NCBI RefSeq assembly: GCF_044324875.1
Contig: NZ_CP172185.1
Source of the DNA: Escherichia coli
GTDB taxonomy: Bacteria; Pseudomonadota; Gammaproteobacteria; Enterobacterales; Enterobacteriaceae
DNA length: 64,000 nucleotides
Reading direction: 5' to 3' (one strand)
Part shown: piece by piece, positions 1 through 64,000 of the stretch
Position numbering within the stretch: position 1 is the first letter of the stretch
How the letters are laid out: each line of letters starts with the position of its first letter
Translations under genes and position numbers: made by a program
Notes under the pieces: generated by a model
Told to the model about the DNA's origin: nothing
What the model saw: the letters and a program-made list of their open reading frames with translations, nothing else
Databases searched by the model: none

Positions 1-301
1 CATCGCGCAGCCACGCTTCTCCGTGGGGAATATCGACCACGATTTGATGATCTTTGAGGATGCGGTCCATGACTGCTTTCGCGTAAAGGTTGATTTCAGA
101 AGCGCCAATATGCAGCTCGATGAAACCTTTTTCATCCGGCGTCGAAGCCATTGAGAACGGACGTTTGTCGCGCTCATCCATCACTACCATCAAATACTGA
201 CCAGCACGAAAAGAAAAGGCCGCGTCTGGTACGATTCGGACACGATATACGGTATCCGTGATAGCTTCTACCGAGGTCACTTTACAGCTTAAGGTTGTCA
301 T
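1..301 (-). CDS. fre: NAD(P)H-flavin reductase Fre, N-terminal part (gene continues beyond window start)
   Basis: Minus-strand translation from the ATG at ~301 reads MTTLSCKVTSVEAITDTVYRVRIVPDAAFSFRAGQYLMVVMDERDKRPFSMASTP..., which I recognise as Fre; it lies downstream of ubiD as in K-12. Confidence 0.8.
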   Translation of the reverse strand, partial: MTTLSCKVTSVEAITDTVYRVRIVPDAAFSFRAGQYLMVVMDERDKRPFSMASTPDEKGFIELHIGASEINLYAKAVMDRILKDHQIVVDIPHGEAWLRD

Positions 302-346
302 GCGCTTTCTCTGTCGGATCGATAAATAGGGCAAAACAAACGCGCA

Positions 347-1840
347 TCAGGCGCTTTTACCGTTGTTAAAAATAGCCAGTTCATCCCAGATGGCGTCAAT
401 ATGCGCGACAACATCCGGATCTTTTTTGATGGGACGTCCCCATTCACGCTGGGTTTCCCCTGGCCATTTATTCGTGGCATCCAGCCCCATTTTTGAACCC
501 AGCCCGGACACAGGCGAGGCAAAATCCAGATAATCAATAGGCGTATTTTCGACCAGCACCGTGTCCCGCGCCGGGTCCATACGGGTGGTAATCGCCCAAA
601 TCACATCGTTCCAGTCGCGTGCGTTGACGTCATCATCGCAAACGATCACAAATTTAGTGTACATAAACTGGCGTAAGAACGACCAGACGCCCATCATGAC
701 GCGCTTCGCGTGTCCGGCGTACTGTTTTTTGATCGTCACTACCGCCAGGCGATAAGAGCAGCCTTCCGGCGGCAGGTAAAAATCGACAATTTCCGGGAAC
801 TGTTTTTGCAGAATCGGCACAAACACTTCGTTCAGTGCGACACCCAGCACCGCAGGTTCATCCGGCGGACGCCCGGTATAGGTGGAATGATAAATCGCAT
901 CTTCACGCTGGGTAATATGCGTCACAGTAAATACCGGGAAACTATCGACTTCGTTATAGTAACCGGTGTGGTCGCCATACGGCCCTTCCGGCGCAGTTTC
1001 GCCTTGTTCGATATACCCTTCCAGCACAATCTCCGCACTGGCGGGCACTTCAAGGTCATTGGAAATACACTTTACTACTTCGGTTTTGGTGCCGCGTAGC
1101 AATCCGGCAAACGCATACTCTGAAAGCGTATCCGGAACGGGGGTGACTGCACCGAGAATCGTGGCGGGATCGGCACCCAGCGCCACAGAAACCGGGAAAC
1201 GTTCGCCCGGATGCGCCACACACCACTCCTGATAATCCAGCGCGCCGCCGCGATGCGACAGCCAGCGCATAATCAGTTTGTTTTTACCAATCAGCTGCTG
1301 GCGATAAATGCCCAGATTCTGCCGCTCTTTATGCGGGCCGCGCGTCACTGTCAGCCCCCAGGTAATCAGCGGCGCGGCATCTTCCGGCCAGCAGGTCATA
1401 ATGGGGATACGGTGAAGATCGACGTCATCGCCGGAGATAATTTTTTGCTGACACGGCGCACCACGCAGTCGCTTTGTCGGCATGTTCAATACTTGCTTGA
1501 ACTGCGGCAGTTTATCAAACAGGTCGCGGAAACCTTTTGGCGGCTCCGGCTCTTTCAGAAACGCCAATAATTTACCAACTTCACGCAGCGCCGAAACATC
1601 TTCCTGCCCCATGCCCATCGCCACGCGCTTTGGCGTACCGAACAGGTTGCACAGCACCGGCATTGAGTAGCCTTTAGGGTTTTCGAACAACAGCGCAGGC
1701 CCACCGGCACGCAAAGTGCGGTCAGCAATTTCAGTGATTTCCAGATGCGGATCCACCGGGAGCGTGATACGTTTTAGCTCACCCTGCTGTTCAAGCAGCG
1801 TCAGGAAGTCGCGTAAATCGTTATATTTCATGGCGTCCAT
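347..1840 (-). CDS. ubiD: 3-octaprenyl-4-hydroxybenzoate decarboxylase UbiD
   Basis: 497-aa ORF; sequence and length match UbiD; conserved position next to fre and rfaH. Confidence 0.9.
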
Positions 1841-1961
1841 TGTAGCCTCTTAATCTGCGCCCATTATACGGCGTTCATCTTTGCGATTCTGTAAATTTGT
1901 TAAATTAGCGTGAACTCTGACGGTATAACGCAAACTGGGGAATATAATTAACTTAGCGTAA

Positions 1962-3286
<1,325 letters not shown>

Positions 3287-3315
3287 ATGACAACCGCCCT
3301 GACGGGCGGTTGAGT

Positions 3316-4092
3316 TTATTCTTTAGTTTTTTCGCTTTCTGCTTCAGCGTCGTTTTCTTCTTCCCGGTTTCGGCCCTTACCAACGTAAAAGCGTGAGAAG
3401 AAGACACCGATTTCAAACAGACAGTACATCGGGATCGCCAACAGCGTTTGCGAGAAGACATCCGGCGGCGTCAGCAGCATCCCGACAACAAATGCGCCAA
3501 CCAGCACATACGGACGTTTTTTGCGTAAGTCTTCTGGCGAGGTAATTCCCATCCAGCACAGCAGCACAATTGCCACCGGCACTTCAAAGGAGACACCAAA
3601 CGCCATAAACAGCGCCATAACGAAGCTTAAATAGCTGGCGATGTCGGTGGATACCTGTACCCCTTCCGGCGCGGTATTGGCAAGGAAGCCAAATGCCAGC
3701 GGAAAGACCACAAAGTAGGCGAACGCCATGCCGATATAAAACAACAGAGAGCTGGAAACCAGCAGCGGCACCACCAGGCGACGTTCATGCTTATACAGCG
3801 CTGGGGCGATAAACGCCCACACCTGATAGAGAATCACCGGCGCTGACAGAATCAGCGACACCATAAAGGTCAGCTTGATCGGCGTAAAGAACGGCGAGGC
3901 CACGTCGGTGGCGATCATCGTTGAACCTTGCGGCAACTGCTTGATCAATGGAGCGGATACCAGGTGATAGATGTCATTGGCGAAATAGACCAGACACAGG
4001 AATATCACGATCACCGCGATAATGCAGTTCAGCAGACGCTTACGCAGCTCAATCAGATGCGTGATAAGCGGTTGAGTATCTTCTACAGACAT
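3316..4092 (-). CDS. tatC: Twin-arginine translocase subunit TatC
   Basis: 258-aa polytopic membrane ORF; matches TatC in length and sequence. Confidence 0.9.
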
Positions 4093-4094
4093 GT

Positions 4095-4610
4095 TTACGG
4101 TTTATCACTCGACGAAGGGGAAGGTGCAGCGGTTTTCGGTTCAGCGTCCGCAGCAGGTTTTACCACCGGCTCTGGCGTGGTTTCTGGCTTCTGTTCCGGC
4201 GAACTGGCCTGCGTTTGTGCAGCAGCAGGCGTTACGCCTTCATGCGCAGCTTCATTGTCTTTCACCACCGGGTTGTGGATGGTGTGCGCTTCATCACTCG
4301 CCTTTTCAGGATCGTTTGCAACGTAGGAACGCTTCATCGACTCCGCGGCCTGGCGTAGTTCATCCATCGACGCTTTCAGTTCGGGCGTCAGGTTAGTGAG
4401 GCTCGCCTTTTCAACCTTTTTCAGACTGTCCTGAAACTCCTGGAGTTTTAACTCCTGGGTCAGTTCGTTCTGCACCGTTGTCGCCAGTGAACGCAACGCG
4501 CGAATCCAGCCCGCGACCGTTTTTACCGCCACAGGCAGTCGTTGCGGCCCCAGAACGACGAGGCCGATGATGAATACCAATAGCAGTTCGCTAAAACCGA
4601 TATCAAACAC
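4095..4610 (-). CDS. tatB: Twin-arginine translocase subunit TatB
   Basis: 171-aa [29 protein letters not shown]...; TatA/B family N-terminal helix with a long acidic/Pro-rich tail. Confidence 0.9.
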
Positions 4611-4613
4611 GGA

Positions 4614-4883
4614 TTACACCTGCTCTTTATCGTGGCGCTTCGCGTCTTCTGTTTTAGCCTGTTCCTGATTCGTATCCGCCTGCTTATCGGCGATAGTTTT
4701 CGCAGTAAAATCAGCATCCTGACTGGTTTTATCCTGCTTTGGTTCATCATCGCTCATTGCTTTTTTAAAGCCTTTGATCGACGCACCAAGATCGGAACCG
4801 ATGGAGCCGAGCTTTTTGGTGCCAAAAAGCAGTACAACGATGACGGCAATAATCAATAACTGCCAAATACTGATACCACCCAT
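4614..4883 (-). CDS. tatA: Twin-arginine translocase subunit TatA
   Basis: ORF track gives 103 aa; the known TatA begins at the internal [27 protein letters not shown] (89 aa), so the start was moved to ~4883. Confidence 0.85.
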
Positions 4884-4961
4884 ACATGTTCCTCTGTGGT
4901 AGATGATGATTAAACAAGGCCGCATTATACGTTACACGGCCCGCCTTGAGCGATGAAAAAA

Positions 4962-7204
<2,243 letters not shown>

Positions 7205-7217
7205 TTCCGGTCTCCTG

Positions 7218-7973
7218 TCAGAACTTATAACCACGATGCAACGCCACAACCCCTGCCGTCAGATTGTAGTAGTCGACACTTTCGAATCCGGCATCCTGCA
7301 TCATGGCTTTCAGGGTATCCTGATCGGGATGCATACGGATGGATTCTGCCAGATAACGATAGCTGTCGGCGTCGTTCGCGACCAGTGAGCCAATACGCGG
7401 CAGCACATGGAAGGAGTATGCATCATAGGCTTTGCTCAGCGGCTCGATAATTGGCTTCGAGAACTCAAGCACCAGCAGGCGGCCGCCGGGTTTCAGCACG
7501 CGATACATTGAACGCAGTGCTTTATCTTTGTCGGTGACGTTACGCAGACCAAACGAAATGGTGATGCAATCAAAGGTGTTATCCGGGAACGGCAGCGCCT
7601 CAGCGTTCGCTTGAACATACTCAACGTTGCCAATCACACCGATATTACGCAGCTTCTCGCGTCCCATTTTGAGCATGGATTCATTGATATCAGCAAGGAC
7701 CACTTTGCCAGTTTCTCCGACCAGGCGGGAGAATTTCGCTGTCAGGTCGCCGGTGCCACCAGCCAGATCCAGCACGGTCTGCCCACGGCGTACGCCGCTG
7801 CAATCAATCGTGAATCGCTTCCACAAACGATGAATACCAAATGACATCAAATCATTCATGACATCGTATTTTGATGCCACGGAATGGAAAACGTGGGCGA
7901 CCATATCCGCTTTTTGTTCCTTCGCGACGGTCTGAAAACCAAAGTGCGTCGTTTCTTGTGACTTATCCACCAT
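7218..7973 (-). CDS. ubiE: Demethylmenaquinone/ubiquinone C-methyltransferase UbiE
   Basis: 251-aa ORF with SAM-MTase motif ([11 protein letters not shown]); recognised as UbiE. Confidence 0.9.
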
Positions 7974-8067
7974 CTCAATGCCTGCTCATCAAAAAATTGT
8001 TCCAGAAGTGTAACAGATTGGGCGTCGATGCCCTAGATTTCTACCCGGCTTAACTACCCCCAATGGG

Positions 8068-9495
8068 CTAGCGCGACTGCTGATTATATTCATCATCGCG
8101 TTGATAAGCTTCATCATTCGGCTGCCCAGGAACCGACCGAAGTCGATACTCTTCATCCTGGCTCACCGCCTGTTCAGCCAAATCCGGGTTAATCTCGCGT
8201 TTAATTTCTACCCCTAAACCGCGAAACGCTTCTGCCTGCGCCAGCACATTTCCGCGACCTGAAGAGAGTTTTTTCATCGCCTGGCGATAGTTATCCTGCG
8301 CTTTGTCCAGACTTTGACCAATCGCGGACATATCATCAATAAACAGACGCATCTTGTCGTACAGCTTGCTGGCGCGATCGGCGATTTGCTGGGCGTTACG
8401 GCTTTGATGCTCATAACGCCAAAGGTTGGCGATAGTACGCAACGCCACCAGCAGCGTGGTGGGGCTAACCAGCATTATGTTGTTCTTTAATGCTTCGGTG
8501 ATCAGCTCCGGCTGGCGATCAAGCGCCAGTAAAAAAGCGGGTTCCACAGGGATAAACATCAGCACGTAATCCAGCGTTCGTAGCCCCGGCAGCTGTTGAT
8601 AGTCTTTGCGCCCAAGCAAGCGGATGTGATTACGTACCGAAGCAATATGCTCCTGCAATGCGCTTTCGCGTGTGTAGTCGTCTTCCGCGTTGAAGTAGCG
8701 TTCATAGGCGACCAGCGTCATTTTGGCATCGATCACCACATCTTTCCCCTGCGGTAGCCGCACGATGACATCCGGCTGCATCCGCGAGCGAGCGTCATTT
8801 TCGATGCTGACCTGGGTTTCGTATTCATACCCTTCACGCAGTCCGGAAGCCTCCAGCACCCGCGTCAGTACCACTTCGCCCCAGTTCCCCTGGGTTTTGT
8901 TATCGCCTTTCAGCGCGCGGGTCAGGTTGATCGCTTCCTGGGCCATTTGCGCGTTGAGCTGCTGGAGATTGCGAATTTCGTGGGTCAGGGTATGGCGTTC
9001 TTGTGCTTCTTTACCAAAGCTGTCCTGAACCTGACGGCGGAAACCGTCCAGTTGTTCACGTAGCGGCGACAACAGGCTGTTCAGACTCTGACGGTTTTGC
9101 TCATCAACCCGGCGATTGCTGTGCTCAAAAATACGGTTGGCGAGGTTTTCAAACTGCTCACTGAGGCGCTGCTCGCTGTTAATCATCTGGCGAATTTTAT
9201 CGTCAGCATGTTGCTGTGCGGCTTCCATCCGCGTGGTTACTTCACGCAGATCGGCCTCCAGAGAGGTGTTAATACTTTGCAGGCTGCGCACTTCGTTATT
9301 GAGTAACTCGCACTCAGCGCGCCAGTGCTCGCTTTGGGTAATTTGTTGTTTTGCCGCGCTTAACTCCGCGACCATCTCTTCACGTTCAGCTAATTGCTCG
9401 GCTTTTTGCTGCGCATGTTGATAACTGGCAAACAGCCAGCCAATTGCCACACCCACCAACGCAATAACTGCGTAAACCATGATTGAGAAATCCAC
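8068..9495 (-). CDS. rmuC: DNA recombination protein RmuC
   Basis: 475-aa ORF with N-terminal TM segment and long coiled-coil region; matches RmuC (YigN) position and length. Confidence 0.85.
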   Translation of the reverse strand: MDFSIMVYAVIALVGVAIGWLFASYQHAQQKAEQLAEREEMVAELSAAKQQITQSEHWRAECELLNNEVRSLQSINTSLEADLREVTTRMEAAQQHADDKIRQMINSEQRLSEQFENLANRIFEHSNRRVDEQNRQSLNSLLSPLREQLDGFRRQVQDSFGKEAQERHTLTHEIRNLQQLNAQMAQEAINLTRALKGDNKTQGNWGEVVLTRVLEASGLREGYEYETQVSIENDARSRMQPDVIVRLPQGKDVVIDAKMTLVAYERYFNAEDDYTRESALQEHIASVRNHIRLLGRKDYQQLPGLRTLDYVLMFIPVEPAFLLALDRQPELITEALKNNIMLVSPTTLLVALRTIANLWRYEHQSRNAQQIADRASKLYDKMRLFIDDMSAIGQSLDKAQDNYRQAMKKLSSGRGNVLAQAEAFRGLGVEIKREINPDLAEQAVSQDEEYRLRSVPGQPNDEAYQRDDEYNQQSR

Positions 9496-9599
9496 AACGC
9501 CTCCTGACGCAACAACTTACCCGCACAAAATAGAATTGTGCTGTACAAACGTCCAGTTGGAAAGGCATTTCCTGCGAGGCGCTACGCAAAAATACAAAA

Positions 9600-9616
9600 G
9601 GCCGAACGCGTCGGCC
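9600..9616 (-). terminator. Rho-independent terminator downstream of udp
   Basis: Perfect inverted repeat ggccga-acgcg-tcggcc; on the minus-strand transcript it is followed by a U-rich tract (cuuuuguauuuuug). Lies just 3' of the udp stop. Confidence 0.6.
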
Positions 9617-9635
9617 TTCAGACAGGAGAAGAGGA

Positions 9636-10397
9636 TTACAGCAGACGACGCGCCGCTTCCACCACGATTTTCACCGCTTGGCTTTCAGTTTGTTTCATCG
9701 TCTCAGCATTCGGGATCTCTTGCTGGGTGCGGTTAACGATAACGCCCGCCACCATACCCGCACGCAGGCCCTGACTTGCACACATGGTCAGCAGGGTTGC
9801 AGATTCCATTTCATAGTTCATTACGCCCATCGCCTGCCACTCTTCCATAGAACCTTTAAAGTGACGAACTACGCGACCAGAGTAAGTATCGTAACGTTCC
9901 TGGCCTGGGTAGAAGGTATCAGAAGAAGCCGTCACGCCAACGTGAGTCGTCGCGCCAATGGATTTCGCCGCTTCAACCAGCGCAGTCGTACATTCGAAAT
10001 CAGCGACAGCCGGGAATTCCAGCGGTGCGAAGTGCAAGCTCGCGCCATCCAGACGAACAGACGCCGTGGTAACCAGAACATCGCCAACATTAATATGCGG
10101 CTGAATAGCGCCCGTTGTACCGATACGCAGGAAGGTGCGAATGCCCAGCTGTGCCAGCTCTTCAACAGCAATAGAGGTAGACGGGCCGCCGATACCGGTA
10201 GAGCAGACGATAACAGGTTTACCATCCAGCTCTGCACGCCAGGTGGCGAATTCGCGGTGAGATGCCAGCTTAACCGGCTTATCCATCAGCGCGGCGATCT
10301 TTTCCACACGATCCGGGTCGCCAGGGACGATGGCAAGCGTAGCCCCTTGTAAATCGTTTTTAGTGAGGCCGAGATGAAAAACATCAGACTTGGACAT
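9636..10397 (-). CDS. udp: Uridine phosphorylase
   Basis: ORF track gives 255 aa; known Udp starts [19 protein letters not shown] (253 aa); PNP/UDP phosphorylase family. Confidence 0.9.
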
Positions 10398-10519
10398 ATA
10401 CAACTCCTCTGTGAATCGGTTTAGTCAGAAGAAGCAAAAAGACACTTTACCGAAGGGTTTAACATTTTTTCGTGACACTCATCACCATGACGCAAATGCG
10501 TTGCATAAATTTACCCAGC

Positions 10520-10610
10520 AAAAGTGATGCAAATCACATAAATCACTCTTCATTCTGCAGGACTGCATAAAAGATGAGCCGATTCAGGCAATGTGATTTG
10601 TTGCATGCTG
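10520..10610. promoter_or_regulatory. udp/ysgA divergent promoter region with two CRP-like palindromes
   Basis: Sequences aGTGAtgcaaaTCACA (~10523-10538) and TGTGAtttgttGCAtg (~10592-10607) resemble the CRP consensus TGTGA-N6-TCACA; the udp promoter is known to be CRP/CytR regulated. Confidence 0.4.
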
Positions 10611-10658
10611 ACTATAGTTAACATTGCGCAACATTTTTATAAGGGTACGGAGAATACC

Positions 10659-11471
10659 ATGGCAACAACACAACAATCTGGATTTGCACCTGCTGCATCG
10701 CCTCTCGCTTCGACCATCGTTCAGACCCCGGACGACGCGATTGCGGCGGGCTTCACCTCTATCCCCTCACAAGGGGATAACATGCCTGCTTACCATGCCA
10801 GACCAAAGCAGAGCGATGGCCCACTGCCAGTGGTCATTGTAGTGCAGGAAATTTTTGGCGTGCATGAACATATCCGCGACATTTGTCGCCGTCTGGCGCT
10901 GGAGGGGTATCTGGCTATCGCACCTGAACTTTACTTCCGCGAAGGCGATCCGAATGATTTTGCCGATATCCCCACGTTACTTAGCGGTCTGGTAGCAAAA
11001 GTGCCTGACTCGCAGGTGCTGGCCGATCTCGATCATGTCGCCAGTTGGGCTTCCCGCAACGGCGGCGATGTACATCGTTTAATGATCACCGGATTCTGCT
11101 GGGGGGGACGTATCACCTGGCTGTATGCTGCGCATAACCCGCAACTGAAAGCGGCGGTGGCATGGTACGGCAAACTGACAGGCGATAAGTCGCTGAATTC
11201 ACCGAAACAACCTGTTGATATCGCAACCGATCTTAACGCGCCGGTTCTCGGCTTATATGGTGGTCAGGATAACAGCATTCCGCAGGAGAGCGTTGAAACC
11301 ATGCGCCAGGCGCTGCGGGCTGCTAATGCGAAAGCAGAGATTATCGTCTACCCGGATGCCGGGCATGCATTCAACGCCGATTATCGCCCGAGCTATCATG
11401 CCGAATCTGCGAAAGATGGCTGGCAGCGTATGCTGGAGTGGTTTAAGCAGTATGGTGGGAAGCGGAATTAG
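10659..11471 (+). CDS. ysgA: Dienelactone hydrolase family protein YsgA
   Basis: ORF track begins at 10593; the likely start is the ATG at 10659 (MATTQQSGF...) preceded by ggaga. Alpha/beta hydrolase; conserved neighbour of udp. Confidence 0.8.
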   Translation: MATTQQSGFAPAASPLASTIVQTPDDAIAAGFTSIPSQGDNMPAYHARPKQSDGPLPVVIVVQEIFGVHEHIRDICRRLALEGYLAIAPELYFREGDPNDFADIPTLLSGLVAKVPDSQVLADLDHVASWASRNGGDVHRLMITGFCWGGRITWLYAAHNPQLKAAVAWYGKLTGDKSLNSPKQPVDIATDLNAPVLGLYGGQDNSIPQESVETMRQALRAANAKAEIIVYPDAGHAFNADYRPSYHAESAKDGWQRMLEWFKQYGGKRN

Positions 11472-11862
11472 TTTCCTCTTAGTCTATATTTGAGATGGTG
11501 AGTGAACGAGTGCGTTTTGCTGCCATCTCTGTCCCCCAAAAAATAATCAGTATGAATTGATTGGAGAGCACGACTCCGCTATTTGACCTTAAGAAAGTCG
11601 GCAAGTAATAGTCATAAGTGAGTCTCTTCACTGGCAGACACCTTAGAGATTTACCATCAACTCCCATTCTCAAACAAACATTAATTATTATCAACACATT
11701 CACATTAATTATAAATTATCTCAGACCTTCCTGATAAAAAGATATTAAAGTGAAACATTTTGTTTTTCACATTTTAGTTCATCCCTTTTAGGCGTAAATA
11801 AAGGTAAAAAATAACAATACTATTTTTCTTTCACAAAAGAATTAACAAAAGGTTTTTCAAGG

Positions 11863-12996
11863 ATGAGTGATATTATTTACCTGAACATAACCGGAGAACA
11901 ACAAGGATGTATTTCCTCTCGTTGTGGAACGAGCGCATCAATAGGTAATCGCTGGCAGATTGGCCATGAAGATGAAATCTTCGCGTTCTCGCTCTCTAAT
12001 AGTATTACGAATACAGGCAAAGGGTCACAATTGCATGGCCTTAGTTTCTGTAAATTGATTGACAAAAGCTCCCCGTTACTTATTAACGCTATTAACAATA
12101 ACGAGCAGTTGTTCATGGAGTTTGACTTCTATCGGATCAATAGATTTGGTCGATGGGAGAAATATTACAACATTCAACTTCGCGGCGCGCTCTTATCAGC
12201 AATCAATCACCTGTTTACTGAGAACAATCTGGATACAGAAACCATCACTGTCAGTTATGAATATATACTCTCCAGGCATCTGATTGCTAATACTGAATTT
12301 AGTTATTTGGCATTTCCCGATAACTACAACCGTCTGTTTATACCACGGCCAAAAACTAAAGATGATAATGGCCTCAAAACACTCAATAGTAAAGCGGTTG
12401 GCAGACTGCTTGCTGCTGGCGGCATATACAATGGGAATATCGAAGGATTCAGGGAAACAGCAAACAAGTTGGGAGGAGATGCACCTGCTGGTTACGATCA
12501 AGTTATGGATAACAAAGGGTTACTCATCGCTGGTGCTTCAATAGTTGCTGGAGTTGTTCTGGGAAGAATGAGATTCCCTGATTTGGAATCACTTGAGCAT
12601 TTCGGAGCCAGAGGAGCAGTATCAGGAAGACCATTTAATCCCGACCTTGCCGGTGGTCCAATTGAAAACCTGACGATAGATGGCGTAACAATCAACAGGG
12701 AAGGTATCGCTATTGTTGAAAAGCATATCTCCAGATTTGATCATGATCCAGCTAATGATGTAATGATTTCAAGGCTAAAGAAAATAGCAAATAAAGAATT
12801 GCTTCCTGAAAAATACGATCTGAACTACTATACTCATGAATGTCGCGAGTATCAGCGTTATTGTAATTTAGGATGGGAAACAGGTGAACCGAAAGGTTTA
12901 GATGGATATGAATTATGGAATAATGTACATACTGCAACTCTAGAAGACTTTAAAATTAAAGATACTGACTTATTTCATCCGGATGCAAAAAAATGA
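11863..12996 (+). CDS. Hcp (T6SS tube protein) fused to a C-terminal extension of unknown function; candidate Hcp-ET type VI effector
   Basis: Residues ~1-160 (MSDIIYLNITGEQQGCISSRCGTSASIGNRWQIGHEDEIFAFSL...LHGLSFCKLIDKSSPLLINAINNNEQLFMEFDFYRIN...EKYYNIQLRGALLSAI) align by eye with enterobacterial Hcp (Y-I-x-I-x-G-x-Q-G, S-I-G-N-x-x-Q-x-GHEDEI, DKSSPLL, FxFYR...E-Y-Y). Residues ~165-377 form an extra domain containing a hydrophobic stretch (LLIAGASIVAGVVLG). Visibly AT-rich; absent from the K-12 ysgA-metE interval as I recall it. Confidence 0.7.
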   Translation: MSDIIYLNITGEQQGCISSRCGTSASIGNRWQIGHEDEIFAFSLSNSITNTGKGSQLHGLSFCKLIDKSSPLLINAINNNEQLFMEFDFYRINRFGRWEKYYNIQLRGALLSAINHLFTENNLDTETITVSYEYILSRHLIANTEFSYLAFPDNYNRLFIPRPKTKDDNGLKTLNSKAVGRLLAAGGIYNGNIEGFRETANKLGGDAPAGYDQVMDNKGLLIAGASIVAGVVLGRMRFPDLESLEHFGARGAVSGRPFNPDLAGGPIENLTIDGVTINREGIAIVEKHISRFDHDPANDVMISRLKKIANKELLPEKYDLNYYTHECREYQRYCNLGWETGEPKGLDGYELWNNVHTATLEDFKIKDTDLFHPDAKK

Positions 12997-13250
12997 CGAT
13001 TACGATAGTTGAATTTAACGTGCTGAAAGTTATGGCTGAGAAAGATATTGACTGGAGCTGGATGGTGCTGGATCGTACTTTAGCTATACGAAATATTCCA
13101 GGATTTGGCAACGTAGCGAATATCGTAACAAAGCTGGTTAATCATGGGTTGGTTGATATCGTAAATGGTGAGGGCAACTCTAGACCACGCTACAGAGTTT
13201 CTCAATATGGATTGAATCTTATCAAAGAACAACAAGACAACCTCTTCTGA
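12993..13250 (+). CDS. Small protein (85 aa), candidate cognate immunity protein or small winged-helix-like protein
   Basis: ATG overlaps the TGA stop of the Hcp fusion (ATGA), implying translational coupling. No signal peptide. Paralogous to the next ORF. Confidence 0.5.
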   Translation: MTITIVEFNVLKVMAEKDIDWSWMVLDRTLAIRNIPGFGNVANIVTKLVNHGLVDIVNGEGNSRPRYRVSQYGLNLIKEQQDNLF

Positions 13251-13309
13251 TCCAGCCATTACAGGAGCATGATTTACATTGTGATCTTTCAATAAGATAC
13301 TCATCAATT

Positions 13310-13570
13310 TTGGTACAGAATATCGTGATCACTAAAAATGAACTTAACGTGCTGAACGTTATGACTGAGAAAGATATAAACTGGAACTGGATGAATCTCG
13401 ATCGCACACTATCCATAAGGCAAATTCCAGGATTCGGGAATGTTGTTAACATTGTTAACAAATTAGCTAACGAAGGTTTGGTTATTATTGAGGATAGCGG
13501 GAATAAGTCTATGCCTCACTACCACGTTAGTGAAAAGGGATACAATCTCGTGCAACGTGAGAATAAATAA
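13310..13570 (+). CDS. Small protein (86 aa), tandem paralog of the preceding ORF (second immunity candidate)
   Basis: Roughly half the residues match the upstream 85-aa ORF (NVLKVM-EKDI-W-WM-LDRTL-IR-IPGFGNV-NIV-KL-N-GLV). Start codon uncertain: the track start appears to be non-ATG. Confidence 0.45.
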   Translation: MVQNIVITKNELNVLNVMTEKDINWNWMNLDRTLSIRQIPGFGNVVNIVNKLANEGLVIIEDSGNKSMPHYHVSEKGYNLVQRENK

Positions 13571-13678
13571 CGTAGCGTTGATTACTGAACGGAATCACTC
13601 AAAACTGTGTTTTGCGAAAAAAACGATTCGGTTATTTCTGCTCCTGAAGATCAGCTTCAATCTGGCACTCATGCAAAA

Positions 13679-13698
13679 TGGCTTCCAGTGCTGGAAGC
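13679..13698 (-). terminator. Hairpin downstream of metE (putative terminator)
   Basis: Perfect 9-bp inverted repeat ggcttccag-tg-ctggaagcc immediately 3' of the metE stop; the flanking U-tract on the minus transcript is only moderate. Confidence 0.4.
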
Positions 13699-13738
13699 CA
13701 TTATCGTACTGCAATTTACAGTGACTCGTTAATATTCG

Positions 13739-16000
13739 TCATCCCCGACGCAAATTCTGCGCCGCCTGCACCATGTTCGCCAGTGCCGCGCGGGTTTCTG
13801 GCCAGCCGCGCGTTTTCAGGCCACAGTCCGGGTTGACCCACAGACGCTCTGCCGGAATGCGTTTTGCCGCTTTCTTCAGCAAGGCTTCAATCCATTCCAC
13901 GCTCGGTACGTTTGGCGAGTGAATGTCATAGACGCCAGGACCGATTTCATTTGGATAATCAAACTCTTCAAACGACTCCAGCAACTCCATGTCGGAACGC
14001 GAGGTTTCGATGGTGATGACGTCTGCGTCCAGCGCCGCAATCGAATCCATGATGTCGTTGAACTCGCAGTAACACATGTGAGTGTGGATTTGTGTGTCAT
14101 CTTTCGCCACGGCGGCGTTGATACGGAAAGCCTCCACGCCCCACTGGAGATAGGCATCCCAGTCGCCGCGACGCAGCGGTAAACCTTCGCGCAGTGCCGG
14201 TTCATCAATCTGGATGATGCCAATTCCAGCGGCTTCCAGGTCCGCCACTTCATCACGCAGCGCCAGCGCAATTTGTTTGGCGATGGTTTCACGGCTGACA
14301 TCTTCACGCGGGAACGACCAGCAGAGAATGGTCACCGGGCCGGTCAGCATCCCTTTCACCGGTTTGTCAGTCAGCGATTGCGCATACTTCGCCCACTCAA
14401 TGGTAATCGGTGCCGGGCGGCTAACGTCACCAATGACAATCGGCGGCTTCACGCAGCGGGAACCGTAGCTCTGTACCCAACCGTTTTGCGTAAAGACAAA
14501 ACCGTCGAGATGCTCGCCAAAGTATTCCACCATGTCATTACGCTCGGCCTCGCCATGCACCAGCACATCCAGACCTAAACGTTCCTGCTCAACAATGGCC
14601 TGCTTGATATGTTCCGCAATGCCCGTGCGGTAGTTGTTGGCGTCGAGATTACCCTTTTTGAAATCCAGACGCAGGGTACGAATTTCCGTGGTTTGCGGGA
14701 AGGAACCAATCGTGGTGGTCGGCCACGCGGGCAGTTTAAAACGCGCACGCTGGGCTTCAGCACGCACTTCATAGACATTCGCACGCTGACTGTCCTGAGC
14801 GGTGATCGCCGCCAGACGCTTTTCTACTGCCGGATTATGTACGCGGGTTGAGTGACGACGCGCCTGAATCGGAGCGCTCCACTCTGCCAGAGCAGCCGTG
14901 TCACCACTGTTCAGCGCATCGCGCAGCAGTGCCAGTTCATGACATTTTTGCAGGGCGAAGGCAAACCAGCTTTTCACTTCTGCATCAAGACGCGTTTCCA
15001 CGCTCAGGTCGATGGGGCTGTGCAGCAGTGAGCAGGAAGATGCCACCCACAAATCGCGTTTGCCGACAATGTCCTTAATTTGCGCATACTTCTCGGTAAG
15101 ATCGGCGCGCCAGACGTTACGACCATTGATCAGACCCGCAGACAGCAGCCAGTCAGAAGGCAGACGCTTGTGCAGTTCAGCAACGTCATCTTTACCATGT
15201 ACAAGATCGACATGCAGACCCTGAACAGGCAGCGCAGTAATCGTGTCGAGATTTGGCGTTACGCCTTCAAAATAGGTGGTCAGCAGCAGTTTCACCTGTC
15301 CCTGGAGCGCGTCGTAAGCGGGTTTGTATGCGTCCAGCCACGCCTGCGGTAGTTCCAGTACCAGCGCTGGTTCGTCGATCTGTACCCACTCAATACCGCG
15401 TTTTGCCAGTTCTGCCAGCACTTGCTGATAAATCGGAAGAATGTCGTTCAGCAGGCTCAGGCGATCAAACTGTTCACCTTTCACTTTACCCAGCCACAGG
15501 TAGGTAACCGGCCCCAGCAGCACAGGTTTCACCTTGTGGCCCAGCGCCAGCGCCTCGTCCACTTCCTCCAGCAGCTGCGTCCAGGTCAGTTTGAACTGTT
15601 GGCCTTTAACGAACTCCGGCACCATGTAGTGATAGTTGGTGTTAAACCATTTGGTCATTTCCGCTGCCGCCGCAGGTTCACCAGTCGGCGCACGTCCACG
15701 ACCAATACGGAACAGGGTGTCGATATCTACCGAACCATCTTTGTTCTGATGACGTGGCGGAACATTACCCAGCAGCAGACTGGTGGTCAGTACATGATCG
15801 TACCAGGCAAAATCGCCCACCGGCAGCAGGTCGATACCCGCCTGCTTTTGTTGATCCCAGTGACGGGCACGTAATTCACGCCCAACCGCCAGCAGTTCTT
15901 CACGCGTGGAGTTCCCCGCCCAATAACTTTCTTGCGCTTTTTTCAGCTCGCGACGCAGGCCAACGCGAGGGAAACCGAGGGTGTGATTCAATATTGTCAT
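13739..16000 (-). CDS. metE: Cobalamin-independent methionine synthase
   Basis: 753-aa ORF beginning [29 protein letters not shown]; recognised as MetE. Confidence 0.95.
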
Positions 16001-16235
16001 TTTTCTTCCTCTAATTATATGTAAATCCTATGGATTTTGAATTTAGGGAAGGCGGCAAGTTTATTCATCCCCGGGAGCTTACTGAAGTAAGTGACCGGGG
16101 TGAAGAAACGCAGCCAACGCACCATAAATTTAAAAGACGAAGGATTTTAGCCGTCCAGATGTTTACACATCCATAATTGGCGGTTACTGTATATTCCTCA
16201 AGCGCAAATTATTCATGCCGAAGTGAAGGACTTTC
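16001..16235. promoter_or_regulatory. metE-metR divergent promoter/operator region
   Basis: Intergenic region between divergently transcribed metE and metR; MetR and MetJ are known to act here. Individual operator sites not resolved by eye. Confidence 0.5.
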
Positions 16236-17189
16236 ATGATCGAAGTAAAACATCTGAAAACGCTACAAGCGTTGCGGAACTGCGGCTCGCTCGCAGCCGC
16301 TGCGGCGACGTTGCATCAGACGCAATCCGCCCTGTCTCACCAGTTTAGCGATCTGGAACAACGCCTTGGCTTCCGGCTATTTGTGCGTAAGAGCCAGCCG
16401 CTTCGCTTTACACCGCAGGGAGAAATCCTGTTGCAACTGGCAAATCAGGTGCTGCCGCAAATCAGCCAGGCACTGCAAGCCTGCAATGAACCGCAGCAGA
16501 CGCGTCTGCGCATTGCCATCGAGTGCCATAGCTGTATTCAGTGGCTGACGCCCGCGTTAGAAAATTTCCATAAGAACTGGCCGCAGGTCGAGATGGACTT
16601 TAAATCGGGCGTGACGTTTGACCCGCAGCCTGCGTTGCAACAGGGCGAGCTGGATCTGGTGATGACGTCAGATATTCTGCCGCGCAGTGGCCTGCATTAT
16701 TCGCCGATGTTCGATTATGAAGTGCGTCTGGTGTTGGCACCTGACCATCCGCTGGCGGCGAAAACGCGTATTACACCGGAAGATCTCGCCAGCGAGACGC
16801 TGTTGATTTATCCGGTGCAGCGTAGTCGACTGGATGTCTGGCGGCATTTTCTTCAGCCAGCAGGCGTCAGCCCGTCACTGAAAAGCGTCGATAACACCTT
16901 ATTGTTGATTCAGATGGTTGCCGCGCGGATGGGTATTGCCGCACTACCGCATTGGGTGGTGGAGAGTTTTGAACGCCAGGGTCTGGTGGTGACCAAAACC
17001 CTGGGCGAAGGCTTGTGGAGCCGACTGTACGCCGCCGTGCGCGATGGCGAGCAGCGTCAGCCGATTACAGAAGCGTTTATTCGCTCAGCGCGCAATCACG
17101 CCTGCGATCATCTGCCGTTTGTGAAGAGCGCGGAGCGACCCACTTACGATGCACCCACAGTGAGGCCAGGATCACCAGCGCGCCTGTAA
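16236..17189 (+). CDS. metR: LysR-family transcriptional activator MetR
   Basis: 317-aa ORF with N-terminal HTH ([37 protein letters not shown]); recognised as MetR. Confidence 0.9.
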
Positions 17190-17976
17190 TAAACGTTGGC
17201 CAGTGCGGCTGTTGGTGCCAGATAGCCAGGTTTACCAGCAGCCCTGCCGGAACGTGCATATTATTCATAATGCCCAGCGTTCCGGCGTCCACCTGCGTCG
17301 CGCCGTAGTTCCACATAAAGTAGCCAATCCCGGAAGCCACCACGCCAAGAAACACCAGAATGCCCCATTGCAACGTGGTTTGCGGCATTTTCTGCGCATT
17401 TCCCAGCAAGAACCATGCAATCACCGCCACCAGGAACGCGCCAAGATAGAACCACGCAAAGGCGTTATGCTGCGGCATCGGGCGAGTTTCCATCAGACGT
17501 TTGTAACCCACCATGCCGATGGCAAAAGTGATATTGGAGAGCTGCACCAGCAGCAGGCCAGTCCAGAAGTGGTCGGTGACCTGATCATAGCGAATAATCC
17601 CGGCACCAATCACCGCCAACAAGGCGCTAAAAGCATAGCCCCAGCGCAGACGGCGCTGACTCATGATGTCATAAATCAACGTGATGTAGAGCGGCGTCAG
17701 TACGGTGAACAGCAGCAGCTCGGAGACCGTCAGGTAGAGATAGGCGCGGAAACTCAGCATATACATCACGCCGAGCTGCATCGCGCCTACCAGCATATAC
17801 AGGCCGACCGTTTTCAGGCTATTGCCACGGGTACGCAGAAACGGCAGAAAAACCAGTGCCGCCAGGCCAACGCGCACCAGCACTGCAAAATAGCTATCGA
17901 CGTGCCCCGCAAGGTACTCGCCATAAAAGCTAAAGGAGAAGGCCCACAGAATCGTGGTGATGATAAGTAGCGCCAC
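17077..17976 (-). CDS. yigM: EamA/DMT-family inner membrane transporter YigM
   Basis: 299-aa polytopic membrane ORF; conserved position convergent with metR, with 3' ends overlapping by ~113 bp. Confidence 0.8.
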
Positions 17977-18051
17977 AATGGAAAACTCTTTGATTAACGA
18001 GTATCCATTGTAGCGAAGTATCAGGTTGACAACTGACCAAATAAAGAACGA

Positions 18052-18852
18052 TTACGATAAATAGAGCTTACGCAGATAATGCGGCACTGCGTCCTCGGCG
18101 TTAGTACCAATCACTTCCAGTTCCGGATGCAGATCTTTCAGACGCTGGTGCGCACTGCCCATAATGCAGCCTTTCCCCGCCATCGACAGCATTTCGGCGT
18201 CGTTCATCCCGTCACCAAACGCAATACAATCTTGCAGGCTGTAGCCCAGTTTCTTCGCCACCGCTTCCAGCGCATGACCTTTCGACACGCCGCCCGCCAT
18301 CACTTCCAGACAGGTTAAGGTAGAGAAACTGACGTTGACGCGATCGCCCCAGCGAGCGTTGATCGCCTGCTCCAGCGGCAGAAGTTGTTCATGGGAATCG
18401 CAGGTGAAGAACACTTTGCTGACGCCTTCCGGCTCCAGTAATCCCGGCTCATACAGCGCATATTTGAACACCGCTTCTTTAAAAAAGCGCATCTCTTCCG
18501 GGCGATGGCGATTCATAAACCATTCGTCGTCGCGATAAACGTTAGTAATGATGTCCGGATTGTCGTTGACTACGCCAAACAGATCGCTGGCAATGTCGCG
18601 ATCCAGGTTATGAGCAAAAATCAGATTGCCATCCAGATCGTGAACGCGCGCGCCATTGGAGGTAATCATGTAAGACTTAATCTCCAGATTATCGCGAATT
18701 TGCCCCACATCAACGTGGTGACGACCGGTCGCAAACACAAAGTTGATGCCGCGCGCGGTGAGCAGCTTCAGAGTTTCTTTGGCGTAAGGGGATAACGTAT
18801 GGTCGGGAGAAAGTAACGTGCCATCTAAATCAGACGCAACAACCTGGTACAT
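18052..18852 (-). CDS. yigL: Cof-type HAD phosphatase YigL
   Basis: ORF track begins at 18978; the HAD motif start MYQVVASDLDGTLL gives a 266-aa protein starting at ~18852, immediately after the pldB stop. Confidence 0.85.
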   Translation of the reverse strand: MYQVVASDLDGTLLSPDHTLSPYAKETLKLLTARGINFVFATGRHHVDVGQIRDNLEIKSYMITSNGARVHDLDGNLIFAHNLDRDIASDLFGVVNDNPDIITNVYRDDEWFMNRHRPEEMRFFKEAVFKYALYEPGLLEPEGVSKVFFTCDSHEQLLPLEQAINARWGDRVNVSFSTLTCLEVMAGGVSKGHALEAVAKKLGYSLQDCIAFGDGMNDAEMLSMAGKGCIMGSAHQRLKDLHPELEVIGTNAEDAVPHYLRKLYLS

Positions 18853-18859
18853 AAGAAAT

Positions 18860-19882
18860 TTAAACCTCTGTAGAGCGGTTTCCGCTGGGTGAGTTATGCC
18901 TGTTGAAAAAATCAACGATGGCGTGGAGCGCGACTGAGCGCATTGCGTCCTTTTCAAAAAGGATCTCATGGTACGCACCTTTAATTACCAACGGCCGTCC
19001 TCCTTCGACAGGATGGCCCGCGGCAGTGCGGAGTTCACAAAAACGGTCGTGCATGCGGTTATCCACCACGCGTTCCTCTTCAGCTTGTAAGAGAAGCGTT
19101 GGCGTGGTGTCATCACCCGCACCGGCTAACACCTGTTCGCCAGCCAGAATACTTTCGCGTACCCAATGGTAGGTCGGCCCACCGACGCGAATCGTTGGGT
19201 CATCAGCATAGAAGCGTAAGTTACGTCGATATCGCTGTCTGCTGTGGGTCAGTACGTTGATAGCAAACGGCAACGCGCGCCAGCGCCCGGTGCCTATTGC
19301 ATAGCCATCACGGAAACGTGGATGCGCTTCGGCCCAGTTGAGGATCTGCCGTGCCATAAATGACGGCATACGAATCACGATCCCAAACATTGGCGCAGTT
19401 AGCGCAATGGCGTCACATACACCTGGATGGCGTTGCAGAAATAATGTGGAGATCGCACCGCCCATTGAATGTGCCAGTATATAGCGTTTACGCCACGGAC
19501 CGGGCTGAACCTCCTGTTGCCAGAATGCCGCCAGATCATCAACATAATCATTAAAGCGATTAACATGCCCGAGATGCGGATCGGCTAACAGGCGACCGGA
19601 ACGTCCCTGCCCGCGATGGTCGATGATTAAGACATCAAACCCCAAATGGAACAGGTCATAGGCCAGTTCCGCATATTTTACGTAGCTCTCAATACGCCCC
19701 GGGCAGATGACTACCACCCGGTCATGGTGCTGTGCGCGAAAACGGACAAAGCGCACCGGAATGTCATCCACACCAGTAAATTCTGCTTCATCACGCTGAC
19801 GCCAGAAATCAGTCAGCGGTCCCATGGTAAAAGCAGCAAACGCGTTTTCTCTTGTTTCCCAGTCTTTTTGCTGCTGAAACAT
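18860..19882 (-). CDS. pldB: Lysophospholipase L2
   Basis: 340-aa alpha/beta-hydrolase ORF (GHSMGG motif); conserved position. Confidence 0.85.
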   Translation of the reverse strand: MFQQQKDWETRENAFAAFTMGPLTDFWRQRDEAEFTGVDDIPVRFVRFRAQHHDRVVVICPGRIESYVKYAELAYDLFHLGFDVLIIDHRGQGRSGRLLADPHLGHVNRFNDYVDDLAAFWQQEVQPGPWRKRYILAHSMGGAISTLFLQRHPGVCDAIALTAPMFGIVIRMPSFMARQILNWAEAHPRFRDGYAIGTGRWRALPFAINVLTHSRQRYRRNLRFYADDPTIRVGGPTYHWVRESILAGEQVLAGAGDDTTPTLLLQAEEERVVDNRMHDRFCELRTAAGHPVEGGRPLVIKGAYHEILFEKDAMRSVALHAIVDFFNRHNSPSGNRSTEV

Positions 19883-19992
19883 CGGGTAATCTGCCTCTTA
19901 AACCACGTAAAATCGTTTTTTTAAGCGTGCCTGACACAACGCTGCGACAGTAGCGTATTGTGGCACAAAAATAGACACACCGGGAGTTCATC

Positions 19993-20613
19993 ATGACCTT
20001 AGAATGGTGGTTTGCCTACCTGCTGACATCGATCATTTTAAGCCTGTCGCCAGGCTCTGGCGCAATCAACACCATGACCACCTCGCTCAACCACGGTTAT
20101 CGCGGCGCGGTGGCGTCTATTGCTGGGCTTCAGACCGGACTGGCGATTCATATTGTGCTGGTTGGCGTGGGGTTGGGGACGCTATTTTCCCGCTCAGTGA
20201 TTGCGTTTGAAGTGTTGAAGTGGGCAGGCGCAGCTTACTTGATTTGGCTGGGAATACAGCAATGGCGCGCCGCTGGTGCAATTGACCTTAAATCGCTAGC
20301 CTCTACTCAATCGCGCCGACATTTGTTCCAGCGCGCAGTGTTTGTGAATCTTACCAATCCCAAAAGTATTGTGTTTCTGGCAGCGCTATTTCCGCAATTC
20401 ATCATGCCGCAGCAACCACAACTGATGCAGTATATCGTGCTCGGCGTCACCACTATTGTGGTCGATATTATTGTGATGATCGGTTACGCCACCCTTGCTC
20501 AACGGATTGCTCTATGGATTAAAGGACCAAAGCAGATGAAGGCGCTGAATAAGATTTTCGGCTCGTTGTTTATGCTGGTGGGAGCGCTGTTAGCATCGGC
20601 GAGGCATGCGTGA
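19993..20613 (+). CDS. rhtB: Homoserine/homoserine lactone efflux protein RhtB (LysE family)
   Basis: 206-aa membrane [30 protein letters not shown]...; LysE/RhtB family. Confidence 0.85.
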
Positions 20614-20620
20614 AAAATAA

Positions 20621-20655
20621 TGTCGGATGCGGCGTAAACGCCTTATCCGACTTAC
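20621..20655. repeat. REP (repetitive extragenic palindromic) element
   Basis: tgtcggatgcggcgtaaacgccttatccgac closely resembles the E. coli REP consensus (GCCGGATGCGGCGTAAACGCCTTATCCGGCCTAC); lies between convergent rhtB and rhtC. Confidence 0.55.
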
Positions 20656-20674
20656 TCTGATGACGCGTCTGGCA

Positions 20675-21295
20675 TCAACGCGAAATAATCAAATGAATGC
20701 CAAATCCGGCAAATAACGCCCCGGCAAAACCATCAATCCACTTCGCCAGACGCTGATAACCACGGCGCATTTGCGGCAAAGCAAACAGGCTGGCAACGAC
20801 GGTAAACCACGCCAGTGTTTCGATAATAATCAACGCGAAAATGCCCCAGCGCTCAGTGGTGCCGACGTTATCGCCGACAAACAGCGAGAATACCGAACCA
20901 AAGTAGATAATCGCTTTCGGATTGGCGAGATTGGTCAGTAAGCCTTTCAGGAAACTGCGCCCGCTTTTTGCCAGCTCAACCTGTGGTGCAGGCGCAGAAA
21001 CCGCCTCTTTTTTCAGTGCACCGCGTAGCATCTGGTAACCCATCCAGCAGAGATACAGGCCTCCGCCCACCATAATCAGCGTATGCAGCCAGGCCATTTT
21101 TTCGATAATCAAATGCAGGCCAAGCAACGCAATCCCAGCCCAAACCATTACGCCGCAGGTAATGCCCAGCACGCCCATCATCGCTTCTTTACGGGAACGA
21201 CTGACAGCGGTCTGAGAGACAAAAAAGAAATCGGGACCGGGGCTCATAAGCGCCACAATGTGCACCATGGCGACGGTGAGGAATAACATCAACAT
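20675..21295 (-). CDS. rhtC: Threonine efflux protein RhtC (LysE family)
   Basis: 206-aa membrane ORF MLMLFLTVAMVHIVALMSPGPDFFFV... Confidence 0.85.
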   Translation of the reverse strand: MLMLFLTVAMVHIVALMSPGPDFFFVSQTAVSRSRKEAMMGVLGITCGVMVWAGIALLGLHLIIEKMAWLHTLIMVGGGLYLCWMGYQMLRGALKKEAVSAPAPQVELAKSGRSFLKGLLTNLANPKAIIYFGSVFSLFVGDNVGTTERWGIFALIIIETLAWFTVVASLFALPQMRRGYQRLAKWIDGFAGALFAGFGIHLIISR

Positions 21296-21358
21296 ACATT
21301 AGACTCGCGGGGGAAACGTTTACGGAGTCTTCATCCTGGCACTTTTTTATCCTGCTGA

Positions 21359-23188
21359 CTACTCTTCGTCATCGCCATCAACATGCGCACGAATCAGCGC
21401 CATGAACGGTTTGCCAAAGCGTTCCAGCTTGCGCATCCCAACGCCGTTAACGCTGAGCATTTCGCTGGCAGTGATCGGCATCTGTTCAGCCATCTCAATC
21501 AAGGTCGCGTCGTTAAACACCACGTACGGCGGGACATTGCTTTCATCGGCAATCGATTTACGCAGTTTGCGTAATTTGGCGAACAGTTTGCGATCGTAGT
21601 TGCCGCCGAAGGATTTCTGCATCGCTTTCGGTTTGAGCGCCACGATACGCGGCACGGCAAGTTGCAAAGAGGATTCGCTGCGCAGCACCGGACGCGCAGC
21701 CTCTGTCAGTTGTAGGGCAGAATGCTGGGCAATATTTTGCGTCACCAGGCCGAGGTGAATCAGCTGGCGGATCACGCTCACCCAATGTTCATGGCTTTTA
21801 TCACGGCCCATGCCATAGACTTTCAGTTTGTCATGACCATAGTCGCGGATACGCTGGTTATTAGCGCCACGAATCACTTCCACCACATAACCCATCCCAA
21901 ACCGCTGATTCACACGACCAATGGTGGAAAGGGCAATCTGAGCATCGGTTGAACCATCGTATTGTTTCGGCGGATCGAGGCAGATATCGCAGTTCCCGCA
22001 CGGCTCCTGCCGCCCTTCGCCAAAGTAGTTCAGCAGCACCAGACGACGGCAAGTTTGCGCTTCGGCAAACGCGCCCATCGCATTGAGTTTATGACGTTCG
22101 ATATCCTGTAACTGCCCCTGCGGTTTCTCTTCCAGACAACGACGCAGCCACGCCATATCCGCCGGATCGTAAAACAGCATCGCTTCCGCGGGCAGGCCAT
22201 CACGCCCGGCGCGTCCGGTTTCCTGATAATAGGATTCAATGTTGCGCGGAATATCAAAATGCACCACGAAGCGAACGTTTGGTTTATTGATGCCCATGCC
22301 GAACGCCACCGTCGCCACCACAATTTGCAGGTCATCGCGCTGGAATTTCTCCTGCACATCAGCGCGAACATTATTTTCCAGCCCGGCATGATAGGCCGCC
22401 GCGCTAATTCCCTTGCTTTGCAGGCGCGCAGCGGTGTCTTCTACTTTCGCACGACTATTACAGTAAATAATCCCCGACTTACCGCGTTGTTCCTGTACAT
22501 AACGCATCAACTGATCGAGCGGTTTGAATTTCTCCATCAGCATGTAGCGAATATTCGGACGGTCAAAACTGCTGATTTGAATCAGCGGATCGTTCAGCCC
22601 CAGCAGGCGCACGATATCCTGGCGCGTGGTGTCATCGGCTGTGGCAGTCAGCGCCATAAACGGCAGCGTCGGAAAACGCTGACGCAGCTGACCGAGGGCA
22701 GCGTATTCCGGGCGGAAATCGTGACCCCATTGGGAGATACAGTGCGCTTCATCAACGGCTAATAACACCGGATTCCAGTGCGCCAGATGCTCAAGAAAGT
22801 TATCCAGCATCAGACGTTCCGGCGCGATATAAAGCAGGCGGATTTGCCCGGTGCGACAGCCTGTCATAACTTCAAGTTGCTGCTCGCGGGTTTGCGTCGA
22901 GTTAAGGCACGCCGCCGCCACGCCGTTGGCTTGCAGTTGATCCACCTGATCTTTCATCAACGAAATCAGCGGTGAAACAACCACGGTAAGGCCGTTTAGC
23001 AATAAGGCAGGGATTTGATAGCAAAGGGATTTTCCGCCACCAGTGGGCATGACGACGAGGCAATCGCGGCCGGAAAGCACAGTGTCGATAATTTCTTCCT
23101 GGCCGGGGCGAAACTGTTGGTAGCCAAAGGTTTCTTGTAAAACCTGTTTAGCTCCGGACTCCAGATTCAACACTTCCGCCTGCGCCAC
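21359..23188 (-). CDS. recQ: ATP-dependent DNA helicase RecQ
   Basis: ORF track gives 611 aa; DEAH helicase motifs, Zn-binding Cys cluster and C-terminal HRDC domain present. Start likely at the GTG giving (M)[11 protein letters not shown]. Confidence 0.9.
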
Positions 23189-23320
23189 ATTCACCCCGAT
23201 TGCCTGAAATAAAAACAGGCGCTATTTTCAGCGCCTGCGCGAGAAACTGCAATGCTTTTAGTCTCTGAGAGGGTAATCCTGGATACTGGATTCCAGATTT
23301 GCCAACCACTCAACCGTTCA

Positions 23321-24190
23321 TCAAAACAAGTCGTTTAGCATAACCCCTACACCAACGCGGGTCTGGTTGAAGTTATAGTCGATGAGCGATTCGCCGTAAC
23401 CGCTGTAAACCTGAGTATAAAGGCGCACATGTTTGGTGATCGGGTAACTTAAGCCTAACTCCGCGCCGCCGTAGCCCGTGTTCCAGTTGTACTGTCCTTT
23501 CGCACTCAACACCGCATCACCGAGGTGATAGCCAATTTTAAGCTGGTAGTAACCCATATATTTGGTGATATCCGGGTTATCGTCAGTATTACCCACCACA
23601 TACCACGGCTTCACTTCTACCAGCCAGTTACCGTTTTCTGCCATCAGGCGAGTATAAAGGCGGTTCCAGCTGCGGGAGGTCGGGTCTGAACGCCCGTTAG
23701 AGTCGTGGTTATACCCCATCTCCACATCGCGCAGCGTCCAACCTGCAAAACGGTAATCGGTGGCAAAACCGAGGAACAATTGCGGTTCGTAGTTGGTTTC
23801 ACGAAACGGTGAAGACTCTTCGCTATTGGACAGTTGCCACCAGGATTTTTGCGTATAAGACGCACCCAATACCGAGTTCGGGCCTAAAATCCCACGCCAC
23901 AGCGGAAATGCCAGGCTCAACTGAAACTTTACTTCATCCTTACGCGCATTTTCCGCCCAGTCGTAACTGGCAATCGCTTCTTTATTCAGATCGCTGGTTT
24001 GGGTGTAGATGAGGTAGTTGGTGTCATAAGGATAGAGCGTGAACGGATTGTCATGCTCCTGCAGCATATTGGCGATAATACTGCCACGCACCGCTGGCGC
24101 GTCATGCACCTCTTTCACCGTTGCCTCTTGTGCATATACTGCCATAGGCAACATAAACACCGGCAACAACCAGCCCTGCAGAGTCCGCAT
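23321..24190 (-). CDS. pldA: Outer membrane phospholipase A
   Basis: 289-aa ORF with signal peptide (MRTLQGWLLPVFMLPMAVYAQEA) and beta-barrel-like sequence; recognised as OMPLA. Confidence 0.9.
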   Translation of the reverse strand: MRTLQGWLLPVFMLPMAVYAQEATVKEVHDAPAVRGSIIANMLQEHDNPFTLYPYDTNYLIYTQTSDLNKEAIASYDWAENARKDEVKFQLSLAFPLWRGILGPNSVLGASYTQKSWWQLSNSEESSPFRETNYEPQLFLGFATDYRFAGWTLRDVEMGYNHDSNGRSDPTSRSWNRLYTRLMAENGNWLVEVKPWYVVGNTDDNPDITKYMGYYQLKIGYHLGDAVLSAKGQYNWNTGYGGAELGLSYPITKHVRLYTQVYSGYGESLIDYNFNQTRVGVGVMLNDLF

Positions 24191-24354
24191 CGGTCGTGTT
24201 CTCCGTAACGAATTATTGATAAGGTGAATATTTTTCTGCGGGCTATTTTACATACTTAACTCCATAGCCGTTAGTTATCCCTTCCTAAAGTAGAAACCAA
24301 CAACAAAGAAGCATAAAATCAACATTTCATTAACCAATGAAGTGTAAGGATGAT

Positions 24355-24822
24355 ATGTCTGCCGTACTGACCGCTGAACAAGCCCTGAAATTAGTGGGTG
24401 AGATGTTTGTTTATCACATGCCATTTAACCGCGCATTGGGGATGGAACTGGAGCGTTACGAAAAAGAGTTCGCACAGCTGGCCTTTAAAAATCAGCCAAT
24501 GATGGTGGGTAACTGGGCGCAAAGCATTTTGCACGGCGGAGTCATTGCGTCGGCGCTGGATGTCGCCGCCGGTCTGGTGTGCGTGGGAAGTACCTTAACC
24601 CGCCACGAAACCATCAGTGAAGATGAACTACGCCAGCGGCTATCGCGGATGGGGACCATTGATCTTCGCGTTGATTATCTGCGCCCAGGCAGGGGCGAGC
24701 GTTTTACTGCTACCAGTAGTCTGTTGCGTGCAGGCAATAAAGTCGCCGTCGCCCGCGTTGAATTACACAATGAAGAACAGCTTTATATTGCCAGCGCTAC
24801 AGCCACCTATATGGTAGGTTGA
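24355..24822 (+). CDS. yigI: 4HBT/hotdog-fold thioesterase YigI
   Basis: ORF track begins at 24337; known protein starts [18 protein letters not shown] (155 aa). Confidence 0.8.
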
Positions 24823-24873
24823 TAACGTAAAAGCAGGTAAACTGCTGTTACCAATTAAAAATGAGTATTCCCG

Positions 24874-25764
24874 ATGGATGCAAAACAAACGCGGCAGGGC
24901 GTATTACTCGCTCTTGCCGCTTATTTTATTTGGGGTATTGCGCCAGCGTACTTCAAGCTGATTTACTACGTGCCCGCCGATGAGATCCTGACGCATCGCG
25001 TGATCTGGTCGTTTTTCTTTATGGTGGTGCTGATGAGCATTTGCCGCCAGTGGTCCTATTTAAAAACGCTGATTCAGACGCCACAGAAAATTTTTATGCT
25101 GGCAGTCTCTGCCGTGCTGATTGGTGGCAACTGGCTACTGTTTATCTGGGCGGTGAACAATCACCATATGCTGGAAGCGAGCCTTGGTTACTTTATTAAC
25201 CCGCTGGTGAACATTGTGCTGGGGATGATTTTCCTCGGCGAGCGATTCCGCCGGATGCAATGGCTGGCGGTGATTCTGGCGATATGTGGCGTGTTGGTTC
25301 AGTTGTGGACTTTTGGTTCACTGCCGATTATCGCGCTGGGGCTGGCGTTTAGTTTTGCCTTCTACGGCCTGGTACGCAAGAAGATTGCTGTTGAAGCGCA
25401 AACCGGCATGTTAATCGAAACTATGTGGTTGCTGCCCGTGGCGGCGATTTACCTGTTTGCTATTGCCGACAGCGCAACCAGCCATATGGGGCAAAACCCG
25501 ATGTCGCTGAATTTACTGCTGATCGCCGCCGGTATTGTCACTACCGTACCGCTGTTGTGTTTTACTGCGGCTGCGACACGCCTGCGTCTCTCAACGTTAG
25601 GCTTTTTTCAGTACATTGGCCCGACGCTGATGTTCCTGCTGGCTGTGACGTTTTATGGCGAAAAACCGGGTGCCGATAAGATGGTGACCTTCGCCTTTAT
25701 TTGGGTGGCGCTGGCAATTTTTGTGATGGATGCGATTTATACGCAGCGTAGAACGTCCAAATAA
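24874..25764 (+). CDS. rarD: EamA/DMT-family transporter RarD
   Basis: 296-aa polytopic membrane ORF; conserved position. Confidence 0.85.
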   Translation: MDAKQTRQGVLLALAAYFIWGIAPAYFKLIYYVPADEILTHRVIWSFFFMVVLMSICRQWSYLKTLIQTPQKIFMLAVSAVLIGGNWLLFIWAVNNHHMLEASLGYFINPLVNIVLGMIFLGERFRRMQWLAVILAICGVLVQLWTFGSLPIIALGLAFSFAFYGLVRKKIAVEAQTGMLIETMWLLPVAAIYLFAIADSATSHMGQNPMSLNLLLIAAGIVTTVPLLCFTAAATRLRLSTLGFFQYIGPTLMFLLAVTFYGEKPGADKMVTFAFIWVALAIFVMDAIYTQRRTSK

Positions 25765-25858
25765 AAAATAAATATATTCTGAAAAAATATGCCGACTCTT
25801 GCATGAGAGTGGGCATATTGCCATGCTGACAGGAGACTCACACAAGGATGTAAAATTT

Positions 25859-26239
25859 ATGTTGCGTATATTTATCCCAACATCTAACGGTAAGATTTCC
25901 AGACGCCGTTATATATTTTCATTTATTTTAATAAATTTCATTTTTGCCTTTCTTATTATCTTTTTTAACGATGGGGACGCAGGTTTTCTTGTTATTGTCT
26001 CTACCATCGCACTCCATTATCTCGTCATCAACATAAATTGCCAACGACTCCGTGATAGTGGTTTCATATATATAAAAACTTATGTTTTTGGTACATTAGC
26101 AGTATATATCATCTCTATCATCACAATGATAGCCGAACATTTTGATTGTTCAGGCAATGGTTCGATGATTTTTTTGATTTGTTATTTTTCCACTTTCAGT
26201 ATGCTAATGCTTGCACCTACTGATTCATCAAAACAATAG
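25859..26239 (+). CDS. yigG: Small inner membrane protein YigG
   Basis: ORF track begins at 25799; internal start [34 protein letters not shown] gives ~126 aa. AT-rich; conserved position after rarD. Confidence 0.6.
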
Positions 26240-26252
26240 TTATGGAGTATTT

Positions 26253-26633
26253 ATGAGTAAGGAGTATATGAACGATGGTTCATTAAGTGAAAAATGGAAA
26301 TACCGATTTAACTTTTATGATCAACATGGCTTTCCTGGATTCTGGGGGGCAACACCAGAATATAAAGCAGCATTTAAAACATTAAAAGTAAGACAACGAT
26401 TAACTATTCAAATGAATTTCATTGCTTTCTTCTGTTCCTGGATCTATTTATTTGTTCTGGGATTATGGAAAAAAGCAATTATAGTTCTATTACTTGGCAT
26501 TCTATCTCTATTTGTTGGTGCACTAATTGGCGTTAACATTCTGGGAATTGCCGTAGCAGCCTATGTTGCTGTTAACACGAACAAATGGTTTTATGAGAAA
26601 GAGGTAAAAGGGTTAAATACCTGGAGCCTTTGA
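26253..26633 (+). CDS. yigF: Small inner membrane protein YigF
   Basis: ORF track begins at 26211; internal start MSKEYMNDGSLSEKWKYRF gives ~126 aa with TM segments. Confidence 0.6.
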   Translation: MSKEYMNDGSLSEKWKYRFNFYDQHGFPGFWGATPEYKAAFKTLKVRQRLTIQMNFIAFFCSWIYLFVLGLWKKAIIVLLLGILSLFVGALIGVNILGIAVAAYVAVNTNKWFYEKEVKGLNTWSL

Positions 26634-26640
26634 ATAACAG

Positions 26641-26677
26641 GTGGCTTAGCCAGGCTAAGCCACCGCTCTCGTTTTTT
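26641..26677 (+). terminator. Rho-independent terminator after yigF (possibly bidirectional with corA)
   Basis: Stem gtggcttag / ctaagccac with loop ccagg, followed by cgctctcgtttttt. Confidence 0.5.
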
Positions 26678-27626
26678 ACAACCAGTTCTTCCGCTTAAAG
26701 TACAAATACGGTGCCAGGCCCGCGAGGATCATAAAGATAATCGCGCCAGGGTAGCCGAAACTCCACTTCAGTTCCGGCATAAACTCAAAGTTCATCCCGT
26801 AGCTGGAAGCAACCAGTGTTGGCGGCAGGAACACGACGGATACCACCGAGAAGATTTTGATGATGCGGTTCTGCTCGATATTGATAAAGCCCATCGCCGC
26901 CTGCATCAGGAAGTTCACCTTCTGGAACAGAGATTCGTTATGCGGCAGCAGGGATTCGATATCTCGCAGGATTTCACGCGCCTGCTCCAGTTGACCACCC
27001 GGTAAACGCGCCTTGCGTACCAGGAAGTTGAGCGCGCGCTGGGTATCCATCAGACACAGGCGAACTTTCCAGCCGATATCTTCCAGTTCCGCCAGCGTGG
27101 AGAGCGCCTCGTCGTACTCATCGCCCTGATGCCCTTCCATAATTACCCGGCTCAACTGCTCCAGGTCGCTGTAGATATTTTCAATTTCATCTGCCAACTG
27201 TTCGATTTTGGTTTCGAACAGATCCAGCAGCAGCTCGTAGGCGTTACCGTCCACCATTGACTGGCTACGGGCACGCATACGATACAGACGGAATGCAGGC
27301 AGTTCACGCTCACGCAGAGTAAACAGACGACCATCACGGATGGTAAATGCCACAGTGGAGTTACCGGCGTGATCTTCCGCATCTTCAAAGAAGAAGAAGG
27401 AGTGAATATGCAGGCCGTCATCGTCTTCAAAGAAACGTGCCGATGCTTCGATGTCTTCCAGTTCCGGGCGGGTTGCCAGGCTCTGGCCAAGTTCAGATTG
27501 TACGCGCAGTCGCTCGTCGTCGTCCGGTTCGACAAGATCAATCCATACTGCATTTACAAGGGGTTGTGACTCTTCGACTTCCAGCCGGGTCAGTCGGTTA
27601 TTTTCCAGTTGAAATGCGCTCAGCAT
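26676..27626 (-). CDS. corA: Mg2+/Co2+ transporter CorA
   Basis: ORF track gives 321 aa; known CorA starts [15 protein letters not shown] (316 aa) and carries the C-terminal GMNF motif ([13 protein letters not shown]). Confidence 0.9.
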
Positions 27627-27995
27627 GACCGGGACTCCCAATGCTTAAAATATCGGACAGTTCGGTGGGCACACAGAAACAAATTGGGTTTCAGACCATT
27701 AAACAGCCTGACTCAGCGCGACGGGAAAAATTGAGGTCGCTGACAACCGCTAAGGCTATCAGCAAAAAGGGATAGCCTTAGGAGTTGATCCTGGATGACA
27801 GGATAGTGAGCCAGTATCTACTGGGTGTGTCCAAGGCGAATGTCCTCTTAGAGTGATCGTGCGCGCATGTTACGCCAGCAAAATTTTGCCGTCAACACGC
27901 AACAGAACACCACAGAACAATAGTTGAACTTCGCGCTTTTTGGTACTCGTCAAGGTCGCTAACAGGATAAAAAAATCCCACATCCAGGACCTATA

Positions 27996-28760
<765 letters not shown>

Positions 28761-28842
28761 GCATTGTACACTCGAGGAGGCCAGACAAACTGGGACTGGC
28801 TACACAGCTGGAAAATCATCAGATAAATGAAGGGAAACAAAA

Positions 28843-29745
28843 ATGAAAAAAACGCTCGCAACGTTATTTTTATTAACGTGTCTGGGATCATCATCCGCCT
28901 ATGCGGATAACGCTCTGATTTTACAAACTGATTTTAGCCTGAAAGATGGTGCCGTCTCGGCGATGAAAGGGGTCGCATTCGGCGTTGACCATAATCTTAA
29001 AATCTTTGATTTAACACACGAAATTCCACCGTATAACATCTGGGAAGGCGCTTATCGTCTGTATCAGACTGCCAGTTACTGGCCGCAAGGTTCGGTGTTT
29101 GTTAGCGTGGTCGATCCGGGCGTAGGCACTGACCGTAAATCGGTAGTGCTGAAAACCAAAAACGGTCAATACTTCGTTTCACCAGATAACGGTACGCTCA
29201 CTTTGGTGGCACAAACTCTGGGTATTGATAGCGTCCGGGAAATCGACGAAAAAGCTAACCGCCTGAAAGGTTCTGAAAAGTCATATACCTTCCACGGTCG
29301 TGATGTGTATGCCTACACCGGTGCGCGTCTGGCTTCCGGGGCGATTACGTTCGAACAGGTGGGGCCAGAGCTTCCTGCAAAAGTTGTCGAACTTTCTTAT
29401 CAGAAAGCCAAAGCAACAAAAGGTGAAGTGAAGGGCAATATCCCGATTCTCGATATTCAGTACGGCAACGTCTGGAGCAATATCAGCGACGAGTTGCTGA
29501 ATCAGGCAGGAATCAAACTCAACGACACGTTGTGTGTGACCATTTCCGAAGGTTCCCAGCAAAAATACGCAGGGAAAATGCCGTATGTCGCAAGCTTCGG
29601 CGATGTGCCGGAAGGCCAGCCGATGGTGTATCTGAACAGCTTGTTGAATGTTTCCGTGGCGCTGAATATGGATAATTTCGCGCAGAAACATCAGGTTACG
29701 TCTGGTGCTGACTGGAATATTGATGTGAAGAAGTGCGCTAAGTAA
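28843..29745 (+). CDS. Secreted DUF62-family protein (SAM hydroxide adenosyltransferase / fluorinase-chlorinase-like fold)
   Basis: 300-aa ORF with cleavable signal peptide (MKKTLATLFLLTCLGSSSAYA); motifs LQTDFSLKDGAVSAMKGVAFGV, FDLTHEIPPYN, VFVSVVDPGVGT and the C-terminal LNSLLNVSVALNMDNFA fit my recollection of the DUF62 family. I do not recall a gene here in K-12. Confidence 0.6.
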   Translation: MKKTLATLFLLTCLGSSSAYADNALILQTDFSLKDGAVSAMKGVAFGVDHNLKIFDLTHEIPPYNIWEGAYRLYQTASYWPQGSVFVSVVDPGVGTDRKSVVLKTKNGQYFVSPDNGTLTLVAQTLGIDSVREIDEKANRLKGSEKSYTFHGRDVYAYTGARLASGAITFEQVGPELPAKVVELSYQKAKATKGEVKGNIPILDIQYGNVWSNISDELLNQAGIKLNDTLCVTISEGSQQKYAGKMPYVASFGDVPEGQPMVYLNSLLNVSVALNMDNFAQKHQVTSGADWNIDVKKCAK

Positions 29746-29754
29746 GGTGCTGAT

Positions 29755-29785
29755 GCGGGATGCGGTGTGGCGCACCGCATCCCGC
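29755..29785. terminator. Strong hairpin between convergent DUF62 gene and uvrD (likely bidirectional terminator)
   Basis: 13-bp perfect inverted repeat gcgggatgcggtg-tggcg-caccgcatcccgc in the 44-bp gap between the two stops. Confidence 0.5.
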
Positions 29786-29789
29786 AACG

Positions 29790-31952
29790 TCACACCGTCT
29801 CCAACCGGGCGTAAGCCGCCACCAGCCATTTAATACCCTGGCCCTGGAATGCCACCTGCAAACGGCTATGCTCACCGCTGCCTTCCATATTGACGATGGT
29901 GCCTTCACCAAACTTAGCGTGGCGTACGCGCTGGCCGAGCTTGTAGCCGCTGTCGTTCTCGACCATCGGCGTACCCATCCGTTGATGGCTGACCGGGCGG
30001 CTTACCGTGGCGCGCAGGCGCACCTCTTCCACACACTCTTCCGGCAGCTCGCCGATAAAGCGCGACGGGCGATGGTAAACCTCTTTGCCATACAGACGGC
30101 GGGTTTCCGCGTAGGTCAGCGTCAGTTTCTGCATCGCGCGGGTTACGCCAACGTAGGCCAGACGGCGTTCTTCTTCCAGACGTCCGCCTTCATCCAGCGA
30201 CATCTGGCTTGGGAACATGCCCTCTTCCATACCGACGATAAACACCTGCGGGAACTCCAGACCTTTCGCCGAGTGTAGCGTCATCAACTGCACCGCATCC
30301 TGCCAGGTATCCGCCTGCCCTTCACCTGCTTCCAGTGCCGCATGGGAGAGGAACGCCTGCAGCGGCATTAAATCTTCGTCTTCTTCGTTGTAGCTGAACT
30401 GGCGCGTCGCCGTCACCAGTTCCTCTAAGTTTTCGATACGCGTCTGGCCTTTTTCGCCCTTCTCCTGCTCGTACATGGTGCGCAGGCCGGAGTCTTTAAT
30501 GACCCGGTCAGTCTGTACATGCAGCGGCATATCGGCAGTTTCCTGCGCTAAGGCGTCGATCAGTTCCATAAACCGTTGCAAGGCACTGGCAGCACGTCCG
30601 GCGAGGGCTTTTTCCTGCAACAGTTCACGACATGCCTGCCAGAGTGTTAACTGGCGATCGCGCGATGTCTGACGTACCACGTCCAGCGTCCGGTCACCAA
30701 TACCCCGCGTTGGCGTATTCACCACGCGCTCAAAGGCCGCGTCGTCGTTGCGGTTGGCAATCAGGCGCAGATATGAGAGCGCGTCTTTGATTTCCTGGCG
30801 TTCGAAGAAGCGCATCCCGCCGTAAATACGGTACGGCATACTCGCCTGCAACAGTGCTTCTTCCAGCACGCGCGACTGGGCGTTGCTGCGGTAGAGAATG
30901 GCGCACTCGGCGAGCGCCCCGCCGTTATCCTGCCAGGTCTTGATACGGTTAACCACAAAACGCGCTTCGTCGAGTTCGTTAAAAGCGCAATAGAGGGAAA
31001 TCGGCTCACCGTCCGCGCCATCGGTCCACAGTTTTTTACCCAGACGCCCGTTGTTGTTTTCAATCAGGGCGTTCGCGGCGCTCAGAATATTGCTGGTAGA
31101 GCGGTAGTTCTGCTCCAGACGGATAGTTTCAGCACCGGGGAAATCATTGAGAAAACGCTGAATATTCTCGACCTGCGCCCCACGCCAGCCGTAGATTGAC
31201 TGGTCGTCATCACCGACGATCATCACTTTGCCGGTGTCGCCCGCCAGCAGGCGGATCCACGCGTACTGAATGTTGTTGGTATCCTGGAATTCGTCCACCA
31301 GGATGTTGGTAAAACGTTCGCGGTAGTGTTGCAGGATATGCGGCTTGTTAAGCCACAACTCGTGAGCGCGCAGCAGCAGCTCGGCGAAGTCCACCAGGCC
31401 CGCACGATCGCACGCTTCCTGATACGCCTGATACACCTTCTGCCAGGTCTGCTCCACCGGGTTACCGTAGCTTTGAATATGATGCGGACGCAGGCCTTCA
31501 TCTTTCTGGCTGTTGATGTACCACATTGCCTGGCGCGGCGGCCACTGCTTCTCGTCGAGGTTCATAGCTTTGATCAGACGCTTAAGCAGGCGTAGCTGGT
31601 CTTCACTGTCGAGGATCTGGAAATCCTGCGGCAGATTGGCGTCCATATGGTGCGCACGCAGCAAACGGTGCGCCAGCCCGTGGAAGGTGCCGACCCACAT
31701 GCCGCCCTGGCTGGTGCCCATCAGTTGCCCGATACGATGACGCATCTCCGCCGCCGCTTTGTTGGTAAACGTCACAGCCATAATCGAGTATGGCGAGCAG
31801 TTTTCCACGCTCATCAGCCAGGCGATACGATGCACCAGTACGCGCGTCTTACCACTGCCCGCGCCCGCCAGCACCAGAAGGTTGCTGCGTGGCGCGGCCA
31901 CCGCTTCGCGCTGTTTGTCATTAAGGCTGTCGAGCAGGTAAGAAACGTCCAT
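29790..31952 (-). CDS. uvrD: DNA helicase II UvrD
   Basis: ORF track gives 738 aa; known UvrD starts MDVSYLLDSLNDKQREAVAAP (720 aa); Walker A GSGKT present. Confidence 0.95.
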   Translation of the reverse strand: MDVSYLLDSLNDKQREAVAAPRSNLLVLAGAGSGKTRVLVHRIAWLMSVENCSPYSIMAVTFTNKAAAEMRHRIGQLMGTSQGGMWVGTFHGLAHRLLRAHHMDANLPQDFQILDSEDQLRLLKRLIKAMNLDEKQWPPRQAMWYINSQKDEGLRPHHIQSYGNPVEQTWQKVYQAYQEACDRAGLVDFAELLLRAHELWLNKPHILQHYRERFTNILVDEFQDTNNIQYAWIRLLAGDTGKVMIVGDDDQSIYGWRGAQVENIQRFLNDFPGAETIRLEQNYRSTSNILSAANALIENNNGRLGKKLWTDGADGEPISLYCAFNELDEARFVVNRIKTWQDNGGALAECAILYRSNAQSRVLEEALLQASMPYRIYGGMRFFERQEIKDALSYLRLIANRNDDAAFERVVNTPTRGIGDRTLDVVRQTSRDRQLTLWQACRELLQEKALAGRAASALQRFMELIDALAQETADMPLHVQTDRVIKDSGLRTMYEQEKGEKGQTRIENLEELVTATRQFSYNEEDEDLMPLQAFLSHAALEAGEGQADTWQDAVQLMTLHSAKGLEFPQVFIVGMEEGMFPSQMSLDEGGRLEEERRLAYVGVTRAMQKLTLTYAETRRLYGKEVYHRPSRFIGELPEECVEEVRLRATVSRPVSHQRMGTPMVENDSGYKLGQRVRHAKFGEGTIVNMEGSGEHSRLQVAFQGQGIKWLVAAYARLETV

Positions 31953-32035
31953 TGGCACCGCCGCGTAAAAATAGGTTGGGCGGAGAAGCGCAACGCCCTC
32001 CACCAAAAAGCTGGGTATATATACAGATTTGTTGA

Positions 32036-32752
32036 TTATATCAGCGAGGTCAGAGATGCCAACCGGGAAATTTCCAGATGCGGCAGTAAACGGCTATCCC
32101 AGGTTTGCATCAGATCGCCATTTTCCGGTCTGATCCAACAGGCCTGCATTCCGCTGCGAATTGCCCCACCCACGTCAGTGGTGAGATCGTCCCCAACATG
32201 TAAGATCTGGCCGATCGGCACGTTGAGTTTTTCCGCAGCCAAAAAGTACATATCGCTGAACGGTTTTGAGCGCCCGTGCGGGCCAGCGCGCAGCACAAAC
32301 TCAAAATAATCCCCCAAACCAAACAGTTCCGGCTGGGCGTTACCGTTGGTGATAGCCACCAGCGGCCATTTCTTCGCCAGCTGTTTTAAGGTGTCGTGGG
32401 TTTGCTGCGGGACATCGATTCGGCTGCGCCATTTGGCAAAGTTGATCATTGCCGCGTGTGCGCCTGCACTGGCTTCTTCGGCACTCAGCCCGGCGTCGAG
32501 CATCGCTTGTTCAATCGAACGAAAACGCCAGCGCGTCACGTCGTGATAAATCTCGGGTTCCGCTTCCCGTACCGCCTGGCGCAGGCGTTGCAGATCTTCA
32601 TTCTGGAAGCTGCGCAGCGCCGGATGGTAATTTTGCACAAAGGTAAGCGCCTCTCGCTCGGTGCGCAAAATCACCGGACGGTTATCGTAAAGGGTATCAT
32701 CCAGGTCAAAGGTGAGCGCCGAGATGCGCCCCAAAGGCCGGTAAAAACGCAT
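32036..32752 (-). CDS. yigB: HAD-family FMN/5-amino-6-(5-phospho-D-ribitylamino)uracil phosphatase YigB
   Basis: 238-aa ORF; HAD motif; conserved position between uvrD and xerC. Confidence 0.85.
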
Positions 32753-33648
32753 TATTTCCCCCGTTTGGCGCGTGGATGCGCCGCATCGTACACCGAGGCA
32801 AGGTGTTGAAAATCAAGATGAGTATAGATTTGCGTGGTGGAGAGGTTGGCATGACCCAGCAGCTCCTGCACACCACGAAGATCGCCGCTCGACTCCAGCA
32901 TATGCGTAGCGAACGAGTGACGTAATTTATGCGGGTGAACGTGATTATTCAGCCCTTGTTTTATGCCCCATTCGGCAAAGCGTTTCTGCACATTACGCGC
33001 GGAGATACGCTTGCCCAGTTTCGACAGAAAAAGCGCGTCGTCTTCGCTACCAAACAGGTCGCGCAAATCAAGCCAGTGCTCAATCCACGCCACAGCGTTG
33101 CGACCAATCGGCAGGCGGCGCTCTTTGCTGCCTTTCCCCATCACCCACACTTCGCCGGATTCCAGGTCGAGGTGTTTGATATCGAGCCCCACCAGTTCGG
33201 AAAGACGCAGACCCGCGCCGTACATCACTTCCAGCATTGCCCGATCGCGCACGGCGAGGGGATCGTTGATATCAATATCCAGCAGCCGATTCATATCATC
33301 GACGTCGATGTTTTTCGGCAGATGACGCGGCGCTTTCGGTGCCGAAACACCTTTCGCCGGGTTGGCTTTGAGTTCGTTCTGGCTGACCAGCCAGTCAAAA
33401 AAGCTACGTAGCGCAGAAAGCCGTAACGCCAGACTTGCAGCTCCCAGCCCTTTACGGCGACTGCGTACAGCGAAATTGCGCACCATCGTCACATCACATT
33501 GCTGCCAGCTTTGCAGGCCGTTTTCACTGGCAAAATTGATGATCGCCTCAAGCTGACGCTGATAGTTAAGCAGGGTTATCGGGCTAAGCTGACGCTCCAC
33601 GCTCAGATAACGTAGGTAGCGTTCTACATCGGTGTGTAAATCGGTCAT
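32752..33648 (-). CDS. xerC: Tyrosine site-specific recombinase XerC
   Basis: 298-aa ORF with the tyrosine recombinase C-terminal region ([27 protein letters not shown]...Y); chromosomal dif recombinase, not phage-associated in this context. Confidence 0.9.
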
Positions 33649-34352
33649 ACGCGTTCAATCCAACGCTCCAGAAGCTCCGGCAACATCAGCGCAATTTCAT
33701 GAAGTAACTGCGTTCCCTGCCCTTGTTGATAGTGACTGGCATCGCGACTGGTAAACAGCACAACACCCAAATCAGCATCGCTTCCCAGCATCGACATCGC
33801 CACCGATCCCACCGCTTTCGCTTCCGGTAGCACCACCAGAAGCTCCGGTCCGTTAAGCGGCCCCAGATAGTGCTGTTCCTGCCCCAGACGCTGAATACGC
33901 AGCGGTTCGAAAGACTGACGGCTTAATGCCAGATGAGTGTGGTTCGACGGCGCACCTAAGCGCCAGCGATCTGGAAACAGGCGCAAACTCGCCCCTGCCA
34001 GGCCGAGATCGCGCGCCCAGCGGTGAAAGCGCATCAGCATATCATCGAGACTGCTGGCGGCGGTGAGACTACGCTGCAAGTAGAGTAAGCGATAAAACAG
34101 GCCTTCGTTGGCAATAGCCTGTTCCATCAACAGCGCCATGTTCTCTTCCAGAACATGAATATGATTACGTGCGCGGGCCATGTGCCATTCGACCAACGAA
34201 ACGGTGCCGCGTACCGGATGCGGCACACGTATCGCTTCAACTGCGCGCGCATTGCGGATAAAAAACTCAGGATTTTTAATCAGATAATCGACAACCGCCC
34301 GGTCATCAAGCTCCGTGAGTGTTTCCTGCAGTTCTTCCCCTGGTTGCTTCAT
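33645..34352 (-). CDS. yigA: DUF484-family protein YigA
   Basis: 235-aa ORF; conserved dapF-yigA-xerC-yigB operon position. Confidence 0.8.
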
Positions 34353-35173
34353 AGATGAATAAATCCGTCGTAGACATGTACCGCCGGGCCAGTCATATAT
34401 AACGGGTGACCCGGACCTTTCCAGGCGATATCAAGACGACCGCCGGGGAGTTCCACGCGTACTTCTTCGGCCAGCAAACCTTGCTGAATCCCTACCGCCA
34501 CCGCCGCACATGCGCCGCTGCCGCAGGCCTGGGTTTCTCCTGCCCCACGCTCATAAACGCGTAAACGAATATGCTCGCGCTTAACCACTTGCATAAAACC
34601 GATATTGGCGCGCTCCGGAAAACGCTCATGGCTTTCCAGAACAGGACCAAGCGTTTCTACCGCCGCGGTATCGACATCATCGACCTGAATCACGCAGTGC
34701 GGATTTCCCATCGACACCACGCCACATAAGATTGTCTGCTCGGCGGCGCGCATAATATAGGTCTTTTCCGCTTTGTTAGCGCGAAACGGCACAGCGGAAG
34801 GTTCGAAGTTGGGCTCGCCCATGTTTACGCGAACCAGATCATCATCGGTGACGGTCAGAACCATCCGCCCGTTGGCGGTGCTGACGCGGATATCGCGCTT
34901 ATTGGTCAGCCCTTTCAGACGCACAAAACGGGCAAAGCAGCGCGCGCCGTTGCCGCACTGCGCCACTTCACTGCCATCGGCATTGAAAATGCGATAGTGA
35001 AAATCCAGTTCAGGATCATACGGTGGCTCAACCACCAGCAGTTGGTCAAACCCTACCCCCAGGTGCCGATCCGCCAGGCGACGAATCAGCTCCGGTGAAA
35101 AAAAGACATTCTGCGTTACCGCGTCGACGACCATAAAATCGTTGCCAAGGCCATGCATTTTCGAGAACTGCAT
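34349..35173 (-). CDS. dapF: Diaminopimelate epimerase
   Basis: ORF track gives 275 aa; known DapF starts [17 protein letters not shown] (274 aa). Confidence 0.9.
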
Positions 35174-35209
35174 CATTTACTCCAATCACGCGGGTACAGA
35201 AACTGACTT

Positions 35210-35413
35210 TTAGTAATTCACCTGGGATGGACCATCGCCAGTGGCGCGGTCGTTTTTATCCGGCACTGTGGATTGCGTTTGCGTCTCTACCGGTTTGGTC
35301 GGCGGTGGTGCGTTTTTATCTGCAGGCGGGAAATAGAGCGGACCTTTCAGACCGCAGCCCGTCAGGCTGAAGAGAGTAAGTAATACAGTGAGTGCCTTAA
35401 ACACGTTTTTCAT
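35210..35413 (-). CDS. yifL: Small lipoprotein YifL
   Basis: 67-aa ORF with lipobox (MKNVFKALTVLLTLFSLTGC). Confidence 0.8.
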   Translation of the reverse strand: MKNVFKALTVLLTLFSLTGCGLKGPLYFPPADKNAPPPTKPVETQTQSTVPDKNDRATGDGPSQVNY

Positions 35414-35492
35414 TATGGATTGCCTGTAAAGTTCATCGCTTTCTGCTTTCTATCATCGCAGGAGAAGGCGTAAAAGCAAGCGTTTAGCGACT

Positions 35493-35668
35493 CTTTATGA
35501 AGTCTGAAAAGTGAGGAAATGCTGCGAGTATAACGCTTACACGTGGCGATTTATGTTTTGCTGGTAGTTTCGTGATCAACACCTCGTGCCAGGATGGCTT
35601 TATGCACTATCGCAATGTGGTTTGTTTGTTGTCTTGTTCGTTGTTTTTATCGTCGGCATGGGGCTTTT
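35493..35668 (+). repeat. Leader-module repeat copy 1 (5' UTR plus truncated signal-peptide ORF remnant)
   Basis: ctttatgaagtctgaaaagtgaggaaatgctgcgag...tagtttcgtgatcaacacctcgtgccaggatggctttatgcactatcgcaatgtggtttgtttgttgtcttgttcgttgtttttatcgtcggcatgggg is near-identical to the 5' ends of the genes at ~36578 and ~39461, but runs into a stop after ~22 codons (…SSAWGF*). Confidence 0.6.
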
Positions 35669-35761
35669 AAAAGAGTGGCGCACCATGCAATTTCGTTGTC
35701 TGACCTTAGTCGCCAGTGACATACAGCTTTGCCAACCTGGTGATAAGAGGGAAAAAATCTG

Positions 35762-36316
35762 ATGGGGCTATTTACCCAACTGGAAAAATTTGACCAAAAG
35801 CTTACGCGCGGTTATGCCCGCTGGGGGCGCTGGGTATGGCGGACGTTAATTGTCGTTCCAATACTGGTCGTATTGTGGAATATAGGGCAGGCAGTATGGG
35901 GAGGACCAAGAGGTGGAGTGATTCTGGAAATCCACAGTGAAATTGACCGCCCGATACTGGGATTCAGTGTTAACGGCGTGGCGGGCGCGAATGCTTTTGC
36001 GAATGGTGGCGGTTCAATCACCTGTTGCGGTGATGTCAGTGGGGATACGGCAGAGGTTATCTGGACATTAAGTACTACTCGTACACAGTATAATGCTGGA
36101 ATGCGTCTGGAGAAACGCAATATGACGTTACCTCTCCCAAAAAGAGAATGGGGAGAAAATTATCTGCACGTGCATTTTATGCCTGGCGATAAAGTGTTGC
36201 TGGGGTGGAGTAAAGATTCTTTTTCTCCGTATGAAGATCTTCACAACGGGGGGTACAAGACCCGCGTTCGGCAGGATGTGAAAGATAAACTTTATGGCAC
36301 AGGAAAAATGAATTGA
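35762..36316 (+). CDS. Hypothetical membrane-anchored protein (184 aa)
   Basis: ORF with a predicted N-terminal TM/signal-anchor (WVWRTLIVVPILVVLWNIGQAVWG) and a Gly-rich GGGSITCCGD motif; preceded by a plausible RBS (agaggg). Function unknown. Confidence 0.45.
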   Translation: MGLFTQLEKFDQKLTRGYARWGRWVWRTLIVVPILVVLWNIGQAVWGGPRGGVILEIHSEIDRPILGFSVNGVAGANAFANGGGSITCCGDVSGDTAEVIWTLSTTRTQYNAGMRLEKRNMTLPLPKREWGENYLHVHFMPGDKVLLGWSKDSFSPYEDLHNGGYKTRVRQDVKDKLYGTGKMN

Positions 36317-36577
36317 TAGATTTCTATAAAAATCACGTTCGGCAGAAAGCGTAATAATGTGGCGAATGTTAGATACCCGTGGTGGAACCTGGGTACAACT
36401 CGTGAAAGACAATAAAGAAGGCAACGGGGGGCGGAATCCCACCTTGCCTCCCTTCCAGGGGTCAATCCGGAATATTTTTATGCTATTAGCCGTACTATGG
36501 GGCAGTTCCGGGATTGTATTTATATCGTGAATGAAAACATCACCTTTATTCCAGCAACTATCAGAAAATAGCGATGA

Positions 36578-36750
36578 CCTTTATGGATTCTGAAAAGTGA
36601 CGATTTGCTGCGAGAGTTACGCTTACTTGTGAGGATTTATGTTCTGCTGGTAGTTTCGTGATCGGCACCTCACGCCAGGATGGCTTTATGCACTTTCGCA
36701 ATGTGGTTTGTTTGTTGTCTTGTTCGTTGTTCTTATCGCCTGCCTGGGGA
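36578..36750 (+). repeat. Leader-module repeat copy 2 (intact; forms the 5' UTR and signal peptide of the 490-aa gene)
   Basis: cctttatggattctgaaaagtgacgatttgctgcgagagttacgcttacttgtgaggatttatgttctgctggtagtttcgtgatcggcacctcacgccaggatggctttatgcactttcgc...; direct repeat of copy 1. Confidence 0.6.
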
Positions 36751-38130
36751 TGTAAGCTTTCATCTGTGGATCCCAATGAGTATCAGCAACAGGGAAAAGG
36801 CGTGGTGTACCTGCGCCCTAATCAAAACACCAATCTTTCGCTACCGAACGTGAATTACAAGCGCCTGCGTCGGTTGGCGAATTTGTTAATTGACCCAGCG
36901 ACACTGGAAGATTGGGAGGAAATACCGCCGTTAACCGATCTGTCTACTGATTATGATGTGAGGGGCGCAAATGCCTGGTATCCTCATTACTCCTGGCATA
37001 GCGATGGTCGCTATATTATTTACGCTGGCAAGATAGTGCAAAATCCTGCGGGTGCACCGCCGGTTGACGTCACGTCATTCAAGGCTTGGGGCGATTTTGC
37101 CGCTGATAAAAATAGCCTCTATTTCAGAGGCGAACGCACGGATGACAATGGTGGTGACAAGCCTTTAGATAGCAAAACACTGCATCAGATGAATTTACCG
37201 CCGCCATGGGAACCTGACGTCCTCGGGCTGATATTGCGTGATGCTAACTTCCTGTATATCAACGGGCATCGTATTGCTGAGACCAATAGTTTCCGCGTGC
37301 TGGCGCAAAAGTCCTGGGATAAGCACGGAAAATTTTCCATGAAGTTTAGCTGCATTCGCAAACCATTCGGCCCCTGGGATACGCTGGCTCGTACACAGAC
37401 GAAGATTATGCTCAACGGCGAACAACTGGATGCCGACCCGGATACCTTCACCGTTGTGCGCTGGATACCTGAAGCATTAATAAGCTGGCGAGATAAAAAC
37501 GGCTTTCACCGAAAGGTACTGGATCAATATGCCCTGGACAGCAATGAGGAATATAGCTGCGGTAGTTTCAATGTAAAGGAACACCGCGTCACCTGGCGTA
37601 GTAGCTTCCCGGGTAAGGGAGCAGAATGCCAACAAGAAGAGATTCCCGGCCTCGATCCTGAACAGTTTCACCCAATTAGCGATGCTGTCGCGCAATATCA
37701 GGACAAGCTGTACGTCATCGAAACAACGCCATTTGACGAGCTCAAGCTGAATATTGTTACGCTTGATGACCCGAAACTGATTATTAATAAGCGCTTCAAC
37801 GCCGGGAAGCGTCACGGTTACTTGCTCACAAGAAAGGGAGACGAGTTTGGGGATTCTGGTTTACAGGTGTTTGAATCCGCCGGGCCGCTCATTTTATTTG
37901 ATAACCACATCCCCAGCGAACGGGAAGCGCATCAGGTTAGCAGCAACCCTTATATCCAAAAATGGTTAGCCCGCGACGACAAATATGTTTATCGCTTCGA
38001 TGGCATGCAGCTCTGGCGCTATCACACCGCAGATCCCCGAGCCGTGCGCGTCGTGAACGATCAACTCGATGACAAAATTAACGGTGATGGCGAGTTTATA
38101 CCCACTCCGCGCGATGAGGCTAAAAAATGA
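36658..38130 (+). CDS. Secreted repeat protein, paralog A (DKNYY-like motifs; possible lipoprotein)
   Basis: 490-aa ORF; N-terminus M(I/H)...FRNVVCLLSCSLFLSPAWGC looks like a signal peptide ending in Cys. Recurrent motifs KNSLYFRGERTDDNGG, NFLYINGHR, DKLYVIETTPF and DDKYVYRFDG resemble the DKNYY family. Start may be the ATG at ~36688. Confidence 0.6.
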   Translation: MIGTSRQDGFMHFRNVVCLLSCSLFLSPAWGCKLSSVDPNEYQQQGKGVVYLRPNQNTNLSLPNVNYKRLRRLANLLIDPATLEDWEEIPPLTDLSTDYDVRGANAWYPHYSWHSDGRYIIYAGKIVQNPAGAPPVDVTSFKAWGDFAADKNSLYFRGERTDDNGGDKPLDSKTLHQMNLPPPWEPDVLGLILRDANFLYINGHRIAETNSFRVLAQKSWDKHGKFSMKFSCIRKPFGPWDTLARTQTKIMLNGEQLDADPDTFTVVRWIPEALISWRDKNGFHRKVLDQYALDSNEEYSCGSFNVKEHRVTWRSSFPGKGAECQQEEIPGLDPEQFHPISDAVAQYQDKLYVIETTPFDELKLNIVTLDDPKLIINKRFNAGKRHGYLLTRKGDEFGDSGLQVFESAGPLILFDNHIPSEREAHQVSSNPYIQKWLARDDKYVYRFDGMQLWRYHTADPRAVRVVNDQLDDKINGDGEFIPTPRDEAKK

Positions 38131-39437
38131 AAGTGATGAAAAAAAGTATCTCACTGGCGCTCATCCTGTTGGGGTACACGGTGGCAATTCCGGCCGTCCA
38201 GGCTGAAGGGTACGAATACTACTCTAACCAGGGAGCCCTGGTTTACGGTTCAAACTTCGGGGGACAAAAGAAAATCATTGCCAAGTTTACGGGAATTAAC
38301 AGACGCGATTTGTACCCTGTGGAAAATATCTCTGGCGAGCAGGAACGATATATTATCGAAGATGAAGTCACCACAATTAAAGAGGAGTACCACTGGATAA
38401 CGGACGGTCACGTCATTCTCTGGCGAGGGAAAATCGTGAGTAATCCTCCCGGTACGCCAATGGTCGATGTTGCCAGCTTTAAGGCTCTGGGCCGCTTCGC
38501 CGTCGATAAATACAGTCTCTATTTTGACGGTCAGCGCACCGAAAGCAATAGCGGTGCTTCGAAGGTGGACCTGGCAACCCTAAAAGCTATCGAAGATAAC
38601 AGCAGCACGCTGGTTGACCGACATAACCTTTATTTATTGGGACGCAGGCAGGCCAGTAGCGACGATTTCAGCGTACTACAAAGTAAATTGTGGGGGGATA
38701 TCGAGCGGTTCCGCCCACGCAATGAAGGGGCTACCTCCCGCGACCTGCTTATTCGTCATCGCCAGGATGTGTTTCTCAATGGTCAGCGCATTGCAGACGT
38801 TGATGCTGACACCTTTCACATCATTCGATGGATCCCCAATTCATTATTGGTCTACCGCGACAAACATGGTGAGCACCGTTACGCCTATGGCAACCCGGCC
38901 GGAAAAATGGCAACGACCGATGATGCGAATTCGTTTGAAATCGGTGAAAAAACCGTCCGCTGGCGCAGGCAACTCGCGCGGGATGACGCCTGGCCCACGC
39001 AACTCTCGTGGGATGTCATATGGGGGGCCTGGCAGGATATTCCCAATGTTGATCCGGAACAGTTCCATCTGATCACTGACCGCATCGCGCAGTATCAGGA
39101 TCGTCTGTATATCATCAAACTGTCGCCAGTTGGCGAAGACCAGCTTAACGTTATCACCCTGGATACCCCTGATTTAGTGGTTGATCACGTCTTCAATGGT
39201 GGGAAAAAGCACATTTATATTATCAAGGACAGAGCGTGGGTGCAGGATGTTCATGTGATTGCTACCCACGGTCCACTCACCATGGCTGAGAGTTTCGCCT
39301 GGGACGATCGCTATGTATATGCCTGGCGGGGCCAGCGACCTTCCAGAACTGAATCGCCATGTCCGGAGCAAACCGTTGAGCAGGATGATGGCATAGTCAT
39401 TAAGACCGAAGCATCAGAGTGCCACCGCACGCCGTAA
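38127..39437 (+). CDS. Secreted repeat protein, paralog B (DKNYY-like motifs; Sec signal peptide)
   Basis: 436-aa ORF whose ATG overlaps the stop of paralog A (ATGA). Classical signal peptide MKVMKKSISLALILLGYTVAIPAVQA; motifs KYSLYFDGQRTESNSG, HNLYLLGRR, DRLYIIKLSPVGEDQLNVITLD and DDRYVYAWRGQ; C-terminus ...KTEASECHRTP. Confidence 0.6.
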   Translation: MKVMKKSISLALILLGYTVAIPAVQAEGYEYYSNQGALVYGSNFGGQKKIIAKFTGINRRDLYPVENISGEQERYIIEDEVTTIKEEYHWITDGHVILWRGKIVSNPPGTPMVDVASFKALGRFAVDKYSLYFDGQRTESNSGASKVDLATLKAIEDNSSTLVDRHNLYLLGRRQASSDDFSVLQSKLWGDIERFRPRNEGATSRDLLIRHRQDVFLNGQRIADVDADTFHIIRWIPNSLLVYRDKHGEHRYAYGNPAGKMATTDDANSFEIGEKTVRWRRQLARDDAWPTQLSWDVIWGAWQDIPNVDPEQFHLITDRIAQYQDRLYIIKLSPVGEDQLNVITLDTPDLVVDHVFNGGKKHIYIIKDRAWVQDVHVIATHGPLTMAESFAWDDRYVYAWRGQRPSRTESPCPEQTVEQDDGIVIKTEASECHRTP

Positions 39438-39460
39438 AATGGGTCATTATTTTTAACGGG

Positions 39461-39555
39461 TAGTTTCATGATCAACACCTCGCGCCAGGATGGCTTTATG
39501 CACTATCGCAATGTGGTTTGTTTGTTGTCTTGTTCATTGTTTTTATCGTCGGCAT
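39461..39555 (+). repeat. Leader-module repeat copy 3 (partial; 5' end of the 685-aa gene)
   Basis: tagtttcatgatcaacacctcgcgccaggatggctttatgcactatcgcaatgtggtttgtttgttgtcttgttcattgtttttatcgtcggcatgggg matches copies 1 and 2. Confidence 0.6.
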
Positions 39556-41525
39556 GGGGATGTCGGCTTTCCGCGCCTGAACATAATATTTACCAGAAAC
39601 AGGGAAAAGGCGTGGTATACCTGCGCCCTTATAAAGAAACAAATCTTTCTCTTCCTGACGTGAATTACAAAAGTTTGCGCCGTTTACCCAATTTATTAAT
39701 AGACCCGACAACACTAGACGAATGGGATAAAGAACCGCCTCTGACTGATTTGACAACCGACTACCTCTATGAGGGCGCACAGGCCTGGTATCCTCATTAT
39801 TCCTGGCATAGCGATGGTCGCAATATCCTCTACGCGGGTGAAGTTGTGCAAAACCCTCCCGGCACACCTCCCGTCGATGTCGCCTCGTTCAAGGCATGGG
39901 GTGATTTTGCCGCAGATAAACACAGTCTCTATTTTGAAGGCAAGCGCACCGATGACAATGGCGGAGAAAATAGTCTAGATATCAAAACGCTGCATCAGGT
40001 GAAATTCCGTTCCCCCTGGAAACCTGACTTACTGGGGCTGATATTACGTGACGCTAATTTCTTGTATATCAATGGGCATCGCCTCGCTGACCCCGAGAGT
40101 TTCCGTGTGCTGGCGCAAAAGTCCTGGGATCGGCGAGGAAAGTTTTCCGCCGAGTTTAACCCCTGCGTTGCCGTACCATTTGGCCCCTGGGATACGTTAG
40201 CCCGTACACGGACCAAAATCATAATCAATGGCGAACAGCTTACAGCCGACCCAGAGACATTTACTGTCGTGCGCTGGATGCCCAGTTCGTTATTAACCTG
40301 GCGTGATAAAAACGGGCTGCAGCGTAAAGTGCTGAATCAGGGAAATCTGGACAAAGATAGGGCAAATAGCTGTGCAACGTTCAATTTACAGGAACACTTT
40401 GTTTCATGGCGCAAAGGGCCAGAATGTCAGCAAGAAGTCCTACCCGGCCTCGATCCAGAACAATTTCACCCTCTTAGTAATACCGTTGCTCAGTATCAGG
40501 ACAAGCTGTACACCATCAAAAAAACGGAATTTGGCGAAAATAGGCTAGATATCGTCACACTGGATAATCCTGGTTTGGTGATAGATAAACGCTTTAACGC
40601 GGGAAGAACTCACGGCTATTTATTGACCAAATTACCAGCTGATGGTGAAGAAGAAGATGGCCTCCAGGTATTCGAGTCTTCCGGGCCGCTTATCCTGATG
40701 GATTATCGTGTTCCTGACGAGCATGAGGCTCACCTTAGCGATAGCCCCCATTACAAGAAATGGTATGCACACGACGATCGTTATGTTTACGCATTCGATG
40801 GCTCACAGCTTTGGCGCTACCCAACTCCCAATACCAAAGCCGTGCGGGTGAAATGGAAAACCAAAGATTCAGGATATGGCTATTGGGCAAACTACCGTAG
40901 TGGTGAGCTTGACGGCAGACTTCTTGAGGATGGTGCGTTTATTCCAACGGGAATCCCCTATAACTCATCCGTTAACATTGCTCAATATTCTGATGGCGAA
41001 GGCTCTTTTCTCGTCGGCGAAACCGATGTTAGCTGGCGTAAGCTTCGCTCTACAGACCAGCAATGGAGTCAATGGGAGAAACTCCCCGATATTGACCCGA
41101 AAGCATTTCATCCCATCACCGATCGTGTCGCGCAGTACAAAAATCATCTGTACATTGCGAAATTGTCTCCTTTTGGTGAAGACACCCTGGAGATAATAAC
41201 GCTCGACTCTTCTGCACCTTTCCTGAAACAACGAATTAACGCCGGGAAAGGCCATGGTTACTTTATGCGCTCTTCCCGTTTACGCGATGATATTCAAATT
41301 TTTGCTATTGATGGACCATTGAAAACCACCGAACGTTTCGCTTATGACAATCGCTATGTTTATACCTGGATCGGTAGCCAACTTTATCGAACCGCATCGC
41401 CCTGTCCGGCCAGGACACGTAATCTGGATCAGAACATGTTTTCATCCAATGATGACATCATCATCCTGAAGACGGAGGAAGAGTGCCACAAAACACCAGA
41501 CATTGAGCAAACTTTGAAGCCCTGA
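39468..41525 (+). CDS. Secreted repeat protein, paralog C (mosaic: A-like body plus B-like C-terminal module)
   Basis: 685-aa ORF. The first ~440 aa are collinear with paralog A (e.g. YPHYSWHSDGR, FKAWGDFAADK, PWDTLARTRTKI); the last ~230 aa resemble the C-terminal half of paralog B (DRVAQYKNHLYIAKLSPFGEDTLEIITLD, DNRYVYTWIGSQ, ...KTEEECHKTP). Confidence 0.6.
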   Translation: MINTSRQDGFMHYRNVVCLLSCSLFLSSAWGCRLSAPEHNIYQKQGKGVVYLRPYKETNLSLPDVNYKSLRRLPNLLIDPTTLDEWDKEPPLTDLTTDYLYEGAQAWYPHYSWHSDGRNILYAGEVVQNPPGTPPVDVASFKAWGDFAADKHSLYFEGKRTDDNGGENSLDIKTLHQVKFRSPWKPDLLGLILRDANFLYINGHRLADPESFRVLAQKSWDRRGKFSAEFNPCVAVPFGPWDTLARTRTKIIINGEQLTADPETFTVVRWMPSSLLTWRDKNGLQRKVLNQGNLDKDRANSCATFNLQEHFVSWRKGPECQQEVLPGLDPEQFHPLSNTVAQYQDKLYTIKKTEFGENRLDIVTLDNPGLVIDKRFNAGRTHGYLLTKLPADGEEEDGLQVFESSGPLILMDYRVPDEHEAHLSDSPHYKKWYAHDDRYVYAFDGSQLWRYPTPNTKAVRVKWKTKDSGYGYWANYRSGELDGRLLEDGAFIPTGIPYNSSVNIAQYSDGEGSFLVGETDVSWRKLRSTDQQWSQWEKLPDIDPKAFHPITDRVAQYKNHLYIAKLSPFGEDTLEIITLDSSAPFLKQRINAGKGHGYFMRSSRLRDDIQIFAIDGPLKTTERFAYDNRYVYTWIGSQLYRTASPCPARTRNLDQNMFSSNDDIIILKTEEECHKTPDIEQTLKP

Positions 41526-41572
41526 CCCCATGCCGCTATACTGCCGCCATCACTTAAAAACAGGATACAACA

Positions 41573-41893
41573 ATGAACGACAGTGAATTTCATCGCCTGG
41601 CTGATCAACTGTGGCTGACCATTGAAGAGCGTCTGGACGACTGGGATGGCGATAGCGATATCGACTGCGAAATCAACGGCGGTGTACTGACCATTACCTT
41701 TGAAAACGGGAGCAAAATCATTATCAACCGTCAGGAACCGCTGCACCAGGTGTGGCTGGCAACCAAACAGGGCGGCTACCATTTTGATATGAAAGGCGAT
41801 GAGTGGATTTGCGATCGTAGCGGCGAAACCTTCTGGGATTTGCTGGAACAGGCGGCGACGCAGCAGGCGGGTGAAACAGTCAGTTTCCGCTAA
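41573..41893 (+). CDS. cyaY: Frataxin homolog CyaY
   Basis: 106-aa [66 protein letters not shown]...; recognised as CyaY. Confidence 0.9.
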
Positions 41894-41899
41894 GATTGC

Positions 41900-41927
41900 A
41901 TGCCGGATAAGCCTCGCTTTCCGGCAC
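41900..41927. repeat. REP-like palindrome / bidirectional terminator between cyaY and cyaA
   Basis: tgccggataagcctcgctttccggca inverted repeat between convergent genes. Confidence 0.35.
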
Positions 41928-41932
41928 GCTCA

Positions 41933-44479
41933 TCACGAAAAATACTGCTGTAATAGCGGCGTGTCGTGATCCTGATTGGCAGGCGGCATGTTGCCGATAG
42001 ATTTGGTGCGGAACGGAATCACCTGTTCACGACCATCAACCTTCACAATCTGATAGAACTGCGGCAGGTTGAAGTTGATGAAGCTTGAGCCGTAGGTAAA
42101 ACGGTCGTGCGATGACGAGTAGAAGCGACTGACGTCACGCACCAGCTCCTCTTTGCTGCCTTCGCAGTGGTGATACACCTCAACCCGGTTGCTTTCGTCG
42201 AGAATGTAGATATTAAAGCCATTCTCGTCTTGCGTTTCTTCGAAAAAGAACTGGATGATCCCTTCGCTGGCAAAGCCGTCCACCACCGCCGGTAATTTGA
42301 CGTGATTGGTTTCAACCTGCACTGACAGGCCGTGCAGTTTGTTATGCGAAATAGCGCCATAAAACTCGATGGCATTTTCTAGTTTCTGTACCGATACATT
42401 CAGGCGTTCGAAGAATAAGCCCCAGGTTTGACCAGAAACGCGCAGCGCCTTGAAGCGCCCGGTTTCCTGGCGGGTGCTGGAAAGACGCAGTTCAATGCAC
42501 TCAGAAACCAGTTGCTGTACACGAGTACGGATTAATCCGCGCAGATGCTGGCTGTAGCAGAAGACTTCCACGCTATCTGGCGGTGCGGCGTCCTGATGCA
42601 TTTTGCCGAGAATAGTTTTCAGGGCTTCGATCATCGACTGCTCGCCGTTGAAGTGCAGCGTACGCACTTCGTTCCACGAGTTGCGGTACAGCAGGTCAAC
42701 GCTACCTACCAGGCAATTTTGATTCTCGCCAAAGCTGAAGACATCCAGCTTACGGAAATCAAAATGCACCACCTGATTGCGGAACGCAGCTGTCGGGTCA
42801 TATTCCAGGTTAACGATAATCGCCAGATGGCGGATCTCACACGGGCTGTAGAGCGCCTTCGGTGTCGGTGCAGGTAAGCGCAGCGGGAAATGGTGCGACA
42901 CGTCGGCGACCATCTCCTGCAACTTAGGCAAATCGACAATGCCGTTACCTTTAATATACAAACGGGTGCGCGAGGTCAGCAGGCCGTTAAACCACGCCCA
43001 GGCCACTAGCTTATTAAGATAACGGTTATATTCCAGCGGCTGATGGCTGATGATCGACTCAATATTTGGCGCGCGGTTATACAGATACCAACCTGAACGG
43101 TTAGCCCGGCCCGGCGGCACATAAATAAAGGTCAGATTCGGTTCCGAGAGATCGGGCGAAATCTGCGGGTTTACCAGCGTCACTTTACCTGGCAATGCTT
43201 CAAACGCGGCATACAGTTTACGCGTCAGTACGCCGATATCCTGCGGACTGGCGGAGACGCTAAGGTTATTGCGACGCGCAAAGCGGATCAGATTACGGTA
43301 GCTCTGCATCATTGCGTCGAGCAGCTCGTTGTGCGCCTCACGCACCTGATCAATCTTCCAGTTAGCGCGGTTATCGAGCATTGCCAGACGAGCATCGTCC
43401 CATTCCCACTCTTTCACTAACTGGGTTAGCACTTCACGACGCCAGCCTACGCAAGCGCGTTCACGGCTGAGTTTTTCGCACACTTTTAAATAGAAGCAGC
43501 GGCGTACTAAATCCAGACGGGTGAAATCTTCAATCGCCGTCAGGTACTCAGTAACACGCTCCAGCATCATGCAGTAAGGATCGAGGCCAAACGATACAAT
43601 CTCGCCGTCGTGCAAACGCTGTTTGATATCTTTCGCCAGCAGTCGTGGGTTGGGGTATTCCCAGGAATAGGCTTCCAGTAGCAGTGTTTTCAGCACCGCT
43701 TTGTATGGGGAATCGATACTCTTATAGAGCTGCCAAAGGCTGGCACCAAAGTACTCTTCGGCAGAAAGTGAGCTTAAGCCGCCGAGATCCAGCCATTCAT
43801 TTGGCGTCAGCACGCCCTGCGCGTAAAGCGTCATCACATAGTCATCGTAATGCTCTTCTTCGTCGCACGGCACCATATTCCACAGAATACGCTTACCGGC
43901 GAGACGCACGGCGGTACGATAAAATTCGTCAAGCAGCAGTATATGCTGGGTGGAGCCACAATCTTCGCCCCCCAGGCTGCCGCTTTCATTATGACGGAAG
44001 CGATTTTCATCAATCAGGAAGAAGCTAACTTCCACGCCCAGCGAGGCGGCCCAGCTTTCCAGCAGGCTGCATTTACGTTGTAGTAACTGGCGCTCTTCGC
44101 TATCAAGCCAGGATTGATGACAGACCCAGATATCCAAGTCAGAGGAACAACTTTGCCCTACGGACGAGGTGCTGCCCATGGTGTATACACCAGTAATTGG
44201 AAGCTCACCTTTCGGCGGGTCCTGTACTGACATTCCACGATACAGTTCAAGCTCGTTCAGGTAGTGGCGTTGAGTTTCATCAGGCGTGTAAAGGCAAATG
44301 CCTTTGGGAACGTTACCATCAAGGTAACCCGGCATTAGCGGATGGTGATAGTGCAACAATGTCGGCAGTAGACTGTAGACCTGTTGGAATGCAGGCCCCA
44401 TAGCAGCAAGCGCGCGATCCACACGCAATTGATTTATGGCATCCAGTCTCTGTTTCAGAGTCTCAATATAGAGGTACAA
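41933..44479 (-). CDS. cyaA: Adenylate cyclase (class I)
   Basis: 848-aa ORF whose first codon is TTG (revcomp of caa at 44477-44479), then [16 protein letters not shown]..., consistent with the known UUG start of E. coli cyaA. Confidence 0.95.
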
Positions 44480-44865
44480 GACGTATCGCCTGATTTGCTA
44501 CCCGTCATGACTGTGATTCCGCCAACATCAACGGTAACACGCGGCATTCGGGATATTTCGTATGTCAAAGGTAACCGTTACCACTTTTCGCGCCTGGTTT
44601 TTTTAGTTTCACGACGAAAAAATGGTCTAAAACGTGATCAATTTAACACCTTGCTGATTGACCGTAAAGAAAGATGCGCTACATACAAGTGTAGCACCGT
44701 TTATTCTCTGTAAATTCCTTATTACGACGGCGTGAAACGCCTGTCAGGATCCACTGCCAGACCTCATTTTACGGTTTGCGCAGGCGTCTACGTTTCACCA
44801 CAACACTGACATCGCTCTGGCAAGGATGTTAGGATGGACCACGGATGATAATGACGGTAACAAGC

Positions 44866-45807
44866 ATGTTAGACAATGTTTTAAGAATTGCCACACGCCA
44901 AAGCCCACTTGCACTCTGGCAGGCACACTATGTCAAAGACAAGTTGATGGCGAGCCATCCGGGCCTGGTCGTTGAACTGGTACCGATGGTGACGCGCGGC
45001 GATGTGATTCTTGATACGCCGCTGGCGAAAGTAGGCGGAAAAGGCTTATTTGTAAAAGAGCTGGAAGTCGCGCTCCTCGAAAATCGCGCCGATATCGCCG
45101 TACATTCAATGAAAGATGTGCCGGTTGAATTCCCGCAAGGTCTGGGACTGGTCACTATTTGTGAGCGTGAAGATCCTCGCGATGCCTTTGTGTCCAATAA
45201 CTATGACAGTCTGGATGCGTTACCGGCAGGCAGTATCGTCGGGACGTCCAGTTTACGTCGCCAGTGCCAACTGGCTGAACGCCGCCCGGATCTGATTATC
45301 CGCTCCCTGCGCGGCAACGTCGGCACTCGCCTGAGCAAACTGGATAACGGCGAATACGATGCCATCATTCTTGCCGTAGCCGGACTAAAACGTTTAGGTC
45401 TGGAGTCACGCATTCGCGCCGCGTTGCCACCCGAGATTTCTCTTCCGGCGGTAGGACAAGGTGCGGTGGGCATTGAATGCCGCCTTGATGATACACGCAC
45501 TCGCGAGCTGCTTGCCGCGCTGAATCACCACGAAACTGCACTGCGCGTTACCGCAGAACGCGCCATGAATACCCGTCTCGAAGGCGGATGTCAGGTACCA
45601 ATTGGTAGCTACGCCGAGCTTATTGATGGCGAAATCTGGCTGCGTGCGCTGGTCGGCGCGCCGGACGGTTCGCAGATTATTCGCGGTGAACGCCGCGGTG
45701 CGCCGCAAGATGCCGAACAAATGGGGATTTCGCTGGCAGAAGAGCTACTGAATAACGGCGCGCGCGAGATCCTTGCTGAAGTCTATAACGGAGACGCCCC
45801 GGCATGA
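44866..45807 (+). CDS. hemC: Porphobilinogen deaminase (hydroxymethylbilane synthase)
   Basis: ORF track begins at 44845; known HemC starts [20 protein letters not shown] (313 aa). Confidence 0.9.
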
Positions 45808-46544
45808 GTATCCTGGTCACCCGCCCGTCTCCCGCTGGAGAAGAGTTAGTGAGCCGTCTGCGCACACTGGGGCAGGTGGCCTGGCATTTTCCGCTGATTG
45901 AGTTTTCTCCGGGTCGACAATTACCGCAACTTGCTGATCAACTTGCAGCGCTGGGGGAGAGGGATCTGTTGTTTGCCCTCTCGCAACACGCGGTTGCTTT
46001 TGCCCAATCACAGCTGCATCAGCAAGATCGTAAATGGCCCCGACTACCTGATTATTTCGCCATTGGACGCACCACCGCACTGGCGCTACATACCGTAAGC
46101 GGACAGAAGATTCTCTACCCGCAGGATCGGGAAATCAGCGAAGTCTTGCTACAATTACCTGAATTACAAAATATTGCGGGCAAACGTGCGCTGATATTAC
46201 GTGGCAATGGCGGTCGTGAGCTAATTGGGGATACCCTGACGGCGCGCGGTGCTGAGGTCACTTTTTGTGAATGTTATCAACGATGCGCAATCCATTACGA
46301 TGGTGCAGAAGAAGCGATGCGCTGGCAATCCCGCGAGGTGACGACGGTCGTTGTTACCAGCGGTGAAATGTTGCAGCAACTCTGGTCGCTGATCCCACAA
46401 TGGTATCGTGAGCACTGGTTACTACACTGTCGACTATTGGTCGTCAGTGAGCGTTTGGCGAAACTCGCCCGGGAACTGGGCTGGCAAGACATTAAGGTCG
46501 CCGATAACGCTGACAACGATGCGCTTTTACGGGCATTACAATAA
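45804..46544 (+). CDS. hemD: Uroporphyrinogen-III synthase
   Basis: 246-aa ORF overlapping the hemC stop (ATGA); conserved hemCDXY order. Confidence 0.9.
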
Positions 46545-46565
46545 CTCTCATAACAGGAAGCCATA

Positions 46566-47765
46566 ATGACGGAACAAGAAAAAACCTCCGCCGTGGTTGA
46601 AGAGACCAGGGAGGCCGTGGACACCACGTCACAACCTGTCGCAACAGAAAAAAAGAGTAAGAACAATACCGCATTGATTCTCAGCGCGGTGGCTATTGCT
46701 ATTGCTCTGGCGGCGGGCGTCGGTTTGTATGGCTGGGGTAAACAACAGGCCGTCAATCAGACTGCCACCAGCGATGCCCTGGCTAATCAACTGACGGCAC
46801 TGCAAAAAGCCCAGGAGAGCCAAAAAGCTGAGCTGGAAGGCATTATCAAGCAACAAGCTGTACAGCTTGAGCAGGCGAATCGTCAGCAAGAAACGCTGGC
46901 AAAACAGTTGGATGAAGTCCAACAAAAGGTCGCCACCATTTCCGGCAGCGATGCTAAAACCTGGCTGCTGGCTCAGGCCGATTTTCTGGTGAAACTCGCA
47001 GGACGGAAGCTGTGGAGCGATCAAGACGTCACGACCGCTGCAGCGTTGCTGAAAAGTGCAGATGCCAGCCTGGCGGATATGAATGACCCGAGTCTGATTA
47101 CCGTTCGTCGGGCAATTACCGATGATATCGCCAGCCTTTCTGCGGTATCGCAGGTGGATTATGACGGCATCATCCTGAAGCTCAATCAGCTTTCAAATCA
47201 GGTAGATAACCTGCGTCTGGCCGATAATGACAGCGATGGTTCGCCGATGGATTCCGACGGTGAAGAGCTTTCCAGTTCCATCAGCGAATGGCGTATCAAT
47301 CTGCAAAAAAGCTGGCAGAATTTTATGGACAACTTCATTACGATTTGCCGTCGTGATGACACCGCCGTACCGCTGTTAGCGCCAAATCAGGATATCTATC
47401 TGCGCGAAAATATTCGCTCTCGCCTGCTGGTCGCGGCACAAGCCGTACCGCGTCATCAGGAAGAGACTTATCGCCAGGCGCTGGAGAACGTCTCCACCTG
47501 GGTACGTGCTTACTACGATACTGATGATGCCACCACCAAAGCGTTCCTCGACGAGGTGGACCAGTTAAGCCAGCAAAATATCTCGATGGATCTCCCGGAA
47601 ACCCTGCAAAGCCAGGCGATGCTGGAAAAACTGATGCAGACTCGCGTGCGTAACCTGTTGGCACAACCGGCAGCGGGGACAACGGAAGCTAAACCTGCAC
47701 CTGCACCTGCACCTGCACCTGCACCGCAAGCTGATACTCCGGCAGCCGCGCCGCAAGGAGAATAA
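46566..47765 (+). CDS. hemX: HemX (putative uroporphyrinogen-III C-methyltransferase-like membrane protein)
   Basis: 399-aa ORF with N-terminal TM segment, coiled-coil Q-rich region and C-terminal Pro-Ala repeat. Confidence 0.85.
47693..47722 (+). repeat. Hexanucleotide tandem repeat (cctgca)n within hemX encoding (PA)n
   Basis: aaacctgcacctgcacctgcacctgcaccgcaa: four or more tandem cctgca units encoding [13 protein letters not shown] near the HemX C-terminus. Confidence 0.7.
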
Positions 47766-47767
47766 CC

Positions 47768-48964
47768 ATGCTAAAAGTGTTATTGCTCTTTGTTTTGCTG
47801 ATTGCGGGGATAGTGGTTGGCCCGATGATTGCCGGACACCAGGGTTACGTGCTGATCCAGACCGACAACTACAATATTGAAACCAGCGTCACTGGCCTGG
47901 CGATTATTTTGATTCTGGCAATGGTAGTGCTGTTTGCCATTGAGTGGCTACTGCGGCGGATCTTCCGCACAGGCACACACACCCGTGGGTGGTTTGTCGG
48001 ACGTAAGCGTCGCCGTGCCCGTAAGCAGACCGAACAGGCGCTGCTGAAACTGGCGGAAGGCGATTATCAGCAAGTTGAAAAGCTGATGGCGAAAAATGCC
48101 GATCACGCTGAACAACCGGTGGTGAACTATCTGCTGGCTGCCGAAGCCGCGCAACAACGCGGTGATGAAGCACGCGCCAACCAACATCTGGAACGCGCAG
48201 CGGAGCTGGCCGGCAACGACACAATTCCGGTAGAAATCACCCGTGTACGTCTGCAACTGGCCCGTAATGAAAACCATGCAGCACGTCACGGCGTTGATAA
48301 GCTGCTGGAAGTTACGCCACGCCATCCGGAAGTATTACGTCTGGCGGAACAGGCGTATATCCGCACTGGTGCATGGAGTTCGCTGCTGGATATCATCCCA
48401 TCAATGGCAAAAGCCCACGTTGGCGATGAAGAGCATCGTGCAATGCTGGAACAACAGGCATGGATTGGCCTGATGGATCAGGCGCGTGCCGATAACGGTA
48501 GCGAAGGTTTGCGTAACTGGTGGAAAAACCAAAGCCGGAAAACGCGTCATCAGGTGGCGTTACAGGTGGCAATGGCGGAACATCTTATTGAATGTGACGA
48601 TCATGATACTGCCCAGCAAATTATCATCGACGGCCTGAAACGCCAGTATGACGATCGCCTGCTGCTGCCGATCCCGCGTCTGAAAACCAATAACCCGGAA
48701 CAGCTGGAAAAAGTGCTGCGCCAACAGATCAAAAACGTGGGCGATCGCCCGTTGTTGTGGAGCACACTGGGTCAGTCGCTGATGAAGCACGGCGAATGGC
48801 AGGAAGCATCGCTCGCCTTCCGCGCGGCGCTGAAACAACGTCCGGACGCCTACGATTACGCATGGCTTGCCGACGCGCTGGACAGACTGCACAAGCCGGA
48901 AGAAGCCGCAGCGATGCGTCGCGATGGCTTGATGTTAACGTTGCAGAACAACCCGCCACAGTAA
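47768..48964 (+). CDS. hemY: HemY (TPR-containing membrane protein, protoheme IX biogenesis)
   Basis: 398-aa ORF with N-terminal TM helices; conserved position. Confidence 0.9.
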   Translation: MLKVLLLFVLLIAGIVVGPMIAGHQGYVLIQTDNYNIETSVTGLAIILILAMVVLFAIEWLLRRIFRTGTHTRGWFVGRKRRRARKQTEQALLKLAEGDYQQVEKLMAKNADHAEQPVVNYLLAAEAAQQRGDEARANQHLERAAELAGNDTIPVEITRVRLQLARNENHAARHGVDKLLEVTPRHPEVLRLAEQAYIRTGAWSSLLDIIPSMAKAHVGDEEHRAMLEQQAWIGLMDQARADNGSEGLRNWWKNQSRKTRHQVALQVAMAEHLIECDDHDTAQQIIIDGLKRQYDDRLLLPIPRLKTNNPEQLEKVLRQQIKNVGDRPLLWSTLGQSLMKHGEWQEASLAFRAALKQRPDAYDYAWLADALDRLHKPEEAAAMRRDGLMLTLQNNPPQ

Positions 48965-48967
48965 TCT

Positions 48968-48998
48968 ATATCGCCTCGTTCAGAGGCGATATTTTTTT
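48968..48998 (+). terminator. Rho-independent terminator of the hemCDXY operon
   Basis: 10-bp stem atatcgcctc / gaggcgatat with loop gttca, followed by tttttt. Confidence 0.65.
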
Positions 48999-49004
48999 AC
49001 CAGG

Positions 49005-49604
49005 ATGTCAAAATTGCGCACGCCGTCCCGCTATCTTTTTCGCTTGCCATCGCATGAAATTACTCCTTTTCGGGCAACGCTCTTTTTAATCTTGTTGATA
49101 TGTGCCGCTCTGGCTGGCGTAAGTTGGCTGATTATTTCCTTTGTGCGTACGGGCAATACATTCATCTTCTGGTTAACACTTTTTATTGGGTATCTGATAG
49201 CTGCGGCGAAGCAGGAAAAAATCAAGCTCCTCAAGAAGTACCGAATCATGGCAGATAAACGTCGGGGACGCTCCATTTGCCAGTTCGCCCGCGAATTTGA
49301 CACCTACACCGTAGATACATGGGTGATTCGTGCGGTGTGGGATACCTTGCAAGGAAACGGTTATATCGATTACCCACTGCCACTGAAAGCCGATGATATA
49401 CTGGACGATGATCTGGATTTGGTGAGCGACGCAGTCGAGTTAGAAGAGCTGGTTGAAGATACCGCTGCTCGTTGCGGGCGCGATCTATGCGGAATAGAAG
49501 AGAATCCGTTTCTTCCCATCGTCACGGTAGGCTCTCTTGTAAGAGTGTTAAACGCGCAACCGATGACCCAGGAGCGACGTAACCAGTTCTTTATCCGGTC
49601 ATAA
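49005..49604 (+). CDS. Hypothetical protein (up to 199 aa; N-terminal TM segments, acidic C-terminal region); start uncertain
   Basis: Long ORF between the hemY terminator and glmZ. Predicted TM helices (ATLFLILLICAALAGVSWLIISF, FIFWLTLFIGYLIAAA) and an acidic tract (DDILDDDLDLVSDAVELEELVEDTAA). The first ATG abuts the terminator T-run, so a later start (e.g. ATG ~49248) is possible. Not recalled as annotated in K-12. Confidence 0.3.
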   Translation: MSKLRTPSRYLFRLPSHEITPFRATLFLILLICAALAGVSWLIISFVRTGNTFIFWLTLFIGYLIAAAKQEKIKLLKKYRIMADKRRGRSICQFAREFDTYTVDTWVIRAVWDTLQGNGYIDYPLPLKADDILDDDLDLVSDAVELEELVEDTAARCGRDLCGIEENPFLPIVTVGSLVRVLNAQPMTQERRNQFFIRS

Positions 49605-49809
49605 AAAAACGCCTGCTCTTATTACGGAGCAGGCGTTAAAACAGGTCTGTATGACAACAAGTGGGTGCTTCACTCAACGTTGTGTCCATGGTGTCTGATG
49701 AGGCATAAGCGACATCTGTCAGTGGACGATAAGCACCGTAAACGGCTCTGCGTCATTCCGGAGTTTATGAGGCACTAAGGCGAACATAAGAGATGGAATG
49801 AGCATCTAC
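49603..49809 (-). ncRNA. glmZ: GlmZ small regulatory RNA (activator of glmS translation)
   Basis: The reverse complement reads GTAGATGCTCATTCCATCTCTTATGTTCGCCTTAGTGCCTCATAAACTCCGGAATGACGCAGAGCC...ACGCCTGCTCCGTAATAAGAGCAGGCGTTTTTTT, matching my recollection of GlmZ with its terminator hairpin and U-tail; known to lie between hemY and aslA. Confidence 0.8.
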
Positions 49810-50233
49810 TCGTTTATTATGCCACAGAGAACCGGGAAATAACATCCCTTAACACTTGTTATGAGATAATTCTGTAATCCTCTTTGCTTCCTGAGTAATA
49901 ACTTCCTGAGTGAATATTTCTCCTGCGCACGATTCTACACATATATATAATGAATAATAAAAGTCATTCAATTAATAACATATATATTAATTGCCGTTAA
50001 AACTAAAAACAGCATCAATAATCAACGCGATATAACATCACCGCCTTACATATCACCTGCGCCAGAGGTAGGATTGAAAACGCTCTCCTGATTTTCCAAT
50101 TCATTTTCTGGATAAATAAATAATTTATTTTTATCACTATTATTTATGCAATCATCCTGTCAGGGAGAGGGATCTCAATTATCAATGCTTAATTACGTCA
50201 TCATTTTGACGACATGAAACCGGAGCATTTTGC

Positions 50234-51889
50234 ATGGAATTTTCGTTTTCACCCAAACTTCTTGTTGTAGCTGTCGCCGCCGCTCTTCCTCTCATGGCCA
50301 GCGCAGCAGATACCCCGTCAACCGCCACCGCACGCAAAGGCTTTGCCGGATACGATCACCCAAACCAGTATCTGGTTAAACCGGCGACCACTATTGCCGA
50401 CAACATGATGCCGGTGATGCAGCATCCTGCACAAGACAAAGAAACCCAGCAGAAGCTGGCAGAACTTGAGAAAAAAACCGGTAAGAAACCGAACGTGGTT
50501 GTTTTCTTGCTGGATGATGTGGGCTGGATGGATGTTGGCTTTAACGGCGGTGGCGTGGCGGTGGGTAACCCTACACCAGATATCGACGCCGTTGCCAGCC
50601 AGGGGCTGATTTTAACTTCGGCGTATTCTCAACCGAGTTCTTCCCCAACCCGCGCCACGATTCTTACCGGACAATACTCCATCCACCACGGCATTCTGAT
50701 GCCGCCAATGTACGGGCAACCGGGCGGTCTGCAAGGGTTAACCACTCTGCCGCAGTTGCTGCACGATCAGGGCTACGTCACTCAGGCCATCGGGAAATGG
50801 CATATGGGGGAAAACAAAGAGTCGCAGCCGCAGAACGTTGGCTTTGATGATTTCCGCGGTTTTAACTCGGTATCCGATATGTATACCGAATGGCGTGATG
50901 TTCACGTCAACCCGGAAGTCGCCCTGAGCCCGGATCGTTCTGAATACATCCAAAAACTGCCGTTCAGCAAAGATGACGTTCATGCCGTGCGCGGCGGTGA
51001 ACAGGAAGCCATTGCCGACATTACGCCGAAATATATGGAAGACCTGGATCAACGCTGGATGGAATATGGCGTTAAGTTCCTCGACAAGATGGCGAAGAGC
51101 GATAAGCCTTTCTTCCTCTACTACGGCACTCGCGGCTGTCACTTCGATAACTACCCTAATGCGAAATATGCGGGTAGCTCTCCGGCGCGCACCTCTTACG
51201 GCGACTGCATGGTGGAGATGAACGATATCTTCGCCAATCTGTATAAAGCACTGGAGAAAAACGGTCAGCTTGATAACACGCTGATTGTGTTCACCTCTGA
51301 TAACGGTCCGGAAGCCGAAGTTCCGCCGCACGGTCGCACACCGTTCCGCGGTGCGAAAGGTTCTACATGGGAAGGCGGCGTTCGTGTGCCAACCTTCGTT
51401 TACTGGAAAGGCATGATCCAACCGCGTAAATCTGACGGCATTGTCGATCTGGCGGATCTCTTCCCTACGGCGCTGGATCTGGCGGGGCATCCTGGGGCGA
51501 AAGTAGCGAATTTAGTACCGAAAACCACCTTTATCGATGGTGTGGACCAGACATCTTTCTTCCTGGGAACAAATGGTCAGTCTAACCGTAAGGCCGAGCA
51601 CTACTTCCTCAACGGTAAACTTTCTGCTGTGCGTATGGATGAGTTCAAGTATCACGTCCTGATCCAGCAACCGTACGCGTATACCCAGAGCGGGTATCAG
51701 GGTGGATTCACCGGCACAGTAATGCAAACGGCGGGATCGTCGGTGTTTAACCTGTACACCGATCCGCAGGAAAGCGACTCTATCGGCGTGCGCCATATCC
51801 CAATGGGTGTACCGCTACAGACCGAAATGCATGCGTATATGGAGATCCTGAAAAAATATCCACCACGCGCGCAGATTAAATCTGATTAA
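50234..51889 (+). CDS. aslA: Arylsulfatase AslA (putative; FGly-type sulfatase)
   Basis: 551-aa ORF with signal peptide and the sulfatase signature [15 protein letters not shown]; preceded by a strongly AT-rich promoter region (~49900-50230). Confidence 0.9.
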
Positions 51890-51914
51890 GCCGGCGCTAT
51901 CGCTGAGATCAACC

Positions 51915-51950
51915 TTTGCCGGATGCGATGCTGACGCATCCGACAATCAA
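51915..51950. repeat. REP-like palindromic element between aslA and aslB
   Basis: tgccggatgcgatgctgacgcatccgacaat resembles a REP unit; between convergent genes. Confidence 0.35.
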
Positions 51951-51979
51951 CCGCAGGCGGCCACAAAATGGCTGCTATT

Positions 51980-53215
51980 TTACTTATTCACCACCAGCAA
52001 ATGCGCCTGCATAATGTCGCTGGCCGGACGACCGTGCGCCAGCAAATCAACCATTGCTTTAAGATATGGCGGTAGATGGCGGAAATAACGCTGATACCCG
52101 GCACACAAATAATTCAGCCCGGGTTTGCCGCTGGCATCGAGCATAAAGCGGTGTTTCGGGCAGCCTCCCCAGCACGCTTTTAACACGTTGCAACTGCGAC
52201 ACTGTGCCGGTAACTGCTTGAATTTATCTTCACCAAATGCCTGCTGTTGCGGGGAATCAATCATTTCTGCAATTGTCTGCTGAAGCATATTCCCCAGTCG
52301 ATATTGCGGATAAACATAGTGATCGCAGGCGTAAACGTCGCCGTTGTGTTCAACAATCACCGAGCGCCCACAGGTTGGCTGATGATGGCAAACCGCTCCT
52401 GGCGCACCGACAAAATTGGCAAACGCCCATTCGATATTCATCACGAAAATATTGCCGACGTCGCGTTTGATCCAGTGGTCGAATATCGCCACCAAAAATT
52501 CACCGAACTCCTCGGGGTGTACCGACCATTCCGTCAGTTCGCCCTGAATATCGCCGGGACCATGTAGCTTAAGTCCAGCATGAACAGCCGTTTCATCAGC
52601 CAGGCGTTCGACCACAGGAATAAACTGGATAAACTCAACGCCTGCATCACACAGAAAATCATAGATTTGCAAAGGTTGTAACGCACTGGTGCGATTTACG
52701 CAGACCAGCGCGTTATAGTCGACATGATGTTTTTGCAGGAGCGTCAGGGCACGCATCACCAGCTTATGCGTTGGTCTGCCGCCTTTGGTCACGCGATATT
52801 GATTGTGGATCTCAGCCGGACCATCCAGCGATAACCCAACAAGGAAATGATTTTCTGCCAGAAATGCACACCATTCGTCATCAAGCAGAACGCCGTTAGT
52901 CTGGAAGCTGTTACTTATCTTCCTGCCAGCACCATATTTCGCCTGTAGCGCCACGGCACGGCGGTAAAAATCCAGCCCGAGTAACGTTGGTTCGCCGCCC
53001 TGCCAGGTAAAAGCCACTTCGTTTTGGGTTTCGCTGGCAGCGATATAGTGACGGACATACGCTTCCAGCGTGTCATCGTCCATATGCGTGACTGGCTTTT
53101 CGCGGTAAAGGGATTGTTTTTCGAGATAAAAACAGTAGTCACAGTTCAGATTACAATCGGAACCGCTCGGTTTCGCCATCACATGAAAAGCACGCGTTGG
53201 AACCTGTTGCAGCAT
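51980..53215 (-). CDS. aslB: Anaerobic sulfatase-maturating enzyme homolog AslB (radical SAM)
   Basis: ORF track begins at 53245; known start MLQQVPTRAFHVMAKPSGSDCNLNCDYCFY carries the CxxxCxxC radical-SAM motif. Confidence 0.85.
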   Translation of the reverse strand: MLQQVPTRAFHVMAKPSGSDCNLNCDYCFYLEKQSLYREKPVTHMDDDTLEAYVRHYIAASETQNEVAFTWQGGEPTLLGLDFYRRAVALQAKYGAGRKISNSFQTNGVLLDDEWCAFLAENHFLVGLSLDGPAEIHNQYRVTKGGRPTHKLVMRALTLLQKHHVDYNALVCVNRTSALQPLQIYDFLCDAGVEFIQFIPVVERLADETAVHAGLKLHGPGDIQGELTEWSVHPEEFGEFLVAIFDHWIKRDVGNIFVMNIEWAFANFVGAPGAVCHHQPTCGRSVIVEHNGDVYACDHYVYPQYRLGNMLQQTIAEMIDSPQQQAFGEDKFKQLPAQCRSCNVLKACWGGCPKHRFMLDASGKPGLNYLCAGYQRYFRHLPPYLKAMVDLLAHGRPASDIMQAHLLVVNK

Positions 53216-53329
53216 GGTCGCTCCTTGCCTGAAGTCATCCTTCAATAAGTTAAGGGCGAAATCATACCGTGGCGCAATGAGTTATTACGGGCGTTTATTG
53301 CGAAGGGAGAGTGACGAAATGCACAGAAA

Positions 53330-53356
53330 ACAAAAAACCCCGCCGAAGCGGGGTTC
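53330..53356 (-). terminator. Rho-independent terminator of the argX-hisR-leuT-proM tRNA operon
   Basis: On the minus transcript: aaccccgc-uucg-gcgggguu followed by uuuuguuuu, immediately 3' of proM. Confidence 0.6.
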
Positions 53357-53361
53357 AAAAT

Positions 53362-53438
53362 TGGTCGGCGAGAGAGGATTCGAACCTCCGACCCACTGGT
53401 CCCAAACCAGTTGCGCTACCAAGCTGCGCTACTCGCCG
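53362..53438 (-). tRNA. proM: tRNA-Pro (anticodon UGG)
   Basis: Reverse complement CGGCGAGTAGCGCAGCTTGGTAGCGCAACTGGTTTGGGACCAGTGGGTCGGAGGTTCGAATCCTCTCTCGCCGACCA; 77 nt, cloverleaf with TGG anticodon and encoded CCA. Confidence 0.9.
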
Positions 53439-53480
53439 AAATACTGCTTTTTGAATTTTTAGTTCAATTCTTTAAAGTCG

Positions 53481-53567
53481 TGGTGCGAGGGGGGGGACTT
53501 GAACCCCCACGTCCGTAAGGACACTAACACCTGAAGCTAGCGCGTCTACCAATTCCGCCACCTTCGC
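53481..53567 (-). tRNA. leuT: tRNA-Leu (anticodon CAG)
   Basis: Reverse complement GCGAAGGTGGCGGAATTGGTAGACGCGCTAGCTTCAGGTGTTAGTGTCCTTACGGACGTGGGGGTTCAAGTCCCCCCCCTCGCACCA; 87 nt type II tRNA with long variable arm. Confidence 0.9.
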
Positions 53568-53587
53568 ATTGTCACAACTTCTAATAA

Positions 53588-53664
53588 TGGGGTGGCTAAT
53601 GGGATTCGAACCCACGACAACTGGAATCACAATCCAGGGCTCTACCAACTGAGCTATAGCCACC
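53588..53664 (-). tRNA. hisR: tRNA-His (anticodon GUG)
   Basis: Reverse complement GGTGGCTATAGCTCAGTTGGTAGAGCCCTGGATTGTGATTCCAGTTGTCGTGGGTTCGAATCCCATTAGCCACCCCA, including the extra 5' G characteristic of tRNA-His. Confidence 0.9.
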
Positions 53665-53721
53665 ACTACAAATCTTGTTACGCGGTATTACTACCACCGC
53701 AGCTCAAGCGCCGGGACTAAA

Positions 53722-53798
<77 letters not shown>

Positions 53799-53900
53799 TT
53801 AGCGCCGTTGCGGGGGTGGATAATACGGACTTCCCACCCCTCTGTCTAGTCCCTTTTTAAATAAATTGCGCGTTTGGTTACGGTTTGTGCGTTTTGCTGC

Positions 53901-55286
53901 TTATTCCTCCAGTTTATGCGCTTTTCCGTGGCGATTAAGCCCAAAAACTTTATAAATCGCCGTCACAGCCAGCATAAAGATGATGCCGACAAACAGCGAC
54001 ATACGCGTATCTTCATTAAAGTACATGCCGATCAAAACGCAAATCAGGAATGCCATTGTTACGTAGTTGGCCCACGGGAACAGGATTGAGCGGAACGGAT
54101 GGCTGGCAATCGCCGCTTTATGCGCACGACGAAAACGCAGCTGGCTTATCAATATCACAAACCATGGCACCATCCCCGGAAGCACGCTGGCACTGTAGAC
54201 GTAGACAAACACACGCTGCGGATTGGGAATGATGTAGTTCAGGCATGAGCCAATTAACAGGATAGCAATAGATACTGCCACACCCGCAACCGGTACGCCG
54301 TGACGGGAAACTTTCGCCATCGCCGTCGGTAACTGACGGTTTTTCGCCAGTGCGTAGAGCATACGTCCGCAACTGTACATGCCGCTGTTACAGCCAGAGA
54401 GCGCAGCCGTCAGCACCACAAAGTTGATAATGCCCGCCGCTGCGGTAATGCCGATTTTGGCGAAAGTCAGTACGAACGGGCTACCGTTGCTGCCTATTTC
54501 ATTCCACGGGAAGATGGTGACGATAACGAAAATCGCGCCTACGTAGAAAATCAGGATACGCCACAGCACTTTGCCTACGGCACTGCGCAGCGTCACCTGC
54601 GGATTCTTCGCTTCACCGGCAGTAATGCCAATCAGCTCCACGCCCTGGTAGGACGCCACCACAATACACAATGCGGTCAGGAACCCTTTCCAGCCACCCG
54701 CAAAGAAACCGCCATGCTCTGTGAGGTTGCTAAAACCAATCGACTGCCCGCCATTGCCAAAGCCAAAGAAAATCACGCCCAGGCCAATGACAATCATCAC
54801 GATAATCGTGGTGACTTTGATCATCGCGAACCAGAACTCGATTTCGCCGTACAACCGCACCGCCGCCAGATTCGCCAACGCCACCAGCGCCACCGCGATC
54901 AATGCGGGTATCCACTGCGCCATCTCCGGGAACCAGAACTGGACATAAACGCCAATGGCGGTGATTTCTGAGATCCCCACCGCCATCCACATAAACCAGT
55001 AAGACCAGGCGGTGAGATAGCCAAAAAACGGGCTCATATAACGATGCGCATAAACGGCGAACGAACCGGTAACCGGTTCGAGGAACAACATTTCGCCCAT
55101 TGAACGCATGATGAAAAAGACGAACAGCCCGGCGATGATATAGGCCAACAATACGGATGGCCCGGCCCATTTCAGGGTACTGGCGGCCCCCATAAACAGG
55201 CCGACGCCAATGGTGCCCCCCAGGGCGATGAGTTCGATATGTCGAGCTTCCAGCCCACGCTGTAGCTCTGGTTTGTTATCTGCCAT
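53901..55286 (-). CDS. yifK: APC-family amino acid permease YifK
   Basis: 461-aa polytopic membrane ORF; conserved position between the tRNA operon and the wec cluster. Confidence 0.9.
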
Positions 55287-55422
55287 AAATCCTCGTGTTG
55301 TGTTTGCATGCTTTCCGGTGTTACCGGTTATCGTTATGGGTACATCGAGTGTTGCGAATGTTTTCGTAATTCAGGAGAAATGGCAAATAAAGCATTAAAA
55401 ATTTGAATGCTTTGTGTAATAA

Positions 55423-55458
55423 AAAAGCAGACAGGCGACGGAGTGACCACTCCGTCGC
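55423..55458 (-). terminator. Putative terminator at the end of the wec (ECA) operon
   Basis: Hairpin gcgacggagtg-ac-cactccgtcgc just 3' of the wecG stop; the minus transcript continues ...cugucugcuuuuuu. Confidence 0.45.
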
Positions 55459-55476
55459 TTTACAAAGAGAGGAAAA

Positions 55477-56217
55477 TCAGAGGTTGCCGGTGTAGTGCCA
55501 GCGTAAATAACGCAGCAAACGAAGCTGACGCTTAATGCGGCTCGGCTGCGAAAGCAGGCGGTAGAGCCACTCCAGCCCCAGCGTTTGCCAGATTTTCGGT
55601 GCGCGTTTTACGTGACCGGTGAAAACATCGTAAGTCCCGCCAACGCCCATATACAGCGCATCCGGATGCACCAGACGGCAGTCGCGCATGAAGATCTCCT
55701 GCTTTGGCGATCCCATCGCAACGGTGACGATTTGCGCTCCGCTGGCATGAATGCGTTCAAACAGCATCTGACGCTGCTCGGGTTTAAAATAACCATCCTG
55801 ACTGCCAACGATATTCACATTCCACTGGTTGCGTAGTTTAGCTTCAGTTTGCGCCAGCACTTCAGGTTTACCGCCCACCAGAAATACCGGCGTCCCTTCT
55901 TTGCCTGCGCGCGCCATCAGCTCTTCCCAGAGATCGGCCCCGGCAACGCGGGAAACCTGCGCCTGCGGGTACTTTTTACGTACTGAACGTACAACGCTGA
56001 TACCATCCGCATATTTAAATTCGGCAGCGTTAATTAACTCCCTGACCTCGGCGTTATCTTCAATGGTCAGCATTTTTTCAGCATTAATGGCAACCAGCGT
56101 TCCCTGCTTAAGCTGCCCGTCAGCGAACAGATAATCGAGGGCGTGCTGCATATCACGCCAACCGATCAACTGTAAGCCACGCAGCGTATAGGTCGGTGCC
56201 GTGGTGTTGTTATTCAT
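55477..56217 (-). CDS. wecG: UDP-N-acetyl-D-mannosaminuronic acid transferase (ECA biosynthesis)
   Basis: 246-aa ORF; WecB/TagA/CpsF glycosyltransferase family; last gene of the wec cluster. Confidence 0.9.
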
Positions 56218-56219
56218 TG

Positions 56220-57572
56220 TTATCCTTCAACCTGCGTCCGGAGCGATGATTTTGTTCGTTTATGAATGAGTCCGGCGCTTTCAAAAAGCCAGTACAACAG
56301 TTTTGCGATCATCAGACATGCGCCGAAGACCACGATAAAAAAGACTACGCGTGAGACAAACGAATCCAGCCCTTCACGTGCCAGCACGATCATATTGAAG
56401 ATCGCCCCGAAGCAGAAACTGTGCAATATCGCAGCCTTATAGCGATTAGTCTCGCGGTTGCCCAGCTCATACAGCCAGTCGAACCATTTGATGATCAGGC
56501 CAACCACAATCGCCCCGAGCGGGATGAACAACGCGCCGCCCATCACCACCAGTGAGCCTATAAGCGTAGGCGAGATCGCCAGCCCGGAGTGGTTATTCAG
56601 CACTTCCCACGTAAAGTAGTTGGCGGAGTTCAGTACCATACTCGGGCGACCCGGCCACAGCCAGGAAGGGATAAAGACATAGAAATCGCGGACAATGGGA
56701 GCCAGCCCCTGGAAGTCGATGTTGTCGTAGTTCTGCAACAGCAATGCCAGATTCTCCCACGGCGAAAAGGTATCGCGGGTGAGATAGAGAAACGTATAGA
56801 ACGCTTCATCACCGCTCACATTCATTCCATAGCGTTTTAGCGCCAGCCAGAACATGCCCACAATCCCCAGCACGCCCGCCGCCGCCAGCATCCACAACGA
56901 AATCCAGCCGCGAATAATGCCAATAAACAGGAAGATAGCGAATGCGATGATGATATTGGCGCGAGTGCCGCCGACAATCATATAAGTCAGCAAGCCAAAA
57001 GCGACCGTGCTGACGAGGAAAAACAGCCACGCTTTGCTGTCCTGGCGCAGAAAGTAGACCACCAGCATCGCCGGGATGAAAAAGTAAAAGAAGCGTTTTA
57101 ACGCCACGCCAGAGACTTCACTGGAGAAGATCTGACTGTAGGAGTTAAGCCGGAACAGCAAAAAGCCGTTGTGCATGAAGAAGATGCCGACGCTTACCAG
57201 CGCAATGCCCATCAGGATCACCCACGTGAGATTGGTCTCCACGCGGTTCATGGTAAACAGCGGACGGCGCGGTACATCAGCAACGCGTTTGCGTAGGCGG
57301 GTTTTGTAGGTGACGTAGTAAACCGCGTAGAAGCAGCCCGCAGAAAGCAACGCCTGCAACAAGATTTCTGGCGGCGCGACACCAACATCAAAGCGAAATA
57401 CCAGCACGCTGGTCAGCGGGAAGCCGAAGAAAAAGGTGAGCAAAAACAGCAATGAAAAGAAGACATTGAAGTTAAAACGCACACGGCGAAACTCAAACCA
57501 GGTCAGCGTGGCAATAAACAGCGTGCAGAGCAGCCAGACAATAAACAGGCCACTGAATTGCAGCAGACTCAT
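56220..57572 (-). CDS. wzyE: Enterobacterial common antigen polymerase
   Basis: 450-aa polytopic membrane ORF between wecF and wecG. Confidence 0.85.
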
Positions 57573-58648
57573 GCAACCTCCCCGGCGGCAATAGCCAACG
57601 CCCGCTGCCAGCCTTGCAGATAGTTCGGGCTAAAGAAGGCAATGGTGTTTTTATCCACCGACGCCAACTGGCGCTGCGCTTCACGCACAATATCCTCGTT
57701 GAGATCGTCGGTAGTAAACAGCACCGGCAAATGCTGTTCCGTCATATCCTGCCAGAACGGATTTTCCCGGTTAAGCACACAAGGAATGCCCGCCTGAATC
57801 AGTAAGCACAGCGTACCAATGCCCTGCTGGCGGGCAAAAATAAAGTAACCAAGATCGCACTGACGAAGTAGCGTCAGATAGGCGTCAAATTCCAGTTTTT
57901 CGCTCAGAACTTGCAGATTTTCTTCGCTGAATAACTCCAGCCCCGCCTGACGAACTTCCTCGATGTACGCTTCGTTATTAGGCGGATATCCCATCGGCAC
58001 CACCACTTTTACCGTATCGCCAAATTGCTGATGAACGGCGCGCAAGGCAGCAATATGCTCATTGCTGCGGTCGCCGGAGTTGCCCACCAGAATGGTCATT
58101 TTCCCTTCACGTTGCCGATCGTTCGCCATCGTATTGAGAGAAGGGTCCATCCGCGTCGGGAAGTACAGCAGTTCGCCCCGCACCTTTGGGTGCGTTTTGG
58201 CAAAAAAGCTCAAATCGCCGCGGGTGGCAAACACACAGCCGACTCGCTTTTGCGCCAGGCGACGTAGCGGGTAAAAAAGCTTATATCTCAAGCCACTGGA
58301 AAGCTCATACAGATCTGCTCCCCAGATATGCCAGTAAAACTGGCTGGGCTTAATGCCACCACTCAGCAGAGCCAGCCACAGTGTGGGATTGAACTGACCG
58401 TGGAAGAAAAATCGCTGCTGACGGTTAGCTTTTGCTTTCGCGATGACCGCTTCCGCCAGCGATTTTTTCCCAGGGAAAAATTGCACAGAAAGCGCCGGAC
58501 AGCTATCACTTAAGCCGTCGTCCTTGCCAACAACCATAAACTCGCGCGCGTGCTCGCTCGTCGCGGCCAGCGCGTCGTTGAAAAACCGCAAAACGGTTCG
58601 GTTATGGTGAGGGATATCCGATCCCAGTACGTGAATCAGTACAGTCAT
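57569..58648 (-). CDS. wecF: TDP-N-acetylfucosamine:lipid II N-acetylfucosaminyltransferase
   Basis: 359-aa ORF; conserved position in the ECA cluster; overlapping stop/start with neighbours. Confidence 0.85.
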
Positions 58649-59895
58649 GCCCGCCTACGCCAGAGTAAAAACACGCCACAACAAAGAGAAAAATAGACGA
58701 TATAGGTTGCCATATAGGCCTGCGCCGCGCCCAGTGCGCCATGCGCAGGGATTAGCCAGTGGGCAAATACCATCAATAAAGTGAACTGGCTGACTTCCGC
58801 CAGAATATAAAACCGCAGTGACGCTTTGGCGATCACCAGATAACCAAAGACATAAGCGCCCACTTTTAACACATCACCCACCAACTGCCAGGCAAAGAGA
58901 TCGCGCATAGCGGTAAATTTATTCGACAACAGCAGCCAGATAGCAAAATCACGCAGCAACCAGACGGTAAAACTCGCCGCCGCCACTGCCGGTAAGACGA
59001 ATTTCAGCGATTTAACTACTTCCCGGGTGATATCGCGCTTTTCCGTTAGCCGCGACAACGTGGGCAGCAAATATACGCTGAACGATGCCGTAATAAATTG
59101 CAGGTAGGCATCGGAAATACTGCTCACCCCTTGCCAGATCCCCACTTCATCCCAGCTATACTGCGCCGCCAGCAGTTTACGCATCATGATGTAAGCAACA
59201 GGCAAGGTCACCGACGTAATCAACGCCATGAGCGTAAATTTGCTCAACTGCCCTGCCAGACCGTTATCCCAGCTGGGTTTCAGATAGCTTAACGGGATGA
59301 CACCTCGTTTGATCAACATGATGGCGGCAGGAATCACCACCAGCGCGGGAATCAGCGCCAGACCCAGCAACGCCCCTTCATAACCGCCCAAACGGTAACT
59401 GACGTAGTACGCGAGAACGCCAATCAAGCTGCCGACAATCAGCGATAACGCATTACCTGCGGCATCGCGAAAGCCTTTCATCAGCGCCAGTAACAGGTTG
59501 CCCCAGGCGATCCCCATTTGCACCAGCGCCACTAAACGCACCAGCCCCTGATAGTCGGTATTACCAAACAATCCCTGGCTGATTGGCGCAGCTGCCAGCA
59601 CAAAAACCAGCGCCATCAGCGTAGAGAAGCCAAGTACCATCGCTGATGAAGTGCCGACCACGCGGCGCAGCTGTTGCGGATTATCATGGTACTGGGCAAC
59701 GTATTTAGTTACGCCGTTAAAGATGCCAGCCCCGGCAAGCACGCCGAGCACGGTAATCAACTGGCGGAAATTTGCCGCCAGCCCAAGCCCCGCCGGACCA
59801 AATGACACCGCCAGCAACTTACCGACCAGTAACCCGGCACCAATCTTGACCAGTGTACTGGCCGCCGTCCACAAGGACGCTTTTGCCAACGACAT
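58645..59895 (-). CDS. wzxE: ECA lipid III flippase
   Basis: 416-aa polytopic membrane ORF (Wzx/MOP family); conserved position. Confidence 0.85.
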
Positions 59896-59896
59896 A

Positions 59897-61027
59897 TCAG
59901 GAGAAGTAGTTCAACAAAGTCGCAATTACCGTACGCTGATTGACGGGCGACAGGTTGTAGAACAGCGGCAGGCGCAGCAGGCGCTCGCTCTCTTTGGTGG
60001 TGTAGCGATCTTCACCGTGGAACTCACCAAAGCGTTCCCCCGCAGGGCAACCGTGCAGCGGAATGTAATGGAACACCGCCATGATTTCCGCTTCTTTCAG
60101 AAAGTTAATCAACGCGCTCCGGTCATCAATATCCCGCAGTTTAATGTAGAACATATGCGCGTTCTGCACGCAGCCATCGGGAATCGACGGCAGCTCGATA
60201 CGCCCGGCTTTCGCCAGAGGTGCTAACGCATCGTAGTAGTTTTGCCACAGCGCCAGACGTTGCTGATTGATACGATCCGCTGCTTCCAGTTGCGCCCACA
60301 GGTACGCAGCTTGCAGATCGGACATCAAATAGCTGGAGCCAATATCGCGCCAGGTATATTTATCGACCTGACCACGGAAGAACTGGCTGCGGTTAGTGCC
60401 TTTTTCACGGATGATCTCGGCGCGTTCGATTAACGCTTTATCGTTAATCAGCGTCGCGCCGCCTTCACCGCCCGCCGTGTAGTTTTTGGTTTCATGGAAG
60501 CTAAAGCAGCCAATATGACCAATGGTTCCCAGCGCACGCCCTTTGTAAGTGGACATCACGCCCTGAGCGGCATCTTCCACCACAAACAGATTATGCTTTT
60601 TCGCCAACGCCATAATGGTGTCCATTTCGCAGGCCACACCCGCGTAATGGACCGGCACGATAACGCGCGTTTTGTCGGTGATCGCTGCTTCAATCAACGT
60701 TTCGTCGATGTTCATGGTGTCCGGGCGAACATCCACAAAAACGATTTTTGCGCCACGCAGCACAAAGGCATTGGCGGTGGAGACAAAGGTGTAGCTCGGC
60801 ATGATCACTTCATCGCCAGGCTGGATATCGAGCAGCAGCGCCGCCATCTCCAGCGAAGCGGTGCAGGATGGCGTCAGTAACACTTTGGCGCTGCCAAAAC
60901 GTTGCTCCAGCCACTGCTGGCAGCGACGGGTAAAACCGCCATCGCCACACAGTTTGCCACTACCCATTGCCGACTGCATATAGTCGAGTTCGGTTCCCAC
61001 CACCGGCGGTGCGTTAAATGGAATCAT
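59897..61027 (-). CDS. wecE: dTDP-4-amino-4,6-dideoxygalactose transaminase (DegT/aminotransferase family)
   Basis: 376-aa ORF of the PLP-dependent DegT/DnrJ/EryC1 family. Confidence 0.9.
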   Translation of the reverse strand: MIPFNAPPVVGTELDYMQSAMGSGKLCGDGGFTRRCQQWLEQRFGSAKVLLTPSCTASLEMAALLLDIQPGDEVIMPSYTFVSTANAFVLRGAKIVFVDVRPDTMNIDETLIEAAITDKTRVIVPVHYAGVACEMDTIMALAKKHNLFVVEDAAQGVMSTYKGRALGTIGHIGCFSFHETKNYTAGGEGGATLINDKALIERAEIIREKGTNRSQFFRGQVDKYTWRDIGSSYLMSDLQAAYLWAQLEAADRINQQRLALWQNYYDALAPLAKAGRIELPSIPDGCVQNAHMFYIKLRDIDDRSALINFLKEAEIMAVFHYIPLHGCPAGERFGEFHGEDRYTTKESERLLRLPLFYNLSPVNQRTVIATLLNYFS

Positions 61028-61031
61028 GTGA

Positions 61032-61706
61032 TCACCTGTATAACCAGTACGCGGTGCTTTCTACATTCGCACCACTTTGTATGTATCGTTTTAGCGCGGC
61101 GGTGTTGCCCATTTGGGTCGCCACCCGCAAAGTTGTTTTACCGCGAGCATACGCCCAGTTTAGCGCCGTTTGCATCAGCTCAGCACCTGCACCTCGTCCA
61201 GCCAGCAGGCCAATTCGCGCATCTGTCGCATTGAGTTCCCGTAAAGAGACATAGCCGCGAATATCGCCGGACGCCGCACGTAAAATCAGACATTGATGAT
61301 CAAAGGTGCCGCGCACGGCATTTTCAATCCACTGTGCATAAAAGCGTCCGCTGGCGTCAGGCGCATACCACGGCGCACGAAAACGGCTTTGCGCAAATGC
61401 GGCGCTGGCTAACTGACGTAATGCGGGAATATCGGTCTCTTGTGCCACTACAGCACCACTATCACTGACATTGTTCACGGGTAGCGCCAAATCAACTTCA
61501 CCTTCTACCAGGGAGAATCCCAGCTGTTGCAGGGCATCCAGTTCACCCGTATTTGATGCCGCAATTTTGGCCTGTACCCGTGACCACGGCGCTAAGGCGT
61601 CTGACGTCAGGAGCGGTGCTTCAGGCGTGATGCGCACGATGGCGCTGTTAACACCAAAGAAGGCGTTTTCCCAGGTTAGTGGCTCAATACTGGCGCGGAC
61701 GGGCAC
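61032..61706 (-). CDS. wecD: dTDP-fucosamine acetyltransferase (GNAT)
   Basis: 224-aa ORF with a GNAT-like C-terminal half; overlaps the 3' end of rffH by ~23 bp. Confidence 0.8.
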
Positions 61707-62565
61707 GGAGTAACTCCAGCAGATATTGGCCGTAGCCAGTTTTCGCTAATGAACTGGCAGCACGCTTCACACCCTCGTCATCGAGCCAGCCGTTACGCCA
61801 GGCGATCTCTTCCAGGCAGGCAATCTTAAAGCCCTGGCGTTTTTCCACCGTCTGTACAAAGGTGCTGGCTTCAATCAGGCTGTCGTGAGTGCCAGTGTCC
61901 AGCCAGGCAAATCCGCGCCCGAGCAGTTCAACGGTCAGGTTGCCCGCCTCGAGGTACATCTGGTTGATGGAGGTAATCTCCAGTTCACCACGCTCCGACG
62001 GCTTCACCTGCTTTGCGTACTCCACGACTTTACTGTCGTAGAAATAAAGTCCGGTCACCGCCCAGTTTGACTTCGGCTGTTTTGGCTTTTCTTCCAGCGA
62101 GATCGCACGGAAATTGTCGTCAAACTCCACCACGCCAAAGCGTTCCGGATCCATTACCTGATAGCCAAATACCGTCGCCCCTTCCGTGCGCGCCGCAACA
62201 TGACGCAGCTTCGGACTGAAGCCCTGACCGAAGAAAATGTTATCGCCCAGCACCAGACAAGAAGGTTCACCGTTGAGGAAGGTTTCACCGATGATAAAGG
62301 CCTGCGCCAGACCGTCCGGGCTGGGCTGTTCGGCATATTCCAGCTGGATACCGAACTCACTACCATCGCCCAGCAGGCGCTGGAAATAACCTTTATCTTC
62401 CGGCGTAGTGATGATGAGAATTTCGCGGATACCGGCCAGCATCAGCACCGACAGCGGATAGTAAATCATTGGCTTATCGTAAATCGGCAACAGTTGCTTC
62501 GATACGCCGCGCGTAATCGGATGCAATCGGGTGCCGGAACCGCCCGCCAGGATAATACCTTTCAT
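61684..62565 (-). CDS. rffH: Glucose-1-phosphate thymidylyltransferase
   Basis: 293-aa ORF beginning [38 protein letters not shown]; RmlA family. Confidence 0.9.
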
Positions 62566-62583
62566 GTTTGCCTCCGCTGAAAA

Positions 62584-63651
62584 TTAGCCTTTCAGACCTA
62601 AACGCTCGCCCTGATAGCTGCCGTCCTGCACCTGCTTCCACCAGCTTTCATTAGCCAGATACCACTGCACCGTTTTACGCATTCCACTTTCAAAGGTTTC
62701 CTGCGGCAGCCAGCCAAGTTCATGGGCAATTTTCGAAGCATCAATGGCATAACGCAGATCATGCCCCGGACGGTCAGCGACAAAGGTGATCAGGTCATGA
62801 TAGTGCGCCACGCCGTGCGGCTTGTTTGGAGCCAGTTCTTCCAGCAGCTCGCAAATGGTTTCCACAACATCGAGATTCTTACGCTCGTTGTGACCACCAA
62901 TATTATAGGTTTCACCGACTTTCCCGGTGGTCGCCACGCAATACAGCGCGCGGGCGTGATCTTCCACATACAGCCAGTCACGGATTTGCTGCCCGTTGCC
63001 ATATACCGGCAGCGGTTTACCCGCCAGCGCGTTGAGGATCATCAGCGGGATCAGTTTTTCCGGAAAGTGGTAAGGACCGTAGTTATTCGAGCAGTTGGTG
63101 ATAAGCGTCGGCAGACCATAGGTCCGCAGCCAGGCGCGCACCAGGTGGTCGCTGCTGGCTTTTGAAGCGGAATAGGGGCTGCTCGGCGCATACGGCGTGG
63201 TTTCGGTGAAGAAATCATCCGTCGAGTGCAGGTCACCATATACTTCGTCAGTGGAGATGTGATGAAAACGGAACGCTGATTTTTTATCTTCCGTCAGCGC
63301 ATTCCAGTAAGCCCGCGCCGCTTCAAGCAATGTATAAGTCCCGACAATGTTGGTTTCAATAAACGCTGCCGGGCCGTCAATAGAACGGTCAACATGGCTT
63401 TCGGCTGCCAGATGCATGACACAGTCTGGCTGATGCTCAGTGAATACGCGCGCCAGTTCTGCCCGATCGCAGATATCAACTTTCTCAAAGGCAAAGCGCT
63501 CGCTTTGCGCGACCGGTGCCAGCGACATCAGATTTCCGGCGTAGGTCAGCTTATCGACCACTACCACCGCGTCGCTCGTTTCGTTGATGATATAACGCAC
63601 CAGCGCCGAGCCAATAAACCCGGCACCACCTGTTATCAGAATCTTTCTCAT
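62584..63651 (-). CDS. rffG: dTDP-glucose 4,6-dehydratase
   Basis: ORF track begins at 63660; known start [20 protein letters not shown] (Rossmann GxxGxxG) gives 355 aa. Confidence 0.9.
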
Positions 63652-64000
63652 CAGCGCCAAACTCCTTTGGCATCGACGACATACTGCTGATGGACATTGT
63701 CGCCATTGATAACTTTGAACTGACTATGATCGACCAACATCACCAGCACATCTGCCGTTGCCAGCGCCTCGTCAAGCTGCGCCAGAGTACAAAGCCCGGT
63801 CAGTTTCTTCGGCAACTGGTGGATGTTAGGCTCAACAACCAGCGTTTCGCCGCTGTGCCACTGGGCGATCAGTTCAGCGATTTCCATCGCCGGGCTTTCG
63901 CGCAGGTCATCAATATTCGGTTTAAACGCCAGACCAAAGCAGGCGATTTTCAGTTCGCTGGCGCGTTTATCGGTAGCCGCCAGGCAATCAGCCACCGCCG
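63651..64000 (-). CDS. wecC: UDP-N-acetyl-D-mannosamine dehydrogenase, C-terminal part (gene continues beyond window end)
   Basis: ORF still open at the window edge, ending ...[12 protein letters not shown]; UDP-glucose/GDP-mannose dehydrogenase family C-terminus; conserved position upstream of rffG. Confidence 0.8.

Follow-up and report, generated by a model that had tools for sequence, protein, structure and literature searches.

The window analysed here is a stretch of 64,000 nucleotides of Escherichia coli DNA, in which an open reading frame on the plus strand (28843..29745), with an ATG start and 300 codons followed by a stop, encodes a predicted exported protein of the DUF62 (SAM hydroxide adenosyltransferase) family, as indicated by the ORF list, the RefSeq CDS, Pfam and the dN/dS. 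In E. coli 042 (NC_017626.1), to which the window is 100% identical, the product is WP_000751630.1, named "SAM hydrolase/SAM-dependent halogenase family protein" in RefSeq, and the annotated order is yigE, WP_000751630.1 and uvrD. The upstream neighbour on the same strand, yigE (27996..28760), is annotated as an exported phosphodiester glycosidase family protein and is separated from the DUF62 gene by a gap of 82 bp, and the downstream neighbour, uvrD (29790..31952, minus strand), is annotated as convergent. An AAGGGA at 28830..28835 (plus strand), 8 nt 5' of the ATG, resembles a Shine-Dalgarno sequence and may act as one. A consensus scan of the 82-bp spacer found no promoter belonging to the gene itself, and the overall matches were not above those of shuffled sequences, which makes the scan uninformative on this point. 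A strong GC-rich hairpin (29746..29796; fold energy -37.8 kcal/mol, z = -6.2) lies between the convergent stop codons and is likely, from its sequence, to be a transcription stop common to the DUF62 gene and uvrD; it has no T-tract, and the terminator scan made no call there.

The initial annotation had assigned the protein to DUF62 under the accession PF01887, and both the assignment and the accession proved correct on the basis of the profile match, the fold and the motifs. The Pfam model SAM_HAT_N (PF01887) matches residues 26-174 (28918..29364, plus strand) at 4.9e-53 over model positions 2-145 of 145, and SAM_HAT_C (PF20257) matches residues 198-291 (29434..29715, plus strand) at 3.8e-18 over positions 1-83 of 84. 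The first of these domains holds Asp30 (28930-28932), the residues Asp91 (29113-29115), Arg98 (29134-29136) and His151 (29293-29295), all on the plus strand, of which the last three were assigned as a triad through the alignment with 2zbu, and a PDNG motif at residues 114-117; the second, a beta domain, holds the motif LDIQYGNVWSN, the counterpart of IDxxFGN, with Asn209 and Asn213. The AlphaFold monomer model (pLDDT 93.3, pTM 0.87) has an alpha/beta/alpha N-domain and an antiparallel beta C-domain, the two-domain fold of the family, and Foldseek returned 40 PDB chains at E<=0.001, all of which belong to the DUF62 family, with target-normalised TM scores of 0.79-0.91, followed by noise. These scores reach 0.90 for both the Thermotoga maritima DUF62 protein (2zbu) and SalL, and 0.87 for the P. 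horikoshii enzyme.

The residues expected of a hydrolase are present in this scaffold. D91, R98 and H151 pair with positions 68, 75 and 127 of 2zbu, and the triad D68-R75-H127 (PH0463 numbering) is said to mark the DUF62 hydrolases (PMC4859513, PMC10491745). The motifs PxNGL and IDxxFGN, which belong to the feature list given in PMC4859513, occur as P114-D-N-G117 and L-D-I-Q-Y-G-N209, and D30 and N213 were matched by motif position to the substrate-binding D16 and N215 of the fluorinase FlA. All 33 exported relatives of the tree alignment share D30, D91, R98, N116 and N209, and every one of them except a sequence from a Synergistaceae MAG also keeps H151 and N213; an alignment of 36 sequences has D30, N116, G117 and G208 as invariant and N213 at least 90% conserved. 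By these residues, the active site resembles that of the hydrolases and not that of the halogenases.

The closest known systems in architecture are PH0463 (1WU8/2WR8), 2ZBU and MJ1651 of M. jannaschii, which have the same two Pfam domains, the PxNG and DxxF/YGN motifs and the Asp-Arg-His triad at the aligned sites, with TM scores against the E. coli protein of 0.87-0.90 for the first two and 0.85-0.87 for MJ1651. These proteins are, however, cytoplasmic and begin at the first beta strand, whereas the E. coli protein adds a signal peptide of 21 residues and a pair of cysteines, and the identity is only 30-34%; its activity is a predicted one. The best-scoring curated families are the (R)-SAM hydrolases (StDUF62 of Salinispora tropica and the archaeal SaciSAMH and HvSAMH; NF058624, NF053629), which share the superfamily and the predicted chemistry, although the E. 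coli protein falls far below the equivalog cut-offs of NCBIfam (131.5 vs 350 bits and 117.1 vs 470 bits, respectively), and its conserved signal peptide sets it apart from their cytoplasmic location.

The signal peptide (MKKTLATLFLLTCLGSSSAYA) occupies codons 1-21 (28843..28905, plus strand), and was called through sequence rules and comparison among relatives. It has an n-region MKK, a hydrophobic core TLATLFLLTCLG and a c-region SSSAYA/DN with an A-x-A motif, that is, the features of a Sec-type signal according to the rules, with charged K2 and K3, a hydrophobic stretch from T4 to G15 and the site A19-Y20-A21/D22, at which signal peptidase I is predicted to cut. The best 10-residue stretch of the core has a Kyte-Doolittle mean of >2 in near-identical Escherichia alleles, and the signal peptide contains no twin-arginine motif. 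AlphaFold gives a pLDDT of ~55 at residues 1-20 and of >90 over most of the remainder, and the solved cytoplasmic homologues start at the equivalents of residues 23-29, with the extension of ~22 residues missing in all of them.

A lipoprotein reading of Cys13, cleaved by signal peptidase II, was considered through the lipobox [LVI][ASTVI][GAS]C closing a signal peptide of adequate length around a conserved cysteine, and was rejected: in the 042 protein, which reads L-L-T-C13, position -1 is a Thr and the cysteine is preceded by only 12 residues. H. acinonychis has His and H. pylori SA213A has Gln in place of Cys13, and Aeromonas lacks it.

The initial annotation had also described a cleavable signal peptide, with a mis-called start as the possible artefact. 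A scan of codons 2-40 found no ATG, GTG or TTG, the next start being Met41, from which translation would lose strand 1 and the invariant Asp30, so that codon 1 is the sole start that keeps this residue. Given this, and the same extension in the relatives, the signal peptide is, on sequence grounds, genuine and conserved rather than an artefact of the start codon.

This extension is not confined to Escherichia. A hydrophobic, signal-like N-terminus was found in nearly all of the loci of 80 relatives, in the Proteobacteria, Bacteroidota, Verrucomicrobiota, Synergistota, Fusobacteriota, Thermotogota and Planctomycetota, as well as in the Gram-positive Tissierellia, and the same type of extension is carried by 51 of the 87 full-length 50%-cluster representatives nearest to the E. 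coli protein. By this predicted feature, the signal peptide marks a large exported DUF62 subfamily which spans many phyla. The purpose of the DUF62 enzymes is itself disputed, and the sole proposal, the removal of the inactive (R,S)-SAM epimer in cells, has recently been questioned in a study in which the cytoplasmic role is doubted, the characterised hydrolases are slow and physiological salt inhibits StDUF62 (PMC12120602). As the exported branch makes up so many of the nearest representatives and keeps the triad, a considerable share of the family must act otherwise, outside the cell. The family-level annotation of the E. coli gene was already known from RefSeq; a literature search on signal-peptide or periplasmic DUF62/SAM hydrolases and on the Helicobacter protein HP0709/jhp0648, described below, turned up no work on the function of any exported member.

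One further feature of the mature protein is compatible with the periplasm. Cys231 (29533-29535) and Cys298 (29734-29736), which delimit the interval 29533..29736 on the plus strand, form a clade-specific, co-varying pair: in the alignment of the 33-sequence tree, both residues are present in every sequence from Escherichia, Helicobacter, Aeromonas, Edwardsiella and the Pasteurellaceae, as well as in all of those from the Neisseriales/Burkholderiales MAGs and Thorsellia and in one Desulfobacterales MAG, and both are missing in every other exported relative. This pattern suggests a disulfide between Cys231 and Cys298, which would form in the periplasm.

The genomic surroundings of the subfamily are variable. 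When ORFs of at least 80 aa from 83 loci were clustered, the gene neighbourhood was not conserved, with synteny common only within a genus, and transporters for nucleosides or methionine were not consistently associated with the gene in these loci. Two genes per side were inspected in ~35 diverse loci, and the selected neighbours annotated with NCBIfam were unrelated or anecdotal in function, for example, an 8-oxoguanine deaminase, a cytosine permease, an AidB-like metallo-hydrolase and a creatininase-like protein. A neighbour in Sebaldella and other Fusobacteriales had been guessed to be a class II cyclic-nucleotide phosphodiesterase, which the NCBIfam annotation did not confirm. In the case of yigE, adjacency to the DUF62 gene is found only in Escherichia, and part of E. 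coli has the DUF62 gene without yigE, which is thus no conserved partner.

Within E. coli, the gene is polymorphic at a fixed site. The comparison of the yigE-uvrD interval across genomes, which the initial annotation had put forward together with the suggestion that K-12 has no gene here, showed that, of 5426 complete genomes of E. coli, 2413 (44%) carry the gene in this position, BL21, ST131 and O157:H7 among them, and bore out the suggestion in the K-12 derivative DH1, in which the gene is replaced by a spacer of ~120 bp with a REP element. Comparison of this spacer with the window by BLAST delimits the polymorphic segment to 28761..29766, present in genomes of the 042 type and exchanged for the REP-containing spacer in those of the K-12 type. 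As 56% of the complete genomes lack the gene, any benefit that it confers must be conditional. Forty alleles were taken at even steps along the ranking by identity, and 39 of them are annotated as intact; the exception, the allele of lowest identity, from strain HS-02, is a pseudogene. The dN/dS is ~0.1 among the E. coli alleles (dS ~0.18-0.20) and 0.04-0.06 against the allele of a cryptic-clade Escherichia, which has the gene at the same position, and comparisons inside Escherichia, inside Helicobacter and across the two genera lie at 0.04-0.10. The gene is real, accessory and dispensable, yet under selective maintenance at a fixed site in E. coli.

The closest relative outside Escherichia is HP0709 (jhp0648; UniProt O25413), and the HP0709 proteins of H. 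pylori and H. acinonychis form the sister group of the E. coli protein in the 33-sequence tree, with a bootstrap of 300/300. Both proteins have 300 aa, with ~90% amino-acid and 84% nucleotide identity, and share the architecture of the signal peptide, the triad and the cysteine pair. The loci, on the other hand, differ, given that HP0709 lies in the order rsmH-HP0708-HP0709-homA, with a duplicated hom promoter on either side, and comparison of the E. coli and H. pylori loci found no flanking homology, the similarity being confined to the CDS. HP0709 is widespread in H. pylori, to which most of the top matching clusters belong, one of them with 2579 member sequences. The sister relation and the identity of ~90% point to an old transfer between phyla, by which HP0709 would be the apparent ortholog of the E. 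coli gene, and, by their near-identity, a gene has clearly passed between an enteric bacterium and a gastric pathogen. A phage or plasmid vector was rejected, since the high-identity "plasmid" matches are mislabelled chromosomes of 4.9 Mb and the match to "Helicobacter phage Pt11444_1" is host flank (uvrA-omp-rsmH-HP0708-HP0709-homA) joined to a prophage prediction.

In the literature, HP0709 appears as a match in a genome-wide association study (GWAS) of gastric cancer, with a polymorphism at codon 49 (Asp or Asn), as an entry in an outer-membrane-vesicle proteome, which also contains ribosomal proteins, and as a sero-marker. The vesicle entry and the co-varying cysteine pair lend indirect support to actual export. 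The GWAS paper calls it "adenosyl-chloride synthase", and comparison with the family demonstrates that this name and "acetolactate synthase", both in circulation, are wrong.

These observations, from the gene, its family and fold to the hydrolase-type site, the conserved export signal, purifying selection, population spread and the sister relation to HP0709, are best accommodated by a Sec-exported, periplasmic DUF62 hydrolase that would convert SAM or a SAM-like 5'-sulfonium adenosine into adenosine and methionine in the scavenging of nutrients, and of which a close relative passed into the H. pylori lineage in an old transfer, a reading to which we assign a probability of roughly 0.55. Export and the DUF62 chemistry are well supported, and the substrate and the role are proposed by extension, SAM being extrapolated from cytoplasmic relatives with 30-34% identity. 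Cleavage between A21 and D22 would release a mature protein of residues 22-300 with the two-domain DUF62 fold, probably a trimer, which would bind a 5'-activated adenosine through contacts of Asp30 with the ribose hydroxyls and of Asn209 and Asn213 with the adenine. Asp91-Arg98-His151 would then activate a water molecule for an SN2 attack at C5', with departure of the sulfonium group, so that SAM or a SAM-like adenosyl-sulfonium compound and water would yield adenosine and L-methionine. An external compound, assumed to be non-importable, would thus be turned into two transportable nutrients, with free adenosine at the host surface as a possible by-product, and a close relative of the gene would long ago have passed into the H. 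pylori lineage, giving rise to HP0709.

An enzyme which acts outside the cytoplasm could not perform the intracellular repair of (R)-SAM. Scavenging is made plausible by the efficient use of adenosine in H. pylori, in which it is among the purines most efficiently used for growth, with uptake via NupC (PMC3368855), and the slowness of the DUF62 hydrolases and the inhibition of StDUF62 by salt (PMC12120602) fit poorly with such a role. Further points against this reading are the nature of SAM, an intracellular and chemically labile metabolite which is not known to be in steady supply outside cells, the low scores with the (R)-SAM hydrolase models, the variable gene neighbourhood and the absence of the gene from more than half of the complete E. 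coli genomes.

The unlikelihood of a normally intracellular cofactor as the substrate of an exported enzyme is one argument for a second reading, in which the protein is exported with the DUF62 chemistry or pocket and its ligand is something other than SAM, the candidates being other 5'-activated adenosines (a 5'-halo- or 5'-sulfamoyl-adenosine, for example, or an antibiotic or toxin of nucleoside type), or in which it is mainly an adenosine-binding protein. The curated (R)-SAM hydrolase models match the protein no better than at twilight-zone level, even the cytoplasmic enzymes have a debated physiological substrate (PMC12120602), and some taxa have purine or base neighbours, such as the 8-oxoguanine deaminase (locus L064) and a cytosine/NCS1 permease (locus L057). 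All of the characterised members of the fold use SAM, however, the gene context backs none of the alternative substrates, and strong purifying selection keeps the full triad together with the contacts to ribose and adenine, none of which a mere binding protein would require. This second reading is possible, but unlikely on balance.

That E. coli might carry the gene only as a remnant, neutral in effect, which was either acquired horizontally or is ancestral and disappearing and has no current function, is suggested by its absence from 56% of the complete genomes, the at least one decayed allele, that of HS-02, and the structural polymorphism of the locus. The low dN/dS, both among the E. coli alleles and against the cryptic clade, the intact annotation of nearly all of the sampled alleles, and the same position in the cryptic-clade Escherichia speak against this, and make it improbable. 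A cytoplasmic hydrolase of the usual kind, repairing (R)-SAM, in which the signal peptide stems from a mis-called start, would agree with the location of the characterised relatives, but is highly improbable in view of the start-free codons 2-40 and the loss of strand 1 and Asp30 from Met41, as well as the type of extension conserved across phyla and the co-varying cysteine pair.

Another candidate is an exported SAM-dependent halogenase, a chlorinase or fluorinase making 5'-halo-5'-deoxyadenosine, which the RefSeq name would cover, the GWAS label for HP0709 implies and the strong sequence and structure matches to SalL and ClA1 might favour, but SalL, ClA1/ClA2 and FlA share the fold and the SAM-binding scaffold without the hydrolase triad, Tyr72 and Tyr130 of SalL align with D91 and H151 and its halide-site Tyr70 with V89 (the halide residues being T80-S158 in FlA and Y70-G131 in SalL; PMC4859513), the fluorinase model TIGR04507 gives 84 bits where its cut-off is 400, and triad-bearing hydrolases reportedly show no halogenation (PMC4859513), all of which leaves it with a very slight chance.

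The periplasmic hydrolase reading may be extended, more tentatively, to the whole branch: a widespread group of DUF62 proteins might split extracellular SAM or other adenosyl-sulfonium compounds from lysed cells or host tissue, an unrecognised scavenging route which may possibly generate adenosine in modulation of the host, and one member of which would have crossed between the lineage of Escherichia and the H. pylori ancestor to become the conserved HP0709, linked by GWAS to the risk of gastric cancer. Through its near-identity with the E. coli protein, HP0709, so far an uncharacterised GWAS match and serological marker, gains a biochemical hypothesis. Two tractable organisms make the question of the exported DUF62 proteins directly testable, and the standard expression host BL21(DE3) carries the gene naturally, whereas K-12 is without it.

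The gene at window 28843-29745 (+) is an unbroken ORF of 300 codons, found exactly where the initial annotation had placed it, which begins with an ATG preceded 8 nt upstream by an AAGGGA motif (ORF listing and sequence). Over the surrounding 2 kb, the sequence has 100% identity to the E. coli 042 chromosome, in which RefSeq names the product WP_000751630.1, a “SAM hydrolase/SAM-dependent halogenase family protein”, i.e., the gene is already annotated at the family level, and the bare finding is not new. The neighbours in the RefSeq annotation of 042 are also those proposed initially, with yigE upstream on the same strand, across a gap of 82 bp, and uvrD downstream in convergent orientation, the stop codons of the gene and uvrD being separated by 44 bp that are occupied by a very stable hairpin (-37.8 kcal/mol, z = -6.2). 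The expected absence from K-12 held true for its derivative DH1, in which homology to 042 ends directly past the yigE stop and restarts approximately 24 bp before the uvrD stop, and a spacer of about 120 bp with a REP element stands where 042 has window 28761-29766. The typical REP sequence GCCGGATGCGGCGTAAACGCCCTATCCGGCCTACA lies inside this spacer (L002:2362-2482, the DH1 locus). The adjacent yigE (window 27996-28760) has a signal-peptide-like N-terminal segment, was matched by none of the NCBIfam models searched at E<=0.001, and has no link to DUF62 genes outside Escherichia; its G+C (0.475, with a GC3 of 0.506) is the same as that of the DUF62 gene and below that of corA and uvrD. Just upstream of corA, the yigG-yigF region (window 25799-26650) has a G+C of 0.33-0.35, against 0.52 for the whole window.

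Membership of the DUF62 family, initially proposed from sequence motifs, was confirmed by Pfam, with PF01887 (SAM_HAT_N) matched over the full length of the model at 4.9e-53 and PF20257 (SAM_HAT_C) at 3.8e-18. All the significant PDB matches obtained with phmmer are in this family, among them T. maritima 2ZBU (1.3e-43), the chlorinases SalL and ClA1, P. horikoshii PH0463, MJ1651, and fluorinases, and the AlphaFold model, built from an alignment of 36 sequences (mean pLDDT 93.3), reaches target-normalised TM scores of up to 0.90 with solved structures of the family, the first match outside it being noise. Identity to the characterised enzymes is only 30-34%.

The family is defined by the PxNGL and IDxxFGN motifs together with an Asp that binds the ribose and an Asn that binds the adenine; the hydrolases add an Asp-Arg-His triad (D68-R75-H127), which is replaced in the halogenases by T80-S158 (fluorinase) or Y70-G131 (SalL) (PMC4859513; PMC10491745). 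In the phmmer alignment, D91, R98, and H151 of the E. coli protein fall on positions 68, 75, and 127 of 2ZBU, whereas SalL has Tyr72 and Tyr130 in the places of D91 and H151; in the 36-sequence alignment, conservation is complete for D30, N116-G117, and R153-D154 and nearly complete for D91 and N213. Given the position and conservation of these residues, the protein is, by its sequence, of the hydrolase and not the halogenase type. Assignment as a fluorinase (84 vs 400 bits) or to the curated (R)-SAM hydrolase equivalogs (131.5 vs 350 bits and 117.1 vs 470 bits) was rejected, the scores lying far below the cut-offs. Many database records of the protein (P0006, P0009, P0043, P0059, and others) bear the name “acetolactate synthase”, and its H. 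pylori relative, HP0709, is listed as an “adenosyl-chloride synthase” in a genome-wide association study (GWAS) (PMC6090961), although neither name suits the domain content or the active-site residues.

The signal peptide claimed by the initial annotation was upheld both by the N-terminus, in which MKK, TLATLFLLTCLG, and SSSAYA|DN correspond to the classic n, h, and c regions, the last carrying an A-x-A cleavage motif, and by the conservation of the extension across phyla, and these comparative data are its strongest support. A mis-called start was also considered, but codon 1 is the only start that retains Asp30, as no ATG, GTG, or TTG is found between it and Met41, and a start at Met41 would remove strand 1 together with this invariant residue. 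The solved homologues all begin at query residues 23-29, and low confidence in the AlphaFold model is confined to residues 1-20. A scan of one-genome-per-species bacterial and archaeal assemblies, which relied on short peptide patterns, yielded 80 loci (55-98% identity), nearly all of which have a hydrophobic extension of 25-45 residues before the xTDFG motif, the few exceptions being truncated or mis-started ORFs. These loci are from Aeromonas, Edwardsiella, Pasteurellaceae, and Neisseriales among the proteobacteria, and otherwise from Chitinophagaceae, Opitutaceae/Verrucomicrobiota, Synergistota, Fusobacteriota, Thermotogota, Planctomycetota, and Gram-positive Tissierellia. Among the 87 full-length sequences in the best 150 representatives of 50%-identity clusters, 51 have the extension and 31 have none. 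The signal peptide is thus judged to be real on comparative grounds, with a predicted cleavage site at A21|D22. Both Cys231 and Cys298 are present throughout the proteobacterial subclade and missing elsewhere, the pattern expected for a disulfide formed after export, which makes them a candidate pair. Cys13 was rejected as a lipobox cysteine, given the Thr at -1 and the mere 12 residues that precede it, as well as its replacement in H. acinonychis and in certain alleles of H. pylori.

What emerges from the analysis is a protein under purifying selection that is predicted to be exported and has a conserved, intact DUF62 active site of the hydrolase type. The family reaction would take place outside the cytoplasm, where water would attack C5' of an adenosyl-sulfonium compound to release adenosine and methionine. 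This may serve for scavenging, in which SAM or a compound like it, derived from host tissue or lysed cells, would be split into importable adenosine and methionine, assuming that the SAM-like compound itself is not importable. Adenosine is among the purines that H. pylori uses most efficiently for growth, with uptake through NupC (PMC3368855). The weak points of scavenging are the slowness of the characterised hydrolases and the salt sensitivity of StDUF62 (PMC12120602), the uncertain extracellular supply of SAM, and, for any role, the lack of a conserved gene neighbourhood pointing to a pathway among the relatives' loci. The combined reading of an exported DUF62 enzyme, SAM-type hydrolysis, and scavenging is given somewhat better than even odds (about 0.55), export and family membership being much more certain than the whole, and the SAM substrate and the scavenging role less so. 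The same scaffold may instead act on a different extracellular ligand, which we consider rather improbable. The intracellular clean-up of (R,S)-SAM, a role itself questioned (PMC12120602), cannot apply to an exported protein, and scavenging is the simplest alternative to it.

No paper mentioning an exported or periplasmic DUF62 enzyme, or characterising HP0709, was found in the literature. HP0709 appears there only as a gastric-cancer GWAS hit, nucleotide 145 (codon 49) being the site of a non-synonymous Asp/Asn polymorphism, in a paper that itself refers to its “conflicting annotations” (PMC6090961), as a member of an outer-membrane-vesicle proteome in which ribosomal proteins are listed too (PMC8756444), and as one of 11 serological markers (PMC11394471). 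That a SAM-family enzyme should be exported, and that E. coli and H. pylori should be linked through it, would surprise specialists and makes the function directly testable, even though the gene is catalogued and the mechanism is still an inferred one.

Past Escherichia and Shigella, H. pylori and H. acinonychis supply the next matches, proteins of 300 aa with a full-length amino acid identity of approximately 90% (a single 90% cluster has 2579 members), identified as HP0709/jhp0648 by their genomic context of uvrA, an HP_OMP-family outer-membrane protein gene, rsmH, HP0708, HP0709, and homA. The E. coli and H. pylori genes share 84% nucleotide identity (65% at third codon positions), and with a dS of about 0.9-1.1 and a dN/dS of 0.05-0.07, the transfer would be old in generations and the protein kept under constraint. 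In a tree built by neighbour-joining only, with 300 bootstraps, Escherichia and Helicobacter form a clade in 300/300 replicates, Escherichia alone in 292/300, Helicobacter alone in 294/300, and the two together with Edwardsiella in 239/300; other relatives, at 65-76%, are from Aeromonas, Pasteurellaceae, Thorsellia, and Neisseriales/Burkholderiales MAGs. GC is 42-45% in the H. pylori copy and 37-38% in the DNA flanking it, whereas the E. coli copy, at 47.7%, is similar to its neighbour yigE; the species-representative scan found no Helicobacter beyond H. pylori and H. acinonychis, a result that short peptide patterns make suggestive only. Together, these findings point to the gene having passed from an Escherichia-like enterobacterium to the lineage of H. 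pylori before H. acinonychis split off, a direction that we infer.

DNA similarity between the E. coli and H. pylori loci is limited to the CDS, with no homology in the flanks. In H. pylori CP079055.1, a 154-bp direct repeat (87% identical; L003:7835-7988 and L003:9009-9162) brackets the HP0709 CDS and holds the hom promoter and the first ~11 codons of this outer-membrane-protein gene, the upstream copy ending in a truncated “MRKQFTPLLLFRK*” ORF just 5' of the HP0709 ATG. This arrangement suggests that the imported ORF was inserted into a duplicated hom 5' region, from which it is expressed. Carriage by plasmids was rejected, as the apparent matches are mislabelled chromosomes, and so was carriage by phage, the match being a host flank joined to a prophage prediction. 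The record in question (PQ159899.1, “Helicobacter phage Pt11444_1”, “complete phage genome”) has, beside the prophage part, the ordinary chromosomal genes uvrA, the outer-membrane protein gene, rsmH/MraW, HP0708, HP0709, and homA; its prophage borders seem over-extended, and the prophage of the source strain lies close to the HP0709-homA locus.

The gene alone is present in 2413 of the 5426 complete E. coli genomes, including ST131, O157:H7, O127:H6, and BL21(DE3), as a single chromosomal copy in all carriers but one, which has a second, plasmid-assigned place, and it always lies between corA and uvrD in the loci inspected. Since a cryptic-clade Escherichia shares the corA-yigE-gene-uvrD order, ancestral presence followed by loss is favoured over repeated gain. 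The corA-uvrD interval has at least four structural states, i.e., yigE with the DUF62 gene (042, BL21, ST131), yigE only (K-12), the DUF62 gene without yigE (two strains, allele WP_000754468.1, ~94.8% nucleotide identity), and a decayed pseudogene (HS-02). The gene-only count exceeds the 2-kb count by 119 genomes, which tallies with the 128 genomes in the 90-95% identity band. Intact alleles have a dN/dS of about 0.1 and a dS of 0.18-0.30; the gene is dispensable, yet, by these ratios, under purifying selection where kept.

In strains 120899 (L090:2246-2500) and HD12481, yigE is missing altogether relative to window 27996-28842, about 140 bp of unrelated DNA follows ysgD, and the spacer upstream of the gene has diverged (~80% identity). 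The HS-02 pseudogene (L088:4915-5772), at the same site, has a frameshift and stops and is ~80% identical to 042 overall, with a 3' half ~91% identical to the BL21 allele, and may be a recombinant or an old allele in decay; in this strain, an internal stop is present in yigF as well, which makes assembly quality a possible factor. Finally, the copy in BL21(DE3), a standard expression host, is intact (NZ_CP081489.1 2100705-2101607) while K-12 strains lack the gene, which matters when crude or periplasmic extracts are used to assay recombinant SAM-dependent enzymes or SAM hydrolases.

Follow-up and report, generated by a model that had tools for sequence, protein, structure and literature searches.

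Related families and systems

The closest described relatives of the gene cluster that lies between lptM and cyaY in the window (the 64,000-nucleotide stretch of Escherichia coli contig NZ_CP172185.1 analysed here) are the DKNYY proteins, whose Pfam accession, PF13644, the original prediction had given correctly. RefSeq already labels one of the three large products, B, and several of its relatives as DKNYY. Our literature searches on DKNYY function and on the locus returned no paper or experiment bearing on function, in line with the earlier view that products A, B and C are uncharacterised, and neither the pairing of a lipoprotein with a soluble protein nor the fused C-type gene is described in the literature searched. 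A further point of comparison is DUF3304, a domain linked to Tle1 immunity (PMC13133936; PMC12469244). Orphan immunity arrays, an established concept (PMC6730261; PMC12469244) exemplified by the AID systems of Bacteroidales, resemble the present locus in that an immunity-family gene without effector occupies a variable chromosomal hot spot and adjoins tandem exported paralogs. They differ from it in three ways: in the cluster a single gene can be assigned to an established immunity family; recombinase and mobile-element genes are missing from it; and DKNYY-like genes were never found beside an effector in the contexts that we examined.

Against this background the cluster is real and uncharacterised, yet it is no new kind of system. 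With about even confidence we read it as a single haplotype of an enterobacterial locus that is old and unstable and encodes an envelope module in two parts: an A-type lipoprotein and a B-type paralog that is soluble, periplasmic and translationally coupled to it.

Gene content of the lptM-cyaY cluster

Three open reading frames, all on the plus strand, were recovered where the original prediction had put them: 36658-38130 (490 aa, GTG start), 38127-39437 (436 aa) and 39468-41525 (685 aa). Translation of A and C more likely begins at internal ATGs (36688 and 39498, respectively), because RefSeq uses these starts in strain 042 and because an AGGA lies 7 nt 5' of each; the predicted products then measure 480 and 675 aa. 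Gene A (36688-38130) is annotated as a predicted DKNYY-like lipoprotein, gene B (38127-39437) as a soluble periplasmic DKNYY protein, and gene C (39498-41525) as an A-like body (aa 1-494; 39498-40979), including a putative lipoprotein signal peptide, followed by an extra B-type C-terminal module (aa 498-675; 40989-41525) that carries a Cys pair. The start-stop overlap reported for A and B is indeed present as ATGA at 38127-38130, and by it B is predicted to be translationally coupled to A.

The span also holds two elements that had been overlooked, namely a 184-aa DUF3304 gene (35762-36316, plus strand) and a triplicated leader. The latter belongs to a family of 171-nt direct repeats with copies at 35493-35663, 36579-36749 and 39389-39559. 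Leader copy 1 is joined to a truncated A-type gene start (35493-35670, plus strand), as delimited by alignment with the K-12 scar and with the two-gene haplotype; the ORF at 35602-35670 within this element is a signal-peptide remnant that reads MHYRNVVCLLSCSLFLSSAWGF and then stops. Copy 2 (36579-36687, plus strand) supplies gene A with a 5' untranslated region, Shine-Dalgarno AGGA included, and the partial copy 3 (39447-39497, plus strand) lies 5' of gene C. The DUF3304 gene has a copy of the duplicated A-type leader on either side. An Rfam scan of positions 35000-42000 found no RNA family; predicted promoters and terminators were no more numerous than in shuffled sequence; and PADLOC and NCBIfam scans of A, B and C returned no matches.

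Paralogy and mosaic architecture

Pairwise alignment bears out the proposal that A, B and C are tandem mosaic paralogs, with similarity well above chance: identity amounts to 66% between A and C (500 columns, E = 0), to 36% between A and B (352 columns, E 1e-64) and to 35% between B and the body of C (E 1e-64). The tail of C is closest to B (42% identity between B 264-436 and C 508-677, E 2e-43), and A 302-467 also aligns with C 512-652 (38% identity, E 6e-25). C can accordingly be described, as had been suggested, as an A-type body with a second, B-type C-terminal module. The recurring motifs quoted earlier all occur in the translations (NSLYFRGERTDDNGG, NFLYINGHR, DKLYVI/DRLYII and DDKYVY/DDRYVY/DNRYVY), as does the tail motif common to B (KTEASECHRTP) and C (KTEEECHKTP).

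Comparison with other haplotypes and species places this architecture further back in time. The body of C is 79% identical to A2 from the two-gene haplotype, and its C-terminal module is 49% identical to the C-terminus of B2. A 670-aa Salmonella orthologue aligns with C over its full length in a single HSP (68% identity) and has the same junction between body and module; full-length identities of the C-type are 86% in E. albertii and 92% in Pseudocitrobacter. A recent local fusion or mosaic was considered for C and ruled out by the identical junction in the Salmonella orthologue. As judged from these alignments, the C-type fusion is an old architecture that E. coli shares with Salmonella.

Family membership and fold

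The original assignment to DKNYY holds for B when the proteins are searched singly, and for A and C only by way of B. B matches the Pfam model over residues 113-247 (E 1.4e-5), whereas A (E 5.9/7.3) and C (E 2.2) stay below threshold on their own and are linked transitively through their 1e-64 similarity to B. Among close relatives 14 of 33 reach E ≤ 0.001 against the same model (best 4.5e-22), half of the 16 distant relatives are significant (8/16, best 6.5e-25), and one of these, P0072, has five significant DKNYY stretches across residues 103-724. A repeat unit of the form D-x-x-x-h-Y-h-x-G ... D-x-x-(S/T)-F is recognisable over the whole protein length, and a structural resemblance to other DKNYY proteins was found. 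Membership of A, B and C in DKNYY at the family level is thus supported by sequence comparison. Within DKNYY the lptM-cyaY proteins form a small, divergent enterobacterial branch, which accounts for just 65 clusters (50% identity) in a set of 1.84 billion representatives; the named source organisms encountered were all Enterobacterales, bar one likely contaminant, and the HMM barely recognises the C-terminal module of these proteins.

A, B and C are all-beta; the AF2 model of B has a pLDDT of 84.8 and a pTM of 0.77. Beta-propeller lipoproteins of the periplasm, such as BamB-like ones, are another point of comparison, but the suggestion of a beta-propeller is not supported, as no strong structural match to closed propellers was obtained. 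A profile search of PDB sequences gave nothing meaningful, no solved structural relative emerged, Foldseek against AFDB50 retrieved unannotated family members only, and in A, B and C neither a catalytic motif, catalytic-type invariant residues nor other domains were found.

Export signals and predicted localisation

Export signals, which the original prediction had placed on all three proteins, are apparent by inspection. The signal peptide of B starts with MKVMKK, continues with SISLALILLGYTVAIPAV and ends in A-V-Q-A|E(GY), an n-h-c arrangement with an AxA site, and B-type homologues have the same Sec signal-peptide pattern. Those of A and C end in AWG|C, with Cys22 of A as residue +1; the A-W-G-C lipobox is non-canonical, W at -2 being atypical. 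The +1 Cys is kept in all A-type and C-type homologues examined, canonical lipoboxes (ALAC, STAC, AQAC, SLAC) occur in Klebsiella, Leminorella, Limnobaculum, Budvicia, E. whittamii and Pseudocitrobacter, and UniProt names several relatives 'Lipoprotein'. We read A and C as probable lipoproteins, and B as a soluble protein secreted through Sec. The residue after the putatively lipidated Cys is K/R and not Asp, so that under the Lol '+2 rule' A and C would be anchored to the periplasmic side of the outer membrane. The earlier wording 'surface or secreted' was right about export; it is better replaced by a probably outer-membrane-anchored lipoprotein for A and C and a probably soluble periplasmic protein for B. 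The tails of B and C carry paired Cys residues.

The DUF3304 gene

The 184-aa product, named DUF3304 domain-containing protein in RefSeq, matches Pfam DUF3304 from position 6 to position 95 of the 97-position model (E 5.8e-4). Against NCBIfam Tli1a it scores 19.4 bits, short of the cut-off of 110, and so falls outside that equivalog, which is of the Pseudomonas type. Relatives that are 56-67% identical are found in VgrG-DUF4123-DUF3304-Tle1 modules of Enterobacter, Erwiniaceae and E. coli AZ162, the Tle1-linked copy of E. coli being 67% identical. With the relatives encoded between DUF4123 and Tle1 the protein shares its length, its N-terminal anchor and a CC motif. It differs from described Tli1 in its setting, a housekeeping intergenic site away from any effector, and in its N-terminus, which is of the membrane-anchor type, whereas Tli1 of P. 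aeruginosa and of enteroaggregative E. coli was reported with a lipoprotein signal. No effector, VgrG or adaptor lies near the gene and no Tle1 or DUF4123 remnant was found beside it; lacking an adjacent effector or remnant, it is classed as an orphan, Tli1-type T6SS immunity-like gene.

Distribution and history of the site

Of 5426 complete E. coli genomes surveyed, 29 have exactly this three-gene arrangement and 1395 a two-gene pair, while most of the remainder hold, like K-12, a short remnant only. Overall the envelope module is carried by about one quarter and the orphan DUF3304 gene by about one fifth of these genomes, and about three quarters have no near-complete copy of any variant searched, which indicates that the function of the module is dispensable. 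Carriers include the enteroaggregative strain 042, the commensal SE11, and animal and wastewater isolates. Haplotypes with and without the DUF3304 gene differ by the segment between leader copies.

K-12, as the original prediction had it, is without A, B and C: its lptM-cyaY gap measures 462 bp and contains a scar consisting of a leader, about 190 nt of the 5' end of a gene and about 70 nt of its 3' end. The simple accessory insertion that had been proposed does not agree with this, nor with the occupancy of the same site by family genes in Escherichia, Salmonella, Citrobacter, Klebsiella, Pseudocitrobacter, Phytobacter and Atlantibacter, the contents in several enterobacterial genera being either lipoprotein and soluble pairs or fused C-type genes. 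A recently acquired island was rejected on the same grounds. Occupancy across genera together with the deletion scar of K-12 points to a locus that is old and has been lost repeatedly.

The pairing itself recurs at several sites. A lipoprotein gene and that of its soluble paralog overlap or are separated by 3-5 nt at lptM-cyaY in E. coli, Citrobacter and Klebsiella and likewise at hda-arsC in Leminorella; and at cycA-ytfE of E. whittamii and at an MFS-transporter/osmF site of Pseudocitrobacter the pair is adjacent, in reversed order and with a spacing of about 25-30 nt. In Atlantibacter, Limnobaculum and Budvicia a lipoprotein gene stands alone, which shows that a soluble partner is not required. 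The contexts of the distant relatives P0059, P0064 and P0072, which are short contigs or housekeeping neighbours, were uninformative.

Selection and evolutionary rate

The cluster genes are maintained under purifying but relaxed selection and evolve faster than their neighbours. Pairwise dN/dS values range from 0.08 to 0.39, and between E. coli and Salmonella dN is 0.22 for the C-type compared to 0.024 for dapF and 0.039 for cyaY. The term 'diversifying' used earlier is not borne out by these values, which denote purifying, relaxed and fast evolution. Within the species, A and A2 share 66% amino acid identity while their flanks are 98% identical at the nucleotide level. Across genera synonymous divergence is saturated, yet long open reading frames (up to 675 aa) have been kept.

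Interpretation

In the reading that we favour, both the A-type and the B-type proteins would be made entirely of DKNYY-type beta-hairpin repeats, and the strain would have the module twice, first in the two separate genes A and B and a second time in fused, C-type form, with the orphan Tli1-type T6SS immunity gene inserted ahead of A. A and B would be produced together and probably act as a heteromer, of which the C-type may be a covalent version. This probable heteromer rests on gene order, on the fused architecture and on one AF2 model of A and B joined by a linker (899 residues, pLDDT 72; 59-72 among five models), which was built from a shallow alignment of 10 sequences. Its pTM of 0.62 exceeds the value of about 0.43 that we take, as a rough estimate of our own, to be expected for two unrelated halves, and the model hints at a defined A-B arrangement. 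We infer from negative evidence only, the lack of catalytic-type invariant residues and of other domains, that A, B and C are probably non-enzymatic periplasmic binders. Their ligand may change quickly or be required in some niches only, and the array presumably grows and shrinks when its leader and signal-peptide repeats recombine unequally.

Other readings are less probable. The whole island might be a periplasmic defence array, in which the DKNYY-like proteins, like the Tli1-type gene, bind and neutralise toxins acting in the periplasm (T6SS effectors or colicin-like) or phage proteins. The DKNYY-like genes do run in the same direction as a gene of a bona fide immunity family, and their products belong to the same compartment as its product; tandem paralogs, deep allelic divergence within the species, rapid protein evolution, frequent loss and apparent allele transfer between genera would all fit an antagonistic interface; and the orphan arrays described above lend the idea a precedent. 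We nevertheless regard it as rather unlikely: a family member lies beside an effector, VgrG, adaptor or toxin gene in 0 of about 12 distinct contexts (a limited sampling), PADLOC gave no match, the DUF3304 gene is a separable insertion missing from many haplotypes that retain the pair, overall dN/dS is below 1, and the proteins, at 430-675 aa, exceed the usual size of immunity proteins. Quite unlikely, too, is the claim that DKNYY-like lipoprotein and soluble pairs form a class of periplasmic defence proteins not recognised before, with lptM-cyaY, where an orphan Tli1 gene has been captured as well, as a hot spot of 'interbacterial defence' across Enterobacteriaceae.

Improbable to the same degree as the defence array is a role as surface-exposed or released factors interacting with the host or the environment, such as adhesins or antigens, whose variability would stem from immune or niche selection. 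DKNYY proteins are common in host-associated bacteria, and the allelic polymorphism and variable copy number of these exported repeat proteins would suit such a role; however, the locus has no surface-export machinery, autotransporter or usher genes, B carries a Sec signal only, the carriers display no pathotype pattern, and surface exposure is not something that sequence can reveal. That A, B and C are relics without present function and heading for loss we hold to be very unlikely, even though the scar is all that is left in most E. coli, fragments from Shigella, Salmonella and E. coli abound in AFDB and UniProt, strain 33-6 has an IS3 insertion and a frameshifted B, the Phytobacter C-type is shortened (590 aa), and Kosakonia retains a short remnant only. 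Against decay stand the low dN/dS of intact alleles, the long reading frames kept across genera despite saturated synonymous divergence, and the conservation of signal peptides, Cys pairs and translational coupling.

A polymorphic locus of E. coli and Salmonella, situated between two well-studied genes and invisible in K-12, now has an anatomy. If its proteins bind incoming toxins, phage or host factors, their allelic variants would help to explain differences between strains in competition or colonisation; if they do not, the locus would be a tidy example of how an array expands, fuses and decays, driven by its leader repeats.

Gene content and mosaic structure of the lptM-cyaY cluster

Across the region, the window shares 99.9% identity with E. 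coli strain 042. Four plus-strand genes separate lptM (yifL; on the minus strand, with its end at 35413) from cyaY (41573-41893): a DUF3304 gene of 184 aa at 35762-36316; gene A at 36688-38130, with 480 aa (490 aa when an upstream GTG is taken as the start); gene B at 38127-39437, with 436 aa; and gene C at 39498-41525, with 675 aa (685 aa from an upstream ATG). The original prediction described three consecutive genes, which are indeed present, but it left the DUF3304 gene unmentioned. We prefer the internal ATGs as the starts of A and C, because RefSeq uses them and an AGGA lies 7 nt upstream of each. The start of gene B is preceded by GAGG, and its ATG overlaps the stop codon of A in the sequence ATGA, as had been noted. 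The G+C content is 46-50% within the cluster versus 54-59% for the genes on the left.

Protein A aligns with C at 66% identity across all of A, while B is 35-36% identical to either. The C-terminal ~178 residues of C form a second C-terminal module, which matches B 264-436 at 42% identity and A 302-467 at 38%. All repeat motifs originally cited were found in the translations, and B and C end in the expected common Cys-containing tail, KTE.ECH(R/K)TP. These alignments and motifs bear out the description of C as a mosaic, in the order N-domain, C-module, B-type C-module.

By eye, all three proteins carry predicted export signals, in agreement with their description as secreted. Gene B encodes a classical Sec signal (MKVMKK, a hydrophobic core, and AVQA↓E), and A and C begin with MH(F/Y)RNVVCLLSCSLFLS(P/S)AWG↓C. 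The Cys of this motif is kept in all A-type and C-type homologues examined; distant homologues have textbook lipoboxes (ALAC, STAC, AQAC, SLAC), and several relatives are named 'Lipoprotein' in UniProt. As this Cys is followed by K, R or S and in no case by D, the Lol +2 rule suggests that A and C are anchored to the outer membrane.

DKNYY family and fold

The accession PF13644, given for DKNYY, is correct. Protein B matches this profile (E 1.4e-5), whereas A and C do not on their own; matches were obtained for 14 of 33 close and 8 of 16 distant relatives (best 6.5e-25). In a 744-aa relative, DKNYY repeats tile almost the entire protein, with no further domain. The branch is small, with 65 clusters (50% identity level) in a set of 1.84 billion representatives. 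A confident AlphaFold model of B (pLDDT 84.8, pTM 0.77) is all-beta, in 3-4-strand units. Invariant positions in the alignment are repeat-type Y/G/F/D/W residues, among which no sign of catalysis was found. RefSeq and UniProt label these genes 'DKNYY family', 'lipoprotein' or 'hypothetical', and our literature search found no paper on them.

The orphan DUF3304 gene

The 184-aa gene matches Pfam DUF3304 weakly, albeit over nearly the whole model, and scores far under the NCBIfam Tli1a cut-off. In Enterobacter and Erwiniaceae, relatives with 56-61% identity are flanked by a DUF4123 adaptor gene on one side and a Tle1-like phospholipase gene on the other, with VgrG upstream; E. coli also has a VgrG-DUF4123-DUF3304-Tle1 module, whose DUF3304 copy is 67% identical. 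These Tle1-linked relatives share with the 184-aa gene an N-terminal anchor, a CC motif, and a similar length. DUF3304 has been tied to Tle1 immunity (PMC13133936; PMC12469244), and E. coli is known to carry orphan immunity genes (PMC6730261). By homology, the gene is a predicted Tli1-type T6SS immunity homologue, and an orphan, because no effector or effector remnant was found beside it in the window. Its dN/dS is 0.19.

Selection, array change and decay

Alleles of the cluster genes give pairwise Nei-Gojobori dN/dS values of 0.08-0.39; these values do not demonstrate global positive selection in the family, which had been suggested to be diversifying. Between E. coli and Salmonella, dapF has a dN/dS of 0.02 and cyaY one of 0.05, and dN is 0.22 for the C-type gene, 0.024 for dapF and 0.039 for cyaY. 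The intact genes are therefore kept by selection, yet their rate of evolution is about 6-9 times that of the neighbouring genes.

A ~170-nt segment comprising the leader and signal-peptide coding sequence occurs in three copies (35493-35663, 36579-36749, and a partial one from 39447), the first ending in a 22-codon truncated A-type start (35602-35670). The DUF3304 gene sits exactly between copies 1 and 2, and the segment between these copies is what distinguishes haplotypes that have the gene from those that lack it. Unequal recombination between leader repeats would most simply account for the gain or loss of cassettes.

Among 5426 complete E. coli genomes, the exact A-B-C form was found in 29, the two-gene A2-B2 unit in 1395 and the orphan DUF3304 gene in 1157 (each at >=80% coverage). 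In 95 of the 5426 the best match to the A-B-C query was 95-99% identical, the matches listed being of the SE11 type (A-B, then A2-B2). The remaining genomes mostly have no more than a K-12-like scar of about 370 bp. The 462-bp gap of K-12 MG1655 (L008 3561-4022) corresponds to window positions 35414-35638, 36579-36844 and 41454-41572. It retains the leader with ~190 nt from the 5' end of an A/C-type gene (a degenerate signal-peptide start) and, after that, the final ~70 nt of a C/B-type gene. Judging from this alignment, it is a deletion scar. The annotated K-12 ORF yzcX (b3808) spans the scar and cyaY on the opposite strand. Many gene fragments mark decay of the locus in Shigella, Salmonella and E. 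coli. In E. coli strain 33-6 (L021 3264-8285), an example of decay still in progress, an inserted IS3-family element separates lptM from the DUF3304 gene, and B is frameshifted. In strain IH5 (L040, NZ_CP168949.1 5017828-5030023), the sequence upstream of DUF3304 has a 195-nt match that stands amid many partial, unrelated genes; this patchwork looks like an assembly artefact.

Age and spread of the locus

The cluster had been described as accessory; it is not simply an imported insertion, as the locus is old: relatives occupy the same lptM-cyaY interval across genera, and K-12 retains the scar. Other E. coli carry a pair of 492 and 441 aa there, with or without the DUF3304 gene; strain SE11 has the DUF3304 gene and two complete pairs; Salmonella has a 670-aa C-type gene; and relatives also occur at this site in Citrobacter, Pseudocitrobacter, E. 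albertii, Phytobacter and Atlantibacter. Since C and the Salmonella protein align end to end in a single HSP (68% identity), the fused architecture is older than the species. In Salmonella enterica, a gene for a 129-aa predicted multi-pass membrane protein (L006 11992-12381; weak DUF3021 match) overlaps the 3' end of the C-type gene and has no counterpart in the window. Klebsiella spallanzanii (L009 8509-20772) has four paralogs (495, 425, 439 and 463 aa) and, beyond them, genes unrelated to the family, for a GntR/aminotransferase regulator, an amidohydrolase and two MFS transporters; such cargo makes the interval a general insertion hot spot.

The C-type protein of E. coli 042 (window 39498-41525) is 91.6% identical to that of Pseudocitrobacter vendiensis (L027 7701-9725), versus 68% for Salmonella; because lptM is only 70% identical to its Pseudocitrobacter counterpart, a recent transfer of the allele between genera is suggested. 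A 4-kb contig labelled MAG: Collinsella sp. has the E. coli DUF3304-A2-B2 arrangement, with a 98% identical DUF3304 gene, and almost certainly is E. coli contamination of the bin.

Elsewhere, a lipoprotein and soluble pair is located between hda and arsC in Leminorella. Pairs with the soluble gene first fill other housekeeping gaps, namely cycA-ytfE in E. whittamii (L035 6154-9215) and the one from an MFS-transporter gene to osmF in Pseudocitrobacter (L032 6423-9098). No T6SS, toxin or mobility genes were found near these three sites, and the pair is a self-contained unit. The soluble-first pairs, including two E. albertii loci (L031, L037), constitute a second family, 33-38% identical to A/B.

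Possible role

On the reading we favour, A and C would be attached to the outer membrane on its periplasmic side, with B free in the periplasm, all three acting as non-enzymatic beta-repeat binders. Translational coupling would yield A and B together, and the two probably associate, the C-type then being a covalent version of the A-B pair. A linker-fused A+B model (pTM 0.62 over 899 residues, from an alignment of only 10 rows, no PAE; ~0.43 by our own estimate for two independent halves) gives a hint of packing. Rapid evolution, polymorphism and loss would also fit a role in defence, as would the neighbouring orphan immunity gene; however, no family member lies beside a toxin gene in about 12 contexts examined, and we therefore keep defence only as an improbable rival reading. 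The three paralogs represent a new branch, of interest for its anatomy, within a known, uncharacterised family, and they are accompanied by an ordinary orphan immunity gene.

Follow-up and report, generated by a model that had tools for sequence, protein, structure and literature searches.

An intact orphan DUF3304 gene between lptM and cyaY of Escherichia coli, probably an immunity gene retained from a type VI secretion effector cassette

The variable island between lptM (yifL) and cyaY of Escherichia coli carries an open reading frame (ORF) for a small membrane protein next to genes for secreted DKNYY paralogs, which raises the question of whether this protein serves the paralogs or came to the site with a role of its own. 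The island was analysed in a stretch of 64,000 nucleotides (the window) from contig NZ_CP172185.1 of RefSeq assembly GCF_044324875.1, in which the chromosomal order is uvrD, yigB, xerC, yigA, dapF, lptM, the variable island, cyaY and cyaA. The ORF exists exactly as the original prediction had described it, with an ATG start and 184 aa (Table 1), and it lies where it had been placed, with the remnant of a DKNYY leader to its left and paralog A to its right. The plausible ribosome-binding site (RBS) that had been claimed is a Shine-Dalgarno-like AAGAGGG about 10 nt 5' of the ATG, which is also kept in the copy linked to a type VI secretion system (T6SS). The gene had been called unannotated, but RefSeq/PGAP lists its product as WP_000522548.1, a DUF3304 domain-containing protein.

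Table 1. Coordinates of the orphan gene, its protein and its flanks in the window, and of an ORF that recurs in related loci (L010, EC9; L046, MLI108K2; L002, ST131-type)
Feature	Position	Strand	Description
Left copy of duplicated DKNYY 5' region	35493..35663	+	About 79 nt upstream plus first codons; 171 nt, 87% identical to 36579-36749
DKNYY leader remnant ORF	35572-35670	+	32 codons; VINTSCQDGFMHYRNVVCLLSCSLFLSSAWGF, then stop
Fragment from inside DUF4123 adaptor gene	35663..35690	+	28 nt; 92.9% identity to L010 5297-5324 and L002 11789-11816
End of DUF4123 gene and DUF4123-DUF3304 spacer	35685..35761	+	Last ~35 nt of the gene; spacer with RBS
DUF3304 orphan gene, tli-type	35762..36316	+	ATG start; 184 aa; intact ORF
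Predicted layout of orphan protein	residues 1-27; ~28-47; 53-150; 160-184		Basic cytoplasmic N-terminus; TM helix; periplasmic beta-sandwich; low-confidence tail
Variable patch in CDS	36071..36130	+	CDS nt 310-369, aa 104-121; two haplotypes
5' remnant of Tle1-like effector gene	36357..36434	+	First 26 codons; former 3' neighbour of the putative immunity gene
Segment between effector remnant and right DKNYY copy	36435..36578	+	144 nt; in other orphan-bearing islands at 78.6-97.9% identity
Right copy of duplicated DKNYY 5' region	36579..36749	+	Leads into intact paralog A; ORF from 36658, RefSeq start 36688
Multi-TM ORF behind effector, related loci	L003:5289-5783; L046:9418-9954; L047:9468-9956

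Profile searches assigned the protein to a family. The match of the window protein itself to Pfam DUF3304 (PF11745) is marginal, at 21.6 bits against a cut-off of 22 (E = 3e-4, profile positions 6-95 of 97); the EC9 allele, 93% identical to it, scores 22.7 bits, and 43 of the 45 aligned family members match the profile, with a best E of 1.4e-12. On the strength of these matches the protein is placed in DUF3304, a known family and the domain of Tli1 immunity proteins, whose targets are the Tle1 phospholipase effectors of T6SS (PMC13133936). It stays well below the cut-off of the NCBIfam model Tli1a_fam (NF053804), at 19.4 bits against 110; the T6SS-linked alleles score 21-24 bits and the copies of Pseudomonas chlororaphis 29-40 bits on the same model. 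The homologues found at E <= 1e-3 number 419, are mostly from Enterobacterales, 165-185 aa long and 55-85% identical, and reduce to 78 representatives when clustered at 50% identity. Given these homologues and dN/dS values of 0.06-0.23 against the window allele, the ORF is far beyond chance.

The only hydrophobic segment of the protein, with a mean Kyte-Doolittle value of 1.9, is the TM helix of Table 1, in line with the single N-terminal anchor that had been claimed, and the residues ahead of it include six K/R and two D/E. Because a basic N-terminus precedes a single TM helix, the topology is predicted to be that of an N-in/C-out signal anchor. A lipoprotein signal peptide or lipobox is absent from the window protein, which has the basic N-terminus and the TM helix in its place; these two elements recur in nearly all close relatives and in most distant ones, and a plausible lipoprotein-type lipobox occurs in 3 of 32 distant representatives of the wider clade. 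The Gly/Cys motif GGGSITCCGD, to which attention had been drawn, occupies residues 82-91, and its G84, C88 and C89 are almost invariant in the 45-member family alignment. An AlphaFold2 model built on that alignment (pLDDT 89) has a helix at residues 2-46, followed by a seven-stranded β-sandwich and the tail; the sandwich of about 100 residues expected of DUF3304 is present in the model, which agrees with the description of the DUF3304 domain of Tli1a as a β-sandwich (PMC13133936). Searched by sequence against the PDB, the ORF had no meaningful match and no solved relative, and fold searches of the PDB returned generic sandwiches alone. Across Enterobacterales the conservation of the N-terminus (residues 1-27, window 35762-35842; MGxFxxLExxDxxxxRGYARWGxWxW) equals that of the periplasmic domain, a level that, in the aligned sequences, is unusual for a plain signal anchor.

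Relatives of the protein are encoded in T6SS clusters, in a recurrent gene context. The E. coli T6SS-1 proteins of EC9, FDAARGOS_1258 and MLI108K2 are 93%, 96% and 93% identical to the window protein in amino acids, and around their genes the order is vgrG, DUF4123 adaptor, DUF3304 and Tle1-like effector. Relatives from Salmonella and from E. coli of the L002/ST131 type are 85% and 67% identical, respectively, and the gene for the latter belongs to a T6SS-1 cluster, where a DUF4123 gene precedes it and that of a Tle1-domain effector follows, with stop and start codons that overlap. VgrG, DUF4123, one or two DUF3304 copies and a Tle1-like effector likewise follow one another in Salmonella (two tandem copies of 184 aa), Citrobacter farmeri and Enterobacter cloacae. 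When species-representative genomes were scanned with the closer family alignment, 32 loci were obtained; wherever the downstream sequence sufficed, one to five tandem DUF3304 copies stood directly 5' of a Tle1-like gene, and VgrG and DUF4123 were usually found upstream of them. The sampled loci are from Enterobacterales, plus one from Pseudomonas (P. chlororaphis, with four DUF3304 copies). The effectors beside the E. coli and Salmonella relatives score 29.5-45.3 bits against Pfam T6SS_Tle1-like_cat (cut-off 27), and the DUF4123 protein has a weak match to NCBIfam Tla1. At the EC9 locus the second tandem DUF3304 copy (L010:6141-6617) is a truncated pseudogene and both copies are intact in Salmonella, so immunity copy number shifts even within T6SS loci. 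A conserved multi-TM ORF of about 165-178 aa (Table 1) follows the 649-655 aa type of effector in T6SS loci of Salmonella and E. coli; it has no Pfam match and could encode a second immunity protein or an accessory.

The original prediction had proposed that the protein is an accessory or partner of the secreted DKNYY paralogs, whether as anchor, chaperone or immunity-like factor. Adjacency, a shared strand and probably a common promoter region in about 1000 E. coli genomes are consistent with a protein that serves these neighbouring lipoproteins as membrane anchor, chaperone or immunity factor, but co-occurrence with DKNYY genes does not extend beyond the E. coli island. Among the 32 related loci in other genomes, DKNYY neighbours occur in L011 alone, an E. 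coli-like contig, and no DKNYY homologue was found in the T6SS loci examined; strain 8178, for its part, has DKNYY paralogs at the same site with no DUF3304 gene. The proposal had been made to depend on conservation of the ORF together with the paralog cluster across genomes; no such conservation is seen, and the partner link therefore fails on its own terms. As will be seen from the flanks, the gene came in a T6SS cassette that truncated a DKNYY gene, and we regard a partnership with the paralogs as highly improbable. The immunity-like character that had been suggested does hold in kind, through membership in DUF3304 and alleles that stand 5' of Tle1-like effector genes; DKNYY as its partner does not. 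By its flanks and its distribution, the orphan is a later insertion into a DKNYY gene, outside the DKNYY system, and in annotation it should not be counted as part of that system.

The lptM-cyaY site (window 35414-41572; L044, L045, L048 and L049) is itself highly variable and holds anything from a DKNYY stub to three paralogs, with frameshifts or stops in the DKNYY genes of several strains. Only a DKNYY stub of 179 nt is present in K-12-like strains, and the full island of the window is matched over at least 80% in only 52 of 5426 genomes. L011 (JAIJJM010000270.1), which had been assigned to a 'Collinsella sp.' MAG, is a 4-kb contig with DKNYY genes and a DUF3304 gene at 98% identity, almost certainly from E. 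coli and mis-binned. A literature search on DKNYY found nothing relevant.

The origin of the orphan can be read from what surrounds it. To its left stands the 5' end of a DKNYY gene, cut exactly at the lipobox Cys codon; this copy can be aligned as far as that codon with the starts of paralogs A and C, and its counterpart in strain 8178 is the beginning of the first DKNYY gene. Beyond the fragment from inside the adaptor gene, positions 35685-36323 of the window align with the EC9 locus (L010 5509-6148) at 92.3% DNA identity. The DUF4123 CDS of L010 ends at 5543, and since the homology starts 78 nt 5' of the ATG, it takes in the end of the DUF4123 gene as well as the spacer. To the right, positions 36317-36434 are 85.6% identical in nucleotides to the intergenic spacer and effector start of the MLI108K2 locus (L046 7420-7537), and the stub ORF at 36357, MWRMLDTRGGTWVQLVKDNKEGNGGR, is identical to effector residues 1-26, MWGMLDTGGGIRAQLAEDNKVGNCGR, at 17 of 26 positions (BLASTP, E = 2e-9), with which tblastn agrees. 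The segment that follows the effector remnant had no match by blastn and tblastx among the T6SS loci examined, and no other genes of the module were found in the 64-kb window. An adjacent Tle1/DUF2235 effector gene, a feature of Tli1, is reduced to the 26-codon stub beside the orphan, while it is present beside the 93-96% identical alleles and the homologues elsewhere.

Because stubs of adaptor and effector flank the gene and a DKNYY 5' end lies on either side, it follows that a DKNYY gene received a T6SS segment of adaptor, immunity and effector genes, of which only the immunity gene was later kept whole. The alignments show a capture origin from a T6SS-1 block: a DUF4123-tli-tle block from a T6SS-1 vgrG island landed in the first DKNYY gene between lptM and cyaY, right behind its signal peptide, after which adaptor and toxin were deleted down to stubs of 28-78 nt, with the immunity gene left intact.

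Such a history could also have left a non-functional relic, the last undegraded piece of a decaying T6SS effector cassette, which confers nothing on its host. The deletion stubs of the old neighbours on both sides fit that description, as do the splitting of the orphan gene by IS3 in one strain and a promoter and terminator scan at the locus that stayed at chance level and detected no promoter of the orphan's own. However, the alleles from different strains (WP_000522548 in the window, WP_000522551 and WP_000522552) are all three intact at 184 aa, the locus is present in about 1000 genomes, the neighbours have shrunk to 28-78 nt, and the RBS is conserved. Against the window allele, dN/dS is 0.07-0.18 for the other two orphans, 0.06-0.07 for Salmonella and at most 0.23 (about 0.2 for the EC9 T6SS-linked copy); it is 0.40 between WP_000522551 and WP_000522552, which differ mainly by a patch swap. 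The CDS of the window and of strain WAT are separated by 12 synonymous and 3 non-synonymous differences (dN 0.007), and the adjacent effector stub and spacer are 90.7% identical; a dN/dS of 0.07 between two orphan alleles beside a non-coding stub that has diverged by 9% argues against decay. We therefore consider a mere relic unlikely, keeping in mind that the low dN/dS could partly reflect alleles imported from T6SS-linked copies by gene conversion.

Gene conversion is indicated within the gene itself. Between the orphans of the window and of strain 98221, 21 of 32 nucleotide differences fall at nt 310-369 of the CDS, with the downstream flank 100% and the upstream flank 98% identical, and differences packed into a patch between near-identical flanks point to conversion of a short tract over these nucleotides. 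The two haplotypes of the patch, STTRTQYNAG...M121 and DMTHEQYLKG...K121, are each found in orphan and in T6SS-linked copies. The patch lies on an exposed helix and loop, and orphan alleles that are otherwise near-identical segregate for both haplotypes. From this pattern, residues 104-121 are a candidate determinant of effector specificity.

The distribution of the orphan was compared with that of the T6SS weapon in complete E. coli genomes. With a 1.3-kb query centred on the orphan and coverage of at least 80%, the gene was found at lptM-cyaY in about 1074 of 5426 genomes. A 4.2-kb query from EC9, comprising the adaptor, both tli copies and the effector, gave matches at 1701 places in 1673 genomes, so at most 28 genomes hold both the orphan and a T6SS-linked copy. 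The full EC9-type module is present in only 42 genomes, a T6SS-linked DUF4123-DUF3304 pair of another type (e.g. that of ST131) in about 600, and the orphan segment of about 615 bp alone in about 1000; the orphan-only matches all start at query position 788-790, the same point as the junction at 35685. In BEC1-S17-ESBL-09, which is identical to the window at this locus, the orphan is the sole match to the 4.2-kb module, with no match to adaptor or effector. The gene is accordingly what is understood by orphan immunity: an intact homologue with no cognate effector beside it, in a genome that lacks the effector. The raw genome counts, which ignore kinship, are suggestive of a depletion of double carriers.

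The effectors paired with this DUF3304 clade lack a GxSxG motif (L010:7004-8950, L046:7460-9409, L003:3265-5232, L002:12603-14471 and L039:7967-9769). They align to the solved Tle1 structures 9j3f_A (E = 1.7e-17) and 4o5p_A, with the nucleophile Ser replaced by Asp (GYDTGA or GFDLGA where Tle1 reads GFSRGA) and the His of the HSD motif replaced by Ser (PGCSEDVGGG vs PGVHSDVGGG in Tle1). With both catalytic residues replaced, the partner effectors may not be canonical serine phospholipases.

In P. aeruginosa, B. thailandensis and K. pneumoniae, Tle1 is neutralised by DUF3304 proteins (PMC13133936; PMC9550808), and E. coli itself has known examples of orphan immunity genes (PMC6730261). Cumulatively, we think it likely that the ORF represents a DUF3304/Tli1-type immunity gene left as an orphan, whose product is anchored in the inner membrane and shields the cell, through its periplasmic sandwich, from the Tle1-like effector of a rival. 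The protein would be held in the inner membrane by its N-terminal signal-anchor helix, its N-terminus remaining on the cytoplasmic side, as the predicted topology suggests, and would present the sandwich of about 100 residues in the periplasm. When the T6SS of a rival E. coli, Salmonella or other enterobacterium injects a Tle1-like effector of the DUF2235 fold into that compartment, the sandwich would bind and neutralise it, by analogy with Tli1-Tle1 pairs, and strains without the weapon would thereby be protected. The gene probably uses the promoter of the truncated upstream DKNYY gene (left copy in Table 1) for its transcription, and the variable patch probably tunes which effector allele is neutralised. 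Besides the profile scores of the window protein below the cut-offs, the IS3 insertion and the possible import of alleles noted above, two points count against this immunity reading: the characterised Tli1 proteins are outer-membrane lipoproteins, whereas the orphan is predicted to be signal-anchored, and the toxicity of the partner effectors is putative, as the canonical Ser and the His of HSD are missing from their sequences. For the same reason, the activity that the orphan would block remains putative.

The conserved N-terminus also bears on another role, in which the protein is an accessory factor for the T6SS effector (in loading, activation or membrane targeting) and not its antidote, has its cytoplasmic N-terminus as a possible contact for effector or adaptor, and is useless or re-purposed as an orphan. 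The first 27 residues are indeed more conserved than a mere anchor would require, and there is a precedent in Tli of E. cloacae, an immunity protein of a different family that also activates its effector from the cytoplasm. However, one to five tandem copies and persistence as an orphan that lacks both effector and adaptor typify immunity genes and not chaperones, the loading role is already filled by the DUF4123 adaptor, the domain is predicted to face the periplasm, and the family is linked to proven Tli1 immunity; such a role therefore appears quite improbable to us. Starting again from the immunity reading, we tentatively put forward a wider proposal, which is rather doubtful as a whole: TM-anchored DUF3304 proteins and Asp/Ser effectors of the Tle1 fold might form an effector-immunity family of their own, apart from Tle1-Tli1, with the orphan at lptM-cyaY a 'shield without sword' under selection in strains that lack the T6SS-1 module, the haplotypes of residues 104-121 setting specificity, and the conserved cytoplasmic N-terminus serving, perhaps, a second role in producer cells.

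In P. aeruginosa, Tli1a (PA3291) is encoded in a vgrG4a-tla1-tli1b-tli1a-tle1 island, and in K. pneumoniae three tli1 genes, for Tli1KP, lie 5' of tle1 and behind a DUF4123 adaptor gene; in both systems the Tle1 immunity proteins are of DUF3304 (PMC13133936; PMC9550808; PMC12469244). The orphan shares with these Tli1 proteins the DUF3304 β-sandwich with its GGG..CC motif region, the ancestral order of vgrG, DUF4123, one or more tli and a DUF2235/Tle1-like effector, the occurrence of tli in tandem and, by prediction, exposure to the periplasm. It differs from them in having a TM anchor and a conserved cytoplasmic stretch instead of a lipoprotein signal peptide, in its score far below the Tli1a cut-off, in partner effectors whose catalytic Ser and His positions hold Asp and Ser, and in the lack of an adjacent effector. 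Two further pairs were compared: Tle/Tli of E. cloacae was rejected as a match, being a Tle6 with an ankyrin-repeat immunity protein of a different family, and Tli1/Tle1 of EAEC was set apart, as its Tli1 is an outer-membrane lipoprotein, its Tle1 binds the C-terminal extension of VgrG1 directly and two tli genes lie near tle1, whereas the module considered here is DUF4123-dependent.

Among orphan immunity genes, those of V. cholerae, of E. coli vgrG islands (PMC6730261) and of the acquired interbacterial defence arrays of Bacteroidales resemble the window gene in being intact homologues without a cognate effector. Like them, it outnumbers the effector, with about 1074 genomes against 42 that have the EC9-type module. 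Unlike them, it lies outside any T6SS cluster, inside a DKNYY array at lptM-cyaY, and is a single gene and not part of an array with a recombinase, with the stubs of adaptor and toxin still recognisable. The E. coli T6SS-1 DUF4123-DUF3304-DUF2235 modules (ST131, PMC10711316; EC9, MLI108K2 and FDAARGOS_1258) are its direct source, with 92% DNA identity over 640 bp that include the upstream spacer and with both haplotypes of the patch; those copies form operons with vgrG, adaptor and effector, whereas the copy in the window has been separated from such genes and follows a DKNYY 5' end.

The family is known and the gene was already annotated; what the locus adds is a history of capture that has been preserved well, together with some family traits that are out of the ordinary. 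As a fossil record, it shows with unusual clarity the retention of an immunity gene through the loss of toxin and adaptor. Should the orphan prove active, one E. coli strain in five would resist a class of T6SS toxin without having the weapon itself, which bears on competition between strains and on colonisation resistance in the gut. The orphan also draws attention to Tle1-like effectors of an unstudied branch, whose active site is non-canonical, and could be a convenient genetic probe for them.

A separate T6SS item lies elsewhere in the window. Positions 11863-13570 begin with the gene for a 377-aa Hcp (TssD), of which residues 6-135 are covered by Pfam T6SS_HCP and which bears a C-terminal extension of about 240 aa; it is followed by paralogous ORFs of 85 and 86 aa (12993-13250 and 13310-13570), and a dienelactone hydrolase gene and metE flank the whole. 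This stretch, which 857 of 5426 E. coli genomes contain, has the look of a module in which an Hcp-extended toxin is paired with candidate immunity genes in tandem.

Follow-up and report, generated by a model that had tools for sequence, protein, structure and literature searches.

The codon at 44479..44477 on the minus strand of the window (the whole 64,000-nucleotide stretch of Escherichia coli DNA that was analysed) is almost certainly the true start codon of cyaA in E. coli, a UUG preceded by a weak, normally placed Shine-Dalgarno (SD) sequence; we assign this reading a probability of about 0.97. The TTG start of cyaA is a long-known textbook feature, and the region is the K-12 initiation region base for base. 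Biologically, the result restates a known point, namely that adenylate cyclase is kept scarce partly by means of a poor start codon, and the comparisons across genera and across 5,400 genomes contribute no more than figures for the strictness with which the cyaA TTG is kept. For annotation, the start of cyaA is fixed at 44479, and a rule that admits only ATG would truncate the gene. The features that define the start are as follows.

41933..44479, minus strand: cyaA, coding for class I adenylate cyclase in 848 codons and a stop (from the list of open reading frames, NCBIfam and Pfam)
44477..44479, minus strand: cyaA initiation codon TTG, UUG in the mRNA (from the sequence, the open reading frame, the RefSeq start, K-12 identity and the cross-taxon comparison)
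44498..44500, minus strand: in-frame TAG closing the cyaA frame, 7 codons 5' of the TTG (from the sequence)

The plus strand reads CAA at 44477-44479 and the minus strand, from 44479 to 44477, TTG. The coordinates of the original prediction are therefore exact; it gave no strand, and the gene lies on the minus strand. Within the 848-codon open reading frame at 41933..44479, this TTG is the first ATG, GTG or TTG in the list of open reading frames. The literal translation from it begins with the ten residues first written down for it, and residue 1 in the cell would be fMet despite the TTG of that literal translation. Read 5' to 3', the preceding in-frame codons are TAG, CAA ATC AGG CGA TAC GTC and then the TTG, and a second in-frame stop, TGA, is found upstream at 44530. 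Between the TAG (44500..44498) and the TTG there is no ATG, GTG or TTG. Given a stop 7 codons upstream and no start codon in between, an in-frame upstream ATG is impossible in this window, and the feature named at the outset as the one that would speak against the TTG is thus absent.

CyaA from the window matches the NCBIfam class I adenylate cyclase equivalog NF006977 over residues 1-848 of 848 with 2049.3 bits (cutoff 1761), and carries the Pfam domains PF12633 (Adenyl_cycl_N) on residues 5-200 (E 1.2e-82) and PF01295 (Adenylate_cycl) on residues 228-825 (E 8.7e-259). Its near-identity with the characterised E. coli enzyme indicates that the product would convert ATP to cAMP. Upstream, hemD-hemC lies on the opposite strand, divergent from cyaA, both in an identical genome and in K-12, and cyaY lies downstream of cyaA in K-12. 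Alignment with K-12 cyaA, the check originally proposed, confirms the start: MG1655 b3806 (3991153..3993699, 2547 nt) has the same start base and the same 848-aa product length, and no difference separates the two sequences between 270 nt 5' of the start and the end of codon 30. Over 481 aligned bases they differ by 2 substitutions, both well upstream of the start, in the intergenic stretch nearer to hemC. The K-12 UUG initiation region (Roy, Haziza and Danchin 1983; Reddy, Peterkofsky and McKenney 1985, as cited in PMC5499595) does not differ from the window at the start site. In an identical E. coli genome, RefSeq starts cyaA at L001:1882, which corresponds to window position 44479. Where the K-12 gene starts, the gene in the window thus has TTG as well, in a frame closed upstream, as expected of a UUG-initiated cyaA.

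Within the species, the start region is nearly invariant. The 661 bases around the start (44200-44860) are 100% identical in many complete E. coli genomes, and this 5' region is present in 5425 of 5426 of them. The interval from -30 to +31 is identical in 5418 of the 5425, and the one variant genome inspected carries a change at -25 with the annotated start unchanged. A search of the complete E. coli genomes for an ATG or GTG start in the otherwise identical 61-base context returned zero exact matches. One of the 5426 genomes lacks a match to the cyaA 5' region; an extra copy of the region is found on one plasmid record, and at least one genome contains two copies.

Independent support for the start comes from a comparison with other species, for which cyaA 5' regions were collected by a single degenerate DNA pattern on the LLHxxHPxxPGY motif, which lies 40 codons into the gene, so that sampling is independent of the start codon; 118 of the 120 pattern matches were confirmed as cyaA by BLASTP. 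At the homologous codon, TTG is present in 30 of 31 Enterobacterales loci, spanning E. albertii, Citrobacter, Enterobacter, Klebsiella, Serratia, Yersinia and Erwinia as well as Pectobacterium, Photorhabdus, Xenorhabdus, Edwardsiella, Budvicia and Rosenbergiella. The same codon is TTG in all 13 Vibrionaceae, in Aeromonas and Psychromonas and in one gammaproteobacterial metagenome-assembled genome. The three Pasteurellaceae differ from one another, with TTG in Aggregatibacter, GTG in Haemophilus haemolyticus and ATG in Cricetibacter. Among the 66 loci from Pseudomonadales and other distant groups, 48 have an ATG 15 codons further upstream. These Pseudomonas-type class I cyclase genes share with E. 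coli cyaA the homologous N-terminal domain and the LLHxxHPxxPGY motif and, unlike the E. coli gene with its UUG, begin at an ATG about 15 codons further upstream; the UUG start is therefore characteristic of one side of the family, that of Enterobacterales, Vibrionaceae, Aeromonas and Pasteurellaceae. The single Enterobacterales locus without TTG, in the metagenome-assembled genome Enterobacteriaceae bran_bin.7, reads TTT at this codon, with the upstream block and the downstream codons intact. This TTT may reflect a mistake in sequencing or assembly, or the start may really have been lost.

The pattern of substitution is the strongest single test of the cyaA start, and it shows that coding constraint begins at the TTG. 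Across 32 Enterobacterales sequences, the entropy of codons 2-26 by codon position is 0.33/0.09/1.11, while positions -60 to -16, divided in the cyaA frame, give a flat 1.81/1.83/1.83. This test bears directly on the nearest in-frame ATG.

44399..44401, minus strand: Met27 ATG, nearest in-frame ATG, internal to the protein as judged from coding-type variation in codons 2-26 and from profile coverage

The real start could be this conserved ATG at 44401..44399, the TTG being only the first permissive codon of the frame. An ATG occupies codon 27 in nearly all Enterobacterales and Vibrionaceae, and its SD pairing (-3.1 kcal/mol) at least equals that of the TTG. The codons between the two, however, vary almost only at their third positions, and wobble that begins right after the TTG means that codons 2-26 are translated and that Met27 is not the start. 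The NCBIfam profile also aligns from residue 1 and the Pfam N-terminal domain from residue 5, and the same N-terminal segment can be aligned with an internal part of Pseudomonas CyaA, whose ATG lies 15 codons further upstream. Finally, cyclase yield shifts when the UUG is mutagenized (Reddy 1985, as quoted in PMC5499595). We consider a start at Met27 very improbable.

Initiation at the TTG is served by an SD sequence of modest strength within a short conserved segment, which is also overlapped by a reading frame in another register.

44486..44491, minus strand: weak SD AGGCGA, -12 to -7; its duplex with the 16S 3' end is worth -2.9 kcal/mol
44480..44494, minus strand: conserved non-coding block ATCAGGCGATACGTC, -15 to -1, covering the SD and the spacer (from column entropy)
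44455..44508, minus strand: putative out-of-frame 17-codon upstream open reading frame across the cyaA SD and TTG (ATG 44508, SD -4.8 kcal/mol)

The SD position is conserved: at equal distance from the start, Enterobacterales have CAGGCGA and Vibrionaceae CAAGGAA. The cya SD is described as normally positioned (PMC7177335). SD strength was considered as a discriminator between starts and set aside: downstream of the start, the frame offers TTG, GTG and ATG at codons 18, 20 and 27 respectively, and all in-frame candidates pair weakly, from -3.8 to +1.6 kcal/mol.

A start upstream of the TTG would have to use either the in-frame ATC at 44494 or the out-of-frame ATG at 44508 together with a frameshift. 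The ATC lies after the TAG, and its anti-SD pairing is slightly better than that of the TTG (-3.8 kcal/mol); no site in the region has a stronger SD pairing than the ATG at 44508, 29 nt 5' of the TTG (-4.8 against -2.9 kcal/mol for cyaA). Conservation argues against both. At codon -5, where the window has ATC, Yersinia and Acerihabitans have ACC and other sequences TTC, ATT or something else, and the ATG at 44508 is confined among the sampled cyaA loci to E. coli, E. albertii and Citrobacter. Variation in the block from -15 to -1 shows no three-base rhythm and peaks at -6, a first codon position; in the cyaA frame, the block is therefore non-coding. In-frame stops stand close to the TTG in other genera: at codon -2 in Vibrio mexicanus and -4 in V. 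gelatinilyticus, which exclude an extension there, at -6 in Pectobacterium, Xenorhabdus, Aggregatibacter, Enterovibrio and V. bivalvicida, and at -7 in Mangrovibacter and Pseudescherichia. Also on the side of an upstream start is the E. albertii type strain NBRC 107761, in which a 1-base insertion 30 nt upstream of the TTG (GCGAAATC versus GCAAATC) brings the ATG corresponding to 44508 into frame with cyaA, with no stop between them; the cyaA start of that strain could be mis-annotated or truly extended by 10 codons. For the gene in the window we judge an upstream start to be even less probable than one at Met27.

The block itself is conserved beyond what a weak SD would seem to need. Its mean column entropy is 0.48, against about 1.8 at -60 to -16 in the same 32 Enterobacterales sequences, and its Enterobacterales consensus, ATCAGGCGAnAYGTC, is nearly invariant; Vibrionaceae keep only the CAAGGAA at the SD position. 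It is conceivable, if unlikely, that the block is an operator for a translational regulator, either a protein or an sRNA, or that it acts together with the 17-codon upstream open reading frame or with a start-sequestering pairing to codons 10-12. Were the block to have such a role beyond SD and spacer, translation of cyaA would be actively controlled at initiation and not just set low by the UUG. A literature search for control of cyaA through its leader, an upstream open reading frame or an sRNA found nothing relevant.

We also examined the RNA around the start for structure. RNAalifold on positions -30 to +48 of 16 Enterobacterales sequences pairs GUCUUGU, which runs across the start codon, with ACAG.GAC in codons 10-12 at -4.6 kcal/mol; the codon 10-12 arm of this helix (44446-44482, minus strand) includes a conserved rare AGA arginine codon. 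As a conserved structure the helix was rejected: the observed values cannot be told from those of shuffles (65-86 of 500 do as well), and the pairs, mostly invariant, offer no covariation support. A single-sequence fold of the roughly 206-nt leader with the start is unremarkable (z = -0.79), and an Rfam scan of 44300-44900 at E <= 1 matched no known RNA family in the leader. The leader and the intergenic region contain two sequences that resemble CRP sites.

44633..44648, minus strand: CRP-like site TGTTAAATTGATCACG, 169 nt 5' of the TTG, 2 mismatches in the 10 specified bases of TGTGAN6TCACA
44512..44527, minus strand: second CRP-like site, within the leader, 48 nt 5' of the TTG, 2 mismatches in the 10 specified bases

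The first of these may correspond to the CRP site of the CRP-repressed cya P2 promoter that Aiba is reported to have described in 1985. A consensus promoter scan of 44400-44900 gave 2 matches where about 1 is expected, neither of them at the expected position of a cya promoter.

The consequence of the UUG for expression is a matter of published record. In the mutagenesis of Reddy, Peterkofsky and McKenney 1985, quoted in PMC5499595, UUG, GUG and AUG starts of cyaA gave cyclase synthesis in the ratio 1:2:6, which upholds the original statement that the UUG limits CyaA synthesis. Mechanistically, initiator fMet-tRNA mispairs with the first base of UUG, so that initiation runs several-fold below that at AUG, and UUG and weak SD together hold down CyaA and hence the capacity for cAMP synthesis. 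The UUG of cyaA is reported as conserved in many Enterobacterales and other Gammaproteobacteria (PMC5499595). Selection presumably keeps it, either to avoid the harm of too much cyclase or for the distinct response of UUG to physiological state. Conserved sub-optimal starts on genes whose product is low or controlled are also known from spoT (UUG) and infC (AUU) (PMC5499595, PMC7177335). The AUU of infC differs from the cyaA start in being a non-canonical codon that is sensed by the gene's own product, IF3, in an autoregulatory manner. No autoregulatory factor is known to read the cyaA UUG, and the analysis found none.

A constant throttle on synthesis is one account of why the UUG persists. 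The other holds that it is kept mainly as a condition-sensitive device that answers to polyamines, to ppGpp and IF2 or to ribosome competition in starvation. Cold, nutritional state and ppGpp affect messages that begin with UUG least of all, a property that has been linked to the conserved UUG of cyaA and spoT (PMC5499595), and cya is counted in the polyamine modulon, among genes whose inefficient start codon binds fMet-tRNA better under the stimulation of polyamines (PMC7177335). It also agrees with a condition-sensitive role that TTG rather than GTG is held across Enterobacterales and Vibrionaceae and that neither ATG nor GTG replaces it in the otherwise identical E. coli context. Such conservation, however, is expected of throttle and sensor alike and so does not separate them, and the use of TTG, GTG and ATG within Pasteurellaceae and of ATG in Pseudomonas means that UUG is not essential to class I cyclases. 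We regard the condition-sensitive role as possible and hold it tentatively, with the odds leaning against it; the position of the start codon is the same in both accounts.

The divergent neighbour presents the opposite case to cyaA with regard to gene starts. The longest hemC open reading frame begins at ATG 44845 on the plus strand and encodes 320 aa, and RefSeq starts hemC at the third in-frame ATG, 44866, giving 313 aa (MLDNVL...), so that a longest-frame rule over-extends hemC in the window. The original remark that alternative start codons have to be considered when gene starts are set in this window is a fair one, since cyaA needs its TTG. Between hemC and cyaA, at 44676-44697, lies an inverted repeat, GTGCTACACTTGTATGTAGCGC, with a T-rich tract, flagged as terminator-like on both strands.

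Follow-up and report, generated by a model that had tools for sequence, protein, structure and literature searches.

The closest described system is CVN014, which belongs to the generic E. coli MLVA scheme (GECM-7/GECM-10) of Lindstedt et al. 2007. Simple repeats whose copy number changes by slippage at a high rate are also found in the contingency loci of Haemophilus, Neisseria and Campylobacter, and Pro/Ala-rich linkers such as the OmpA hinge, the lipoyl-domain linkers of pyruvate dehydrogenase E2 and the proline-rich spacer of TonB act as extended, flexible or stiff spacers. In published typing data, CVN014 has been called "the most polymorphic locus", with a Nei index of 0.83 and a range of 4-15 (PMC3519732), and has been reported to show "the largest variation" among the loci (PMC5217547). 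Here we analyzed a stretch of E. coli DNA of 64,000 nucleotides (the window) and report that a hexanucleotide array at the 3' end of its hemX gene is this published marker, in use for strain typing since 2007 and already known as a VNTR. In the reading that we consider highly probable, the array would gain and lose whole units by slippage, always in frame, and produce near-neutral variation in the tail of HemX.

The CCTGCA array in hemX and its identity with CVN014

The hemX coding sequence occupies positions 46566-47765 on the plus strand and encodes a protein of 399 amino acids. It was assigned from the list of open reading frames, from 97% identity to K-12 HemX (b3803) and from a match to the Pfam HemX family (PF04375; E = 1.5e-107, 359 bits against a gathering cut-off of 25.9, residues 130-363). 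The gene is preceded by hemD (45804-46544) and followed by hemY (47768-48964, plus strand), the latter identified from the list of open reading frames and from the annotation of matching genes in RefSeq genomes. HemX begins with a short region, one hydrophobic segment at about residues 36-56 and a predicted long helix, and the residues that follow the Pfam domain (364-399) form a tail rich in Pro, Ala, Thr and Gln. According to published papers, HemX is a distant homologue of Mic60 and a conserved two-hybrid partner of YhcB/ZapG.

The repeat lies within this tail, outside the Pfam domain. Direct reading of the sequence identified five CCTGCA units without a mismatch at 47694-47723 on the plus strand, in agreement with the first-pass annotation, which had described a perfect tandem hexanucleotide repeat in hemX. 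The interval it had given, 47690-47725, encloses the array but also takes in four flanking bases on the left and a partial unit, CC, on the right. TRF called the repeat at 47693-47725 with a period of 6, 5.5 copies, 100% matches and a score of 66, and this was the only period-6 array with a TRF score of at least 50 in the 64-kb window. The array exceeds chance expectation: the 18-mer (CCTGCA)3 had 0 occurrences in 100 dinucleotide-preserving shuffles of the window. It is in frame with the 399-codon reading frame and encodes (Pro-Ala)5, preceded by the residues TTEAK, in the context K376-(PA)5-P387-Q388. The run thus corresponds to HemX residues 377-386 (P377-A386) and lies near the C-terminus, where it had been proposed to encode a Pro-Ala repeat.

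The flanks of the array resemble the primers of CVN014. The published CVN014 primers are TCCCCGCAATCAGCAAMACAAAGA (forward) and GCAGCRGGGACAACGGAAGC (reverse), and the repeat number is obtained as (product size - 111)/6 (PMC8143711, Table 1). In the window, the reverse primer has a single exact match at 47670-47689 on the plus strand, and the forward primer has a single exact match at 47787-47810 on the minus strand, inside the start of hemY. The two sites delimit a predicted amplicon of 141 bp (47670-47810), for which the formula, (141-111)/6, yields 5, in agreement with the unit count read from the sequence. Because both primers match exactly once and the size formula returns five units, the array is CVN014. 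Furthermore, the degenerate primer positions R and M fall on SNPs seen among strains. In the open-access literature searched, hemX was not found named as a tandem repeat, MLVA or VNTR locus, CVN014 was neither placed in hemX nor said to encode (Pro-Ala)n, and the sole match for hemX combined with repeat terms was an unrelated Salmonella SNP table.

We then compared the window with K-12 MG1655, whose hemX (b3803) is 1182 bp long, encodes 393 amino acids and carries 2 units. The K-12 length of about 393 amino acids given in the first-pass annotation was therefore accurate, and the suggestion that the difference from 399 reflects repeat number proved correct: the alignment of the two hemX genes contains a single 18-bp gap that lies exactly within the array (5 versus 2 units). 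At the protein level the two are 97% identical apart from a gap of six residues, equal to three repeat units. One record, NZ_CP026085.1, is named 'Escherichia coli strain DH5alpha' and has 5 units, as opposed to 2 in the remaining K-12 derivatives among the matches listed (MG1655 derivatives, XL1-Blue, JB41 and others). This record is 4.83 Mb, compared to 4.54-4.66 Mb for the other K-12 derivative records listed, and because of its larger size, together with the 5 units, its DH5alpha label is possibly wrong.

Several features near the array were observed in passing. HemX codon 261 (47346-47348) encodes Cys in the window (FITICRRDD) and Arg in K-12 and in all 10 other aligned Enterobacteriaceae (FITIRRRDD); Cys261 is a rare substitution in a part of the HemX domain where Arg residues form a conserved cluster. 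PGAP labels HemX 'uroporphyrinogen-III C-methyltransferase' in nearly all RefSeq genomes, and the curated K-12 record reads 'PF04375 family protein HemX'. A Pfam search of the HemX protein in the window found no methyltransferase domain, and the enzymatic name may be legacy annotation. Downstream, a 199-codon open reading frame with hydrophobic N-terminal segments (49005-49604, plus strand) lies between the end of hemY (48964) and glmZ (49603-49809, minus strand). It fills an insertion of about 560 bp relative to K-12, in which glmZ sits 82 bp after hemY. A Pfam search with this frame gave no match, and its annotation reads 'hypothetical protein'. Of 5,426 complete E. coli genomes, only 689 contain the segment, about 105 of them at 95% identity or more, with 88% identity in ST131 and others; the frame represents an accessory gene at a conserved site.

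Allele range and rate of change across E. coli

Among 5,426 complete RefSeq E. coli genomes, hemX was found in 5,425, in which arrays of 0 to 25 units occur. In three evenly spaced samples of ranked matches (39, 59 and 60 genomes), the matched spans differed from the query by multiples of 6 bp only. The strain-variable repeat number that had been proposed for this array, and for which a comparison of hemX across many E. coli genomes had been recommended, is thus borne out; unit counts differ among strains. When a synthetic query of 40 units was used to rank the genomes by array length, the longest alleles had 25, 23 and 22 units, followed by 21 in five genomes and 20 in four, and 585 of the 5,425 genomes (11%) had 11 or more.

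Among the 60 genomes taken at evenly spaced ranks, one carried 0 units, ten carried 2, two carried 3 and four carried 4. Alleles of 5 and of 6 units were present in nine genomes each, followed by 7 units in six, 8 in five, 9 in four, 10 in three, 11 in three and 12 or more in four. The median of this sample is about 6 units, and the distribution has peaks at 2 and at 5-6 and a long right tail. The window allele (5) is one of the two commonest and the K-12 allele (2) falls on the second mode, which consists mostly of laboratory K-12 derivatives among the matches listed. A distribution that is not flat could reflect population structure or selection.

We fetched 20 of these loci and counted units in the sequence, obtaining 19 intact arrays and one allele that lacked the array. 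The counted arrays had every number of units from 1 to 17, and 25. All 19 were uninterrupted, with nearly invariant flanks, and a wide range of alleles occurs on each of the two flank haplotypes, QADT and QGDT. The hemX reading frame was intact in every allele examined, including those with 0 and 25 units. The one genome among the 20 without an array, NCTC11023 (NZ_LS483297.1, 4600350-4601504), has an in-frame deletion of 27 bp relative to K-12 that removes the whole repeat together with PQADT; its junction, AAACC/GGCAGCC, lies at a short CC microhomology. The resulting HemX has 384 amino acids and is otherwise intact. With one unit the protein has 391 amino acids and with 25 units it has 439. 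The spread of E. coli HemX lengths in databases, from 384 to 439 amino acids, therefore corresponds to repeat variation and not to separate genes.

Four O157:H7 genomes indicate how rapidly the array changes. They carry 5, 11, 13 and 17 units, yet their flanks, about 5.3 kb in total (about 2.65 kb on each side), are separated by 0-1 SNP. Because the counts differ on near-identical flanks, the array changes far faster than point mutation and does so without import of a foreign allele. Variation of CVN014 within ST131 has also been reported in published typing data. The arrays are pure, they differ by whole units, and they change fast on the near-identical O157:H7 flanks; for these reasons, slipped-strand mispairing is the mechanism that we would expect to underlie the change in copy number. 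The first-pass annotation had named this mechanism as one by which such repeats can vary among strains, and the purity of the arrays and the O157:H7 alleles lend it indirect support.

The sequence of the unit points to a feature that could favor such events. Each CCTGCA contains the self-complementary TGCA, and single strands of the array fold into imperfect hairpins. For 5 units the predicted folding energies are -4.1 and -4.9 kcal/mol; for 25 units they reach -31.1 and -37.9 kcal/mol, with z = -8.3 and -3.8, respectively. Hairpins that grow with array length could stabilize slipped intermediates. In the model that we favor, replication slippage would add or remove whole 6-bp units, and every resulting allele would stay in frame, such that the only outcome would be a longer or shorter (Pro-Ala)n run within the low-complexity tail at the C-terminus of HemX. 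Slippage of this kind would neither switch hemX on and off nor shift the ribosome-binding site of hemY, and the length variation that it generates would be near-neutral for the cell.

Alternative readings and the HemX tail

We considered whether the length differences could instead be assembly or sequencing artefacts, or could result from recombinational exchange of whole hemX alleles and not from local slippage. Repeats are error-prone in short-read assemblies, and a metagenome-derived HemX of 485 amino acids with an odd internal duplication of 86 residues could be an assembly error. However, the genomes compared here are RefSeq 'complete genome' assemblies, in which arrays of at most 150 bp are presumably shorter than typical reads, and PCR fragment sizing by independent laboratories detects the same polymorphism. 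The O157:H7 genomes, in which arrays that differ by up to 12 units share the flanks described above, argue against allele import. Collectively, these data make either origin very unlikely. A different proposal treats the repeat as a phase-variable contingency locus, with expression of hemX or hemY turned on and off. It shares with known contingency loci a simple-sequence repeat and a high rate of change. However, a change in the number of 6-bp units never shifts the reading frame, and hemX is intact in all alleles examined. We therefore rejected a phase-variation switch. An effect on the translation of hemY was rejected as well, because in all alleles examined the array lies equally far from the ribosome-binding site and the start codon of hemY. 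We give the switch next to no credence.

A functional role for the length of the run deserves closer attention. In this proposal, (Pro-Ala)n is a stiff spacer whose length is under selection and sets the periplasmic reach of a conserved HemX C-terminus, with optima that differ among lineages. Residues P392, A393, P396, Q397, G398 and E399, the last four of which form the terminal …PQGE, do not vary among 11 Enterobacteriaceae sequences, and the segment that precedes them is variable; in addition, published work describes HemX as distantly homologous to Mic60, a membrane-bridging protein. Alleles of 16-25 units are enriched in STEC and livestock isolates among those listed, and the modes at 2 and 5-6 units can be counted in favor of a tuned length. 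However, conservation at the C-terminus need not mean a protein motif, because the last hemX codons, CAA-GGA-GAA, overlap the putative ribosome-binding site of hemY: a Shine-Dalgarno-like AGGAG lies within them at 47756-47760, 32 nt past the repeat, and an explanation at the level of DNA or RNA suffices. Moreover, within the single clone O157:H7 alleles differ threefold on flanks that are nearly identical; the Pro-Ala run is absent from Salmonella, and one E. coli genome has lost the array; and long alleles may be enriched in STEC simply because of lineage. We consider a length-selected spacer unlikely. In its fuller form, the run would be a non-neutral, stiff tether of variable length in the periplasmic tail of HemX, an envelope trait adjustable by slippage in which long alleles are favored in certain niches (for example bovine/STEC), and this we judge decidedly improbable. 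If it were true, slippage would provide E. coli lineages with a rapidly adjustable envelope trait.

Our preferred reading remains that variation in array length is, most likely, near-neutral, because the repeat lies outside the Pfam domain, the tail varies among genera, and hemX is intact with 0 and with 25 units. In Enterobacteriaceae other than E. coli the HemX tail is also rich in Pro and Ala but differs in length and sequence between genera: that of Salmonella has no Pro-Ala run, and those of Citrobacter species have 2-5 PA or (AAP)n. The tail is probably periplasmic and, as judged mainly from its composition, disordered; an AlphaFold2 model of HemX built on a shallow alignment of 11 sequences was poor (mean pLDDT 42.5) and agreed weakly with coil at residues 365-399. 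The rest of hemX shows purifying selection, the pairwise dN/dS being 0.05-0.3 for sufficiently diverged sequences.

Two further HemX proteins drew our attention. The HemX sequences of C. sedlakii (P0009, P0021/P0025 and P0029) have 394, 397 and 400 amino acids, the 397-residue form being known by its length only. The 394- and 400-residue forms are two AAP units apart in the same tail (PAPAAPQ versus PAPAAPAAPAAPQ), which suggests, at the level of protein sequence, that a 9-bp repeat has become polymorphic independently at the corresponding site in another genus. The E. coli-like HemX of 485 residues mentioned above is encoded on an ENA metagenome contig (P0001). Its 86-residue duplication repeats the C-terminal part of the domain, and its repeat is interrupted (PAPAPAPTPAPAPAP); the duplication may be real or may be an assembly artefact around the repeat.

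A published scan bears on selection at this gene. In a PAML analysis of 92 wastewater E. coli genomes, hemX was the top positively selected gene, with p = 7.3e-128 and omega = 21.9 (PMC9110714, Sci Rep 2022, Table S1). The alignments, as described in that paper, appear not to have been codon-aware. We suspect that the VNTR is involved in this signal, because hemX outside the repeat is under purifying selection. A MAFFT nucleotide alignment of nine alleles, however, contained no spurious substitutions arising from the VNTR and did not reproduce such an artefact; the sole variable column in the repeat region was the real QADT/QGDT SNP. The claim of positive selection on hemX merits re-examination with the repeat masked.

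Comparison with known systems

As a discovery the finding is small, since it re-derives from sequence alone a marker that has been used routinely in strain typing since 2007. Its practical value is that CVN014 can be read from assemblies by counting the CCTGCA units near the hemX stop codon, which joins MLVA to genome data. The array and CVN014 are the identical locus with the same 6-bp unit, and there is no biological difference between them. The range found here in complete genomes, 0-25 units, is somewhat wider than published ranges, for example 4-15 (PMC3519732).

The contingency loci of Haemophilus, Neisseria and Campylobacter shift the reading frame or the spacing of a promoter, whereas the 6-bp unit in hemX never does. 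The linkers of OmpA, pyruvate dehydrogenase E2 and TonB are similar to the HemX run in being alternating Pro-Ala or Pro-rich segments of low complexity, but they join two folded domains, whereas the run in HemX lies in a terminal tail with no partner domain after it. Linkers of this type are not known as hypervariable VNTRs. The array also resembles other in-frame coding VNTRs used to type enterobacteria, such as the remaining 6-bp loci in the MLVA schemes for E. coli and Salmonella. Like it, these are intragenic, have units that are multiples of three, change by whole units, evolve faster than SNPs and serve as epidemiological markers. Compared to them, the hemX array is unusually pure, with 19 intact arrays free of interruption, and it shows the greatest variability in its scheme.

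What the first reader, a model, noticed from the sequence alone, without database searches (positions are those of the whole stretch)
49005..49604. Protein-like ORF between the hemY terminator and glmZ
A 199-codon ORF with two predicted TM helices and a strongly acidic C-terminal region fills the gap between the hemCDXY terminator and the convergent glmZ terminator. I do not recall an annotated gene at this position in K-12. It may be an unannotated small membrane protein or an accessory insertion. Its 3' end abuts the GlmZ terminator, so convergent transcription could affect GlmZ 3'-end formation.
Basis: inference. Interest (0 to 1): 0.45.

Follow-up and report, generated by a model that had tools for sequence, protein, structure and literature searches.

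The report
Membrane-anchored carrier-protein-like accessory gene
The ORF between hemY and glmZ is a real, already annotated but uncharacterised accessory gene, present in about 13% of E. coli and absent from K-12, that encodes a small inner-membrane protein whose cytoplasmic domain looks like an acyl carrier protein that cannot carry anything.

Summary
The ORF is there as described, on the + strand at 49005-49604, with two hydrophobic helices and an acidic C-terminal part. The true start is probably the TTG at 49014, giving 196 aa.

It is a genuine gene. dN/dS is 0.22-0.27. The reading frame is kept in hundreds of homologues down to about 30% identity. AlphaFold2 gives pLDDT 94.

RefSeq already annotates it as "hypothetical protein" (for example EC042_RS22245). 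It is in 693 of 5426 complete E. coli genomes, as two alleles that are 84% identical. K-12 has an unrelated 44-bp spacer instead.

It occupies the same hemY-ORF-glmZ slot in an Escherichia cryptic clade, in E. albertii (split into two ORFs) and in Klebsiella aerogenes. The slot is therefore old, not a recent insertion.

The function is unknown. My inferred best guess is a membrane-tethered, non-acylatable ACP-like binding module. An effect on GlmZ 3'-end formation is untested and not specific to this ORF.

The parts
47768..48964 (+). hemY, last named gene of hemCDXY. The ORF follows it on the same strand.
   Evidence: Pfam HemY_N on the orthologue
48965..49600 (.). Variable 636-bp segment present in 12.8% of complete E. 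coli genomes. K-12-type genomes have an unrelated 44-bp spacer with its own hairpin in its place.
   Evidence: alignment A1; 693/5426 genomes; no similarity between the two versions
48968..48999 (+). 10-bp-stem hairpin followed by T7, a terminator-like element between hemY and the ORF. The stem core is conserved in K. aerogenes, but the T-run is absent there.
49002..49005 (+). AGGA Shine-Dalgarno-like motif 8 nt upstream of the probable start codon
   Evidence: sequence; AGGAG in the same place in L005 and L007
49014..49604 (+). Probable true CDS, 196 aa (TTG start, TAA stop).
   Evidence: PGAP coordinates; homologue N-termini; dN/dS 0.22-0.27
49014..49064 (+). Codons 1-17: cytoplasmic N-terminal segment with the family motif MRxPSRxMP(K/P), net charge +3
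49065..49259 (+). Codons 18-82: transmembrane helical hairpin (AF2 helices 18-46 and 49-82) with a 2-3 residue periplasmic turn. The sequence is poorly conserved, as expected for a plain anchor.
49260..49583 (+). Codons 83-190: cytoplasmic ACP-like helical domain. R83, F91, D101, R106 and D128 are invariant; C89, W103, R153, R156, N164-P165, T171 and Q182-P183 are nearly invariant.
49389..49463 (+). Codons 126-150: acidic stretch (net -12) spanning the loop and the helix that corresponds to ACP helix II. S138 sits at the ACP serine position but is Asn in the ST131 allele and absent in most of the family.
49603..49809 (-). glmZ sRNA, convergent. Its terminator hairpin is at 49608-49637 and its U-tail overlaps the ORF stop codon.
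   Evidence: Rfam RF00083, 218 bits; terminator scan

Best explanation
The ORF is a functional accessory gene, transcribed in the same direction as hemCDXY and placed directly after hemY.

What is shown or strongly predicted:
- It encodes a 196-aa inner-membrane protein with both ends in the cytoplasm.
- The parts are a short, basic, conserved N-terminal motif, a transmembrane helical hairpin that serves as an anchor, and a strongly acidic cytoplasmic domain with the four-helix fold of acyl carrier proteins.
- The serine that carries phosphopantetheine in true carriers is not conserved, so the domain cannot shuttle acyl groups.
- The gene is an old resident of the hemY-glmZ spacer in Escherichia and Klebsiella aerogenes. 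It evolves about ten times less constrained than its neighbours, has been lost from most E. coli including K-12, and is broken in E. albertii.
- It belongs to a large uncharacterised family that also travels as an integron gene cassette in other phyla.

What is inferred about mechanism: the protein most likely works as a binding module held at the inner face of the membrane. It would use its ACP-like acidic surface and its invariant Arg, Asp and Cys residues to bind, recruit or sequester a partner. The partner could be an ACP-recognising enzyme or a foreign protein such as a toxin or phage factor.

What is inferred about expression: in this strain, expression probably depends on read-through of the hairpin+T7 after hemY.
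For: Gene reality:
- dN/dS is 0.22-0.27, against 0.008-0.027 for hemX, hemY and aslA.
- There are 644 clusters at 50% identity with E<=1e-3, and most of the listed hits are 140-200 aa and align over much of the protein.
- A 102-sequence alignment has invariant R83, F91, D101, R106 and D128.

Structure:
- AF2 gives pLDDT 94.3 and pTM 0.85.
- Foldseek against PDB and BFVD returns ACPs as the top hits; the few others rank lower.
- Weak sequence echoes point the same way: PDB profile ACP E=0.06-0.1, NCBIfam ACP models in 6/102 members, DUF1493 in 6/102.

No carrier serine: the position is D/P/E/S/G/A across the family, and Asn in the ST131 allele.

Topology: the N-terminus is +3, the juxtamembrane segment +7 and the C-domain -11; the family median for the C-domain is -7.

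Locus history:
- The same slot is used in E. sp. E1V33, K. aerogenes CP077429.1 and contigs L005 and L007, with glmZ 0-7 nt after the stop. E. albertii carries a split copy.
- The gene is in 693/5426 E. coli genomes, one copy each.

Integron cassettes: attC sites (GCCTAAC...GTTAGGC) flank family members in L006, L064, L088 and L058.

No + strand promoter-like site lies between 47700 and 49100.
Against: - No experiment or expression data are available here.
- The hairpin+T7 directly upstream and the lack of a recognisable promoter could mean the E. coli copy is barely expressed.
- The ACP relationship rests on fold plus sub-threshold sequence signals. hhalign against E. coli AcpP gives E 0.0046 but only 7.6% probability.
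- Two conserved arginines (R153, R156) replace acidic residues of ACP helix II and the following loop, so a simple 'ACP mimic' picture may be wrong.
- No partner can be proposed from gene context. No neighbour family recurs in more than 10 of 80 loci.
- Repeated loss and pseudogenisation show the gene is dispensable.
Confidence: 0.6

Rival explanations
1. The gene is a single-gene conflict or defence cassette, giving anti-phage, anti-toxin or orphan-immunity protection. The membrane-anchored domain would sense or neutralise an invading protein. This is a specific version of the binding-module idea rather than a strict alternative.
For: The distribution is patchy across phyla. The gene has integron-cassette status in several lineages. 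It evolves fast, with 84% aa identity between two E. coli alleles whose neighbours are 99.5-99.7% identical. It is frequently lost or broken. Integron cassettes of unknown function have been reported to encode phage defence (bioRxiv 10.1101/2024.07.02.601719, listed).
Against: There is no consistent PADLOC hit: the E. coli protein has none, and only three of the 102 members each give a different weak match. Phages carry no copy, and plasmids give only one weak partial match. Neighbours are mostly housekeeping genes, and only a few loci adjoin PIN, SLATT or helicase genes. dN/dS is well below 1.
Confidence: 0.2
2. The gene is an accessory fifth gene of the hemCDXY operon, working with the membrane proteins HemX and HemY in haem or porphyrin biogenesis.
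For: It lies on the same strand immediately after hemY in Escherichia, K. aerogenes and L007. In the latter two the spacer hairpin has no T-run, so co-transcription is likely.
Against: 87% of E. coli do without it. In Phytobacter/Kosakonia and Superficieibacter the orthologue follows an rlmC-like methyltransferase gene instead. Outside enterics no hem gene is a neighbour.
Confidence: 0.08
3. The coding function is secondary. What matters is that the segment changes transcription into the 3' end of glmZ.
For: The stop codon overlaps the glmZ U-tail, and the 0-7 nt spacing is kept in three genera. The segment brings its own hairpin+T7 after hemY.
Against: Purifying selection on the protein, and a family that exists far from any glmZ, show that the protein itself is selected. 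glmZ and its terminator are identical in ORF-plus and ORF-minus genomes, and hemY converges on glmZ in K-12 anyway.
Confidence: 0.07
4. It is a chance ORF or a decaying pseudogene with no function in E. coli.
For: It carries only a 'hypothetical protein' label. A terminator-like hairpin lies upstream and no promoter was found. Frameshifted or split copies exist (P0026, P0038, E. albertii).
Against: dN/dS is 0.22-0.27 over 591 bp in three pairwise comparisons. All 693 E. coli matches cover at least 80% of the ORF query, and most protein clusters found are full-length. The family is deep and conserved, and the AF2 model is confident.
Confidence: 0.05

Closest known systems
Acyl carrier proteins / PP-binding superfamily (e.g. 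E. coli AcpP, mitochondrial ACPM/NDUFAB1)
   Different: There is no conserved phosphopantetheine serine. The domain is tethered to the membrane by an N-terminal transmembrane hairpin and has an extra helix (88-93) with a conserved Cys. The conserved R-x-G-R replaces acidic residues of ACP. No synthase, AcpS or fatty-acid/polyketide genes lie nearby. Sequence similarity is below every curated threshold.
DUF1493 (PF07377), an enterobacterial family of unknown function
   Same: 6 of 102 family members match weakly (best E 0.008). Both are small and of unknown function. From memory, not checked here, DUF1493 belongs to the ACP-like clan.
   Different: The E. coli protein does not match the model even at E<=10. 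As I recall it, not checked here, DUF1493 proteins are about 115 aa. A direct profile-profile test was not possible because I held no DUF1493 sequences.
CptA/YgfX (PF07254), a two-TM membrane protein encoded next to sdhE
   Same: The protein is of similar size and has a transmembrane hairpin followed by a cytoplasmic part. 8 of 102 members match the Pfam model weakly (best E 2.7e-5).
   Different: hhalign of the family against E. coli YgfX gives 1.6% probability over 5 residues. There is no sdhE-like partner gene. The weak hits are probably driven by the hydrophobic helices.
[quoted passage not shown]
   Same: In Pelomonas, Lysobacterales, Oceanobacter and an ENA metagenome contig, family members are single promoter-less ORFs bounded by attC sites inside cassette arrays.
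   Different: The E. coli, E. albertii and K. aerogenes copies have no attC and no integron. They sit in a fixed chromosomal slot between hemY and glmZ.

Membership tests
Acyl carrier protein / PP-binding superfamily | Four-helix ACP fold | tested here: met
Acyl carrier protein / PP-binding superfamily | Conserved serine (DSL motif) at the N-terminus of helix II for 4'-phosphopantetheine attachment | tested here: not met
   The equivalent column is D23/P19/E16/S11/G9/A8 of 102. S138 of the window protein lies in a 2-residue insertion found only in enterics and is Asn, Cys or Gly in close orthologues.
Acyl carrier protein / PP-binding superfamily | Significant match to curated PP-binding/ACP sequence models | tested here: not met
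   No Pfam PP-binding hit at E<=10. NCBIfam ACP models match only 6/102 members, at E about 1e-3. PDB profile best E is 0.059. hhalign against AcpP gives 7.6% probability.
Acyl carrier protein / PP-binding superfamily | Actual phosphopantetheinylation and acyl carriage | not testable with these tools
   This needs mass spectrometry of the purified protein.
DUF1493 (PF07377) | Match to the Pfam model above its gathering score | tested here: not met
   The window protein has no hit. 6 of 102 relatives hit with a best E of 0.0078.
CptA/YgfX (PF07254) | Sequence homology to YgfX and an adjacent sdhE (cptB) gene | tested here: not met
   hhalign probability is 1.6%. There is no conserved neighbour.
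Integron gene cassette | ORF bounded by attC recombination sites within an array | tested here: not met
   This is not met in the window. The ORF is bounded by the hemY hairpin and the glmZ terminator, with no attC-like RYYYAAC...GTTRRRY element. It is met for relatives in L006, L058, L064 and L088.
Known anti-phage defence systems (PADLOC-DB 2.0) | Match to a defence-protein model, or residence in a defence island | tested here: not met
   The window protein has 0 hits, and the 102 members give only 3 scattered weak hits. Flanking genes show no recurrent defence family.
hemCDXY operon | Same-strand gene directly downstream, co-transcribed and conserved with hem genes | tested here: inconclusive
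   Position and strand are met in Escherichia, K. aerogenes and L007. A hairpin+T7 intervenes in E. coli. The gene is absent from 87% of E. coli and sits elsewhere in Phytobacter and Superficieibacter. Co-transcription was not testable.

The most novel reading that the evidence does not exclude
The family is a previously unrecognised class of membrane-tethered 'pseudo-ACP'. Under this reading a carrier-protein fold has lost its prosthetic-group serine and been re-used as a decoy or sensor at the inner membrane. It would be mobilised as an integron cassette and would act as a single-gene protective or lipid-metabolism-modulating module, for example by trapping an ACP-dependent toxin, a phage factor or an acyltransferase.
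Probability: 0.15. Interest if true: 0.65.

Novelty: new variant of a known kind. Interest (0 to 1): 0.35.

Why it matters
For the genome scan, the finding resolves to a real gene that reference annotation already lists as a hypothetical protein, so it is not a missed gene.

It matters modestly beyond that, for three reasons:
- It defines a large, well-conserved and confidently foldable protein family that has no Pfam, NCBIfam or PADLOC model. Its architecture is unusual: a transmembrane hairpin plus a serine-less ACP-like domain.
- It marks the hemY-glmZ spacer as an old polymorphic slot. ExPEC lineages such as ST131 and phylogroup-D strains like 042 differ from K-12 there, right next to a well-studied sRNA. 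Anyone comparing GlmZ 3'-end biology across strains should know about it.
- It links an enterobacterial chromosomal gene to the integron cassette pool.

Tried and rejected
- Family libraries. Pfam, NCBIfam, PADLOC and PHROGs scans of the protein gave no meaningful hit. Per-member scans of 102 relatives gave only weak ACP, DUF1493, CptA and DUF4131 echoes.
- CptA/YgfX homology. Rejected by hhalign against E. coli YgfX.
- K-12 spacer as a relic. The 44-bp spacer is not a relic of the ORF's 3' end, because Smith-Waterman scores fall within shuffled controls.
- Conserved gene neighbours. All-against-all BLAST of 909 flanking ORFs in 80 loci found nothing recurrent. Pfam and PADLOC scans of the 125 immediate neighbours also found nothing recurrent.
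- Plasmid or phage carriage. There was one weak plasmid hit and no phage hit.
- Own promoter. No sigma-70-like site was found on the + strand between 47700 and 50300. This is a weak test.
- attC scoring script. My own regex and complementarity script returned zero in both the test and the control sets, so it was uninformative. Cassette status was shown by repeat finding instead.
- AFDB50 fold search. The library was not available.
- Literature. Searches for the RefSeq protein accessions returned nothing. Searches for DUF1493 and for a serine-less membrane ACP-like protein returned nothing relevant. The GlmY/GlmZ synteny paper PMC3045617 places glmZ next to hemCDXY; none of the five passages that the term search returned mentions this ORF.

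Full report
**Observation.** The window has a 199-codon ATG ORF at 49005-49604 on the + strand.
- Upstream, hemY ends at 48964 and is followed by a 10-bp-stem hairpin with a T7 run at 48968-48999.
- Downstream, Rfam finds GlmZ (RF00083, 218 bits) at 49603-49809 on the - strand. The ORF's TAA stop therefore overlaps the sRNA's U-tail.
- Hydropathy windows above 1.6 cover residues 22-44 and 47-65. Residues 126-150 have a net charge of -12.
- The description is correct.

**Start codon.** The true start is probably not the ATG at 49005.
- PGAP annotates a 591-nt CDS that starts at the TTG at 49014.
- All homologues begin MR(T)PSR.
- The codon is ATG in the ST131 allele, ATG in the Klebsiella-like contig L005 and GTG in L007. 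An AGGA(G) motif lies 6-8 nt upstream in each case.
- The product is most likely 196 aa.

**Is it a gene?** Yes.
- Nei-Gojobori estimates between the window allele, the ST131 allele and the Escherichia sp. E1V33 allele give dN/dS of 0.22-0.27. The flanking hemX, hemY and aslA give 0.008-0.027.
- An exhaustive HMMER search found 644 clusters at 50% identity with E<=1e-3, and 286 with E<=1e-10. Most of the listed hits are 140-200 aa and align over much of the protein.
- An alignment of 102 members at 27-85% identity has five invariant and fourteen nearly invariant positions.

**Distribution in E. coli.**
- The segment is in 693 of 5426 complete genomes (12.8%), once per genome.
- Every carrier listed or inspected annotates it as "hypothetical protein", for example WP_001260227.1 (EC042_RS22245) in strain 042 and WP_001260226.1 in ST131.
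- There are two allele groups: 104 genomes with a 042-like allele (>=95% nt identity) and 589 with an ST131-like allele (87.5%).
- The two alleles are 84.2% identical in protein, while HemX and HemY of the same genomes are 99.5% and 99.7% identical.
- Synonymous divergence of the ORF between the alleles (0.33) is 2-4 times that of the flanks (0.075-0.14). It is close to the value against the cryptic-clade genome (0.38).
- K-12-type genomes lack all 636 bp between the hemY stop and the CATAAAAAAA of the glmZ terminator. They carry 44 unrelated bp with a different hairpin.

**History of the locus.** The same order, hemY then ORF then convergent glmZ, is found in the following.
- Escherichia sp. 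E1V33.
- E. albertii CP030778.2, where the gene is split into 80-aa and 118-aa ORFs.
- Klebsiella aerogenes CP077429.1.
- The Klebsiella-like contig L005.
- The unnamed enterobacterial contig L007.

In L005 and L007 GlmZ scores about 210 bits, and its 3' end lies 4-7 nt after the ORF stop. Protein identity to the window is 42% (L005) and 57% (L007), while HemY is 90-92% identical. With a roughly tenfold higher dN/dS this fits vertical descent of a fast-evolving gene followed by repeated loss, though repeated insertion at a hotspot is not excluded.

In Phytobacter/Kosakonia, Superficieibacter and an Enterobacteriaceae MAG the orthologue lies after an rlmC-like methyltransferase gene and before art transport genes.

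**The protein.** AlphaFold2 on the 102-sequence alignment gives mean pLDDT 94.3 and pTM 0.85.
- The helices are 18-46 and 49-82 (a transmembrane hairpin with a 2-3 residue turn), then 88-93, 102-116, 140-154, 172-180 and 186-190.
- The N-terminal segment is basic (+3), the juxtamembrane segment is +7 and the rest is -11. The family median for the C-domain is -7. This fits an N-in, C-in topology.
- The hairpin sequence is poorly conserved, whereas the N-terminal motif MRxPSRxMP and the C-domain are well conserved.

**Fold assignment.**
- Foldseek against PDB and BFVD gives ACPs as the top hits, with non-significant E-values and target-normalised TM-scores up to 0.69-0.73.
- Sequence echoes agree but stay below thresholds: profile versus PDB E=0.059-0.11, NCBIfam ACP models in 6/102 members, DUF1493 in 6/102, and hhalign versus AcpP at 7.6% probability.
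- The column equivalent to the phosphopantetheine serine is not conserved. The Ser138 of the window protein is Asn in the ST131 allele.
- The domain is therefore ACP-like in fold but is not a carrier.

**Context and mobility of the family.**
- A scan of one genome per GTDB species found 96 relatives. They are scattered over Gamma-, Beta- and Alphaproteobacteria, Campylobacterota, Armatimonadota, Planctomycetota, Verrucomicrobiota and others.
- No neighbouring gene family recurs. The most widespread is found in 10 of 80 loci, and the immediate neighbours show no recurrent Pfam or PADLOC family.
- In L006, L058, L064 and L088 the gene is bounded by attC sites (GCCTAAC...GTTAGGC) inside arrays of small same-strand ORFs, so it is an integron cassette there. 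L019, L050 and L072 also have flanking repeats.
- Phages carry no copy, and plasmids give only one weak partial match.
- A domain-only profile search found 398 clusters. None has a Pfam domain, every name a source gives is "hypothetical protein" except one JGI label of "acyl carrier protein", and none of the 120 listed exceeds 191 aa, which leaves no room for a fused domain. One member is a tandem duplication of the whole module.

**Expression.** No sigma-70-like site was found on the + strand from 47700 to 50300. In E. coli a hairpin+T7 separates hemY from the ORF. In K. aerogenes and L007 a hairpin without a T-run occupies that place. Transcription by read-through from hemCDXY is the simplest inference, but it is untested.

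**Interpretation.**
- Shown: this is a real, selected, already annotated accessory gene for a small membrane protein with a serine-less ACP-like cytoplasmic domain. It is old at this locus and widely lost.
- Inferred: it acts as a membrane-tethered binding module. Whether it serves conflict or defence, lipid metabolism or something else cannot be decided here.
- A haem-specific role is unlikely given its distribution.
- An effect on GlmZ 3'-end formation is possible in principle. However, hemY plays the same convergent role in K-12, and glmZ is identical in both locus types.

**Verdict.** The gene is an uncharacterised family within a known fold class. Interest is moderate to low for the scan (0.35).

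Noticed in passing
window 47690-47740 (3' end of hemX): HemX ends in a Pro-Ala repeat ([13 protein letters not shown]). hemX length differs between strains: 1218 nt in 042, 1200 in the window and ST131, 1194 in E371 and 1182 in J53. I did not check whether the length difference lies in this repeat. It also shows that the window is not strain 042 itself.
   Followed up: no
L006:1-8102, L064:1-6000, L088:5200-9000, L058:5400-8200: These are clear chromosomal integron cassette arrays. attC repeats of 60-100 nt with GCCTAAC/TAACAA...GTTAGGC ends separate small same-strand ORFs of unknown function. One cassette in each array encodes a member of this family.
   Followed up: partly
L094:2766-3357 and L095:3001-3357 (E. 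albertii): The E. albertii copy at the same locus is called as an 80-aa and a 118-aa ORF, or as the 118-aa C-terminal part alone. It looks like a frameshifted pseudogene. Frameshift variants also occur in some E. coli (P0026, P0038).
   Followed up: partly
L004:2957-3000 (K-12-type spacer between hemY and glmZ): The 44-bp K-12-type spacer contains its own perfect hairpin (CCCGGAGG...CCTCCGGG) without a T-run, and it is unrelated to the ORF-bearing segment. Its origin and role are unexplained.
   Followed up: partly
window 48968-48992 versus L005:4950-4975: The hairpin after hemY keeps its stem core (ATCGCCTC...G[A/G]GGCGAT) between E. coli and the Klebsiella-like contig, although the ORF is only 42% identical. 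Only E. coli has the T7 tail. The element may have its own function, such as mRNA 3' end formation or attenuation.
   Followed up: no
L005:5971-6044: In the Klebsiella-like contig a tRNA gene lies upstream of glmZ where E. coli has aslA. In K. aerogenes genomes an amino-acid permease follows. This agrees with the reported variability of the region upstream of glmZ (PMC3045617).
   Followed up: no
window 49031-49303 (- strand): A 90-aa GTG ORF runs antisense inside the gene. It was not tested on its own; it is most likely an antisense by-product of the + strand gene.
   Followed up: no
P0172 (354 aa, metagenomic): One family member is a tandem duplication of the whole module, with the transmembrane hairpin plus ACP-like domain present twice. 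This hints that the unit may work as a dimer.
   Followed up: no
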